Shown: positions 1-64,000 of the stretch, piece by piece
Position numbering within the stretch: the first letter of the stretch is position 1
Layout: each line of letters begins with the position of its first letter
NCBI RefSeq assembly: GCF_000315625.1
Contig: NW_005434671.1
Location: forward strand, 1,177,432-1,241,431
Length of the DNA: 64,000 bases
From: Guillardia theta CCMP2712
Lineage: Eukaryota > Protista > Cryptophyta
Direction: 5' to 3'
Program-made: the position numbers and the translations under genes
Notes under the pieces: generated by a model
Databases searched by the model: none
What the model was told of the DNA's origin: nothing
The model's input: only the letters and a program-made list of their open reading frames with translations

Positions 1-450
1 AAAGGTAGAACTTGACTTGTATCAGCCTGCCTTTCCCACCTCGAATAGTTCACCTGCTCTGCTTATGCTCACCCTGTGCTTGTCACTTTCACACCCCCGT
101 TCGCTTCATTTTGATTTGTTCTTGCCAGGATTGTATTTTGAGCTCGTGGGGCCTCGTGTGCTGTGCTACGTGGTTTTGGATCAAAGTCACCTGTCAGGGC
201 GACCTCGTTTCGCCATTGGAATCTCCTCACAAGAAACCGTTTGAGCAACTGCTGATAGCTTGTCGAGCGTCAGAGGTCCATTCCTTCAAAGTTCCAAATC
301 ACAAAGTGCTTGTCAGCATGCCAGCTCAACATTCTCGAAAACCATTCATTGGGGATATTCTCTGCAAGTACACAAGGAATGTGGAAGAATCGGTGATCCC
401 CTTCTTGCCAGCTCTGTCTCGAAGATTTGACTTCGTGCCATGTCAAGGAT
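1..450 (-). CDS. probable 5' part of a multi-exon hypothetical gene running off the left edge
   Basis: Short open segments (ENIPNEWFSRMLSWHADK, VAQTVSCEEIPMAKR, HTRPHELKIQSWQEQIKMKRT) separated by ~45-nt stretches with intron-like ends; no family recognised. Confidence 0.3.
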
Positions 451-674
451 CATGAAGGCAAAGGTCCCTTTCAAGAAGGATTTGAACTGTTTGCGAGGGA
501 GGTCTGAATTGCACGTGAGAATTCATTCAATTGTATTGATGACTTGAATGCTGTAACAGTTGAGGCGTGGATGGACGTCAGTTGGGGATGAATGCTTGCT
601 CTTTCAAGGAATCTCTTCGTTTGAGTCTGAATGAATGAATGATCTGAGTCTGAGAGCTGAAGGCCAGGTCCCTC

Positions 675-1010
675 ATTGTCCTCGTACTGATTTTTAACTT
701 AACTTTGAGTAAAGGCCCGGTGAGCACCCTAGCAACCAGTTCACTACTGAGTTAAGTTCGGCACCGTTACTCGAAGTCAAGTTAACCGTTACAGTAAAAG
801 AGAAATCAACGAAGGACAAACATTACTCAAAGTTAAGTCAAAGATCAGTACGAGGACAATCAGGAGAGTAGAGGAGGGCGCGGCTTGACCCTGACGGCCT
901 ACCGGGTCGCACAGGCCATACCGTAAGAGAAAAAACAGCGAGAACCAACCCTCACAATCTTTTACTCAAAGGTAAGCTAAAGATCAGTACGGTACGATCA
1001 GGAGAGTCGA
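675..1010. repeat. 38-bp inverted repeat pair (675-712 / 823-860) plus a third diverged direct copy (962-1010); MITE-like
   Basis: attgtcctcgtactgatttttaacttaactttgagtaa is the reverse complement of ttactcaaagttaagtcaaagatcagtacgaggacaat at 36/38 positions. Confidence 0.75.
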
Positions 1011-1194
1011 TGTGACAGAGTCACAGGTGACGTGAGCCCTGACAAACAATTTGGTGCTCAGTGTAACGCTTTATGGTGTTGTAACCGTGGCCGTGACTCT
1101 GCGCAGGGACGTACCGTACCGTGACTGACATACGCCCCTTGGACAAGGGTGCTAAGGGGCTAATTAGCTGACGGGGGTTGCTCCTCCGAAGTCA

Positions 1195-1286
1195 GAGGAA
1201 AGAGGGGTACTGGGAAAGTCACCGGTGGGGGGGCTCTCCTACCAAGTCAATGAGGAAAGAGGGGTACTGGGAAAGTCACCGGTGGG
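1195..1286. repeat. 35-bp exact direct repeat x2
   Basis: gaggaaagaggggtactgggaaagtcaccggtggg at 1195-1229 and 1252-1286. Confidence 0.9.
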
Positions 1287-1902
1287 TAGACGCATTTGCA
1301 TGGTCATGTGAGGGGTGTCACTTGGAGTGAGCAATCGGACTCGGGGGGTAGGGTAGCCAAAAGGGGACCAACAGTCATAGGGAGATAGGGGTGTAGAGGA
1401 TGTTCGGAGATCGGGTCACGGTGTGATTCGATGGGGTTGTTTGTTGACGGTAGGGACTGAGTTTGCCGGGGTACTTGTAGTGCAGTTGACTGGTTGAATG
1501 GTAGGTGGGGTGGTTGGATCGGGAGGGTTGCTGCCCAACCAAGAGGTCGTTGACAAGGAAAAAAGGATGGAAGACCTTTTAACGTTTGATGTGGGGTGGT
1601 GTCAGGGTTCAGGGGGGTGGGGTCATAGTCTCCACCGGTGTATCTTAATAAGTAAATAGGGGGTTCACAGGTGCAAAAGGAAAGACCGAAAGTTTCTTTT
1701 TACAAGTTATGTAGAATTAAAATATTCTATAGAAGAGGATTGCCATGGCGGTGTGCCAATGCGTCAGTTAGGCCAAGCTATGCGAGAGGATGAAGAAGAG
1801 GTCTAGATGAAGGGAAGAGACAGGTCAGCACGAGACGACACTTGAAGATGAAGGAAGAGGAGAACAGAATCCCATGAAGGAGGGCAAAAGAGGCTTCTAT
1901 TG

Positions 1903-4900
1903 ATGATATCAGAGCAACAAGGGGAGAATCTTGCTGACTCTCACATCGGCCAGATCATTCGCCGCGAAGAGTATGAGAATACAAGTATTCATGAGCGGAG
2001 GAAGCAAAGGGACCGCAGGGAGAGCAGTACGTGCACGGGCGCTGCAGCCCTTGAGGAACTTGTTGTTGACGCAGAATCGGGTGAGGACTTCAACCAGTCA
2101 GATACGAATACAGACTCTTTGCAGCAAAGTGAGGGAATGCTGTCATCTTGGAAGAGGAGAATAAGCTCTCCAGGCTTGTTCCGAAGAAGCTCACTACTGT
2201 TTGGGGGATTAAAGTCTGTGGAAGACTCAATGAAGGCAACTTTTCTATCAGAATGGAAGGAGGAATTCAAGGAGATGAACTATCAGCCAACCGCAATTCT
2301 TTTGTTCACTTACCTCTCAGTACCTTGCTTTGCTCTCTTTTCTTGTCTCGGTGAATAATTTGAGCAAGGAAGGATTCGTAGATTGGAAGTACATTCCAGG
2401 CTCGACATACTTGCTCAGCAGTTTGATATGTTGCACGCTGGCAGGCATGTTCACCATGAAGAAGTATCGTTTGTTTTGCATGAGGAACTATGAATGTTTG
2501 ATCACGCTGTATTTGGTGCAATACGTCTCCGTTATCGTCATGTCTGCATGGCTGACAGAGATCGGCAACGTCCTCTTTTCGAAGGACAACGGGCTGGTTG
2601 CTTTTAACAGCACAACCTCCAAAGGGAGGTTCCAGAGAATCTGTCAAGAGCTCGATCCTGCGAAAGTCATGCTTCTTTCAGCAAATGTGAAGCCGTCAGG
2701 ATGCGATACGCTCATCATCAATGGCAGGCAGATGGGGATTTACATGAATGCTTTCCTGGAGCTCATTGTCTTTAGTCTGCACTGGAGAAGAACCTTGATA
2801 ATATCCATTTACATGGTGGTCTTGCTGATTGTTGCAGTGCTTTCCAGCGGAACATATGTTCTTTCGCTCATCACAGCTTCCGTCTTCTTCATTATTGCTG
2901 GTCTCTCCTCCAGTTTCTTCTGTTTTGTTCGTCAAGAGAATGAGAAGCAGACTTTTGCGATCGCTAAGCGGACTAGGTTTGCGTCAGAGCAAAGCAGAAA
3001 TCTTGTGAACACCCTGATGCCCGAGAACGTCTTATCGCGGATCACGACCTTGAAATCGAAGGAGTTCGTCGGAGTCACGATACCGCGATGTACTATCATG
3101 TTCTGCTCTCTCGCTCCTCAAGATGTCATACAGAAAGAATCTTCGCAGAAGATCTTCAACTTCCTTGACTCCGTCTTTGAGACATTCGATTCCAAAGTGC
3201 AACAGTACGGCATGTACAAGTATCAACACGTCGGTGACTGGTACATCATCACCTGCCCTCGAGCTGCAGCTCCGTTCGATGAGGCAGAGCAGTCAAGAGG
3301 CTATCCATCTGAGTACGCCTCGAGGATGGTGAAGTTGGCCAAGAGCCTGATGGACATCGCGGCGATGCAGAAGATCGGCAGTACCCCTTTGAGCCTCAAG
3401 GTAGGGATCAGCTATGGCAGCGTCGCAGGAGCTGTCATTGGGATGCATCGAGCCTTCTACTGTGTGTACGGGGACACGACCAACACGGCGGCAAGGATGT
3501 GCAAGTACTCCCAAGGGGCTCAGATCTTGTGCACGAAAGCGTTTGCTGACCTGCTGGAGACGTGCTCAATGGTGGAAGCTGACTGCCGGTCTGAGGGGAC
3601 CATCGACATCAAGGGGAAGGGGGCGATGGAAGTCTTCTCGATCGAGGTGAAGGGGCCGTCAGATCCGCTCGGAATGGAACGACGATCCGCCTCCATCTCA
3701 GGGGTCTCCACGCATTCCTCACTCTCTGCCTCCGTTGTTGGGATGAAGTTGGAACACTTGAGCGCGCAGAGCAGAGAGTTGCTCAAGAGCGATCAGTACA
3801 GGATCGGCAGACTATGGTGCCAGTTCAAAGATGCAACCTCAGAGGAGCTGTTTCTCAATCAGAGTCTGAATACTCACCGTCTCAAGCTGACCATTGGCAT
3901 CGCTCTTCACTTTTGCGCAGTTTTCCTGCAATTTCATATGGTTGTGTTCCCGGAGTATTCCTACAATTATGCCAACTTTGGAGCTTCGCAGCTTGAGGAG
4001 GAAAAGAAGATTGTGTTTCGCGCACTGACGATTCATCTTGTGATCTCAGGTTTGTGCAGCGCTTGTCTTGTGGCTGGGATGTGGACTTTCCAGTACAAGT
4101 TGCTCTTGTATCAATGGATCTTCGTGATCATGAAGCTGGTGTTTCTCTCTATCTGTGTTTATGCAAACAAGCATGAAGCTCCTCTCTCATGGACTCTTTG
4201 TTTTCCTTTCTTGTTTGTTGCTGCCCAGTCCAATTCCTGTGGTATTCAATTCAATCAAGCCCTCGTCGTTTGGATTGTCAGTATCATCACCTTCGTAGCC
4301 TGGACCGTCTCCAAGTCTTCGCGCAATTATCTCGTGGAGGACTTGGTCATCCTCCTCCTCACCGGCATCGTCGCGCTCATCGTCGTCCGGGTCAGCGATC
4401 GCTCGGAGCGATTCCGGTGGAGGATGCATCAGGTGTTCAACATCGAGTCATGTCGGCTCAAGGAGATCCTCTCTGACCTCATGCCCTCCAACGTGGCAGA
4501 GGACATGATGAGCAACTCGATGAAGCAACCTTGTCAGATGGAGCTCGCTGTCGTGCTCGAGCTCGATCTCTGCAACTTCACGACGCTCTCGCAAGGAATG
4601 GATCCAATCGAGCTTGCCAACATGATCCATCGGGTCTTCTCCAAGTTCGATCTCATCGTGCAAGACAAGGGGTTGTTCAAGATGGATACAGTAGGCGATG
4701 CTTACATCGTCTCCGGTTGGCTACCGCAGGAGAAGGGATGGAGGTTGAAGAAGGAAACCAAACAAATCTGTCATTCTATGCTTGACCTCGCGCGCTCAAT
4801 GCTCACAATCGTGCAAGAGCAATCGCTGGGAGAGAACAGCACCCTGAGCTGCAGGATCGGCGTCTCCATCGGCATGGTGGCATCTGGCATCTTGGGAAAG

Positions 4901-5380
4901 ATTCAGTCACGGTTTCATATCATCGGACAGGCTCTGAAGGAGGCGGAGCAGCTCGAACATGACGCGCAAGTCAACTCAGTTCATGTCTGCGACTCCTTCC
5001 TTCGAATCCTCGCTGTGGACAAGGTCGGGGATCCCCCGCACCCTCCTGCTTCTGTGATGGAACGGAAGAAGGCGATGAAAGAGGGCAGGTCTCTAAAGCA
5101 GCTCTTTGGGCATTCGAACAAGACCAACGAGGAGGACGAGGAGGAGAAGGCTGTAAGCAGACATTTCAGCAGAAGCGCCTCACAGATTCTCCTTGAGCTG
5201 GACGAGGTAGTCAGCCCTGATGGCTGGGACCTCATCGAGACTCGGGAGTTTCACCCTCCTATCAGCGATCAGGATGACGCCAACGCGTCCGTGGCGTTCA
5301 AGCTGCTCGAACCGTCAAAGACAAGTCACGTGCTGAGACCGCAGCCTCCTCAAGTCTCGATGAGCAGAGTACCGCTGTAG
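1903..5380 (+). CDS. membrane class III nucleotidyl cyclase, 6TM-C1-6TM-C2 topology (probable guanylyl cyclase); frame change near 2320-2358
   Basis: ORF 2330-5380 has two hydrophobic clusters and two cyclase domains (KYQHVGDWY...KVGISYGSVAGAVIG...YCVYGDTTNTAARM...IDIKGKGAM; ELDLCNFT...KMDTVGDAY...RIGVSIG); upstream ORF 1900-2358 supplies the N-terminus and the start of TM1. Confidence 0.93.
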
Positions 5381-5747
5381 GGTCATGATCTCAACCAGTG
5401 TATGATGAATGTTGCAGTCAATAAATTACTGTCAGGTGAACTTGTGTTGACCCGCGTCAGCTCAGCTCGAGCCTGGCAGTGACCATGGCTGCGAGTTCAG
5501 TGAGGGCAGCATGATTGGAACGGCCGCCGCTTGAGCCGGCAAAACTTGCCAAGTCGGACTCAGATCGTGAAGATCGTAGCCTACAGTTGAAACTACTGAG
5601 GAAAATCCTTTTACAGGTTTTTTGTTTCACTTCCCTGGCATGTCGCAATGCGGCGCTTGTTGGGCTCCGTGCAGCCTGCGATCGGCGACATGGCAGCGAA
5701 GAGGATCCGCCCCGAGCAGACCGAGGACAAGAGAGAAGCTAGTGACC

Positions 5748-7053
5748 ATGAGAGGATGCTGTGAGAGTGATCCGAACAAGATGTGGATGAAAAGATCCCA
5801 CGTCCTGGGCCTGATGCTGTCGTGCTTGTCCATTCCCTGGATAGCTGGAGCTGAGCATCCTAGAAGCAAGAATCACAACTCCGCACGAGACAATAAGATT
5901 TGGGATGATGAGATCCCTGTAACTGGCTACAAAGTCGTCAGAAGGTATGAACACGATCAGCGTTCGTTCACACAGGGGTTAGAGTTCGATGGCGAGGACA
6001 CAATGCTGGAAGGGACAGGACTCTATGGAAAATCTCTGCTTCGACGACTACGCTACAAGGACAGCAAGTTAGCACGTCTATTGCCGTCTTGCCATCTCTC
6101 TGAATCATTGGCAGGGTGCTTCAAGAAACTGCCCTGGATGAGGATCTATTCGGAGAAGGGATCACGGTCTATCAGGATTTTATCGTTCAGTTGACATGGA
6201 AGGAGAATGTTGCGCTCGTCTACGACAAGAACTCTTTAGAGCGGAAAGGATCGTTTACCTATCCCTACGAAGGATGGTAACTTCAATCTGACTCCACCAC
6301 TGGATGAACTTCTTGGCAGGGGAGCCGTCACAATGGGTGACTCGTTGATTACGACAGATGGGACCAACGTTTTAAGGTTCTGGAGTTACGGGCCAGACGG
6401 CTCCGGGCTCGAGCAAGAATGGACTGAAACCAAGTCTGTCAAGCTCGTGGACAAACATGGCAATGAAGCCAAAGATGTTGTTTGGAAGCGACCAGATGGT
6501 TTTGATGTTCCAGTGTTGTTTTGCGTGAAGTGACTTGGCAAGCACAGGTGTGGCGGTGAGGATTGCGATCCGGCTGAACGAGCTAGAGAATGTGGAGGGA
6601 GAACTTTGGGCAAACTTGTGGCCGACAGAGACAATCATAAGAATTGATCCGAAGTCAGGAAGAATCTTGGTGAGCTCTGTGTTGAATCGATCCCTACCAC
6701 TCTGCCCTGCTCATGTGAAGGATCAGGGCTGGGTTGACCTCCGCGGACTTCGACGCGAGTGTGAGAAGATCGCTGGCCCAATGAAACAGCTTGACGTTCT
6801 CAACGGTATCGCCTTCCACAAGGGCTCGCAAGGGCGCAAGCTTATCGTCACAGGCAAGTGGTGGCCGCGCAGTTTTGAAATCGAGCTTATCGGAAGCTCT
6901 CCCACCTGTACGGCGAAGGACGGAGACTATAGACAAGAAGCTGCTTGTCATTCGCTTGCCTGGCCTCCCTCCAGGCATGCAGGATCCGGTGAAGTTTCCC
7001 TCTCCAACTCAATTTCTCGTCAAATTATCCCTGAGATGAACTTCGGGGATTGA
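5748..7053 (+). CDS. QCT: glutaminyl-peptide cyclotransferase (plant/bacterial beta-propeller type), signal peptide, 4 introns
   Basis: Motifs HDQRSFTQGLEF, EGTGLYG, FGEGIT, QLTW, YEGWG, LNELE, ANLWP, DVLNGIA, VTGKWW assembled across introns (e.g. GT-AG 6068-6114). Confidence 0.93.
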
Positions 7054-7297
7054 TGTAGTAACTCACTGAAGAAGATCGGAATATTAGGAGATGTTAATAG
7101 TAGACAACTTAATGTGATGGTAATGCAGATCAACCAAGGGCATGCTCTTGCTGCGATGCAAATGCCGTCACCTGTGAAATTTCTTGCTTAGGAAGATAAT
7201 CGCATGCACTAAAATGAACGGCAAGGAACCTTGTCGTAATCGCTCTTGATCTTGGCCTCTAATCTTTTCATCATCGCAATGGCTCGCTGCTTCTTCG

Positions 7298-8371
7298 TCA
7301 AACTGTTCTCCTGCGACCCAAGGATATCAAATCATCTGGCGCATCATGGATGGAGCTTACATGCAAGTCTTGAATGAACTTGGACACCTTCTTACTGTCC
7401 ACCGCAGAATCCTTGTCTTCGTGCGATACTGAGCACGACTCAACAGTGCAGTCCGGTTTCTTGTCTGCCTTGATCACGGACTTGGAATGTCTTGAAGTCT
7501 TCTGCACAGCTTGTTTCGGATTGATCGTAGTCTGCCTCTCATTACGCTTCTGGTCGCTCTGCAGAGTACCGCGTCCTTCCTGTTCACGAAGTTGATGAAC
7601 ATGCAGCATTTCGGTGCTGTCCTCGTCCTTCATTGCAGTGACTGGAAGAGCAATCACCTGAGCCTTGAGATCATCCCGATGTTTGACTTTCTTTTCCGTT
7701 TCCATCCCCGAAGAGTCCGAGCCTTCTTTCTTCACCTTGATCTGTCGTCGAGTGCCTGACTCGTGTCGCTCTACACCATGCCCTTGATTAAATTTCTCGA
7801 GATTGCGTTGCACATCTTTTAGTTTCAGTTTGAGCTCTTCCTCTTTCTTCTGAGAACTTTGTTTTAGCTCGTTCAGAGACTTCACAATTTCATCTTCTTT
7901 TTCCTCGGCAAAAAGTTTTACCTCCCCAGATTCTTCCTCTTTCAACAGTTCGGAGATTTGATTATTCCGATGCGAGTAGATGCTTCTAAGCTGGACCCCC
8001 AGCTTGTCAAGGCGTTGCATTGCTTTATGGTCAACAGCTCTCATCTTCTTGACGTATGAAATCTCAAGATGACTGAGTTCTTTCGCCCATTTGCTCTCAA
8101 CAGACCTGATTCGGCCAGCCGCTTCACCATGTTTGCTCGTGGAATTGCTTCCACGCGGGCTGTAAGAGACAGAAGCCATGGCCATGCTTTGATCGCTTTG
8201 TTGAGATCTCGAACCGATTGGGTAAGTGTACAGCAAGAACACGGTGGACGAGAGCATCAATGCAGCGAAACTAAATGCCAGCATCCGCGAGTCTCTCTTG
8301 CGTACAGTCTTCCGCACTTGACAAGCAGAGAAGTGAACGGGACCGAAGGGAAAGTCGGGAGGATGCGCCAT
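7298..8371 (-). CDS. hypothetical type II membrane protein with coiled coil
   Basis: Long ORF, one hydrophobic helix (MLAFSFAALMLSSTVFLLYTY) followed by a K/E-rich heptad region; start uncertain. Confidence 0.65.
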   Translation of the reverse strand: MAHPPDFPFGPVHFSACQVRKTVRKRDSRMLAFSFAALMLSSTVFLLYTYPIGSRSQQSDQSMAMASVSYSPRGSNSTSKHGEAAGRIRSVESKWAKELSHLEISYVKKMRAVDHKAMQRLDKLGVQLRSIYSHRNNQISELLKEEESGEVKLFAEEKEDEIVKSLNELKQSSQKKEEELKLKLKDVQRNLEKFNQGHGVERHESGTRRQIKVKKEGSDSSGMETEKKVKHRDDLKAQVIALPVTAMKDEDSTEMLHVHQLREQEGRGTLQSDQKRNERQTTINPKQAVQKTSRHSKSVIKADKKPDCTVESCSVSHEDKDSAVDSKKVSKFIQDLHVSSIHDAPDDLISLGRRRTV

Positions 8372-8883
8372 GATAAGAGTCTGAAGGGATGAGATCGATT
8401 TGCAGCGCCTCGCTTCACCTACTCCCTTGCGTTCCCGCTTTCGGCGCCATAGTCGCCGAGCCGAGCACCGGAAAAAGAACAAAAAAGAAATCAAGAAAAA
8501 AGAATGTGTAAAATAAAAAAAGAATTGCAGGGACCGGTTTGTGAAACGTGGATTCATGTGCCTGCAGTAGGGTTGGGTGGTTAGATTCCACGGGGGTAGG
8601 GTGATTAATTTGAGGGGGTGGTATAGATTATGCCATATGATTCAGCTCGTCATGCCTTCAGCGTCTCGATTCATTAAAAGGCTTAAAAGAGAAAATCGTG
8701 TATAGGGGAATCCCTTCGTACTCTTGGCGGGGGTATAGTTCATTTACAGGGTGGGATAAATCAGAGAAGGTAGGTAGTGACGATGGATGGGGTGGGGTTC
8801 ACGGGGTGTGCAGGCGCATGGCGCTGAGGAATGAAATGTGTGAAGGGGGAGGAGGAAGGAGGGAGAAGGGAGAGGGAGCGAGG

Positions 8884-9186
8884 AAGGGAGAGAGAAGATG
8901 CAAGGGGAGGGGAAGAGGTAGAAGAGGAATATATGAAACTTTAAAGGGAGAAAGAAGATGCAAGGAGAGGGGAAGAGGTAGAAGAGGAATATATGAAACT
9001 TTAAAGGGAGAAAGAAGATGCGAGGAGAGGGGAAGAGGTAGAAGAGGAATGTATGAAACTTTAAAGGGAGAAAGAAGATGCAAGGGGGGGGGAAGAGGTA
9101 GAAGAGGAATATATGAAACTTTAAAGGGAGAAAGAAGATGCAAGGGGAGGGGAAGAGGTAGAAGAGGAATATATGAAACTTTAAAG
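8884..9186. repeat. 60-bp purine-rich minisatellite x5
   Basis: Unit aagggagaaagaagatgcaaggagaggggaagaggtagaagaggaatatatgaaacttta repeated with few substitutions. Confidence 0.95.
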
Positions 9187-9672
9187 GCATGTAAAGAGAT
9201 AAAATTCAAGATACTCAAGATGAAATTGAGTTTTGCAGAAAATTGGGGAAGTGGAATACGCGGGAACTTGACCCTTTGAATAGAGACTTGGAAGAAGAGA
9301 GACATTTGGGATGGAGTAGAGTATGATAGCTAAGTAAGCCTGTAGGTCTTCTGCATGATGCAAGGAATGCATAAGTGGAGATGTATTATGCATTCAAAGG
9401 ACAGGATGAGTTGTACTCCTTCAGTCAAAGTTGTGAGTTCTACAATGCACTCGTCTTCTCTCAAGCACTCCTCTTGTAACGGCCCTCCCATGAAGCATGG
9501 GACAAAAAGAGCACGAGAATTGTAGTAGAAGCAAGCGTCTCAGGAAGTGAACTGTACGATGATTTATCGAAAACTCTTATCTAGACAAAGCCACTTCACA
9601 TTTAGTGTAAAACGTTTGAGGCAACCATGTCGATGCCCTCGAATCTGATCGTTTGGTGGTTGTATAGGGACC

Positions 9673-10266
9673 ATGGACATGAACTACTTGCAGCAAGATC
9701 CTCGCGTGGCGCGCGAGATGATCTCTCTCCTCGAAAGACAGCTGGTGGAAATCAGAACAGCTGCTGAAGCCAATCCTAACGACTACAACGTGTATGCCAA
9801 GTGGGGAGAACTCTTGCTAGAGCTCTCGATGTTCAAGAACGGAGATGAAGCCACACAGATCTTGTCTCAATGTATAAACAAGCTGGAGAAAAGTCTCAGC
9901 ATCTTCCCTGATAATCCTCACCCGATGATAGTTCTTGCTTCAGCGCTCAATGCTCGCGCGTTCTTGCAGCACGACACTCAGGTGGCTCTTTCTCTGTTCG
10001 ATCGATCCAAGAAGAATTTCGAGAGAGCGCTGGAGCTCGACCCCACCAACGATAAGTGCCGGCAGCTCCTTGAAGCCATGGAGAACGCGCCTGAGCTGCA
10101 TCAACGTGTGGTTGCTCAGCTGCAGGCGGAAGGACAGTACTCGAACAAGTCTGCTCCGACCGCGGGGAACGACGAGTGGTTCTATGATGCGTTGGGTTGG
10201 GGCATCTTGATCTTCGGAGGAATCTCAGTTTTGGCGATCTTGAATATGAAGCAATCGGCTGCGTAA
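9673..10266 (+). CDS. TOM20: plant-type mitochondrial import receptor Tom20 (TPR domain, C-terminal anchor)
   Basis: NPND..WGELLLELS, KLE, AFL, F..ALELDP.N, APELH and YDALGWGIL + TM match the plant Tom20 signature pattern. Confidence 0.88.
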   Translation: MDMNYLQQDPRVAREMISLLERQLVEIRTAAEANPNDYNVYAKWGELLLELSMFKNGDEATQILSQCINKLEKSLSIFPDNPHPMIVLASALNARAFLQHDTQVALSLFDRSKKNFERALELDPTNDKCRQLLEAMENAPELHQRVVAQLQAEGQYSNKSAPTAGNDEWFYDALGWGILIFGGISVLAILNMKQSAA

Positions 10267-10400
10267 TGGAATGACTAGTTTGGGAATAAAAACCCATTCC
10301 TTGCATGATTTTATTACACATACGCGCAATTCAACTTATCAAGAACTATCAAAATCTATTGAGACATTAAGATTACATTGCTGTTATGATCTCTTCGTCC

Positions 10401-12115
10401 TCACAACATTATCATCCAACTGCGCTGAGACTTTGAGCTTGGAATGATCATTTCGCGAACAAGAATTGCCTCGCGCTCGTCGCCAGGATCTTTGTAGGAT
10501 ATCTTCTCTGAAGCGCGCATCTCGTTAGAGATCTCAGTGCCTTCATCGTCTTCTTCGTCTATCTTCGAGAGCTTGTTTCCCTGAGCAAGGGCTGCTGAGA
10601 CATGATCGACCCGCAGACATTCCTCGCTGGGTTCTTGCAGGACTGGTCCAGGAGTGGGGTCTGACGTGTCAGGGATTCGAGCTTCCCTCTCTTGCACTCG
10701 ATCGTCTTTGAAGAACCTTGAGAAGGAGTCCAGAAGAGTCCCCAGCAGCGATTTTCCCGGTTCGTCCTGGAGCTCTGAAGGATGTTCAGCCGGTATCTGG
10801 CGATCCATGGGAGATTCGTGATCTTCGAGGTCTCCAGGTGACTGAAGCTGCGAGATCAGTGCTTGGTTGACGTCCGTGAAAAGGTTCTTGCAGTTGTTTT
10901 CTTGTTGCTTCACATAGAACAAGATGGCTTTGCGGTCTATGCTCCGTTGATGAATCGCCTTTCCGACAAGGGACCTCAGTGCCTCTGCATCGAACGAGTT
11001 GAGATCCAGATTCTGCTGCAGAGGGTCGCGCTCGAAAGTCTTCTTCAAGAAGTCAAGAGATGACGAATTTCTGAAGCATAGCTGATCTAGCTTTTGACTG
11101 ATTTGCACGTTCAGCATCAACAGTTGTTCGATTGCACTCTTCTGATCGTCGAGCTTTTGTTGAACCTCATTGAGGTGCTCAGTTGTGGTACTGAAGCTGT
11201 TTGTAGCCCATGCCCTTGCGTTCTCACATGTCACCAATCTCTGCGTGAGTTTCATCGTAGAGTTGAGGTATTGTCTCCTTGTGTCTTTCAGTTCCTCGTT
11301 CAAAGCGAAGATGACAAGGTTTTGTTGTTCTACTTCCTCCTTTGCATTGCTGTACATGGCCTCCAGCTCTTCGTTAAGACTAAGAAGGTTCGCGTGTTGC
11401 TTTCTGAGATTCTCATATAGGTAAGACAAGACGTCATCATTCTTCATGCTCTCATCCCTTTCTCTGACATCCTTGTCTGCTTTCGAGATTGCTTCAAGAT
11501 TTTCAAATTGCTTCACGAGTCCTTTGACATACTCATCTCGTGAAAGCATATATCCCTCGAAATGCTCTGCAGGTTTGTCACATGGTGACAATGACATGAT
11601 GGTGACTTACGTATCTTCTGGGTCGCATTCTTGATGATGTTTATCATCGCTTCGTGATCTCCCTGCTAATGCTATCAACGTCCAGCTCGTCATGTCAGTG
11701 TCTGCGTCACCTGAAGCCAGAGTTGACCTTGTAACTGCTCTAGCTCCCTTGCCAGTTTGCAGAGAGAACTCTGCTTCACGTTTAACTCCGTGTCGTATTC
11801 TTGGATCTTCACTTCCTGTTCCTTTAGCTTTTTTTCGAGATTCTCGATAATCTTATCCGATTCCATGGAGCGCTGCCTTGCTTGGTTTGTACACGCAAAG
11901 ATGTAGTCTAGACAGGTTTCCATCTCATCTAATTGCTTCTGAATCATCATCTTCACAACAGCAACCGTGTTCTGTGTCATCCCACACGTTTCATGACCTT
12001 CATCACACACAAGCTTAACCACAAACTGATCGAAAGTCTCCCTGGTGACTTCCAGACTCTCTTTGCACTTGTCCACGGCAGCAAGCGCCTGAGAACTTAA
12101 GGCCTCGCAAGACAT
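10401..12115 (-). CDS. hypothetical coiled-coil protein (at least 2 exons; 5' end uncertain)
   Basis: ORFs 11690-12115 and 10401-11597 are heptad-rich and separated by an intron-sized gap. Confidence 0.7.
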
Positions 12116-12289
12116 CTGAGGGAAAGGTACCCGTCAGCCAAAAACTTGTGAAAAATGCAAAAGTTGATTTGCTTTGAATATCTGGATTTCTTCGACCGTT
12201 TCCACTTTCTTACAGTCTCCTTCCCATTTCCGTCTTTGCACACTATCTACTCTGCTCCCTCATCTCTCCCTAACCCTTGTTTGATCCTC

Positions 12290-12575
12290 TTACTCCTCCT
12301 CTTCTTTCCCATCCTCCTCCTCCTCCTCCTCCGCCTCTACCACAACCATCATCTCCTCCTCCACCTCCTCCTCCTCCTCCTCCTCTACCACAACCATCAT
12401 CTCTTCCTCCTCCTCCTCCTCCTCCACCTCCACCTCCTCCTCCTTTTCGACGACCGCCAGCNNNNNNNNNNNNNNNNNNNNNNNNNNNNNNNNNNNNNNN
12501 NNNNNNNNNNNNNNNNNNNNNNNNNNNNNNNNNNNNNNNNNNNNNNNNNNNNNNNNNNNNNCTCCTCCTCCCTTC
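12290..12575. repeat. (CCT)n low-complexity tract containing an assembly gap (N 12462-12561)
   Basis: Directly visible. Confidence 0.9.
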
Positions 12576-12999
12576 CTCGTTTCCCATCAACTGTCTGCCA
12601 TGGTCGGTCTTCCCATGCGTATCTCCTCAGTAACTAGTTACTGCTGGTACCTTGTGTCGGGACACCCACGGGGGCCGTAAATGTCCTTGGCGTGGGGGTA
12701 GGAGAAGGTTGGAAGGGGGGGTACTACGGTAGGGGTTCGGGGTCCACGCCGAGGGGTCACGGTATGGCCAACAAAGTGATGAGTAAAATTTTGGGCCCAG
12801 GATCTCACTGACGGTTACGCCGGGCGCGGCCCGGCCCCGGTGCCCGGGGCCGGGGCTCCGACGGTTCCGAGTTTGGTTGGACCGTACCGTTCACTGAGTG
12901 GCTGCCCCGTCACCCCGCTGGGCCTCGCACGGTGTTCGTGCGGCAGTCACTGCCAGTGGCAACCGTTGTACGTTTTGAATACTGAGCAGGCGCCGCAGG

Positions 13000-15210
13000 T
13001 GTCTCAGTGCAATGATCGTCAGCTCTACTTCAGCCTCATACTTCTTTACTCGCATGGCCTCTAGAGCTGCGCGAAGTTGACGTAGCGTAGACTTCCAGCG
13101 GTCCCTTCACTAACACCATCACCTCCGCCTTGATCGCTTCCGAGGCTGGGATGTCGAAGCGAAGTAGAAGCCCCTGGCAGTGGATCTCAGTGACTGACTT
13201 CTCATCAGGTCAGGGCAAAGAGGCGAACCTTCGAGTGAGCAAGAGACTTTCCTTCAGCGTTTCCAGAGTGAACAGCAAGGGGAGCAATGAGAACACTGCC
13301 ATCGTCCTGCTTGACTAGCTCATGTCCTCGTATCAGAGCCTCTTTGGCCTCTTGCAGACTGCAACAAGGTCAACTGTATGCAACTCTCCTCCCCTCTCAC
13401 CTGTTGAAGGCCCTTTGAGCCTCTTCAAATCGATCCGCATGTTTGTCCGGGTGCACCCTGAGCGAACATTTGCTGCCAGACTCCCGTCAGCAACTTCTTG
13501 CTTCGACGCACATGACAGGAATGAACCGAAACTGTCGCTCAATCGCGGCATGACTTGGTCCCCCTTCCAACAGCAGAGCTTGCAGCTCGATGTAGCTTGC
13601 AGAAAGCGCACCATCCTGAATTGCGATACCTTGAGATACCTTCTATGCATGGACAGGGGCTTACAAGAGAGATGTTTGTGTTTTCCTTTGGCCTGTCTGC
13701 CTCAATTCGAGCTGCTAGAGCTTCATAAAGCTGTAGAAACATCAGAAATAGATGGAGATTGGAAGAGGTCACCTCATCCAGGTAAACTTTCGATCTGTGT
13801 AGAACGTCTACTATCACCACGACGCTCCCAACCTTGAGCTGAACAGCAGAGAATGATTGGGAGCCTTCCTCTCTCCTCCCCTTTCATTACCTGACTAATG
13901 ATGTCTTGATAGAATGCGTATCCTGCGTTCCTATCCTTCTCCTGCCAGACAATGTTTTCAGCAGAGCGTAGAGCACAACAAACCAAGAACAACCTGAGCC
14001 TCGAACACACAGTAGCTGAAGATCACAAGGCTGGGAGGATCGACATCTTCGCCGAAGACAGCTTCCCAACCCTTCATATTGGGACCCTTCCAGTCTTCGA
14101 ATTTGAACTGCATGTCGGAGTACTTCAAAACCTGCTGACAATCCGCCTCGTCTTGGTGCTTCTCGTTCGTTTCTTCATTCGAAACGTTCTGAGTCAAGTT
14201 CTCCTGATCTTCACTGTTGCTCTGTACAGAATTTACAATGTTCTCGATGTTGTCCATGATGTCAGCTTTGCTCGTGAGAGCGTCTTTGCTACATCTCATG
14301 TCATCATCTTTCAAAGACAGCTCTTTCAAAACCTGAATCTTGCGTTCACATCTACGGTTTCAAGGTTCATGAATACTGCAGGCATGAGTTTCGCTCCCTC
14401 AAGCAAACTCTTGAGCTGCGGCAAAACCTTTCTCCATCGCTTCGTGCTAAGGAGCGCAAAGTCAGAAGACCTCATGATACATACAACATGTCACAAGTTA
14501 CCCGTCTGTATCCAAGATTGTACAAAACATTGTGCGACTGCTCATAAAAAGTTTGGAGATCCAAAGGAGAGCTGCTGGCTCAGATCCTCCTCCATTCCCC
14601 ACAACTAGAGTACGAAGAGGGGGCATGATAGCCTCCTCTGCATTCGGTTCCTTGAGCTCGATGTTCAGCAACCGTGTTAAGGACTCTTTGCACTGTTGGA
14701 TTTCAGGATCGTTCTTCTCACGGTTGGAAGAAAAGATGTGCTGGAAGATGCTGACAATGGCCTTGGACCAAGAGTCAAAACAGCATCGAAAGAATTCCGA
14801 CAGACCTGCCCTCTCCGTTCAAACTTTTGCGATACAAAACTTCTCTGCAACTGAGAAATTTCTTCTTCCTCGGAATTCCTCTTCTTGGTTTTACTTTGCT
14901 CCATAGCAAACAGATACGCAACACGAGTGCGGTCGAACCATTCAAAGACTTCTTCTGGGAGCATCTCCTCCTGTTCTTTCCCACGCTGTGATCTCTTCTG
15001 ACGAAACTCAACATTCGCCTGTGATTGAAGAATGAATCCGCATTTGTCGACTTTCCATCCTGCTTACCTGCAGAGTCTCTATCCTCTTCTTCTCTTCCCA
15101 TTGCAGCTCTTTTGGAGACAAGCCGCTCTTTTTTGACTCCTGTTTCCATGCGGGCTGAGGCTTCCTTGGCATTTTCAACCCTTGCCACTTTCGGAGACAA
15201 CAACTTTGCC
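13000..15210 (-). CDS. multi-exon hypothetical protein
   Basis: Chain of minus-strand open segments (MLPEEVFEWFDRTRVAYLF; FEDWKGPNMKGWEAVFGEDVDPP; IVDVLHRSKVYLDEV) with intron-like interruptions; boundaries approximate. Confidence 0.55.
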
Positions 15211-15972
15211 ACTTTTCTCGCTATCCAGCTGTTCTTTCCTTCACTGCCCGCCTCCACCAGCACAAACCTATCCTGACTCTCTTACGCTTCCTGTGTTTCT
15301 GCTCCTACTCTCCTTTCCTTGCCCTCCTTCCCTGCCACTCACGCCGCCCCTCCTCGCATGACGCACGTGAAGTGCATGGAGTGTCGACCGTTATGTGAGG
15401 AATGTTCTACAATAACGATATGCAACCACTGTACAGCGATGTAACGGTACATAACGACCCATAAATGTAACTGCCCGTGTCCTCATCCCCCCTCGTTCAC
15501 TTGCCTCTTTGTGGTGCCCCCTGAGTACCCCCACCCCCACATGTAAATCTATGACGACCAAATACCCTGTGTCTTGACCGTCATTCTTGCTAAGATGTAC
15601 CCGTATATCTATACCCCTACCCCCATTAAATCCTGCAGGCTTGCCTCCTGCGTTCACCAGAAGTCGCCATGGTGTTGATCGACGTGGAGGAGCGAGGTGA
15701 GGGGAGGAGGTGGAACGCGAGGAGGAGGCCGAGGAGAGGAGGGGAAGAGAGCAAGAATATGGGAGCGGGAAGGTTAATGATAGAATGTAGAGAAGTCTAG
15801 TGACCTCGTGGAAGGCACCGAACAAGAAGGTGTCAGGGAATGGTGATTTGCTGTTCTTCTCAGATATTGGGATGGTCAAAGGGCATATGGAATTAGCGGA
15901 GAGTGTGACTGAGCAGATGAATGAATAAGAGAGAGAGGAGAGAGGAGAACAAGGGCATCGAAAGTTATACTG

Positions 15973-16525
15973 ATGACTCCAAATGCAGAATCGTACGGGA
16001 CTTTTTCAGACGATGACATAGCTGGACTGAGGAGCGAGGCGTCTCAAAGAGAGGTGACTCTCACTCTTCCTGCATGCTATGAAAGTGACTGCATGTTGAT
16101 AGATCGCGCGCTCCAACCCCCGCTTCATCGAAGAGCACGAGAAACCTTTTCACTTGCCATGGTTCACCAAGATTATGATCGGCATCGCCGTGCTGGGATT
16201 CATGTGCATCGGAACTCTCCTCCTCACCGCATTCTTCTCCGGCAAGTTGGGCATGATGTCTGTGACGCGAGGAGATCTAGCGAAGTTGGCGACCATCTCT
16301 GGTGTGCCAGGAGTGCGCAAGTCGAAGCTGCTCAAGGCGGCTCTGAGCGAAGGGAAGTACTGTGAAGAGCATCCTCACTCCAAGGAGTGCCAGGAGCTGA
16401 ATACGAGCGTGTACGGGACGAGGATCCCCAAGGGAAGGATCAAGAAGACTGTGTTCAAGGGGCTCATCGACTACAACAAGATCAAGAAGATCCCCAGCAT
16501 TGCTGGTGACTCTCTTGCAAGATAA
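15973..16525 (+). CDS. small single-pass membrane protein, 2 exons
   Basis: MTPNAESYGTF...SQRE, GT-AG intron ~16054-16102, then IARSNPRF...IMIGIAVLGFMCIGTLLLTAFF (TM). Confidence 0.75.
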
Positions 16526-16721
16526 GAAAGAGAACTTGACATCTTGCCCGTGGGGGTTGTGCGGTTCATGTGGAGATGGTGACGAAAGCTATACACGCGT
16601 TTTGAAACATTTTTGGACCTCATTTGGACGTGTGAATTACTAGTTTGATCCTAACCTTAAAGTGCATCGTAAAACTTCCTCCTCCTCCCCTTCATGCTTG
16701 TCTTATTCGCTGCCTTCTTTG

Positions 16722-19700
16722 TCACACCTCTCCTGTTCCTGTTGTGCTCGTGAGCTTGATGTGCGGTAGGTACCCACCTGCTGCATAGCTCTCCAGCATA
16801 GCTTTCAATCGAGTCAGGTTGACTAATACTTGGGTTCCATGCTCAAGCTTTGGCTGATAGTAGAGAGACGGTAGATGAGAATTCAAGGTCTCCTCTCCTC
16901 GTAGATACTGCTGCCCTGCAGTGCGATATAAATCTCCGAAGGCTTCATTGGTTGACATACAAGCAGGGAGTGATCGCTGACAGGAAGCGAGAGAGAAGGC
17001 TGCCAAGCTCGCAAGTCGGGCTTTGATCCAGCGACAGAGTCCCTGCAGCCATCTGGAAGTGAGACAACGAAAGCAGCAGTCAGGTGAGGAGGAACATTAA
17101 AGGTCTCGGCAGGAGGGAGGAGCGGTCCTCCAAGTTTGAGCTCTGCTACCCCTCAGCCATGTCCCAGCATCCGAAAGATTTCACCTCATCCTCCTGTGCT
17201 GTTTCACCGACGTACCCGCGCATGCCTTGCTCAACCGGATCCTGCAGGCAGAGATCGACATGCCTCACTTGCCATGAGCTCCCAGCATGTGGGCAAGGAA
17301 GAGGCGGAGGAGAAAGCAGAGGAAAGGGCATCGAGACTCCAATGCTCTGCAGTACGCAGGCTGCAATCCACCAATCGAACCAGCGTCTCACGCGTCTGAG
17401 GACAGCATTAGGGAGCAAAAGAGAAGGAGAGGATGAAGCAGGGGTCGGCAAGAAGAGAGAAAGGAGAGAAAGGAGAGAAAGGAGAGATGAGTAGGTGAAG
17501 AGACTAAGGCAACCTCAGCCGGACCCTTGTGAAGGAGGTATAAGACTTGAGGACGAAAGATTGACTGGCTTCTTGTGTGTAGAGTAGCTTCTGGCATGCG
17601 ACAAGAGAAGAGTGCCAACGGAAGAAGAATCTCATGATGAGGAGTTTGGTCTTTTGTATCATGATCTGCATGTCAATCAGCGAACATTAGCTGAGAAGAC
17701 TCTTTCTTTGACATATTCGATATGAACTCTCAAGATTGCTCGATTGGATGTTGAGAGTGACCAGAATTGAAACAAGTCCTTTGTCAACCTTTTCGTCCAG
17801 GCACGCTGCCTGTGAACAACATTTCAACTTGCAGCCCTCAGCATGTTTCCTTTCGCAAGACCTCTGAGATGCGATCTTTGATGACCGTTGTATTTCCCCA
17901 GTCTTGATTTTCCAAGATGCAAGTGCTCTCCACCGCGTCTTCGTCTCTTTTCTGCGGAGCAAATTCTCGATCTTCGCCCTCAGCTCGTACCTTGTCGAGA
18001 TCTGAGAATTGTTGTCAAGCTATCAGATTTTGGCTCATCTTCTACAGTTGCACCATATCGTCCCATCTCCTGAAGGCGGCTCGTTGATGCTTCTGGTTGC
18101 GCCTTTTACGATGAACTGAAAGGACCTGCAGCATGATCAGGAGGAAACTAGAAATGTGAGCAAAAATGACCATCTCTCGGCATGACGACCCGACAATCCA
18201 CTTTCGAAGGATCTTTGAGAGATTCATCTTCATCTACGCAACACAGTCAACCTCATTCGTGGAGTTTTCTTCAATCAATCTCACTTGCAGACTTTCAAAC
18301 TCTTGTGCTCTGCTTGCTTCCGTCTCTCTTCTCCAGATACAGAGATGTCGGCTGAGATTCTTCTTTTCGCGCGTATTCTCATGTCGTTTCAACAACTTCA
18401 TCCTGTTTAGCAAGGTTTTCATGCGAGCGAAGAAGGTGGATTTCAATCTTTGAGATTCCATCCAAGTGTAGACTTGCCGACATCGATCTGTCATGTTGCT
18501 AGGACGGGCACGAGGTCCACGTGAGAATTTAAGAAGCGACTGTACGAGAACACGAGATGTGATCTCCAATTCCCGATTGCTGTTGTTACTTGCCTTGCAC
18601 ATGATGTCAGCAATAAGATTCCATTCCCTCACTGCTGAAAACAACAAAAGTGTTTGAGCCGATCTCTCTCTCTTTCTCCTCATTGCCTTCCATTTTATCC
18701 ACGCATGTCTGAAAAGCCTATAGGAAACCAGGTAAGAAATGTTGTAGAAATGACTCTGGAGGCCTCGTTTTCGTTCAGCATATTTCTGCCACCTGAAGAA
18801 TGATGTCTGGAACGAACTTATCAAACGCACATATCAGCTGGAGAGGTTACCTCTGCTGTAAGATGTTTACGAACAAGACCAGACTCCAACGAGATTCCCC
18901 ACCTACAAAACTTTCTTCAGGACAAATATGTTGCCATATCACGATAGCTCTTCATTCCTGGATCGCAGCTCTGCCATTCTGTGGCATTCTAACACGAAGT
19001 GAGACAGTAAATGCACACTGGAGATGTGTTGTTGAATCTTCTCCTTCAAGACATGCACTCGTTTGAACTGTTGGGGATTGGTTCGTACTTCACTTTTCAC
19101 TTGGAACTACCGAGATCGGTGAGAGAGGTGTCACAGAGAAAAGCAATCACCATCTGAATCTTGTCTATATGGCCCAGCCCCTGATCATACAAGTTGGACA
19201 TAACCTTTCCTCTTTGTTCTTGTGAAATGATCCGTTTCACATCTTGAAGATCCTGAAAGCTGCATTGTTACACCTCCTCGAAGAGATGTCACGTACCGAC
19301 ACATCATGTCTTCTTGCTGCATCCAATGATTCTTCCATCGTCATCAAAGCGGTATGAATCGAGCTTTGCAAATCTTTGATCATAGAGCTCAACTCCAGCA
19401 CATCTTCAATTTCATTGATGCTCTTGTGGACAGCGTTGGACTGAAGACTTTCAACGAATTCAGAGCGCTGACACTCGAATGAGTCATACATCTGCGACAG
19501 CTGAGCACGCAGATCTGCTTGGCTCGACGCTAAAGCTATCAACTCTGATCCCATGAATTCCTCAAAGTCTCTCCCATGAGCGGGCTGACCATTCTTCATC
19601 TCCAGCTCTGGTATAGGCCCAGCTGGCAGGCGCTTCAACATTGGTTCTGGTTTCGTGATTTTCTTCTTTGAAAAACCATCCGATTGTGAAGATCTACATG

Positions 19701-19850
19701 ACCTTGAACGTGGTTTGCTGACTTCGTTCCGCATCCAGGCCTGGGGCGCCTGCTTCACAAGAAGTTACTGTCAAGACCAACAAGGCGGCACCGGCTCAAT
19801 AGGTAGAGTATCATCTCTTCGAACTCATTCTTTCGTCTCAGAAATCTCTT
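16722..19850 (-). CDS. multi-exon basic helical protein with Sfi1-like (F/W-x-x-W) repeats
   Basis: Recurrent FFRWQK, AWIKWK, LCIWRR, FFFRWH, WFDWW, LCRWIK motifs in successive exons; could be two genes; start uncertain. Confidence 0.5.
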
Positions 19851-20147
19851 ATCACATGATGCCTCTGCCTCTTCTACCTCTTGACCTCAGCCATGCCATG
19901 CAAAAAAGTTCCCGCCGCTCGGAACTTGACAAGCTACAAAACCCTTTTATTATCCGAGCCCGCGCGGGCCGCCGATTCGGATGGTCCGGCGATGGCACTG
20001 GGTCCGATCCGATCACTCGGCGCGGCGGTCACGCCGTCACATGATTAACCGGCCGGTCCCGGGCCCAGTTGAAGGTTAGTAGATGAGTGCGGCATGCCAT
20101 TGAAATTGAGTTGACGGTAAAGAAAGATTACACCGTCTTATTTCTCT

Positions 20148-21554
20148 TCAAAATTGAGGTTCTAAGCTCGTGTTGCGAGTAGTCGCGGACTTCTTGACCG
20201 GTACCTGCAGCCCCCCCGGTACTACCTCCACCGAGTACGACCCTCGCTCCCGGATCGGGTTGAAAAGCTCGTGATGCTCCGCAACCCACTCCTGGCTCTT
20301 CTGGTGCAAGCTCTCCATGCTCGTCGTCGACGCAACCGTATCCTTGATCCCAAAGCTCTGCAGACTGCATCGCCTGAGTACCTGCTTGCCCTCGTCAGAC
20401 CCTCGGACTGCTTCGGACATGGCGATGCACTAATATCACCCCGTCGCCTCTGACGCCATGCTTGACGTCCTTGACCAGGTCGTCTTGCAAGCTGCTCCTC
20501 CTGTCGACAGCCTTGCTGCCTTGGTTCAAGCTCACATGCAGGTCGATGGGCCTGTCGATGTCTCCGTACGGATCCAGCTGCGCCAGCACCCAAGCACACT
20601 CGCTCTCAGCCCCGGGCCCTCACACGCGCAGCAGAGCGCTGCCTTACCTGCTGCCGATGCCTCTCCTCCTTGTCGTCGTCCCGCACGTGCAGCATGAGCA
20701 TCCGGGAGACGAGGCCGACTTTCTTCTCTACGGAGTGCTCTTTCGAGCTCCTCTCATGCTTGTACTTGAGGTCGTGCCCTAGCCACTCGTTTGTTACTTC
20801 ACAGTGTCTCACGTACTCGTGATCCGCTGGCTTCACGCCCTCCACCCGCATCCCAAAGTACGTCCTGTACCCCTTGGTGTCCTTGAGGCTCCGCACCTCT
20901 ATCGTCGCCTCGACCGGTAGCGCCTTCCTCCCCGCCTGCTGGCTCTTGCCGTACAGCAGCATGCTCCCTGCCTCGCTCCGTCCCTCTCCGCGGATGCCCT
21001 CCAGCAGTCTGTCACGGTCCGCTGCCTTGGTGGCCGGGCCCAGCAGCTGCCTGTCCTTGCCCTTGTCAGCATCGACGGAGTCCTACAGGCTTGCTCCTCC
21101 TGCCTTACCTGAGCGGGAGGCCTGCGTCCGGCACTTGACCGAAGAGCTTCTCGAAGGGCTTGTTGGCGACGAGCAGCATGGGCTCGCCATCGGGGCTTTT
21201 CTTGAGGCCGACGGCGAAGGGGGTCTGGGCTCTGAAGTCGGAGCTGGCCTGGATCATGTCGATTTCGCGGAGGAAGCGGAAGTTTGCGTCGGCGATACCT
21301 GTTGTCTTTGTCTGCTTTCTTGGAGTTTTCACGTTTGCAGGCTCTTGAGGAAACAGATCGTTCTTTTGCCGTATGTTACGTGTCTGTATCTTGGCAGGCT
21401 CGCAACAACGTAGGAGGAAGCGCAGAGGGGGGAGGTCGGTGAGCTGCCATGGAGGCTGCGGGTTCGGATCGCTGTTCTGCGGATCCATTCTTGCAAGAGC
21501 AGATCTTGTTTTTCGTCGCTCAGGACAAGGTCTGCTGCTAGGGCGTTTCTTCAT
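20148..21554 (-). CDS. LOV-like PAS-domain protein, paralog A (4 exons)
   Basis: Spliced product FAVGLKKSPDGEPMLLVANKPFEKLFG..GLPLRQLLGPAT..LLYGKS..SLKDTKGYRTYFGMRV follows the PAS/LOV pattern; three GT-AG introns. Confidence 0.75.
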
Positions 21555-21923
21555 ATGGTGTCAAATAGAAAATTGTTTTCCTCGACCATATGTCTGAGAC
21601 CTCACCAAGCAATCTCAGAATCACTTAACTTTTTTCGGACTCGGCATTGAAAAGGCTAGTCAAATCCCCGATCTTTTTTTTTGCGGAGTCGAATCCAGCG
21701 GCGCCGCGGCCCGGCCCGGCGGCAGCGTACGGTCCGGGTGCAGCATCACTGAGTGCCGGCGATGCGGCCGAGGGCCGGCACCCAGGCTGGTCCGATCATC
21801 CCCGGGCCCGGCATGGACTGAGGTCGACTCAGGAGACCGTCGACGGGGCCGCTGCGCCGACGGGACACTCCGGCCCCGCGGTAAGCTTTGTGCAATGTGA
21901 ATCATTTGGACTGAGAATTTTCA

Positions 21924-23324
21924 CTAATGGAGCATCAAAGGATGCTTAACCGGTACCTGCAGCCCCCCCGGTACTACCTCCACCGAGTACGACCCTCGCT
22001 CCCGGATCGGGTTGAAAAGCTCGCGATGCTCCGCAACCCACTCCTGGCTCTTCTGGTGCAAGCTCTCCATGCTCGTCGTCGACGCAACCGTATCCTTGAT
22101 CCCAAAGCTCTGCAGACTGCATCGCCTAAGTACCTGCTTGCCCTCGTCAGACCCTCGGACTGCTTCGGACATGGCGATGCACTAATATCACCCCGTCGCC
22201 TCTGACGCCATGCTTGACGTCCTTGACCAGGTCGTCTCTGCTCCTCCTGTCGACAGCCTTGCTGCCTTGGTTCAAGCTCACATGCAGGTCGATGGGCCTG
22301 TCGATGTCTCCGTACGGATCCAGCTGCGCCAGCACCCAAACACACTCGCTCTCAGCCCCGGGCCCTCACACGCGCAGCAGAGCGCTGCCTTACCTGCTGC
22401 CGATGCCTCTCCTCCTTGTCGTCGTCCCGCACGTGCAGCATGAGCATCCGGGAGACGAGGCCGACTTTCTTCTCTACGGAGTGCTCTTTCGAGCTCCTCT
22501 CATGCTTGTACTTGAGGTCGTGCCCTAGCCACTCGTTTGATGTTTGACAGTGTCTCACGTACTCGTGATCCGCTGGCTTCACGCCCTCCACCCGCATCCC
22601 AAAGTACGTCCTGTACCCCTTGGTGTCCTTGAGGCTCCGCACCTCTATCGTCGCCTCGACCGGTAGCGCCTTCCTCCCCGCCTGCTGGCTCTTGCCGTAC
22701 AGCAGCATGCTCCCTGCCTCGCTCCGTCCCTCTCCGCGGATGCCCTCCAGCAGTCTGTCACGGTCCGCTGCCTTGGTGGCCGGGCCCAGCAGCTGCCTGT
22801 CCTTGCCCTTGTCAGCATCGACGGAGTCCTACAGGCTTGCTCCTCCTGCCTTACCTGAGCGGGAGGCCTGCGTCCGGCACTTGACCGAAGAGCTTCTCGA
22901 AGGGCTTGTTGGCGACGAGCAGCATGGGCTCGCCATCGGGGCTTTTCTTGAGGCCGACGGCGAAGGGGGTCTGGGCTCTGTAGTCGGAGCTGGCCTTGGT
23001 TCTGTCAACCTCGCAGAGGAAGCGGAAGCTTGCGTTTGCGATTCTAGTAGGCTTGTTCTGCATAGGAGATCTCTGTGCCTGAGTATGCAAACTGCTTGTA
23101 TGTACATTTCGTGGCGTCAGATTGTTGTCAGCAATGTCTTGTCTCACTTCAGCAGCCTGGAAACGATTGTGATGCACTAGGTGGGATCTTTTAATTGTTT
23201 TGGATTCGCAGCATTTTGGGATGATGGATGGAAGAGGAAAGATATCGCCCAAAGACCATTGGGGAGTCACTGACGTGTCCTGTTCTTTCCTGGAATCCCC
23301 TCCCCTGCAGTCGCACTGCAGCAT
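21924..23324 (-). CDS. LOV-like PAS-domain protein, paralog B
   Basis: Core near-identical to A and C, own N-terminus and own tail (KHPLMLH*). Confidence 0.75.
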
Positions 23325-23531
23325 GTTTAACAGCTGCCCGGTCTGTCGCTTCGCGTGCTGACGAGTCTCTTGGGCCGTGGGTACACATTTTCACTCATCG
23401 GAATAATAAGTTTTTAGTTCAATTTAGTAGTCACCTGTGGCGGGCCCGGCTTCCGGGGTCCGAAAGCCCGGCCAAGAGGGCAAAAGTTGACTCTATATGA
23501 CTAGGTACGTCTCCCAGGAGCCGTACAACTC

Positions 23532-24824
23532 ATGCCACAAGGCAAACACGAAGAATGCGAGGCTGAACAGCAGCCCCCATGGCAGCTCACCGACCTCCTC
23601 CCTCTCCACTCCTTCCAACGTTGTTGCGAGCCTGCCAAGATACAGACACGAGTCGTGAAACAAAAAATTGACCCCCTCCCTATCTCCAAGCCTACCACAA
23701 CAGCTGACACAAGATTCCGCTTCCTCTGCGAGGTTGACAGAACCAAGGCCAGCTCCGACTTCAGAGCCCAGACCCCCTTCGCCGTCGGCCTCAAGAAAAG
23801 CCCCGATGGCGAGCCCATGCTGCTCGTCGCCAACAAGCCCTTCGAGAAGCTCTTCGGGCAAGTGCCGGACGCAGGCCTCCCGCTCAGGTAAGGCAGGAGG
23901 AGCAAGCCTGTAGGACTCCGTCGATGCTGACAAGGGCAAGGACAGGCAGCTGCTGGGCCCGGCCACCAAGGCAGCGGACCGTGACAGACTGCTGGAGGGC
24001 ATCCGCGGAGAGGGAAGGAGCGAGGCAGGGAGCATGCTGCTGTACGGCAAGAGCCAGCAGGCGGGGAGGAAGGCGCTACCGGTCGAGGCGACGATAGAGG
24101 TGCGGAGCCTCAAGGACACCAAGGGGTACAGGACGTACTTTGGGATGCGGGTGGAGGGCGTGAAGCCAGCGGATCACGAGTACGTGAGACACTGTCAAAC
24201 ATCAAACGAGTGGCTAGAGCACGACCTCAAGTACAAGCATGAGAGGAGCTCGAAAGAGCACTCCGTAGAGAAGAAAGTCGGCCTCGTCTCCCGGATGCTC
24301 ATGCTGCACGTGCGGGACGACGACAAGGAGGAGAGGCATCGGCAGCAGGTAAGGCAGCGCTCTGCTGCGCGTGTGAGGGCCCGGGGCTGAGAGCGAGTGT
24401 GCTTGGGTGCTGGCGCAGCTGGATCCGTACGGAGACATCGACAGGCCCATCGACCTGCATGTGAGCTTGAACCAAGGCAGCAAGGCTGTCGACAGGAGGA
24501 GCAGAGACGACCTGGTCAAGGACGTCAAGCATGGCGTCAGAGGCGACGGGGTGATATTAGTGCATCGCCATGTCCGAAGCAGTCCGAGGGTCTGACGAGG
24601 GCAAGCAGGTACTCAGGCGATGCAGTCTGCAGAGCTTTGGGATCAAGGATACGGTTGCGTCGACGACAAGCATGGTGAGCTTGCACCAGAAGAGCCAGGA
24701 GTGGGTTGCGGAGCATCGCGAGCTTTTCAACCCGATCCGGGAGCGAGGGTCGTACTCGGTGGAGGTAGTACCGGGGGGGCTGCAGGTACCAGTCAGGACC
24801 CTATCCATAGACGATTGCACGTGA
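23532..24824 (+). CDS. LOV-like PAS-domain protein, paralog C
   Basis: Inverted copy; introns gtaaggc..ggacag, gtaaggc..gcgcag, gtgatat..aagcag restore one continuous frame. Confidence 0.78.
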
Positions 24825-25117
24825 AGAAGCATCGTTGTGTCTGCTGATTTGGATCACTTGTTTTCTTAGAAGTGTATTTGTCCTTGCTTTTGTTTTTAAG
24901 TACATGATATTATGCTTGCTCTTACAATCTAGAATCCTTTGATTTCCAGTCATAGCTTATCATCATAGATGTTCATGGTTTCTCTTCACATAATGGCACG
25001 GCCACCAGCTTCGGAATAGGCAACTTCACTCCCTCGTTATTTGCTGTTCATACTTGTGTTCGACATATACAGAGGATTGGCTTCAAGCAACTTTCCGTAA
25101 CTGAAATGATGAAGTAG

Positions 25118-26452
25118 TCAAAACAAAATAAGACAACCTTCAGGTTCATACTTCTCCGGCATCTTGACCGGTACCTGCAGCCCCCCCGGTACTACCTCCA
25201 CCGAGTACGACCCTCGCTCCCGGATGGGGTTGAAAAGCTCGTGATGCTCCGCGACCCACTCCTGGCTCTTCTGGTCCAGGTTTACCATGCTTGTTGTCGA
25301 CGCAACCGTATCCTTGATCCCGAAGCTTTCTAAACCGCACCTTCTGAGTACCTGCTTGCCCTCGTCAGACCTTCGGGTTCTCCCGTCAGGCGATCGATGC
25401 ATATCACCCCGTCGCCTCTGACGCCATGCTTGACGTCCTTGACCAGGTGAAGTTGACCTCTGATGTCGACTGTGCGTTTCCCCTTTTGGGATTTTACCTG
25501 GACATCCTTTGCAGAGTCAACTTGCATGTATGGGTCGAACTGCAAGCTCAGCGCTCAGACACTGACATTGCAACGAAATGCGTCACTCACCGCCAGGCGC
25601 TCCTTCTTCTCCTTGATGTCGTCCCGCACGTGCTTCATGAGCATCCGGGACGCAAGGCCGACTGTTCTTTCAACTTTATCTTCCATTGACGCTTTGTGAA
25701 GCTTGTACTTGAGGTCGTGCTCTAGCCACTCGTTTGATGTTTGACAGTATCGCACATAGAAAAGATCCCTGACTTGAACATTCTTCAACCGCATCCCAAA
25801 GTACGTCCTGTACCCCTTGGTGTCCTTGAGGCTCCGCACCTCTATCGTCGCCTCGACCGGTAGCGCCTTCCTCCCCGCCTGCTGGCTCTTGCCGTACAGC
25901 AGCATGCTCCCTGCCTCGCTCCTTCCCTCTCCGCGGATGCCCTCCAGCAGTCTGTCACGGTCCGCTGCCTTGGTGGCCGGGCCCAGCAGCTGCCTGTCCT
26001 TGCCCTTGTCAGCATCGACGGAGTCCTACAGGCTTGCTCCTCCTGCCTTACCTGAGCGGGAGGCCTGCGTCCGGCACTTGACCGAAGAGCTTCTCGAAGG
26101 GCTTGTTGGCGACGAGCAGCATGGGCTCGCCATCGGGGCTTTTCTTGAGGCCGACGGCGAAGGGGGTCTGGGCTCTGTGGTCGTAGCTGGCCTTGGTTCT
26201 GTCAACCTCGCAGAGGAAGCGGAAGCTTGCGTGAGTGGTCTTATTGTGTCTGGGCTGATCAGCGAGTTCAATGTCTTCTTGAGGAGGATCGTCTCTCGAT
26301 CTGTCATGTGCTGGTCCCGTCTGAATCCTTGCAGGCTCGCAACAGCGGAAAAGGGAGCGGAGGGATAAGAAGTCGGTGTACAGCCACGCATCGCTGTCTT
26401 GGGCTCCTGTTTTGATCGCCTTATCTCTAGGTTCACAATCGATGCATTCCAT
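25118..26452 (-). CDS. LOV-like PAS-domain protein, paralog D (divergent middle)
   Basis: PAS block and intron 1 near-identical to the other copies; intron 2 and flanking coding sequence diverged but in frame. Confidence 0.75.
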
Positions 26453-26683
26453 AGCGTGTAAAGATTGGCAGCAAAGGAAATACAAGACAGCGGTAAGTAG
26501 CACACTAGCTAAGAGAACCAGAGGGAATGGAGTGAGAGTCAAGGGAGGATGATGTGTGCGAGGGGACGGTCCGGAGCAGTAAGAGAGGGGGCGTAAAGAG
26601 AGAAGACGGTTGAAGGATAGAGGAGGGCAAGGCACGATGGAGAGATGCAGTAGCGATGGAATGTGAGAACTGACAGTGGAGGA

Positions 26684-26800
26684 GAGGGAGGAGGGGCAGG
26701 AGAGGAGGAGTAGGAGAGGAGGGGCAGGAGAGGAGGGGCAGGAGAGGAGGGGCAGGAGAGGAGGGGCAGGAGAGGAGGGGCAGGAGAGGAGGGACAGGAG
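26684..26800. repeat. GGAGGGGCAGGAGA-type tandem repeat
   Basis: Directly visible. Confidence 0.85.
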
Positions 26801-27198
26801 TTAAGGAGGCCCAACAGCTATGACGCTGTCGTAGCCATTTCCGAAAGATTTCAACGAAACAGGAAGATGTAGGGGTAGGGGTGGGTACCCCGCCTCATCC
26901 ACTTTCTGTCAGAATCACTCAATGGACCAGGTCATGGAACAGGTTCAGTTGACAACTGGAGGGGTAGTGGAGGATGCCGTGGGAAAGTGTTTCAACGAAG
27001 ATAGACAGCTTTTTAAAATGTCTGTTTGGGAGGGAGGAGTCACGGAGGGGGAGCAGCAGCAGTGAAGTGAGGTAGAGGAAGTCACTGATCAGCATTTCAA
27101 TCACATACTGGCAGCATCTCAATCACATCACTTCGATACCTTCACATGGCTACCATCAAGTGATGTTTATTGTAGTTATCCTTACATTCACCTCGCAA

Positions 27199-29407
27199 TC
27201 AGTAGACCTTCGTCTCCTCCGATTCCGTCGAAACAGAATCACTCCTAGAGCTCCCAGAACTACGATCAAGTTCGACCAGCTTCTGTTTGAAAATCTCCAG
27301 CTCGCCAGCAGCCATTTTGTAGGGCGAGAAGTTAAGGTCAGGGAAAGATCTTTCTCGGACCTGAGGAACAAAAACTAGATCAGGTCCTTACACCACAAGC
27401 TGCCCAAGGACCTCTCGTCGGAACTCCTTCAGAGCCTCGTTGATTGTGACTCCGACCGAGCTGGGTAAGGTGAGGTGAGGTTTCGAAGAGAGCAGCGGCA
27501 TTTTGATGAAGAGGGCTCGATATCAGGTCATGAGGTTCGAAACAAGAAGACGGGGTGGGGAAATGCTAAGAGGAGGATGGGAAATTAGATGATTGTCACC
27601 TGAATTGTTTGCAAAACTTTGGAGTCACTTTGGCATGGTGAGGGTGCTGCATCATGCCTAGCAGGTCATGATAGACCAGCACTTGACCACTGCAGACTTT
27701 CTTTCATTCTCGTTTCAGGTCATACATGTCTGACCTTGTGTGCATCCCAGCGCCGATTCCTATCGTTGGGACTGAGATTCTTTCTGTCACCTCCTTTGCC
27801 ACCTGGACACGCGCCTGTTACATCAACTAACTCAGACTCAAGATGAGTACCTCGGCTGGCACACATTCTAGTACAATGGCAAACACTCCGGCGTTCACCA
27901 GTTGTCGGGCTTGTTCAATCAGCGATACTGCCTGTTTCTCTCTTTCATGGACCTGAATTTCTTCATTTCCCTATCACCTGCTGAGCATGTTTGCCTTGGG
28001 CGCGAAACCCTCCAAGTGTTGAATAGCTCTGTGGAGTCAACCCGATATGCCCCATCACCTGTTTTATGTTACCCTGGGCTCTCGAAGAAGCCATCTCTTA
28101 CTGCGATCCCCCCATTGACGAGCGTTTCAACTGTCCGAAGTCTTGCCGCATCTATAGAGCAATGGCAGGTCAGTTCCACACTGCGACGGCGCATTGAGAG
28201 AGCAGCACCAGCGCCCTCGAGTTTGATAGCTTCCATGCCACCCTCCTGTCAAATAGCATAAGATCGCTTCAGGGTGTAGCAACAAGTGAGAGTAGCTGCC
28301 TTCAAGAGCCTGTAGGCATTCCTCTGAGCTTCCTGTGCGCTGATCTACAAACAATAAGATCGGCCTCGTCATTCGCACTCTTGTTGTACCTCATAGCTTC
28401 CAAAGGGAAGGTCCCCTACCAACAACGGTCTTTTGCAGCCCCTTGAAACAGCTCTACCAGCAAGATCAATCATAACAGTTTTGAGGCATAAGTGTGATTC
28501 CTGCAGTGATGCAATATTTCGTCAAATGTAACAGGCAGTGTTGTATCATAGCCTAGGACAACCATTCCCAGGGAATCGCCCACCAAGACCTTCAACAGTA
28601 CATCATCAAATATTCAAACGTACTTTTGATTGCATACCACGTCAATTCCTGCAAGGTCAACATGGACAGCTGAAGGAAAATCGTACGCTGTCGCCTACAT
28701 GAGGTGATTGTCACATTAAGACCTTTTGTCGCAAAAGGTCCACGAGTGCTCACCATCGTAATGGGAATCTTCTTTGAGTACATCTTCTTCAGCTCTACGA
28801 TTGTAATGTCTGCAAAGCGTCTTACAGAATTTCCCTCAAAATCTTTTCACGACTGGAATGCTCTTCGCTGGCACTTGTTGCTTCTCCTTTGGTTGGACGA
28901 GCGATGTAATTCTCTGGAGCACCCATGATGGCAGGCCCTGCAGCCAAGGGATTCCCCTTAGAGAAATATGACACCAGGTAATACAGCATCTCCACTTTGA
29001 TCAGTATTTACACTCGTTTGCTTGTTTGCACCAGACCCCATGAGCTTTCGCACCATAGCCCTGAGTTCTTCTTCATTCATTGCATCGATGTCTTTCGTGG
29101 ATGTCCTACCATTCAAACATAGGTTTCGATGCTATGGCAAACAAACATCACCAACCCTTGAAACCTTCTTGTTGTACAATTGATGAGCAGTCTGGACGAT
29201 CTCTCAGCTTTCCTATTCGCCTTGTCAAGACTGTCCCCACAACATTCTTCAAGGAAGAACCTCCATATTGATGACGTCTGTCCCCAATGCAACTTGGAGA
29301 GCAGCATACTAGGACGTAATGCTGTACAACACGTCATGCTACACATGGTTGGCGTGCAAGCAAATCTTACCTCTCGACAGATTTCTCAAATGAAATGAGC
29401 TCACCAT
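27199..29407 (-). CDS. panB: 3-methyl-2-oxobutanoate hydroxymethyltransferase (ketopantoate hydroxymethyltransferase), mitochondrial-type leader, ~15 introns
   Basis: Manual splicing gives [17 protein letters not shown]...[12 protein letters not shown]...[21 protein letters not shown]...GDLPFGSYE...AIKLEG...[18 protein letters not shown]...[41 protein letters not shown]...KVY*. Confidence 0.95.
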
Positions 29408-29494
29408 TAGAGCAAAAGAGTCTAGTTCTGCTCAGGGACAATTCAAGGTCTAGAAATGGACGTTTGTTAGCAAGTTGAAAGGATATTGAGCTGG

Positions 29495-29650
29495 CCTGAC
29501 TGACTGACTGACTGACTGACTGACTGACTGACTGACTGACTGACTGACTGACTGACTGACTGACTTGACTGACTTGACTGACTTGACTGACTTGACTGAC
29601 TGACTGACTGACTGACTGACTGACTGACTGACTGACTGACTTGCTGTCTG
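29495..29650. repeat. (CTGA)n microsatellite with CTTGACTGA variants
   Basis: Directly visible. Confidence 0.97.
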
Positions 29651-30129
29651 ACTTGCTGCGGCAGCCCCCATTCCATTTCTTATGGAGAGGCGCATCTAGC
29701 ATGTGAAATTGAAAGCAGTTTGCTCATTGTTTAAGTTTGAATTTACATTGACAAATATCAAAAACATTTTGAATACTCATACCGTCATGGAGATGCTACC
29801 CCACCCTGATGTTGCATAACAAGTTGCCTCTAGAAGAGGGGGTGAAAGGGTATACTTTTTCACCCCTCACAGAGACCTATCAAAAGTGGCTCAAGTTGGG
29901 GGTAATGACCAAGAAGGGGTAGGGGTACTGTCCTAGACCAGGGGTGGGTCTCCGTCAGAGCAATTTTGAGTTGGGTGCGCCGTTGCTGCAGGACATGGCC
30001 TAGAAGACAGGCAGTGCGATGATGAGGAAAGACCGTGAGAGCCGAGACGATGAACAGAACAGAAGGACGAGGAGAACAAGAGGACGAGGAGAACAACAAG
30101 ACCGTTGGAGAATAAGAGGATTATAAGGA

Positions 30130-33100
30130 TTATGAGGACCAGGAGATGATTCAGTGAAGAGGACGAGGAGGATGAAGATGACGAGGAGGGTGAGCCTGCC
30201 TGCCCTCAGTGGGTGAGAAGGATGAGCCTCCGATTATGGCTACAGAGAGTCGTGGATGTCGGCGAGGGGGTCGAGGCGGTAGAGGACCGTAGGCGGATCA
30301 AGAGGATTGCGATTCACTATGTCAGTGAGAAAGCGCCAGAGCTGTTACTATCAGCTGCAGAAGATGCTATAGCATGCAATGAGGATGGGACCATTGCAAA
30401 ATTGAATGCTGTTTGACGGGACTAACAAGGGCATGCTGCAGGCAGCGAGTTGACTTCTTCCTTGACTAGTCCGTCATGAGGATCGACGAGCAAGACTCTC
30501 AAAGGACCATGGATGTCTTACAACGGCCCAAGGAGCTGATCAGCGAAGTCATCTCGGCCTTCAGACAGGGAGAAAGCGTGAACTACGTGTCAGGTCATAT
30601 GCACAGACTTCGCAATCCGAGTGTAAGCATCTGCAACAGGGCCAAGAACAACAGTCGGGATAGTGTTGAACGGAGTTATGATAGACTTCATGGTGATTGG
30701 AGGAATGAGTCGGGTCCTTGTATGATGACTGTGTTTGAAGATTCCTGGTGGCCCTGCTAGTCAGAATGAAAACTTGGAGCCCAAGGTTCACCGAAGGTAT
30801 GAAACGGCCAAGTCGTGCTGAGATGTCACTTGCAGGATGAGATTGTTGAGGTTGATTCTGTGGCGGCTACTCCGGACAATGTCACCTCCCTACTTCGAGG
30901 ATCAGATGAAGTTGGAACTCTCGTAAGAGGAGCTGTGTTTGGAAGGAGAGCATGAGACGTATCACGTGCAGGTTGAGATCAAGTTGAGGAAGCAGGAGAC
31001 TTCGGAACTTGTCAATGTCATACTCAGCCGGATGTCGCTAGCCCACGTTCATCACATGCAGGTGATGTCTTCAGGCCAGAAAGCTTTGGCGTGATGAAAA
31101 CTTTCACTCAGGTTTACAATGAATTGTTCGAGCAACTGAGATCGGTGAGCAAACGATATCCAGAAGTCGCAGACTTTGTTCGACGCGTCGGTATGAAAGT
31201 GAAGGAGATCGATTTCTATCACAACCAAGTCGAAGAAGAACTTCGTGGAAAGATCATGTCTTCGACCAAGCAACTGCAGAAGGTGCTGGACCTCTTGCGC
31301 GAATCTGAGTCGTCGAGCACACGTGGGTCAAAGTATTTGGATTCGAGTCAAGAAATGCAGAGGGTCATTGCGCATCTCCAGAATCAGTTGAGGAACTCAG
31401 AGATCGCTCAGAATCAACTGCGAGCTCAGCTAGCTCGGGCCGAGCAGAAGAAGAAGTTGTCATCTGGAAGCAGTGAATCCTCTGCCATCTTGAACAACAC
31501 GCGCACCACTGCAGACTCCCACATGTTCTCCCGGCTAGACGAGATTCGGTCTGCTAGGAAAGATCATTACATCCTCATGGAAAACGAGATTGAAGAGCTC
31601 AGCGTCAAGTTGCGGGAATCTCAGAATGAGCTCGAGATCATGAGCAGCGAGAAAGACGAACTGCTGGGCCGAGAGAAGTACTACAAGAGTCAGATCCAGA
31701 CCTTGACCAAGGAACTGGATTCGAAGCAGCAAGAGCTTTCTCGAGCTACGAATGAAGTGTTCAAGCTACACCCGTACAAAGATGCCATGAGCGATGCCTC
31801 TCTGGTCAAGAAGCAGCTGAATGAAGCTGAAGGCTTGTTGGAAAAGGCCTTGGAGAGGGAGGCGAACATAGAGATCGAGTATCACGACGTCAACGAGAGA
31901 TTTAGTCAAGCTCAGAGAGATGCGAGGATGAAGCAGTCGAGCCTTGAGGACGAAATCTCGCGGTTGAAATCTCAGCTGGAAGAAAACAACATCTACACGG
32001 AGAAGATGCACGCGGATCTCGAAATCTTGAGACGCAAGAAAGATTCCCTGGAGGAGAAGATCGTGACACTGGAGCGAGAGTTTGACAAGAAGAGTCAGAC
32101 GCACCTAGAGGTCGAGAGCGACCTCACCAAGCAATGGAGCTCAGCGAAAGAACAAGTCCAGGTCCTGCACGCCAAACTAAAACATGCCCATGATCAGCTC
32201 AACGATGCCTTGGCCTCGGAGCTGAGGCTGAAAAGCATGCTCGACGAGTCTCACGCCATGGCTGAGAAATTGCAGCAGGCGCAGCAGCAGATGGAGAAGG
32301 AATACCTGGCCAGGATCAAATCTCTGGAGGAACAGCTGTGCAGAGTCCAGGAACAGATCAGCGAGTTCCAGAGACGAGAATACGAGACGAACGAGCGAGA
32401 ATGCAAGCTCATGTCGATGCTGGGTAGCCTCGAAGAAGAGTTCAGGAGCTGCCAGAAGTGTCTTCGGGAAAGTGAGCTTCAGAGCCAAGAGAATAACTCA
32501 AAGAGACACGAGTATCAAGCCATGGTTGAGAGGCAACGGGTTGAAAGCGCCACGAGAGAGGAAGAGTCGTCCAGGAGAATTCAAGATCTCAAGGGTGAAA
32601 TCAGGGAGCAGCAAGCGAGGTGCCTGTATGCGTTGCCTCGTCCTCCCCTCATCATGTGTGCTGCTTGCAGGACGCTGGAAGCTGAGAACAAGATACAAAA
32701 CCTGGAGACAGAGCTGCTCGACCTGACCATGAAGCTGAAAGTCAAAGCAGCACAGGTGACTTTCATCCATGTCAAGTGCGAAACTCGCACCGCTCACGGG
32801 CTCCCGTCAGGCCTCTGAGCTTGAAGAGAAAACGTACGAGCTGGAGAAATTGCTGCACAGGGGCGAAGAGACCAGCAGGAGGCAGCGAGACGACTTCATC
32901 CTCAACTCACAAGCTCGCACTTGGCAACTTGACGCGTTGAAGAAGAGGATACAGGTCATTCTGCACTCATTGCTACCGCCCATGCTGACCTCATCGAAAT
33001 AGAACTTCTCCGAGAAGGAAATGCAAGCAAGCGCGCGGGAGCACGAGCTGCTCAAGACTCTTGAGAAGAGTCAGACTAGCCTTCTGCGAGCAGAGAGCAG

Positions 33101-33753
33101 CAACGTACACTCAGAGCTTGAGGGCAGGCAGCAGGTGATCTCGACGTCGGCAGGCTGTGACGTGTCGATCTGAACAGAAGTTTTTGCAGACTGAGATGCT
33201 GAAGATGAAGATCAGGTCCCTGGAAGAGAAGCTGGCAGCATGTGAGAAGGACAACGAGAACCTGGAGCGCATCATCAACCTGCCAGCTGAGGAGCTCGCG
33301 AGTCAGACGCTCGAGAGAAGTTTTGCCGTCAAGCGAGCCCTCGGGATTAAGGATGCCAACAGCTCACGGCGAGCTGGAAACGACTACTCCAGCTTGGAAG
33401 GAGCCTCGTCTAGGGCAGGGAACCCAGTCTCCTTCAACAAGGATGACAGCGCTCCTCCCCAGTCCAGCGATCCTGCGCACAGTGACGGCCGATCAGCGAC
33501 GCTGGAGGACAGGAAATCTGGCATGGGATTGCGAGAGGATCAAAGTCAAGGTCCTGACGGTAAGAGCTCGGCACGGCTGAGCCCCCCCGGCCTTGTGAAA
33601 GGAACTTCTTCGATCTCTCCTCTTGCCCAGCAGGTCATCACTGCCTTGTCCACAAACACCTACGTACCTTCCAGCCGCCAGAACGCGAACGGCAAGACGT
33701 TCAGACCCTCATCGTCCAACCCCGTGGACATGGACGAGAACTATCTTATTTGA
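30130..33753 (+). CDS. large multi-exon coiled-coil protein
   Basis: 575-aa E/K/L/Q heptad ORF 31091-32818 plus flanking exons joined by GT-AG introns; start uncertain. Confidence 0.75.
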
Positions 33754-33836
33754 ATGTTGACATGTTTGAAATAAACAACATAGTGTGATCTGCTGATGTT
33801 TGTTTTTGTCATCTTGTATAAAAAGAGACATCATCG

Positions 33837-35361
33837 CTATCTTAGCTGAGTCAGCGCCATCCGTGCTGCTGCTTCTGACGGTGTCATGTTGGGCCTGGTA
33901 ACTTTTGCCTGACGGCAAGTCAGGAATGCAAGGAAAGTCGCAAGTTGCCACTGACTCTGGGGAGGGAAGCTGCCAGCCGCTGGTGGACCGCACTGTACGG
34001 TATGCGCTTACAAGGTGACAAGAAGGAGTGAAGATGCAGGTCAGGCACAACTTGCCTGCTGATTTCTGATCCTTCATCAGCTAGGATGCCGCCTGCCAGA
34101 ACCATCGTGAACGTCTCTGAGTCAGACGACGAGCAGGAGAGCCTGCGCGTTCGACCATCATGTTGAGAAGAGCGAGGAGGAGGAGGGGAGAACCTTGCTG
34201 CAACTGTCTCTGCAAGTTCGCAGATGTCTTGCGCCGTCTGCTCCAGGATCTGAGACGCCACAGAGCAGCCATGCTCTCTCTTGGCCTTGACCACAAGTGG
34301 TGCAAGGGAAGCAACTTCGTCCCAGCTCGCAAACTTCGCAGGGACATCGGTCCCCTTCCCGTACGCGATCTCCTGCTGCTCCTTCAGGTCGAGTACAACA
34401 GGAGGCAAACAAGACCAGCAGCCCATCTGCACTTGGCACCTTATACTTGTCAAGGATCATGCCGAGCAACTCAGTCGTCGGGCCCCTCCCGTCGCTTGCT
34501 CGCACAGCTGCTCTCAGCGCAGCAGCCCCCATGCTGTACCCGTTGCCACTGTCTCCCAGCAGCGGGCCCATCCCTCCTGCATCCTCAGACATCATCGACT
34601 TGCCGGACAGCCTCCTGAAACCTCACCAACTCTCACTCGTTGCGATCCTCCCTGGGAGATTCCAAGACCAATGCTCCCTGTGCCGCTGATGACTACGATG
34701 CCCTCCATCCTCCCTCCCGTTCCACTACACAAAGCAATCACTGAGTCATTCTCCACTATGGCCTTGCACGAAGGAAACTTAGACGCGCAGATCTGTCATG
34801 GCGTGTCAACTGACCAGCCCAAATCGCTCAGACAAGCAATTGAGATACCGAAAGCCAGAAATCCACATCACTGGGTGTATCACAACCTGACATTCCGAGA
34901 ACGATGCACTGAACATCTTTCATATCAGCATTTCCAGCCTGATGCGTGTCAATTCTTGACACCATGGGTCATGTAGACATGTAACCTTCAAGCTGTCCTG
35001 GACTGCAGCGACGAGGGACATCGTGGCTTGATCCTTTCCCACACTATTCTTGTTTGTGCTGCCTGAAGTAGCCTTTCCAACTATTTGCCCTGCATTGGAA
35101 ACTCAAATCCATACAAGCATTTCATCTCCCCTGCTCTTCCCTGCTCTGCTCTACCCGAATGAACTTCCCGACTCCTCCCCTTGCCCCCCATCCCCTTGCC
35201 TTGCCTCCTCTCAATTCTCCCTTCCTCTACTCTCCCCTGCCCTCCTCTTCGTCCCTTGTCAGTCACCTCATCGTGTTTCACCTCCTCGCTTTCTCACCTT
35301 CCCCGTCCATGACCGTCGCCTCCGTCTTCGTTGCCCCTCCATCTACCCCGATAACCAGCAT
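33837..35361 (-). CDS. N-acetylglucosamine kinase-like sugar kinase (BadF/BadG/BcrA/BcrD ATPase family)
   Basis: MLVIGVDGGATKT, STNKNSVG, ENDSVIAL, GIVVISGTGSIG, GGMGPLLGDSGNGY, VASLAPLV, VLAGGIL across introns. Confidence 0.9.
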
Positions 35362-35593
35362 TTTCCTCGAAAAGCACCAGTTGAGGCGGGTCCGGTGAAA
35401 GTGCTTTTGACCTGCGGGCCTGAGAGGAGATGTGGTTCAGATTTGAATAGCGAAGGGCGGGAAGATGGCGACGAAGCGGGAGGGGACGGGAAGGGTGGGA
35501 CAAGTGGAGAGGGAGGAGGAGGTGAAGGGCATGCAGGAAGATAGCTGAGAGAAAGGGGAGGAGAGATATGAGGACGGAGGATCTCGAGACTGG

Positions 35594-37686
35594 ATGAAGA
35601 TGCAGGTGATGGGAAAGTTGTTGTCAGAACAGGCGCATCGGGCTGCCGTGGACGAAAGGAAGATGAGAACCTTGAAAATCACAGTTTCAGTGCATAGGAA
35701 AAGCTCAATGACTTAGAACAAGCACTAGAGAACCACCTGATGTTGAATCACGGCAAACACTCAAAATCAAGCATATCAAAGACCTCGCATTTGTATTTCA
35801 ATTTAGAGGCAGTGTGTCAACAGGGAAGAGTTTCCTAGTGAGCAGTTCATTGAAAGAATAGCAGAGGCAAAAATGCAGTGCTTTATGAGAATGAGTGGAA
35901 GATGATGAAGGATGTTTCACATTTCATTCAAACTTTTTCAGACCGTTGGCGTCTTCTCCAAAGCAGTCAGAGATTGTTTTCCGGGTACTTCTTTCGTACA
36001 AGATCAAACATACATGTGACATTCACAATCTGTCAGCATGACGGACAACGCAAATACAGGTGAATCCCTGCTAATTCAAGGTATAGATCACTTCCCATTT
36101 TTGTGCGATGTCTTACGTATGTACGACAGATGGTAATCTGACATGCTCATTTCTGTAATAGCGTCAGCAATGTCACCAGCGCCAGGTGAACTTCATACGC
36201 ATACTTTGGAATAGGAGATTTATTTGTTTTCGTTTTGTACAGGCGCGCAGAGAGGTGTCTATTGGAAAAGGAATGATAGCATGAGGCTGGTCCATCTGTT
36301 GATAGGTACAAAATCATTCCCTCCGGTAGAGAAGTCTCAGTTTTCAACAGACCCGGACCTCAAACCTGCCTTCCTCAACTTGGAGTCTCAAGCGCACCGA
36401 GGCTCCATGGAATCGGCATTACTTAACTTCAAGCAATTCTGGACGATGGTACTCGCGTCCTGTCGCCGATCTGTCTGACCCCCTCACAAGGCTGCCCAAA
36501 AGTTCAACGATGAGGAGTGGAGGCCTCCTCACCTCTTTCCCAACGACCCGCATCTCAGCCGGTGCAGATCTTTCACGCCATCCAAGAAGAGCAAAGAGGT
36601 TTTCTATGCAGCTCTTTATCATGGCAATTCATATGCACACTAGATCGAAGCCAACTATCTGCGTGAGAAATACAAAGCCCTTCGAAGACAGGTATCTTTC
36701 ACGAAAAGTGGTTGAGGAATCTTACAAAAGAAACAATGCAGTTCAGTAGCAGTTTCAAGAAGTGGGAGGAGATCGGAAACAACAAGATTGAAAGCTTCTG
36801 GAAGTGCAGTGGAGCTGCTCCTGGAACCAGCGACGAAGGCTGTTGGTACATGTTCTTGGTGCTGTGGATTGGAAAGCACGAAGTATTCTGCATTCATTCC
36901 ACCATTCATCGTGACACCCTGTTGTTCAGGATGTCCTTGCTGCCGTGTTGGACAAGGGCCCAGATCATCCCATGGGCTCGGTTGGACCTGTGACCAAAAA
37001 TGGTTCTCACACTGACAACCTGGTAGAGTGGACTTTACAAATTCGAATCGGACGGATTGTTTCGTGGCGTCAAACGTCAGGTGCTTCCGAGTAGATTTCG
37101 GGAATCTTTGTGATTGATTTGATCTTCAGCGCTCGTACATGTACTTCGACGACCAAGATTTCTCGCACGAACTTCAACAAGAGCTGAGGGTCATGCCTGA
37201 CGCTGGTTTGTTCCTGTTATGTATTGATTCTTTGTCCGACAGATAGAATCCATTTTCAAACAGCAGGCTGAAGTTTTGAAGTTTGCTGACCTTTGCTTTC
37301 GTGGTATGCCCTCGTTTGACCACTAGCACATCGTTGATGTTTCCTGCAGGCACCAACGAAGCTATCGATGAAGAGCAGCGCGCTTTTTGGAGGCAGCAAA
37401 TGGTCCTCAACATACTCACTGTCCCGCCCTTTTTGTCTGCCTTGATATCTAAACCGTGACCACTAAGATGTCCCTTCCTTCTGCCCTTCTTTCCTTGTTC
37501 ACTTCTCACATGACTTTGATCTTTTGACGCAGATCACTGCCCATGCTCAACTGAGCAGCGTGCAGGCGAAGCTTCCGCAGCCTCACTCTGCCCATCAGGT
37601 TGGCATTGTCCGACGACTAATGCTGATGACTTGACTGGGCCTTGCAGAACAATGCCGAGGGACACGATCACCTCGCCGTCATCTAA
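35594..37686 (+). CDS. multi-exon hypothetical protein
   Basis: Exon-like segments (ESALLNFKQFWTM|AAQKFNDEEWRPPHLFPNDP..|IEANYLREKYKALRRQ) linked by ~45-nt GT-AG introns; boundaries approximate. Confidence 0.45.
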
Positions 37687-38376
37687 TACAAGAGGCTTTT
37701 TGTTTTAACTTTCACTTGGAGTGTCAAGACCTTCGGGTTCCTTCCTGTGTGGACTAACAGAGCAGAGCGTTGGTACTTTAACTTGTGACTTAAATGCGTA
37801 ATGAAAGCGATGAGACTACAACTGTGCTCAAGTTCCTAAGATTATGAGTCCCTGTCCGCCAGCTAGCAGATACGTACCCCTACCCTTCGAATGCAGATCC
37901 TGAAAGGGGGTAGTGGTGGAGGTCCATAGGGTGGCAGCTTGGGGGACTATGAGGGGTGGACGAGAACTTGGGCTTGGGGTGACAGTCTAATGTGTACCCC
38001 TACTTCAATAAGAAATTTTTAGATATTTGGGGGGTAGGGTGATCCTTGCAGGGAACTTAGGGATATAGCTGGGGTAGCTGTGGAGTGGAAGAGGGGGTGG
38101 GGTCATCAGCCTCCAGGTGGGTAGGGTCTGCAATGGCGAAGTTGACCTACAAATTTTAACAGCGGCATGCCGCTGTATTATGGGGGGGAGACTGGGGGGT
38201 AGGGGTACCCACAACCATGCTCGGGGGTTCGGTACCCCTAGAAAAGAATGTTCGGAAGGGGTAGGGTTATAGGAAAAGGGGGTCGGGTGGTAGAGGAGTG
38301 TGGAGATGGTGGCGGGATGAAAGCGGCCGGAGGCGGCGGAGGAGGAGAGCGATCGATAAGAATTCAGACCCTCCGT

Positions 38377-40609
38377 ATGAAGATGAGGTTTGCTTCCCTT
38401 CGATCAGGTAAGAACATCATGGAGAAGATGTAACTCGACTTGTTGAGAGGAAGGAGAGGCAGAAATCTTTTGTCAGATCAACTTGATGTCAATCAGAGTA
38501 GTAGTGCGCGAGAGAATCTGTTTGTTGCGATGACTCAGAACATGATGTCTACATGTTTTCAATTGAAATGAGTTTTATAATCTTTATTCTTACTTTTGTC
38601 CTGACTGCAAGTTCATCCTGACTTGATGTTATTCTTTTCTTCATGACAGCACCGCGAGACCTATGGTATATTTACGTTCTCAAATTCCTTGAAAGCTATT
38701 CATATTTCTCCATGGCGGTAAGCTTGCTATCATTAGTTATCTTTACATCACGTCAGGAAAATAGGATGACGCTCTGTGTGCAGGTCGTCTGTACCATCTT
38801 CCTATCGGATGAATTCGGCTTGAACGATGCGCAAGCAGGGTTCGCGTATGGTTTAATGGGCACCTTCTCGTCAGTGTATGGGTTTGTGATTGGATTTGTG
38901 GTGGACAAGATTGGAATTCGAAGATCTCTTCTCTTGGGATGCTCCCTGTCCCTCATTGGACGTTGTACCCTCACCTTCTGTCAATCACCTATATTGCTCG
39001 CAGTCATAATGTACATATTTCTCCCCGCCGGCCATTGCTTGTGCATACCTGTCATGACGCTAGCAATCAAAGGATACACCACTTCCAAGAACAGAGGGTT
39101 TGCATACGGCATCTTCTACGGGATCATGAACGCTGGAATTTTGGTATCGGGACTGGTTGTGGATTTTTTCAACATGAAATACCCTCGAGCAAGCATGAAG
39201 TACGCTTTGAACGGCACATCAACAGCTCATACATTTGATGCTGATGGTTGGAACTTGACGGCTAATCGTTGCGTTTTTGCTACTGGGACCATGTCAACAG
39301 CTGTTATGCTCTTTGTATCCTTCTTCTTTGTGGAGAACAAAGGGTCGAGTAGATTTTCCTCACAGGTAATGAGACCGATGTTTGTGTCCTTGTATCTGAG
39401 AGGAATGAACAGGATTTCAACGATGATTCCAATGCAAAGCTGTTGCCCTCCACAGATGACTCCTGGTCAAACTCATGCACGAGGAAAAGTCTGTGCGAAG
39501 ATCTGAAGGAGATCGGCACTGATTCTTCCTTTTGGCGATTTCTGGGGTTCACAGCAGTGAGTTGCAAAACTCTTGCTTTCATTTACTACGTGGGTGACAT
39601 TGTCAACTCAGATTATGATTAACTTGCGCTCTTTGTTTCGTCACCTCGATGCAACGCTGCCAAAGGTTTCAGCCAGCAATTTGGTGCGTGTAGCACTGAC
39701 ATCTCTTGGTGCAGTACATGATGAGAGAATTCGGCGATCAAGTGGCAAAAGGCAGCATCTACGCACTGAATCCGTTAACGATCATCTTCCTTGTCCCGAT
39801 CGTTTCAGCTGTCACGACCAACATTGACAATTTCGAAGCAATCCAGATCGGTCTTCATCTCCGACTGATATATTCTCCTTTTTTGAATTTTGTCCTTGTA
39901 GGCGCCTACTTGTCTGCTTTCTCCGTTTTCTTCTTGCCTTCAACACATCGCTAACAGCATGTGCTCTCTTTGTCTTCATCCTTTCTTTCGGAGAGGTCTG
40001 ACCCGCTATTGCATGAAAACCCTGTTCACCTGTCTTACTCAACAGGCCCTGTGGTCCCCCAGACTTTATGATTATACAGTATCAGTGGCACCAAAGGGGA
40101 AGGAAGGAGCGTTCATGGCGCTGGGAAATGCTCCTCTCTTCTTCTCAACGATGCCAGTGGGACTCCTCTCGGGCTATCTCCTTCAGGTCGATCTCCTCTG
40201 ACCGATTCCTCCTCGTCCTTCACCTGCTCTCTTTCCTCACCCTCTCCCCTGCTACATATGTTTCTCATGCCTCTGTGATCCTCAGGTCTTCTGTCCTGCA
40301 CAGGGTCCCCGACGAAGCAAGGAGATGTGGTTTGTCATCGGACTGATCACGCTTTCGAGCCCGATCCTCCTGACGATCACCAAGAAGTGGATACGGGAAC
40401 CCGTGCGACAGACGAAGCTGCGAGAGGTGTCTTGTGTCTCCTGCGTAGAGCATCTTCCCTGACTCGTCGGCTGATTGCAGGAGCATGAAAACGAGCTCGT
40501 GGAATTGCACGTGAATGGAAATCAATCGAACCATTCAAGTCAGCCGGAGAACGAGACTCAGTTGCTCAAGTCAAGGGGAACGTCTGGTGATAACGCAGGG
40601 TCGTCGTAG
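38377..40609 (+). CDS. MFS transporter, POT/PTR2-like; apparent frameshift near 39935
   Basis: KFLESYSYF (ExxER-like), GFVVDKIGIRR (MFS motif A), RGFAYGIFYGIMNAG, ALNPLTIIFLVP, GEALWSPR, APKGKEG; start uncertain. Confidence 0.88.
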
Positions 40610-40789
40610 AGCTCCCTGTGGTCATGGCAAATTATTCTTTACTGTGATGAGTGCTAGTTTGGCTATTGTACATTCGAAGTGGTCAGACCTCCGCATAGAG
40701 CAATCTGAACAGCTGCAAGAGGGTGTGGGCAACGGAAAGAGCAAGAGCAATGTGCTGCAGTATCTGTGAGGCTAGTGTAAGGTGGAGAT

Positions 40790-41420
40790 ACGCCTGGATT
40801 CAGTTTCTCGGCAGTGTATGTTGGGTTCAGTCCGATTCGGCGACGATGCCAGTCTCTTGAGCAGTCTCAGCAGCAGATGGTAAAGGTGGGACACTTGTGA
40901 GCGACTTGTAAGGCTGTCGGTGGAAACAGGAGAAGGAAGATCCTGCCGCCCGCGATCTATGCTGTGGATTCGAAATCCTTTGCGAAGATCTGCTGTAAAC
41001 TAGTGAGTACAAGTTCGAAACGATAGTGATCTGTTGTTACTGGTTCTTAAAGTGTCAAATTTGGCATTCTCGTTTGTCGCCGCCATGAACAAGGTCATCT
41101 CTAACGTCTGCGCATTCTCTCGTTCTTTGGCCTACGAGGAAGTGTCACGTGACGAACATCGCCTGCTCGTCCTCCTTTCTCACCCATGCCTTGTCTGCTC
41201 GGATGTCTGCGATCCCGCACGGACGCCCATGCGTGCGCTCGAAGTTTGACGCTCGTTTGCCCAGACGCACCCGCAAGATCTCGAGAGATTTCTTCATCTT
41301 CATCTCTACTGTATGGTCTGTGTGGTCCATCCTGGTCATCGAAGTGAGAAAGGGACGAACGTAAAATGGCTGTTTGTCTTGTTTGCTTCTTGCCTGACTA
41401 GCGTCTGGTATCCTTCCATC
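40790..41420 (-). CDS. possible small multi-exon hypothetical gene
   Basis: Open segments (MTRMDHTDHTVEMK..; AKERENAQTLEMTLFMAATNENAKFD) with intron-like breaks. Confidence 0.35.
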
Positions 41421-41557
41421 TTGTATCGCTGCCAGTCTTACAGAAATCCATATATCAATTAAGATTTCTATGCTGTTTTCCCATTCATCTGTGATTTTAC
41501 CTCTTGTAGAACTCTCATTTCACCATGCCTTGCCTTCTTTCTCCTTATTCCTCGTTG

Positions 41558-41560
<3 letters not shown>

Positions 41561-41637
<77 letters not shown>
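41561..41637. repeat. (CT)n microsatellite
   Basis: Directly visible. Confidence 0.97.
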
Positions 41638-41639
<2 letters not shown>

Positions 41640-42875
41640 GTCCTAAAGGACCATGTACCACTCCTACTCATGCACCTTGCCTCGTCCTCGTCCTCGTCCT
41701 CGTCCTGCTCCCCTCTCCTTGCTGGATCCCTTATCCCTCCGATACCGTACGGCCTCGTACTCTGGACTGCCCGACTCTTTCCCCACCCCACCCCCAATCG
41801 GGAGGTACAGGTGGGGTTCTCCGAAGAGGCCCGCCTTGGTTAGCTCCTTCATGTCACGGTACTGACCAGTTAAGCCCAACATGTGTAGATGAGAGGTACA
41901 GAAGACAAGGAAGGTGAAGAAGAAGCCAAGTATGACAAGATCACGACGACAACAGTCAGGAGATGTCAAGAGAGCAGACATGCTCAGGACAAACATGATG
42001 AAAACATAAATGAAGCATATGAATGAAGAAGACCCATGAAGAAGATGGATGAAGAACGATAAGCCAAGGATGGTGATAGCAAGGGCGAAGGACGAAGGTG
42101 GACAGCATAGAAGAACACAACGAGAGCATGGCGTTACATCACAAGGCGTCACATCACAAGATGATGCTGAAGACAAGCTTTCATACACTTGCAACCGTTG
42201 AAGGAGCGCAACGACTTGACGTCATCAAGATATGCTGATCGTCAAGCTATTATAATATCTTCCTATTTCATGAACTTGTGTGTTATGTGTTTGTGTGAAT
42301 TTGTCTGCAACATCTTACTTGGCTGAATGTATCATGAAATCACATGTGTTGTTTTCAAGATTGATATTCGTAGATCATGAAATGATTTAGCACGACTTGT
42401 AACAACCCGGATAAGTTCTTGAAGACGGTGAGAAGTTCAGGGTAATGTGTCTCATCAGCGGACGAAGCTCAGGGGGCCTGATGGTCAGAACTTAGATCGG
42501 GACTTAGGAAATCGATCAGAGGACACGTAGGGGCGCAGTGTGCATTGAGGGTGGACGCAAGGATGTGAGGGTAGGAGGTTGCTGTAAATAAAGGAAGAAT
42601 TGGCGGTGTTGAGTGATCAATCTGAGAGTCTAAGTTGGAGTGTCAGAAGGTTGTACAACTCGACGTGAACTCAGCTTCCGAGTCCAGCTGGACTGTGAGG
42701 ATGGGTTCAGATCGTAGGTTCCAAGGCAGAGTACTTGCAAGCTGCTCAGGTGCCCGCGCGAGTACGAAACTTGGCCACAGGGGCTTCTTCTGATCGCGCT
42801 TCTGTACTTTCATGATATCTGGAGGAGGCATGCCAGGTGCTGGGGGAGGAACCTATGAAGAGTCGGAAAGCGAGA

Positions 42876-43050
42876 TGAGAAGCAGCTGCTGCTGCTGCAG
42901 AAGGAGAACTTCGGAATGAGAAGCAGCTGCAGCTTCAGTTGAAGGAGAATGAGAAGCAGGTGCAGCGGCTTCAGTTGAAGGAGAATGAGAAGCAGCTGCA
43001 GCTGCAGTTGAAGGAGAATGAGAAGCAGCTCAGTGCAGCTACAGCAGTTG
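42876..43050. repeat. ~33-bp degenerate tandem repeat x4-5
   Basis: Unit gagaagcagctgcagcttcagttgaaggagaat. Confidence 0.85.
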
Positions 43051-43509
43051 AAACGGGATAATAGGGATTTTTCCAATTACAACAAGCGCCAACTGTCCAC
43101 TTGATGATTTTGTGAGTGGAGTATATTTTGGCACAGTGACTCGAAGGAAAGAAACGAAATTCCAACTCAACAAAGCTCGTGTCTGACCTGCTTGAAGGAT
43201 ACTGCTGTGTGAGAAGCGAACACACAGGACACGAGGGAGGCAAATGAGTGAACATAAGAACATCGGAGATGTAATCCCATGACTCAAAGGTGTGTGTTTT
43301 GATTGATGATTGAAAGCGGCAGGATGATTGTCACGTGCAAACACAGGTCTGGTTGAGACGCTGTTTATGAAGGCTTTACGGTCGGCAAGGATAAGGTGGT
43401 CCAATCCGCGGTAGTAGAGGTGCCGCAGAGGGACTCGAACCTGATTAAGCGAGGGCTGATCTCCACGAGTGACATGAATCAGCTCCTGTAAGACCAATAA
43501 AGCCTTCAG

Positions 43510-43778
43510 ACGAGCAGTATGGGAAGAGACTGGGCTACTAGAGGACGTCTTCAACGAGCCGCAGTATGGGAAGAGACCGGGCTACTAGAGGACGTCTTCA
43601 ACGAGCAGTATGGGAAGAGACCGGGCTACTAGAGGACGTCTTCAACGAGCAGTATGGGAAGAGACTGGGCTACTAGAGGACGTCTTCAACGAGCAGTATG
43701 GGAAGAGACCGGGCTACTAGAGGACGTCTTCAACGAGCAGTATGGGAAGAGACCGGGCGCGGCTACTAGAGGACGTCA
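43510..43778. repeat. 44-bp minisatellite x6
   Basis: Unit cgagcagtatgggaagagaccgggctactagaggacgtcttcaa; gcagtat starts at 43514, 43561, 43605, 43649, 43693, 43737. Confidence 0.95.
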
Positions 43779-43869
43779 TCAGAGGAGAAGAGATTTTTCT
43801 CAGTGATGAGACTCCGGTTTGCCTTGGGCCCGCCCCGGAGTCTGGAACGATTGGGAGATGCTGGGGGAG

Positions 43870-45200
43870 ATGGCTGAGGGAATGAGGATGGCCGCGCTGA
43901 TGGCTGGCTTGTGCTCCTGCTCCTGCTCCTTCATCGGAGTGACCCAACCTAGATGGCCTCTGACCTCAGCAGGCTCAGCTCCTTCCCCCTCATTCATGTC
44001 CTCTCGATCCTCCGCTGCTGCTGCTCGTCTCTGTATGCAGAACATACAAGATGGGGGGCCGAGGGTGCGCGCAGCGACGTGGAGCACGCGTGAGTTTGAC
44101 AGCTGGATGGACCTGCTCGGCATCTCAAGATGTGTGCAAGTCGACAACATTGACGGATGTGGTAGGGGGCTGAGGGCAACAAGAGACTTGCTCCCCGATG
44201 AGGTCGCGTTGAAGGTACCATCGGAACTTCTGCTATCAGACCAAACGGTGCTACATCACTCGAACTACGAAGATATGCAAGAGGGAATGTCATGGAGCTC
44301 AAGACTAGCTCTGGGCCTTCTGAACGAGAAGTCGAGGGGAGACAGGTCTGTACATCGTGACTACATTGGAATGCTTCCTGCCCCGCCACGAGTGCTGAGC
44401 AGGTGGAAGGAGGACGAGCTGGTGGAGCTGCAGAACAGAACCCTTGAGGGAGAGACGGATATGATATACTTCTGGAGGCACGAGAACTGGGAGGATACCA
44501 TCACGTCGGCAGAAAGAGTTTTGACGGGCTCTGAGTTCGACTCGTTCCGGCAGAGGATTTCGCAGCAAGACTTCCTCGACGCTCATGACCTGGTTTGCTC
44601 GCGAGCGATCAAGTTGGAGACGGCAAGAGGGGTGGAGCGATTCTTGGTTCCTGTCTTTGACTTGGCCAACCATTCGCCGAGGGGCGGAAGGTATGCCATG
44701 GACGAGGATGGGAACGTGTGCCTGATCACTGGCATTGAAGTCACGCGGGGAGCAGAGGTAAGGGGATGACGCTAAAGGTGCATGCTTGCACGGTAATGAG
44801 GGCACAGGTCTGCTTGGACTACGGAGGGAGGACGAATGATCAGTTCCTCCTGCACTACGGTTTCGTTCCCCATCGAAACCCCTCCGACAGGGTCAAGGTG
44901 CTCCTGCCAGGTCACTTGTCTCCCGCTTGTCTCCGCACTAATGCCACCCGAGTAGACGGATCGCAACATCACATCTCCTGGCTTGACCTCGGGGAGCCTC
45001 TCCACAAGAACGTGCGCGAGGCTGCTGAAGCCCTGCTCCAGACGATGCCGACGTCGGTTGAGGAGGATCTCAATCTGCTCGAGGAGGAGGCGGGCGAGCA
45101 GGCCTTGGCACTGCAATATCGGATCGGGAAGAAGCAGCTGCTGCGAGCCATTGCCGGGAAACAGGAAGCGTTTGACTGGTTTCTTGAGGGATTGTTCTGA
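43870..45200 (+). CDS. SET-domain lysine methyltransferase (Rubisco LSMT-like), probably plastid-targeted
   Basis: GRGLRAT, VPSEL, YIGMLP, CSRA, LVPVFDLANHS, EVCLDYG, LLHYGF, PTSVEED, YRIGKK; leader AALMAGLCSCSCS-F then an S/R-rich transit-like segment. Confidence 0.9.
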
Positions 45201-45282
45201 GCAGCTTCGTGTTGGCATGGCATGCGAGGTCGAGTGACTCGTCTGTTTAATGTCAAACACCCGAGACATGAGAGAAGGTTCT

Positions 45283-47442
45283 TCAAGGGCTCTGGATGTC
45301 CTCAGCCGGCATGCCGTTTCCGTTGGTGTAACCCTCGCTTCGCTGCTGCTGAATGGCCTGATTGACCTCGTCGATAGTCTCGCTAGAAGGAGCTTCGTTG
45401 GACTCCATCACCTGATCTAGTTGTCACCCTCCTGCGTTATTAGAGCGTTCAGACATCACCGATTCGGGCATCATGGCATCAACACCGATGGCCTTGTTCA
45501 CCTGGCAAGCAAGAGTTCAGATCCAGCATCGACAGTCATCTTGCAAACCACACCTCGATAGCATGATCCTCCTCTGGGCCCACTCCGTACTCAGCAAGCT
45601 TCTGCTCCTTCTGGAAGTACCTACGAAGACCAATCAGTCCCAGCGGAGGTAGCAGACAGGAGAAGCTCTACTTTGCGATGTCCTTGCGAGCAGCAGCGTC
45701 ACTCAGGCCGTGCTTCTCCGAGACTTGCTTCAGAGAGCCCTTAGGCGCCTTCTCTAGCAACGGGCTTCGGCTGCAAGAGAAACCAATCAGACAGGCATTA
45801 CAAAGATTGCAATGTAAACAAATTGAGCTAAAAGTGCACCTGGACTGACAATCCTTATCATTCGCAACACAATCCGATTTGTCGACGTTCACCAAGGGAG
45901 TATCCACAGTTCCGTCAGATCGCATAAAGAGGGGAGTGTCTAACTCCACATCTGTACAGACCTGCTCCCCAAATTAGGTTTCCTTTCCTAATCTACTGCG
46001 ACATCACCTTGCCAATGCATTCTTTCTCGGGCTTCTTGTATTCGACCTCCTACACCAAGGTCAACAACCTCGATTAGATTTCGTCATGATTTGTACCGCA
46101 GCGAGCTTCTGCTGCTTGGCGAAGTAATGGCCGAGATCGGACTTAGCGTCAGCAGAAGAGTACTGATGAAGTAAAGTCACAAGGTCGAAGGCAGCACACT
46201 TGATTCAGCGGTTGCTTTGAGGAACCCAACATGAAAAGGAAGTTTCGGGATTCAAATATGCCGTCCTGAGACGTTTTTGAGGGGGCGTTTCAAGCAGATC
46301 TCACCATGTGCGAAGGCTTGCGAGCCTTGCCAGCAATCTTGGCCTGGGAGCTGAAATACTTGCTGAAGTCCTTGCTGGCCTGATTTGCCGTGATGCCATG
46401 GAGCTGTCCCTTGGCGACAGAAGGCTGGGGGATGGTATCCTTCAAATGATTGTTGTTGGCTCCATGCCTGTCTGAAGTCAATAATCTTCTTGCATCACCA
46501 CCATATATCAGGTCCTCACCTGGTAGCAGCCAAGTGGTTGAAGTAGGAATTCAAGTCCTTGTTGCTCTCGCTGACCGTATAATGAGCTGGGGTCGCGGTC
46601 TGTCGGAGGGATTGTCTCCTGGACTTCTTCGACATGCTATTGAAGTATGCAAGGATCTCGCTGTCAGCCTTCTGTGCTGAGATCTTGTTCATCTTTCCCC
46701 TGTTAGTGTCCTTCAGCATGCCGTTGTTGAAGGCGTGCTTGGAGCTCGCGAGTTGCGACCAATACTTTCCCAAGTCAGATTTGGCTGTGCGAGCGGTGAA
46801 TGAGTGGGCACGCTTGATAGAGGCCGATTCATCCTCTTTTGCATCCTGCTCAGAAAACCTGTTGAAGATTGCTTGCGTCTGAGCCTGAGCCTGGGCTGCT
46901 GAGATGCCGAACTTGGTTCCAGCGCGATCATGGAAATGAGATTTGGCGTGCATGACAGGCTTAATAGCAACCCTCTTCCTCATCGCGTCTTTCTGCTGAA
47001 GGGCAAAGTATGCATCAAAGTCGCGAGATGCTGCATTGGCTGACATCTTCCTCTGCTTCAACGACGACCCACTCTGGGACTTGTCAAACAGCGGCTGAAC
47101 GCTAGTCTGGCAATCTGGATCAGTGTCCTTGTTACAGTCAGCATGGTTCACATCCACGAGAGGAGCGTCCATGCCATCAACGATCTCATCCCCGCATATT
47201 CCTCCCACGCACTTGGGGTTCGATCCTCGCATGGGCCGAGTGTCGCGGGCATCTCCTGCTGCGAGTTTTTGGGAGAGCGACACGTTTGCGCGCGAGGAGC
47301 CCAGGACGATGAGCCCAGAGATGCACACAATCGCTGCAACAACGAAGAGTGGAAGGAAGCTCAAGAAGGAGGAGGAGGAGGAGGAGGAGGGAGCGCGACG
47401 CGTCTTCCTCGTAGGAATCGCCGCCGTCCCATAGTGTGCCAT
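45283..47442 (-). CDS. type II membrane protein with 8 helical A..D...YF repeats and two Cys modules
   Basis: MAHYGT.. + TM (FLPLFVVAAIVCISGLIVLG), long first exon, further exons ending ..GMPAEDIQSP*. Confidence 0.75.
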
Positions 47443-47750
47443 GGCCGGATGGCTCTTCACACGGGGTTCAGTACCGGTGTTTTCACTCGGCATTTTGGGG
47501 GTATTCGTAGCATCCAATGTGAGCAGATTGGAAGAGGGTAGGTACAAGGAAACGACTTGTAAAACTTGAATGTACCGGTACCTTATAGATGTCAATTGAC
47601 TGTATAGTAGCGGTCATTCTGATGGATTCTTCTAAAAAGACTATGTGTACGGGTGGAGGGTGAGTACCCCCACCCCCCAAATAAATGATGGAGCGATGGG
47701 TATGAGTTAAAGCAAATAAAAAAACTATCTTGTAAGAGTTGTTGGCAACA

Positions 47751-49126
47751 ATGCGGAGGGCTTGGTTGCGTGCTCGAGGTCCGATGGCTCCTCTGATCCC
47801 GCTGGGAGGGAGAAGCTTCAAGAACTCTGCTGCTACGAGGTACAAGGAAGTCAAATTCGTCCCCCACCTCGAAGAGCAGACCATTCAGAACCCCTTCCCT
47901 GGTCTGAAGACTTTGGAGCGAGCCATTGGAAAAGAGATAACCACAAGGATAGGATCGAACGAAAGCATTGCGATGAGCGATCATCCTCTTTCCAGCATCC
48001 TTCCACCCGAAGTCTTAGATCTTGTACGTCTGTATCCCGACCCGTACTGCCGAGATATCCGCGCGTTCCTGGCAGAGAAGTTCAGGATGGCAGAGGACGA
48101 GATCATAACGGATGCTGGTGGTGACAGTCTTATATTCCTTGCGCTGAGGTCAAGGATTTCTCCCGGTGACGTCCTCGTGACATCAGCAGGTTCTTATCTC
48201 TTGTTAGTTGCATCTAAACGCGGCTGAAATGTTAGCAGGAACGTACCCCACTGTGAACTACTTGGCTCAGGGCCTTGGCGCAAAGATTCTTGAAGTGCCA
48301 TATGCACAAGAGAAAGACAATCTGAAGCCGTCGCTTCAAGATCTTGCAAAGACAGCCATTGAAAACAAAGCTGATGTGCTGTATGTTGCGAACCCCGACA
48401 ACCCTACAGGACAAGCGTTTACCTCGGCGGAAATCACTAGATTGCGATCATGGTTGCCTGAGGACACCACGTTGATTTTAGATGAGGCGTACATCGACTT
48501 CTGTCCCAACTATGCAGTAATGGACAGATTGCCCAACACAATCCAAATTCGCACGATGTCGAAGGTGCCCGATTGTGTGATAATCGCCTTTACCTCTGAC
48601 GAAAACCGCAGGCATATGGGTTAGCAGGCATAAGACTCGGTTATGCATTCGCAAGGGCGCAGTGGGTGGAAAAGGCAGATCAGATCAGAGTTCAGTTCAC
48701 GACCAACAACTTGACAAACTTCTTGGCAATGAAAGTTCTGCAAGATGTTAACTTTTCAAGGAGGCTGATAGATGAGACTGTGCAACTCAGAACGCAGCTC
48801 ACTGAAAAACTGAGATCAAGTACGTGTTTCTCTCTCATTACATTTGCAGATTTTCCGTGCTGATCACTTGTCGGCAGAAGGTCTGAAAGTTTTGGCCTCA
48901 AACACAAACTTCGTGCCTATTATTTATCCCAGCAAGAGCGACGCCATGGCCCGCCAGAAGGTGGGGACTTGAGATTCGGAAATGGCTTCATCCTAATTTG
49001 TCACAGGCTCTGTGGGACATGGGAGTTGCAGTACACCGTCCTCCTCATCCTTCGATGCAGCATGTTTTAAGGATTACAGCAAGCCCGCAGGCTCTCGACG
49101 ACGCAATCATCTCAAGATTGGTGTAG
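47751..49126 (+). CDS. PLP-dependent class I/II aminotransferase, histidinol-phosphate aminotransferase-like
   Basis: IGSNES, YPDP, GTYPT, YVANPDNPTG, ILDEAY, RTMSK|AYGLAGIRLGY, TNFV, LRIT; 4 introns. Confidence 0.9.
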
Positions 49127-49279
49127 CGACAATTCATTGCGGCCAAGATGGTAAATCAAAGCAGGAAACATCCTTCTGAGACGTGCATCAGATCATGCTT
49201 GACCGGTTTCTTTCCTCGTGAACTGCATCACATCATACCAGTCCGTGATTGTCAAAGTTTACTGATTACAAAATTGGAT

Positions 49280-50454
<1,175 letters not shown>

Positions 50455-51106
50455 TGCTGCGCCACTTCGCGATGCAGGTTGAGTGAAAAATCACATTAAT
50501 AAAGCTATTGTAGCACTCCTCCAAAACAGTTTTAACAATTATAATATGTTATTTTACTAACAATATGTATAAAATCAATACAATATTCACTTAATCTTAT
50601 TTCCATTTCAGTAACATATCGAAAATATAAGCTTATATAGTAGAAATACTAGTATATGATAAAACACTTCTGTAATAAAAAAAACATATATAAAATAGGA
50701 TTTCTACCTGGACTTCGGTGGCAGGTACAAACAATGTTTTAAAAGTAGTTTTGATGCGGGTAAGTTTGCAGGATGAAAATGCTTGAAGGAGGTAGCAGGG
50801 TGCAAGGGATGGTGTTTGAGTGGTAGGCGTGAAGAGGGAACATCAGTTTGAACAAGTTCATCCATGAAGACTTTAGCTGTTGAGATGGAGAAACACGAGG
50901 GAAGGAGGGCGAGAGCAGGGGCGGTTAGGCTCGAGACTCTGAGATTGCAACCCGATACTGATGTTGAGGGTCGGCGAGTTGGTAGAGGAGGCGAAGCAAA
51001 ACAACGGTAGGGCACAGGACGAGAAAACCACAATATTATCATACAAGATGCACACATGCATCTGAACTACATGTTGCCCTCTGGTCTGTTTTGATGACAT
51101 GGTTGT

Positions 51107-53696
51107 ATGACGTCAGGAACTGCGATGTCATTATCAACCCTCAAATACAACAGTCACGTCAAACTCCTACAGAGGCGAGAAGTGTCATTCCCGAAAACGT
51201 CTGACAAACTTCATTCATCTTCCTACGTTTCATTGACTCCTCTTCATAGAACTTTCTACGGAGACCATGATTTCGGGAGCATGAACAAGCGGCTGTACAG
51301 CTGCCGTTCGTTTGTTCGAAGATTAAGTATGGAAGCCCAGCACGACTGGCATGCAGGTGAAGCAGATGCTTCTGCAACTCAGTCATCTAAACTTGCTGCA
51401 TCTTATCTTATCAGGATGTGTCAACACCATTCACTTTACCTCCTCTGGGTGCGCATGAGCTTGAATACGTTGTTCTCTTACTGAAATGATCTTGGCAGGC
51501 AAGAACTGATTTCTGGCTCGGATGATCTCAACATTGTCGTTGGAGATTGGCAGACTGGAATGATCAAACTTTGTTATGAGAGCGGACACGTTGGGAATGT
51601 TTTTCAAGTCAGTTGGCGCTGCGAGGTCATTAGAGTTTGAAGATGATCCGTCTTGCAGGCAAAATCCTTGCCGTCCAAGAATGATATGATCGTGACTTGT
51701 GCAGCGGACGGTCAGGTTGGTCAGGGGTGAGCATCGGGCCTATAGATTGACGTTGCAATACAATCAGGTTCGCTATGCTGAACTTCGAGAAGGATCTTCG
51801 GGGGTGCACACAAGACAAGCTTGCCGACATTTCGGCCCGGCCCACAAGTTAGCCATCGAACCTAGTGGCTCGCAGATCGTCTTGTCTGCTGGAGAAGACT
51901 CTTGTGTTCAACAGGTGCATCAGAGGAGAAGGAAGCTGAAGGAAGCTGACTCCTTCCTTTAGATTGACTTCCGAGACCGGAGGGGAGGAAACACGATCCT
52001 TAAGGTTGCAGAGGAGACGGGAGCTTCGGGTCGAGGCAGGAAGAGGAAGATCAGCTTGTAATGTCTCCCGAGACTCTCAGGCTGTTGCATTGACATAGTA
52101 GTCTGCAGGTACTCAATCAGTATGAACCCGATGGATAAGAACTATATCTGCTTCGGAGGGTCCGACTCGTGGTGCAGAATTTATGATAGGAGGCTGTTGA
52201 GTCACGATGCGCCCGAAACAGGGAAGCCTGTGCACAGGTGCATTAGTTGTTCTAAGTACAAAGATTGGGACAGGACGAGAACAGGAAAGGGGGATGGGAA
52301 AGGAGGGAAGGAGAGGCAGCGGAGGGGAGCAGAGGTGGTGGGAGAGATAGGACGACCTTGCAGAATCATGCAAAGGAGAGTGAGAGCTCTGATGAGAGTT
52401 TTCAGATTCATTCCAGAGGAACTCATGGAAAGTCCTAGAATGCACATGATCACATGTGCAGGTGATATGAGCTGTCTGCAAGGTTTGAGAATGACGATTT
52501 CCGTTGCATAGCATATTCTCATGACGGGAGTGAGATAGTTGCCAATTACAACAACGACACAGTGTATTTGTTCGACAGACGGAGGTCGTTGCATCTCTCT
52601 CAACCTCTGGAGGTTGCAGATTTGAAATTCTCACACAGAAACGAAGAGCATGAGGTATCTAGGTACAAGGGGCATTGGAACGACAAGACTATCAAGGTTT
52701 GTGAACGACAGAGCAAGACTTGGATGCTTATGAAGGACTGGCAGGGCATCAACTTCTTGGGAAAGAGGAGTGAGTACATAGTGAGCGGGTCGGATTGTGG
52801 ATCTATTTTCATCTGGGACAAGGCGACTAGCGAGATCCTCTGGGTAGCAAGATATCTTGTGACTGCCTCCCTACGGCATTCTTCCTTCCTCAGTCTTGCC
52901 CCCTCTATCTGCTCAGCTCAGCTTTCCCCTTTTCTTTGCCTCCCTCTCCTTCTCTTTTGCTGAATCTCTCCTCCTCCTTCCTCCCCCCATTTGCTCTTCT
53001 TCAACGTTGATATCCAGAGTTTCTCAGCTTGTTTCACAGGTTCAGAAAGGAGATTCGGATGTTGTGAATTGTCTTGAGCCTCATCCTCACTTGCCAGTGA
53101 GTGTTTGCAGTCCATGTTCTCACTTGCAACGCTTGCTGACTTGCTCGGGCATCTCGAGCTACTATTTCGATACTTGCTGCTGATTGTTGGTTGTGCTGTA
53201 GATCTTGGCGACCAGTGGGATAGGCAACGATGTGAAGATCTGGAGTCCGCGTCGAGACAGCGGCATGACGATAGAGGTTGGCGGATTGACTTGCAATGTC
53301 TTCTTTGCCATGACTGCTGGGATTGGAAGGAGCGAGATGGATATCTTCATGACATTCAGCGGGTAATGAAAAGAAAGCTGATGTCTTTGAAAGTACTCCA
53401 CTGAAGTTTGATTGTGCAGGAGAATCAAGGGCGGTGAGTTGAGGCTTCATGACGTTGAGATACTTCTCATTCCCCTTGATATCTCACAGCATCCATAATG
53501 CTTCTGCGACATGCTACCTTCCTCCTGACGATCGTGACAGCAACCATCTTTCTCTGTGGTCGTCTATTCTTCATCAGTTCCCGATGGTTCTTGTTGTTCA
53601 TGTGCTCGCTTGCCGCTGAACCTCTCTCCAGCTCAATGCTTCTGAGCTCATTCTGCACCCCGACTTCGAGGTCGTCTTGAATCACTACGACGACGA

Positions 53697-53734
<38 letters not shown>

Positions 53735-54360
53735 TGAGCGATGGTAGTAGCGACGAGATGGAGGATGAGAACGAGGACGAGGACGAGGACGAGGACGAGA
53801 GTGACGGTGAGCACGACGACAAGGATGATTCGAGTCAGGATGGTGACGACGGAGATGATGACGGAGATGGAGAAGCGCTCGAGGGTCCACGATCGAGCAG
53901 GGCAGAAGAGGGCGAGGACAAGTTGAGTGGAAAACCCAGCAAGGAGGATGCGGACGAGAGTCATGATGCCCGGCAGCGCAAGCAGCAGCATGAGGTCAGC
54001 GATCAGCTGGGGGTTAGCTCGGGGTTTCCTTTGTCAGCTTACCGAGATTCAGCTGGTGAGCAGCAGAGGGCAAGGAGGTCTCCTCTATGCCCGGCTGGGC
54101 CCCATGGAGGCAAGAGAGGCCAACAGGATGAGCAAAGTGACAAGGTTGAGAGCTGCAAGAGGAGGAGGAGAGTGTTTACCAGCGTGTCCGACGTGGTGGA
54201 CTACCTCCAGGAGCTCCAGTCCGAGGAGCCTGACAAGCCTGACAAACCTGATAAGCCTGATAAGCCCGATGACAAGGCTGACGAGCTGAGCAGGAGCCCT
54301 CAGACTGCAGGCTTGACATCTGCTGATCTTCTTCACGATCTCTCATCCGATAGCGACTGA
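51107..54360 (+). CDS. DCAF8: WD40 protein, DDB1-CUL4-associated factor 8-like, acidic C-terminal tail
   Basis: HAGCVNT, SGSDDL, SGHVGNVFQAK, TCAADGQVR, AHKLAIEP, YKGHWNDKTIK, SGSDCG.IFIWDK, VVNCLEPHP, ATSGI.NDVKIWSP across many introns; ends approximate. Confidence 0.88.
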
Positions 54361-54956
54361 CATGACGAGGAGGAGGAAATAATGATCTGATTGAAACTGT
54401 GAAATCAGCCTGTTGTTTGGTCTTCCGAGTTCCATTTGCGCACTGCGGCAGGCCCTGAGGCGGCCCGGGGTGGGACCGCTTACCGTAGTACGCTAAGCCC
54501 GGCCACCGTCACTACCGTAGCCTACCGTAGGAGTCGGTCAGTACAGTCATGCCCCGGGCAGCCGCAGTATTTCCACAGTTTGGCAACAAGGGAGCTCAAT
54601 AGTACATACACTGTGATTGTTCTAGATTTAGGACAACAAGGACTGAGATTGCTCTAGATTTAGGACAACAAGGGAGTGTACTTGTTAAGTTATAGTGATT
54701 GCTCTAGATTTTTTTCTTTTTCCGACTTTACAAGGAGCCGAAGTTGCACGTCTACCCTCCCTATGGAATGATACCACTACCCCCCTCCCCCCTACATACT
54801 TGTGGAGAGTACAGGGGTACTGACTCATCATTGAACCAGCGGTACTAAACAGAATCATTCTCAGGGACAGGGGTGGGTGGGGGTGATGAAGAAAAACATC
54901 ATAGAGGGGATGTCCTGCTGCGACCCGCCTCTGCTGCCGTAGACGGTGCTGGCACC

Positions 54957-57900
54957 ATGTCAGCTCAGCTGGAGGATGAGGGGAGGAGAGGAGGGAAAAG
55001 GGAGAGGACATCGGTCCACTGGTTCCCCTCTCGCAGCTTCCTTGTTGCGATGGAACTAGAAAATATATTTGTGAGGGATTTGTGACAGGTGCAATGGGTG
55101 CCAAAGAAAGTACTCGATGTGAGATTGAGGACAGCAGGTCGGAAGGTTGACTGCAGAACGTGCTATCCCAGAGATGATGTGAACACGTTAGGATTTACCC
55201 AGAATCAGGGCATTTTGGCCCATTCCAACTTGTTCACTCGCTCATTTTTGCTTGTCATCCCTTTTTCGTTTTTTTCCTGTCGACAATCCCAGAGATTCAC
55301 ATGTTCTGCATGCCGTGGATGTTTTTGATTGTAATGATGGTGCCGTGGATGTTTTTGATTGTAATGATGGTGCCGTGGATGTTTTTGATTGTAATGATGG
55401 TGCCTTGCCGCAGGCTCGCTGATACATCGAGTCGTTGAGGCGCGAGGCGAGCGCCATGTGGCTAGAGATCAGCATAATGAAGTCAGAGGGCAAAGTGCGG
55501 TGAATCAGTGAGGCGAGACAAGTCAACAGCAGCGAGAATGGCAGCAGCTGCGGTCACCGTCTTGCATTCAGACCGAGCTGCCTTGAACATCAAGACGGAG
55601 AATGAGAACCTCATGGTTCTTCCTCCCCCCGAGCTGCACATTCGCATGGGCACGCTTGAGAAGCAACGAGTTGGAGCAACAGTGAACTGGGAGCCAAGAA
55701 CCGCTGTTCTCACGGCACAGAAGCTTTACTTCTCCAAGAAAGACACAGACATTATCTTGGACGAAATCCCATTGCAAGAAATCAGCGAGATTCTGCAGAA
55801 TGCAGAACAAGGTCAAAAGCTGAAAGAGCCACCGTCGATGGTCATCCAGACTGTTTCAGGCGGATACAACAGTGGCAGAACATATGTTTACCGAGCTGAA
55901 CAGGCAGAGGATCACGAATCTTGGTATGCCGACCTGTGCTTGTACAGGGACAAAGCAATCCAGTATCAAGAGAGGTTGGCAAAGAAGATGCTCAATTCAG
56001 GGAGTTCGTTCAATCAGTTCAGACAGAGAGTCCTTGAAATCTACGAGTCAGGCCCAAGTCAAGCCTTCTTTGCCAGTCTCATATTCGCAAGTTTTGCCAT
56101 CGATCTCTCCCAGGCAGAACTTCTTCCTCCAGACGGAACTTATCGAGCCAATCAGTTCGACACTGCCGATACGGTCTTCACCGTGCTCTTCACGCTTGAG
56201 CTCTGCATCAACTTGTTTGCAAGGTCCAAGCATTGGTTCAAGGCTTTTTTTGCAGACGGATGGAACATACTCGACGTAGTAATTGTTTGCGTGTCTTTGA
56301 TGACACAATTTTCCTCCGGTATTCCTTCTATGAAGCCTCTACGATTGATCCGCGTGTTTAGAATAGCCAAGATTTTCAGAAGGCTGACATCACTGAACAA
56401 GATCATCACAGCCCTGGCCTCCGCTCTTGTTCCTGTTGGAAACAGTTTCCTTATTCTCTTCCTTGTCACCTGCATCTGGGCAGCGTTGGCGACTCACCTG
56501 TTCAGGTCTCGGAGTGAAGTTTTCTTCGGAAAATTTAGTGCGTCACTTTTCACGGTGAGTTTTTTTATCATGATCTCCTTCGCTTGGATTGATTCATTTT
56601 CCTCCGTTTGCGCTCATCAGATGTTCCAAGTCGTAACAGGAGACAGGTACCCCCCATTCACCTCGCTCCTCCCCCCCCTTGTCATCCCATATTTCTCTCT
56701 TCGTTCCCCCGTTGTACTTGTGTTCCATCTCTTGATATGTCCTGCTGATGTTCCATCTCTTGACATGTCCTGCTGATGCCGATATCAGTTGGGCTTCTGC
56801 GGTCACGAGAACGATCTTCGAGGATGGGATGCTCAAGACTTCAACCGACTACGGCATCGCCATCTTCTTCGTCAGCTACGTGCTCATCGCCGGTGTCTTT
56901 TTGATCAACGTGGTGGTGGCGGTTCTGTTGGATGAATTCATCTCGTCGATCCAGAAGAGGAAGCAGGCGATGCAGCGCGAGCACGAGGAGCTGGAGGAGA
57001 ATCGCAAGGACGCCAAGAGGGCCAAGGGCGTCCTAGACCCTCTGACCAGCCACCTCGCCAACTTCGTCAACGACGTGGACTTGAGCTTGAAGATCAAACA
57101 GACGTACGAGCGGCTGGATCAGGACGGGTCAGGCGGTCTCAACCTCACGGAGTTTCAGAACGGAGTGAAGAAGCTGCCGACGGCGAACCCGATGCACATC
57201 CTGGAAGATGACTTCGACCTGCTGACGGATGGAGGGAGGCTGTGCAACGAGGAGGGGGAGTTCAGCTCCACTCAGTTCCAGACGATGATGCGAGAGGAGC
57301 TGCGGAGATTCTCTCAGAGAATGGCAGCGAATGCGATGAGCGAGACGCGGAGCCAGGAACTCAAGTCCATCCTCCTCATGCTCAAGGTGATGGACCTCAA
57401 GAGCGAGCAGATGGAGCGAGATGATCGAAACCCCAAGTCGCTCAGCGAGCAGGACAGCAAGGCTCTCGCGTCAACTGTCTTCGACGTCTGTGACAAGCAG
57501 AGGAGAGGAAAGTTGAGCATGCAAGAGGCGTCGCGGGGCTTCTCTTATCTCAAGGTCCCCTCTGATCGGCACGAGGAGATTTTCAACGGGCTAGGAGGAG
57601 AGGAAGAGGGTGGCATGACGAGGGAGCAGTTCCTGCGAGCAACTGTCTTCGCGCAGCAGCAGCAGGAGCAGCAGCAGGAGGACCGGCTCCACTTGATGCA
57701 GCAGCAGCTGACGAGGATGCAGAAAGATCTGGCAGCGGTCAAGGAGATGATGGTTACCTTGTGCCAAGGTGAGTCCGCCTCACCGAGACATGCGCGAGAC
57801 GCTGATAAGGTTTTACAGGACGAGACGGGGGGGCCAGATGGGCGGAGGAGGAGCAGGACGTGAACGTTCGACTCCTGTCTCCTCCTGTCCTCTCCAACGG

Positions 57901-58633
57901 CAACGGGCACCTGCCACTGCCTGAGAAGAAGAAGAAGAAGAAGAAGACGGCTTCGACGAACGGAGAAGAGGCGTTCCAGCTGGAGGAGGGGCCCAGCTCA
58001 GCTCGAGCAGACGAGGTGCTCACGTACTTGTCGCTCAACTCCGACCACAAGAAGGAGCGTGTCAAGATCGTGGACAAGACGGGCAGCAGGAGGTCCTCCT
58101 CCTCCATCCTCGTTGACTGCGACGTCGGGCTAGTCGACAAGAAGGACGCGAGGAGGAGCGTGAGGGATTCTGAGTCTCCCCGCTCCTCCACCCCAAGGAG
58201 CGTCAGCAGCGTCGTCACACCAAGGAAGAAAGAGCGGAATCTGAGCCTCTCCCTGCTGGAGTACAACACTGTGCTCAACGGGGCACGAGGTGCAAGCAAG
58301 AACGACAAGTTCATAGATCAGCCGAGGTCTGCAAGAAGAAGCTCGGAGCAGCCGCAGACGGTCGGGAGGAGCTGGGAGGACGAGGAAGACTTGTTCGAGT
58401 ATATGACAACGGCTCCTCCCTCCTCTCGCCCACTGGCCGTGGGAGTGAGTGCGCAGGATCACACGAAGAGCAAGATGACAAGGGGCAGGAGGCAATCTAT
58501 GTCACCTCCTCGACCCTCCCTGTCACCCCCAACTGTACGAGCAGACGAAGGAGGAGGAGGAGGAGGAGGAGGAGGAGGAGGAGGAGGAGGAGGGAGGGGG
58601 ACCGAGGCGTGGGGAGCGGAGGTTACCGACCGT
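54957..58633 (+). CDS. single-domain voltage-gated cation channel with N-terminal PH domain and C-terminal EF hands; 3' end near assembly gap
   Basis: S2 FTLEL, S3 WNILD, S4 KPLRLIRVFRIAKIFRR, pore FT|MFQVVTGD|SWAS, S6 INVVVAVLLDEF, EF hand DQDGSGGLNLTEF; start uncertain. Confidence 0.88.
55311..55404. repeat. 30-bp tandem repeat x3 (probably intronic)
   Basis: tgccgtggatgtttttgattgtaatgatgg x3 exact. Confidence 0.95.
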
Positions 58634-58960
58634 NNNNNNNNNNNNNNNNNNNNNNNNNNNNNNNNNNNNNNNNNNNNNNNNNNNNNNNNNNNNNNNNNNN
58701 NNNNNNNNNNNNNNNNNNNNNNNNNNNNNNNNNTCCTTCGTCCTCCTTCCTCTCCTCTCCTCTCTCACTCTCCCTCTCCCTCCCCCTCCCTCCTCCCTCC
58801 TCCTCCCCCTCCCTCTCCCTCCTCCTCCCCCTCCTCTCCTCTCCTCTCTCCTCTCCTCTCCTCTCTTCTCTCCTCTCTTCTCTCCTCTTCTCTCCTCTCT
58901 CCTCTCCCTCTTCTCTCCCTCTCGTCTCCCTCTCGTCTCCCTCTCGTCTTCTCTCTTCGC
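58548..58960. repeat. (GGA)n and CT-rich low-complexity tracts around an assembly gap (N 58634-58733)
   Basis: Directly visible. Confidence 0.9.
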
Positions 58961-59146
58961 ATTCGCTCTACTTTGTAACCATCGATCCCATCTTGGTATG
59001 TTTGCTAGTCTACGTCTTATTGTGGGGGTAGGGTTCATTTCTAGTTCCTTCCGCAGGGACAATGATGGGGTATTCTCATGTAAATTACACGGGTACTCGT
59101 TATTTGTCAAGGGTGGTTGCGACAGGGTGGAGGGGACAGCAACGCA

Positions 59147-60715
59147 ATGGCGGAGGAGGGGAGGGCGGGATCAGACGCATCATCGATAGAGGACGACACG
59201 AGGAGTCTGTTGACAGCTGACGATCTTGCTGGTTCTACCTTCCCTTCCTCTCATCCCTCCTCTCAAGCGAGGAGAAATCGTCCAGATGAAGAGAGAGCAT
59301 ACGCGCAGGAGAGGACGAGGTCAACAGGGGAGGAGGATGAGGAGGTAGAAGAGGAGCTCGTTTACACAGCAGCACATGTGACGTCCATCCTCAAGCCCGT
59401 ATCTTTGACCATGATCCTGGTGGTGTGGATCATCAAGATGACGGAGGAGGTGCTTCGAAACGAGACTATTCAATCCCCCTACTAGTATTCAGAGAAGAGT
59501 CATCGGATGCAGATGGAACAAGAGCCTTGAAGGCCCTTGTAAATGCTCTAGTCGTTGTGATGGCAATTCTGGTCTTCACTGTCATATTCTTTTTCCTGTA
59601 CAAGTATCGTTGTATGAAGATTCTCTATGGTTGGCTCGGGCTCTCCGTTGCCATGCTTCTAGGTTTCAGCGGCGGAGCATTATCATACTCGCTGATCATC
59701 TCTCTGAGCAAAACACAAGCCGGCTGGTTCCCTTCCATTGATGTGTACTCGTTCATGTTCCTCCAGACGAACTTCGCGGCGATGGGGGTGCTGGTTGTTT
59801 TCTGGAAGTCGCCGCTAATTGTGAAGCAAGTCTACTTGATCATCGCAAGCTGCATCATGGCCTGGGTTCTCTCTAGGTATTTTCCTGACTGGACGACATG
59901 GGCGCTTCTCTTCGGCTTGTCTGTGTACGACATCTTTGCCGTGCTGTCACCCTGCGGACCTCTCAAGGCTCTCGTAGAGCTTTCTCAAGATCGAGGGGAT
60001 GCCATCCCAGGTCTGGTGTATGAGGCTGCACCGCCGGAGAAGCGAGCAGGAAGATCCAGGCAAGAACGTGAGCTACAGTCAAGCTCAGAACAGCAGGCCT
60101 CCTCCTCCTCCTCCTCCCTAGTGCAAACTCAAGGGTCTAGCAGTGCCAACCGGAACTCGAATCCTTCACCTCTTCGTCATAGGAACGGCTCCGGGAGTGA
60201 GGGCGGACAGCGGCAGGAGGACGAAGGGGGGGGAAGTTGTGCAGGACAGGCTACTGCTTCAGCGCAGACAGAGTCCGCTGCAGCCACAGCTGGCAATCGC
60301 AGGGAGATCTCTCGTGAAAGTGATTCAGTCCAACAGATGGAAGCAGGGAGGGGGGGCAGCCAATCGAGCACAGTGTCGGAGGCGAGCTCAGAAGATGACA
60401 AAGGAGTCAAGCTTGGCCTGGGTGATTTTGTCTTCTACTCAGTGTTGATTGGTCGTGCAGCAATCTTCGATTTCACCACTGTCGTCACTTGCTTTCTAGC
60501 GATCTTGACGGTGACGTATCTTCGGTCAAACTGCCTCATGTTTCTCACATTTCACGCAGGGGCTCATCCTGACTCTTTTCTGTCTCGCAGTCTTTCGCAA
60601 GGCTCTTCCCGCCCTTCCCTTCAGCATTTTCCTCGGGATCGCAACATTTCTCGTAAGCAAGGCTGTCCTCATCCCTTTCCTCCAACCGCTGCAGATGCAG
60701 CAAGTCTTGCTCTAG
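59147..60715 (+). CDS. PSEN: presenilin (gamma-secretase catalytic subunit); apparent frameshift near 59480
   Basis: PVSLTM, YKYRCMK, PDWTTW, catalytic YD, GPLKALVE, KLGLGDFVFYSVL and, after one intron, ALPALP. Confidence 0.95.
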
Positions 60716-60836
60716 AAGACCAAGGAAAGTAAAGACACCCCAAGAGACCCGCGCGTGATTGTGTTCAAAACACTACACTAGAAACTCAAGTTAATACACC
60801 GAATGTCCGCTAACTTAAAAGACTAGGGCAACCCGC

Positions 60837-61094
60837 TTACGCAGTGGCGCAGGGATCGACGTCGCCGGTGGCAACGTGGTACTCATCGATGCAGGTGGTC
60901 CAGGTGTAGGACATGTCGCTACCGGAGCCATAGCTGTCCTGCACGGTCACAGTGCCGAAGCCAGTGGCGGTAGAAGAGCAGTTAGCTCCCGAAGCGTCAC
61001 AGAAGTCGTCCTGCGCAACTTGTCAGGGCAAAATAGGCCAAAGATAAACGCAACTTACAGAGAGAGCCATGAGGGTACGGATATCGCCAAACAT
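60837..61094 (-). CDS. 69-aa Cys/Thr/Asp-rich microprotein, 2 exons
   Basis: Exon 61059-61094 MFGDIRTLMALS, intron 61011-61058 (gtaagt..ctgac..gcag), exon 60837-61010 DDFCDASGANCSSTATGFG...DPCATA*; mostly C-ending codons. Confidence 0.75.
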
Positions 61095-62007
61095 CTGCAT
61101 GCACACCATTGCAGGTCAGAAACCCGGGCCACCAAAAGAAGAGTAACGCGATGATAGGAAAATAAATCCGAGCAAGAAAAAATAATGTCTTTGCCCTCAA
61201 ATAGACTTCAAGATGGCTAGACCAAACGTCCTGAAGTTTCTCCTTATTACTCTGTTGCAGTAAAACACTATGCATAGCTCAATAACGCTGCAACACCTTC
61301 AACACCGCTGTACCTTCGACATCAACTGCTCTCATCTTGTACCTTCTCTCATTTTGATCTCTTACACCTCCCACTTCTTCTCTGCATGCTCGTCTACATA
61401 CTGCATGTTTGGCCATTCCTCTACATCGCGGCACGTCCCCACGTCCCAGAAATAGATCTTGCCTATGGGCAACTAGTAGTTTTAAGATCTACCAACAATC
61501 GACCATAAAACATTTTATAAAACATTTGCAGGTAATAAAGGACCAAATCAAAAACTAAAAAGCATGTTGACTGATCTTTTATCATACAAACTAGTAAAGT
61601 TGTGGGTGGATCGTTTAATAACTTAACAATGAGGTCACTGCTGAGAGAGGTCAATGAGGGGATGAGGGTACCAAATCCCTCCGATTGTGGGACCGGGTAG
61701 TTATAGGGGCTAGAGGGTGGGTTGTATTGCAATGGAAATCTACCGGGTACTTTTAGATATTTGATGGGGTAGGGGTCAAATGGGTCGAAAGGTTGTGAAT
61801 AGGATACCATGGCGGGGGTAGAGGACGAGGGAGCATGAGATGGAGGGAGGCAGGAGAAGGACCTGATACGACGACGAAGAGAGAGAGGTAGGAGAAACAA
61901 TGTTGCGAAGGAGACAATGGTACCATAGCATGTTGGAAGCATTGAGATAGTGTGAGCCCAACGAAGTCACAGGCGAGGCAGGCGAGGAAGTATCATTCCA
62001 GCGCAAG

Positions 62008-63426
62008 ATGATCCAGACATCAAAGCAGTTTCAATCGTCTCATGCAGACAAGCATGTATCTCTGAAGACAGGCATTGGCTTGAAGTTGGGTGAAGTCGAC
62101 AACGATGTATTCGTGACGCAGATTGTGGTGGGAGGGCCATGCTTCTACGACGAGCGAGTGAATGTAGGCGACCACCTCATGTCTATCGACGGTGTAGATG
62201 TCTCCAAGCTGTCAAAGAACGACATCCAGCAGATGATGGTGGGGCATGTCGGGACGATGGTGAAGCTGGGGCTAGCTCGTAGAGTTGACGACATCAATGT
62301 GTACAATTTCATCGTCGAGATTCAGCGGTCGCACCTCAAGGAGCCCAAGGGAAGCATCATCAAAGTCAAGGGCAGCCTTGGACTCTCTCTGCAGCACATG
62401 CCCGACTTCACCTTTGAAGTCGCAGCCATCCCGGACGACTCGCCGCTCGCTCGCAACGGCATTCTCCATCGGCGAGATCGCATCTGGTCCGTCAATGGCG
62501 TCACGCTCGACCAGATGCGACGCTGCGATGCTTCAGAGCTGTTCCGCAACCCCGGAGGAGCAGCCATGAAGCTCATCGTGCTCAGGGGAGGGGCAGTGAT
62601 CAACCTGAACATCGACGAGGAGTCGTTCAACATATCTTCCGTGGAGTCTAAAGTTGTCCTATCTCCTATCTGCAAGTCCAACCGACTTGGGCTGAGGATG
62701 GAGGCGCATGTCGAGGAAGGGACAGTCAAGATCGTGTCTGTGGAGAGGGATGGGCCGGCAGACAAAACGAGGATGCTCCAAAATGGGGACGAGATCGTTG
62801 CGGTAAGTGAAGAGGGAGGAGAGGGGAAGGAGAATGGAAAGGAGCCCTGTTGTTGAACTTGGATGTAGGTAAACGGACATTCCATCATAGAAGAGACCAT
62901 GGACAAGAAGCTGAAACTCGATGAGCTCGTAGTGTTATTGGAAACAGCGTGAGATGATGGGAGTTTGTTGACTTGTGCCGCTGAGCTGAACCTACAGGGT
63001 TGATAATGTGACGGTGCTGACGATCCGAAGGAGCAATGTCGCCCACGACTTTGATGTTGCTGTCTTGCAGAGCTCTCAACGTATGATGGTAAGATGAGTT
63101 GTGGAGGGAGAGGAAAGGTGGAGGGAGAGGAAAGGAGATAAACTTGCCGTGATTTGTGGTGATGCACGAAATAAGTGTAGGTTGATGGTGGAGGACCGTG
63201 TTTCAGTACTTTTTGTTTGACCTCATCGAATGAGAAACTTGCATCATGTTCATCAAAGATCACACGTTGTTTCGCTCTGATTTATATGTTTCGAAACAGG
63301 AGAACAACAAATCCCCGTCCCTTTCTATCCCCCGCCCTCCCCTCCTACGTTCTGCGGGTCAGTTCGGTTGCTCCTGCTTCGGCCTCTGCTCTGGCATCTG
63401 CCCCAGACATCTCTTGCTTTACTATG

Positions 63427-63480
<54 letters not shown>

Positions 63481-64000
63481 TTGCTCCAGCTCCTGCTCCT
63501 GCTCCTGCTCCCTAGACTCGTGCTCCCCTCTTCGTTCGCTGAAAAGATTCGTAGGAGAGCAAGTAGTCAGCAACCTCTTCCTCGGGCTCGTACTTCTCCG
63601 TCGTCCGCAGAAGAGGCAAGGACCCTCCAGCTTCTCTTGCCGTCCTCTCACCCTCCTCCCTCTGGTCTCCCCGCCTCTCGCCTCTCCTCCTCCCCAGTCC
63701 TCGCCTCCTCAGTCCTCTCCTCCTCAGTCCCTCCTTCCCGGTCCTCCCCTGCTCCTCCTGCTCCTCCTGCTCCTCCTGTTGCCGTCTGACTCGCTTCCCT
63801 TGCTCAGCGTTGGCTTCGAGGTTTACGAGGTCAAGAAACATCGACCAGCGAGCGAGGCGGGCCTGTGCATTGGAGACGTGCTTGTCGGGGTTGACGGGCT
63901 CAAGTAAGAGGACCAGGAGAGAGAGAGGAGGGAGAAAGCGGAGAAGTTAGAGATGGGTTGGGTAGGGAGGAGGAGGAGGAGGAGGAGGAGGACGAGGAGG
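62008..64000 (+). CDS. multi-PDZ-domain protein (truncated by window end)
   Basis: GIGL..GGP..VGD.L.SIDG, SLGL..SVNG, RLGL..GPA..GDEIVAVNG, PASEAGL.IGDVLVGVDG: at least four PDZ units. Confidence 0.88.
63427..63510. repeat. (CTCCTG)n hexamer repeat, intronic
   Basis: Directly visible. Confidence 0.9.

What the first reader, a model, noticed from the sequence alone, without database searches (positions are those of the whole stretch)
20148..26452. Four PAS-gene paralogs form a gene-conversion mosaic: homogenised cores with private N- and C-termini
Seen: A, B and C share ~1 kb of near-identical DNA including introns, and D shares ~440 bp (about 25790-26230, intron 1 included). Identity ends sharply near FRFL (5') and GLQVPV (3'); the termini are otherwise largely unalignable yet open. 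Shared variants give conflicting groupings. AB|CD: LGHD vs LEHD, MES vs MV. AD|BC: HHEL vs HREL. AC: DFRAQ and the exact N-terminal patches ccatggcagctcaccgacctcc and gttgttgcgagcctgccaagatacagacacg. D also keeps exact ~45-bp islands inside a diverged exon. Inference: old paralogs exchanging segments, giving a constant sensor core with variable ends.
Basis: partly seen in the sequence, partly recalled or inferred. Interest (0 to 1): 0.8.

Follow-up and report, generated by a model that had tools for sequence, protein, structure and literature searches.

The report
Four algal paralogs homogenised by conversion
Four old neighbouring copies of a lineage-restricted, probably PAS/LOV-like gene in the alga Guillardia theta keep their central ~1 kb almost letter-identical, introns included, because the copies overwrite one another; this is a clean example of ordinary interlocus gene conversion, not a new mechanism.

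Summary
The window is Guillardia theta CCMP2712 nuclear DNA. Four intact three-intron genes lie at 20148-26452: A, B and D on the minus strand, C on the plus strand. A, B and C share about 1.05-1.1 kb at 99-100% identity, introns included. D shares a 453-bp block plus exact islands of 48-56 bp.

The N-terminal coding parts are homologous but saturated at silent sites (dS 0.8 or more). The intergenic spacers show no similarity to each other. So the copies are old and only the core is young.

A metagenome contig from a relative (L001) is the positional ortholog of C. In the shared block it differs from every CCMP2712 copy at 13-14 of 385 sites, whereas the copies differ from each other at only 1-4. 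That is concerted evolution.

Independent contigs cross every private/shared junction that was laid, and k-mer depth scales about 1 : 3-3.6 : 4.4. This argues against collapse. No long read phases the core.

"PAS" is only weakly supported: no Pfam hit, low-confidence models, but consistent LOV-type fold matches.

The family is confined to Guillardia and Hanusia. Earlier notes of this scan describe many similar conversion cases on other DNA of this genome. Verdict: a new member of a known kind, of moderate-low interest.

The parts
20148..21554 (-). Copy A. Exons 21554-21109, 21050-20648, 20577-20440, 20381-20148. The GenBank model starts at the ATG at 21488 and is wrongly fused to the downstream gene.
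   Evidence: Gene model. P0005 = GUITHDRAFT_100112.
21924..23324 (-). Copy B (GUITHDRAFT_150068). Exons 23324-22855, 22796-22394, 22323-22192, 22133-21924.
   Evidence: Transcript contig L002 is 100% identical over 23331-21743, with introns 1 and 2 spliced and intron 3 retained. RNA reads lie on its private 3' UTR.
23532..24824 (+). Copy C, inverted relative to A, B and D. Exons 23532-23887, 23946-24348, 24419-24550, 24609-24824.
   Evidence: The positional ortholog L001 in a relative covers 23477-25064.
25118..26452 (-). Copy D (GUITHDRAFT_100115). Exons 26452-26052, 25993-25591, 25539-25408, 25351-25118.
   Evidence: P0006 is identical to my model.
20193..21250 (-). Homogenised core of A. 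It carries A-type patches at 20794-20800 (4 differences), 20486-20491 (a 6-nt insertion) and the 5' edge 21251-21283 (8 differences).
   Evidence: In the relative's C ortholog L001 these patches are A-type.
21946..23045 (-). Homogenised core of B.
23700..24795 (+). Homogenised core of C.
25783..26235 (-). Recent conversion block of D: the end of exon 1, intron 1 and the first part of exon 2. It differs from A, B and C at 3-4 of the 385 aligned sites of the block shared by all four.
   Evidence: It carries the CCMP2712-specific states at the sites that differ from L001.
25170..25448 (-). D's older, partly converted 3' part. Exact islands at 25401-25448 (48 nt) and 25170-25225 (56 nt). Exon 4 has dS about 0.4, against 1.15 in D's middle. 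A further 48-nt island lies at 25701-25748.
23325..23531 (.). A 207-bp unique spacer between the head-to-head B and C start codons, presumably a divergent promoter. The head-to-head arrangement is conserved in the relative L001.
   Evidence: Exact contigs spanning 23006-23647 in runs X1 and X2.

Best explanation
A, B, C and D are old, clustered paralogs of a Guillardia/Hanusia-restricted gene. The product has an N-terminal tail modelled without structure at very low confidence (possibly disordered), a probable LOV-type PAS fold, a predicted long helix (very low confidence) and a conserved C-terminal segment.

Repeated non-reciprocal recombination between the copies (interlocus gene conversion, without crossover) keeps overwriting the alignable central part. 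Substitutions and an indel therefore spread through all copies of one genome.

The tracts stop where sequence similarity runs out: near FRFL at the 5' end and just after GLQVPV at the 3' end. A, B and C take part over the whole ~1.05-1.1 kb. D received a recent 453-bp tract and older or shorter tracts further 3'.

Shown: the age of the paralogs, identity at silent and intron sites, sharp boundaries, paralogs closer than orthologs, and segment-wise conflict of relationships.

Inferred: the molecular mechanism (heteroduplex or synthesis-dependent repair), the direction of each event, and a GC bias.
For: 1. Silent-site divergence. N-terminal coding part: dS 0.83 to saturated. Core among A, B and C, and the 5' block of D: dS 0-0.05. 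D's middle: dS 1.15. D's exon 4: about 0.4. The introns of A, B and C are identical apart from two single-base B differences; intron 1 is identical in all four.

2. The intergenic spacers have no detectable similarity to each other.

3. L001, from a related organism, is the positional ortholog of C. In the N-terminal part it has 22/174 differences to C, against 63 to A and 102 to B; in the 3' flank it has 14/103. In the 385-nt block shared by all four copies, it differs from each copy at 13-14 sites, while the copies differ from each other at 1-4. There are 36 sites where A=B=C differ from L001. In three patches (16 sites), L001 equals A against B=C=D.

4. The N-terminal part groups A with C. 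The core groups AB|CD (4 sites), with single AC|BD and AD|BC sites.

5. Runs of concordant variable sites between A, B and C pairs: permutation p <= 1e-4.

6. C is inverted and the flanks are not homogenised, so unequal crossing-over cannot be the homogenising process.

7. Assembly. Exact contigs from two runs cross the junctions (21382-21978, 23006-23647, 24761-25191). In run X2 the word depth is about 55-57 in private parts, 153-204 in the A/B/C core and 250 in the four-copy block.

8. In a second relative (run X9), a core contig at 2-4 times the single-copy depth carries at least 7 differences at sites where all four CCMP2712 copies agree. An intron-2 contig at about 3x carries a 6-nt deletion.

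9. GC3 is 0.74-0.87 in the homogenised parts, 0.48-0.56 in the N-termini and 0.61 in D's unconverted middle. S/W differences between C and D's middle are 78 to 37, binomial p = 1.7e-4.
Against: - No long read phases the 1.1-kb core, so the linkage of each N-terminus to its tail rests on the original assembly, on the short-read transcript contig L002 (B), and on L001 (C, in another organism).
- Inside the core, the conflicting groupings rest on single sites, which recurrent mutation could produce.
- The polarised substitutions are too few to show a GC bias (3 W>S against 3 S>W).
- Run X9 holds more than one haplotype, so its depth ratio is only approximate.
- Only one ortholog (C) is available from the more distant relative. 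It has therefore not been shown that that relative's own copies are also homogenised.
Confidence: 0.9

Rival explanations
1. Very recent duplication of a whole gene, followed by extremely fast divergence of the ends only.
For: The core identity of 99-100% would fit a recent duplication.
Against: Silent sites of the N-terminal coding part are saturated and the spacers are unrelated. The private N-termini of B and C, and the head-to-head layout, already exist in relative L001. Private parts of A, B, C and D are matched by contigs of relative X9. So the copies predate those splits, yet the cores are genome-specific.
Confidence: 0.03
2. Assembly artefact: repeats collapsed, or private ends joined to the wrong cores.
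For: No long read spans a core. The Logan contigs break at the repeat.
Against: Every private/shared junction that was laid is crossed by exact contigs in runs X1 and X2. Depth scales with the assembled copy number, at about 1: 2.7-3.6: 4.4. L002 carries all B-private core variants together with B's private ends. L001 has the C-type N-terminus, core, tail and flank on one contig.
Confidence: 0.03
3. Homogenisation by unequal crossing-over or birth-and-death turnover of tandem units, rather than by conversion.
For: A and B are direct repeats 1746-1752 bp apart.
Against: The spacers and ends are not homogenised. C is inverted. D is converted over only 453 bp plus small islands. The positional orthologs of B's N-terminal exon and of C are kept in relative L001.
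Confidence: 0.03
4. Nucleotide-level purifying selection (for example an embedded RNA or regulatory element) keeps the core identical.
For: None specific. Identity does extend through the introns.
Against: The same core differs from L001 at 36 sites, in exons and introns alike, while staying identical among the copies. D's middle has diverged freely, with dS 1.15.
Confidence: 0.01

Closest known systems
Concerted evolution of clustered paralogs by interlocus (ectopic, non-allelic) gene conversion, as reviewed for duplicated genes in PMC3924837 and PMC3924832
   Same: Old duplicates with diverged flanks. Near-identical internal tracts that include silent sites and introns. Sharp tract limits. 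Paralogs more alike than orthologs. Mosaic relationships along the gene.
   Different: Nothing mechanistic. The host (a cryptophyte nucleus) and the gene family are new. I found no paper describing this family, or interlocus conversion in the G. theta nuclear genome, in the searchable library.
Other gene-conversion islands noted by this scan in the same genome (RWP-RK, SPRY, PA14, LysM and gene palindromes: s1-434715, s1-437061, s1-432751, s1-441165, s1-431610)
   Same: The folded-domain core is homogenised and GC-rich, while the surrounding coding DNA is diverged.
   Different: Those are AI notes I did not re-test. Here four whole genes take part, one of them only partially, and an ortholog from a relative gives a direct paralog-versus-ortholog test.
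LOV-type PAS domains (for example CagFbFP 6ywr, PpSB1-LOV 5j3w, phototropin LOV 2z6d)
   Same: The predicted beta2-alpha-beta3 topology is followed by a helix. Foldseek's top hits are almost all LOV domains, with probability about 0.99-1.0, TM by target up to 0.57 and 20-25% identity over about 110 columns.
   Different: No Pfam PAS model matches even at E <= 10, and no PDB sequence match was found. Model confidence is low (pLDDT 36-48). From memory of the LOV motif GRNCRFLQGP, the corresponding stretch here reads GLPLRQLLGP, which lacks the photoactive Cys. That alignment was not tested with a tool.
Invertible-segment or shufflon-like switches (the idea in note s1-441444)
   Same: B and C form a 1107-nt, 98% inverted repeat around a 631-bp spacer that holds both N-terminal exons.
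   Different: No recombinase or recombination site is evident. No joint or inverted isomer appeared in any laid run. The spacer has the same orientation in runs X1 and X2; relative L001 likewise has B's N-terminal exon head-to-head upstream of C. Inverted paralogs converting each other is enough to explain it.

Membership tests
Interlocus gene conversion / concerted evolution | The paralogs are older than the identical tract (diverged flanks and ends). | tested here: met
   N-terminal dS is 0.83 to saturated, against 0-0.05 in the core. The spacers show no similarity to each other.
Interlocus gene conversion / concerted evolution | Identity holds at silent sites and introns, not only at replacement sites. 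| tested here: met
   Intron 1 is identical in all four copies. Introns 2 and 3 are identical in A and C, with one base different in B in each. Core dS is about 0.
Interlocus gene conversion / concerted evolution | Paralogs within a genome are more alike than positional orthologs between genomes. | tested here: met
   Within the genome there are 1-4 differences in 385 sites; each copy has 13-14 to the C ortholog L001. Run X9 supports this, with the caveat that it holds mixed haplotypes. Only one ortholog from L001's organism is available.
Interlocus gene conversion / concerted evolution | Relationships change along the sequence (mosaic). | tested here: met
   D is identical over 453 bp and then has dS 1.15. 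The 5' edge and two patches read A=L001 against B=C=D. The N-terminal part groups A with C, while the core groups AB|CD.
Interlocus gene conversion / concerted evolution | GC enrichment of the converted tracts (biased gene conversion). | tested here: inconclusive
   The contrast in GC3 (0.74-0.87 against 0.48-0.61) and the 78:37 S/W asymmetry fit. Polarised changes are 3 against 3, and domain-related codon usage is a confounder.
PAS fold (LOV-like) | Match to a curated PAS sequence model. | tested here: not met
   Pfam gives no family at E <= 10, for single exons or full-length proteins. A PDB sequence profile search gives no match at E <= 10.
PAS fold (LOV-like) | A five-stranded antiparallel sheet with intervening helices (beta2-alpha-beta3). 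| tested here: inconclusive
   The AF2 topology is E-E-H-H-H-E-E-E, but pLDDT is 36-48. Foldseek's top hits are almost all LOV/PAS, with TM by target up to 0.57. The Atlas structural neighbours all contain PAS domains, at TM 0.28-0.37.
PAS fold (LOV-like) | Flavin-binding residues, including the adduct-forming Cys. | not tested
   There is only a recollection-based alignment, which suggests the Cys is replaced. No tool alignment to a LOV sequence was made.
Invertible DNA switch | Both orientations of the segment between the inverted repeats exist in a population. | tested here: inconclusive
   No joints or alternative junctions appeared in four runs. However, 31-mer contigs and 60-nt reads cannot cross the 1.1-kb arms.

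The most novel reading that the evidence does not exclude
This cluster is one visible instance of an unusually pervasive, domain-centred and GC-raising interlocus conversion regime in the Guillardia theta nuclear genome. The scan holds 39 notes mentioning gene conversion for this genome. If real, this would imply very active homologous recombination, perhaps cryptic meiosis, in an alga whose sexual cycle, to my knowledge, has not been observed. It would also mean that paralog trees and duplication dates for this genome are systematically misleading.
Probability: 0.3. Interest if true: 0.55.

Novelty: new member of a known kind. Interest (0 to 1): 0.33.

Why it matters
- It gives a well-controlled case of concerted evolution in a cryptophyte nucleus, with positional orthologs, introns and copy-number depth all available.
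- It shows that paralog identity in G. theta cannot be read as duplication age.
- It flags annotation errors: copy A is fused to its neighbour, copy B has an altered intron-3 donor, and no protein model for copy C turned up.
- It defines a Guillardia/Hanusia-restricted, probably LOV-derived PAS-like family of unknown function.
- It does not reveal a new mechanism.

Tried and rejected
- **Pfam.** Scans of single exons and of the full-length proteins found nothing.
- **PDB sequence profile.** Nothing.
- **Exhaustive search of 1.84 bn representative proteins with exon 2.** It returned only the locus's own proteins, a fragment of the relative's C ortholog (P0002, encoded on L001), and a spurious mussel Ig-repeat hit.
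- **Word searches.** They added only D and one Hanusia phi protein.
- **JGI metagenome contig scan.** No relatives.
- **Fungal origin and RIP.** I first took the locus for fungal and considered repeat-induced point mutation. I dropped this once the organism was identified.
- **Sawyer-type run test on D.** It is weak by construction, because the D-identical block has no variable sites. I used regional dS and the outgroup comparison instead.
- **Polarising W/S changes with D and L001.** This gave too few sites.
- **Mobile coding cassette.** Rejected because the N-termini are homologous to each other and the introns are retained.
- **Shufflon-like inversion.** Not supported, but not testable with the short data available.
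- **Expression of C.** It could not be separated from that of A and B, because reads in the shared core fit several copies. A's 3' end lay outside the 6,000-nt stretch I could lay.
Full report
**What is there.**
The stretch 20148-26452 holds four copies of one gene. A, B and D lie on the minus strand and C on the plus strand.
- The repeat finder reports the B/C arms at 21949-23055 and 23687-24793: 1107 nt, 98% identical.
- The A/C arms are 802 + 294 nt at 98%.
- The C/D arms are 23704-24156 and 25783-26235: 453 nt at 98%.

A single model with three GT..AG introns (58, 70 and 58 nt; 58, 51 and 56 nt in D) leaves all four genes open:

| Copy | Coordinates | Length |
|---|---|---|
| A | 21554..20148 | 406 aa (384 aa from the ATG at 21488 that GenBank uses) |
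| B | 23324..21924 | 404 aa |
| C | 23532..24824 | 368 aa |
| D | 26452..25118 | 389 aa |

D's exact islands of 48, 48 and 56 nt inside diverged sequence are also there.

**Organism and family.**
An exhaustive search of 1.84 billion representative proteins with C's exon 2 returned, apart from a spurious mussel Ig-repeat hit, two proteins: P0001, a fragment of copy B, and P0002, a fragment encoded on the metagenome contig L001.

Cluster look-up names the GenBank members of their clusters as Guillardia theta CCMP2712 hypothetical proteins:
- GUITHDRAFT_150068 is copy B.
- GUITHDRAFT_100112 is copy A, wrongly fused to the downstream gene.
- GUITHDRAFT_100115 is copy D.

The only other relative found is one Hanusia phi transcriptome protein, at 59% identity. 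Nothing turned up in the JGI metagenome contigs or among short proteins. The family is therefore confined to the Guillardia/Hanusia lineage and, as far as the searches show, has only these four members in G. theta.

**Is it a PAS gene?**
- Pfam finds nothing, either in single exons or in the full-length proteins, even at E <= 10. A PDB sequence profile search finds nothing.
- The AlphaFold models are of low confidence: pLDDT 36 for the full length and 48 for the domain. They do give the PAS order of elements (two strands, helices, three strands) followed by a helix.
- Foldseek's top hits for both models are almost exclusively LOV-type PAS domains. Probability is about 0.99-1.0, TM by target reaches 0.57, and identity is 20-25% over about 110 columns.
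- The ESM Atlas structural neighbours all contain PAS domains.

I take a LOV-derived PAS fold as probable, at roughly three in four. Membership by sequence model was tested and not met. The N-terminal ~95 residues are modelled without secondary structure at very low pLDDT (24-29), which is compatible with disorder but does not demonstrate it.

**Age of the copies against age of the core.**
The N-terminal coding parts align at protein level through a shared motif (W-L-D ... CCEPAKIQT), so they are homologous. Nei-Gojobori estimates give the following:

| Region | dS | dN |
|---|---|---|
| N-terminal part, A-C | 0.83 | 0.37 |
| N-terminal part, other pairs | 1.2 to saturated | 0.63-0.84 |
| Core among A, B, C; D's first 126 core codons | 0-0.05 | not listed here |
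| D's middle (97 codons) | 1.15 | about 0.4 |
| D's exon 4 | about 0.4 | about 0.04 |

A 13-codon island at the end of D's exon 3 has no change at all. The intergenic spacers give no BLAST match to one another.

Identity in the core therefore cannot come from protein-level constraint or from recent whole-gene duplication. Exon 4 is conserved in Hanusia and has a low dN/dS. So intron 3 is real, even though one transcript contig retains it.

**The decisive comparison.**
L001 is a 2147-nt ENA metagenome contig from a related organism. It has two relevant parts:
- One part matches 23477-25064, that is C with both flanks.
- Upstream and head-to-head, it carries B's N-terminal exon, at 87% identity.

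In the N-terminal part L001 has 22/174 differences to C, against 63 to A, 102 to B and 77 to D. In the tail and 3' flank it has 14/103 to C. It is therefore the positional ortholog of C.

In the 385-nt block shared by all four copies, however, L001 differs from A, B, C and D at 14, 13, 14 and 14 sites. The four copies differ from each other at only 1-4.

Across the core there are 36 sites where A=B=C differ from L001. At 24 of these D has the CCMP2712 state, and 12 of those lie in D's recent block. At 8, all in D's unconverted part, D has L001's state.

In three patches (16 sites), the C ortholog L001 carries the sequence that in CCMP2712 is private to A, against B=C=D. The patches are the 5' edge encoding REIDMIQ against CEVDRTK, the CEVT/CQTS patch, and a 6-nt indel.

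Paralogs closer than orthologs, together with variants that sit at different positions in different genomes, is the textbook signature of concerted evolution by interlocus conversion.

**A second relative.**
Run X9 is a metagenome holding G. theta-like DNA that is 0-5% diverged in the private parts.
- One 493-nt core contig, at 2-4 times the single-copy depth, has 13 differences to A. At least 7 of them lie at sites where all four CCMP2712 copies agree.
- One intron-2 contig, at about 3x depth, carries a 6-nt deletion plus two substitutions.

This agrees with the L001 result. X9 holds more than one haplotype, so the depth ratios are only approximate.

**Mosaic signal inside this genome.**
- Runs of concordant variable sites between A, B and C pairs exceed all 10,000 site permutations.
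- Among informative sites in the core, AB|CD has 4, AC|BD has 1 and AD|BC has 1. The N-terminal part groups A with C.
The strong evidence is the regional change in branch lengths and the outgroup test.
- C is inverted and the flanks are not homogenised. The homogenising process must therefore be conversion without crossover, not unequal crossing-over.

**Assembly.**
I laid window 20420-26419, the 6,000-nt limit; this leaves out A's 3' end.
- Exact contigs from runs X1 (2011, possibly the source sample) and X2 (2021) cross 21382-21978, 23006-23647 and 24761-25191. These cover A's private N-terminal part and the A-B spacer through B's 3' junction, then B's 5' junction through the spacer into C's N-terminus, and then C's 3' junction through the spacer into D.
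- D's private stretches are also covered exactly.
- X2 word depth is about 55-57 on private DNA, 59-76 on D-private DNA, 153-204 on the A/B/C core and 250 on the four-copy block. That is roughly 1 : 3 : 4.4.

This fits the assembled copy numbers and leaves little room for further identical copies or for collapse.

Two further pieces of evidence bear on linkage:
- The transcript contig L002 (JGI 3300017164) is 100% identical to B from 23331 to 21743. It carries all B-private core variants, has introns 1 and 2 spliced, and retains intron 3.
- L001 shows the same linkage of ends to core for C.

No long reads were available. Phasing across the 1.1-kb core therefore still rests on the original assembly plus these two contigs.

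**Expression.**
Raw RNA reads (run X22, 60 nt, apparently 3'-biased) lie on B's private 3' UTR and, weakly, on D's 3' UTR. Molecule ends cluster at 24879. Reads on C's core cannot be told from those of A or B. A's 3' end was outside the laid stretch.

**GC.**
GC3 is 0.74-0.87 in the homogenised parts, 0.48-0.56 in the N-termini and 0.61 in D's unconverted middle, against 0.80 for the same codons in A, B and C. Differences between C and D's middle are S in C and W in D 78 times, against 37 the other way (p = 1.7e-4).

This fits GC-biased conversion. However, polarised changes are only 3 against 3, and codon usage in folded domains is a confounder. I call it suggestive.

**Comparison with what is known.**
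Interlocus conversion and concerted evolution of clustered duplicates is a well-described process (for example the reviews PMC3924837 and PMC3924832, listed). I found no paper on this family, or on interlocus conversion in the G. theta nucleus. The G. theta data in PMC5635611 have 3 chromosomes at 26% GC, which I take to be the nucleomorph.

Earlier notes of this scan describe many similar conversion islands elsewhere in this genome. I did not test those. They first pointed me to the organism, which I then confirmed myself.

The shufflon-like reading of the same stretch (s1-441444) has no support. No joints or alternative junctions were seen. The data could not have crossed the arms, though, so that test is inconclusive.

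**Verdict.**
The functional gloss ('constant sensor core, variable ends') is unproven. This is a clean new example of a known process in a lineage-restricted, probably LOV-like PAS family.

Noticed in passing
window 20148-21554, and P0005: The GenBank model GUITHDRAFT_100112 (872 aa) fuses copy A to the downstream minus-strand gene: it leaves A's last exon at GGLQ and skips A's stop. The B model GUITHDRAFT_150068 uses another intron-3 donor and lacks KHGVRGDG. No protein model for copy C turned up in the collections searched.
   Followed up: partly
L002 (JGI 3300017164 contig) = window 23331-21743: This transcript contig of B has introns 1 and 2 spliced but intron 3 retained, which gives a premature stop (…GDGVILVHRHVRSSPRV*). 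It may be an intron-retention isoform.
   Followed up: partly
window 26660-26810: A 14-nt tandem repeat (GAGGAGGGGCAGGA, about 9 copies) lies some 200 bp upstream of D's start codon.
   Followed up: no
window 29491-29660: A long (CTGA)n / (CTGACTTGA) microsatellite.
   Followed up: no
window 8824-9247 and 43470-43780: Two further tandem arrays, with periods of 60 nt (about 6-7 copies, 95-98% identical) and 44 nt (about 7 copies).
   Followed up: no
window 2330-5380 (+): A long open frame with an adenylate/guanylate cyclase catalytic domain (Pfam PF00211, E = 2e-51, two stretches).
   Followed up: no
L001 386-423, against window 675-713 and 823-860: A ~38-nt element in the relative's B-C spacer matches two places near the start of the window at 92-95%. 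It may be a small dispersed repeat.
   Followed up: no
P0007 (Hanusia phi, EukProt): Its first ~79 residues look like an out-of-frame or intron-1-retained translation of the homologous exon 1, and its middle also looks frame-disturbed. The Hanusia model is probably not a correct protein.
   Followed up: no
run X9 (freshwater metagenome) and ENA ERZ930064 (L001): Environmental assemblies hold close relatives of G. theta, 1-5% and about 10-13% diverged in non-coding DNA. X9 seems to hold at least two haplotypes at 25495-25639.
   Followed up: partly
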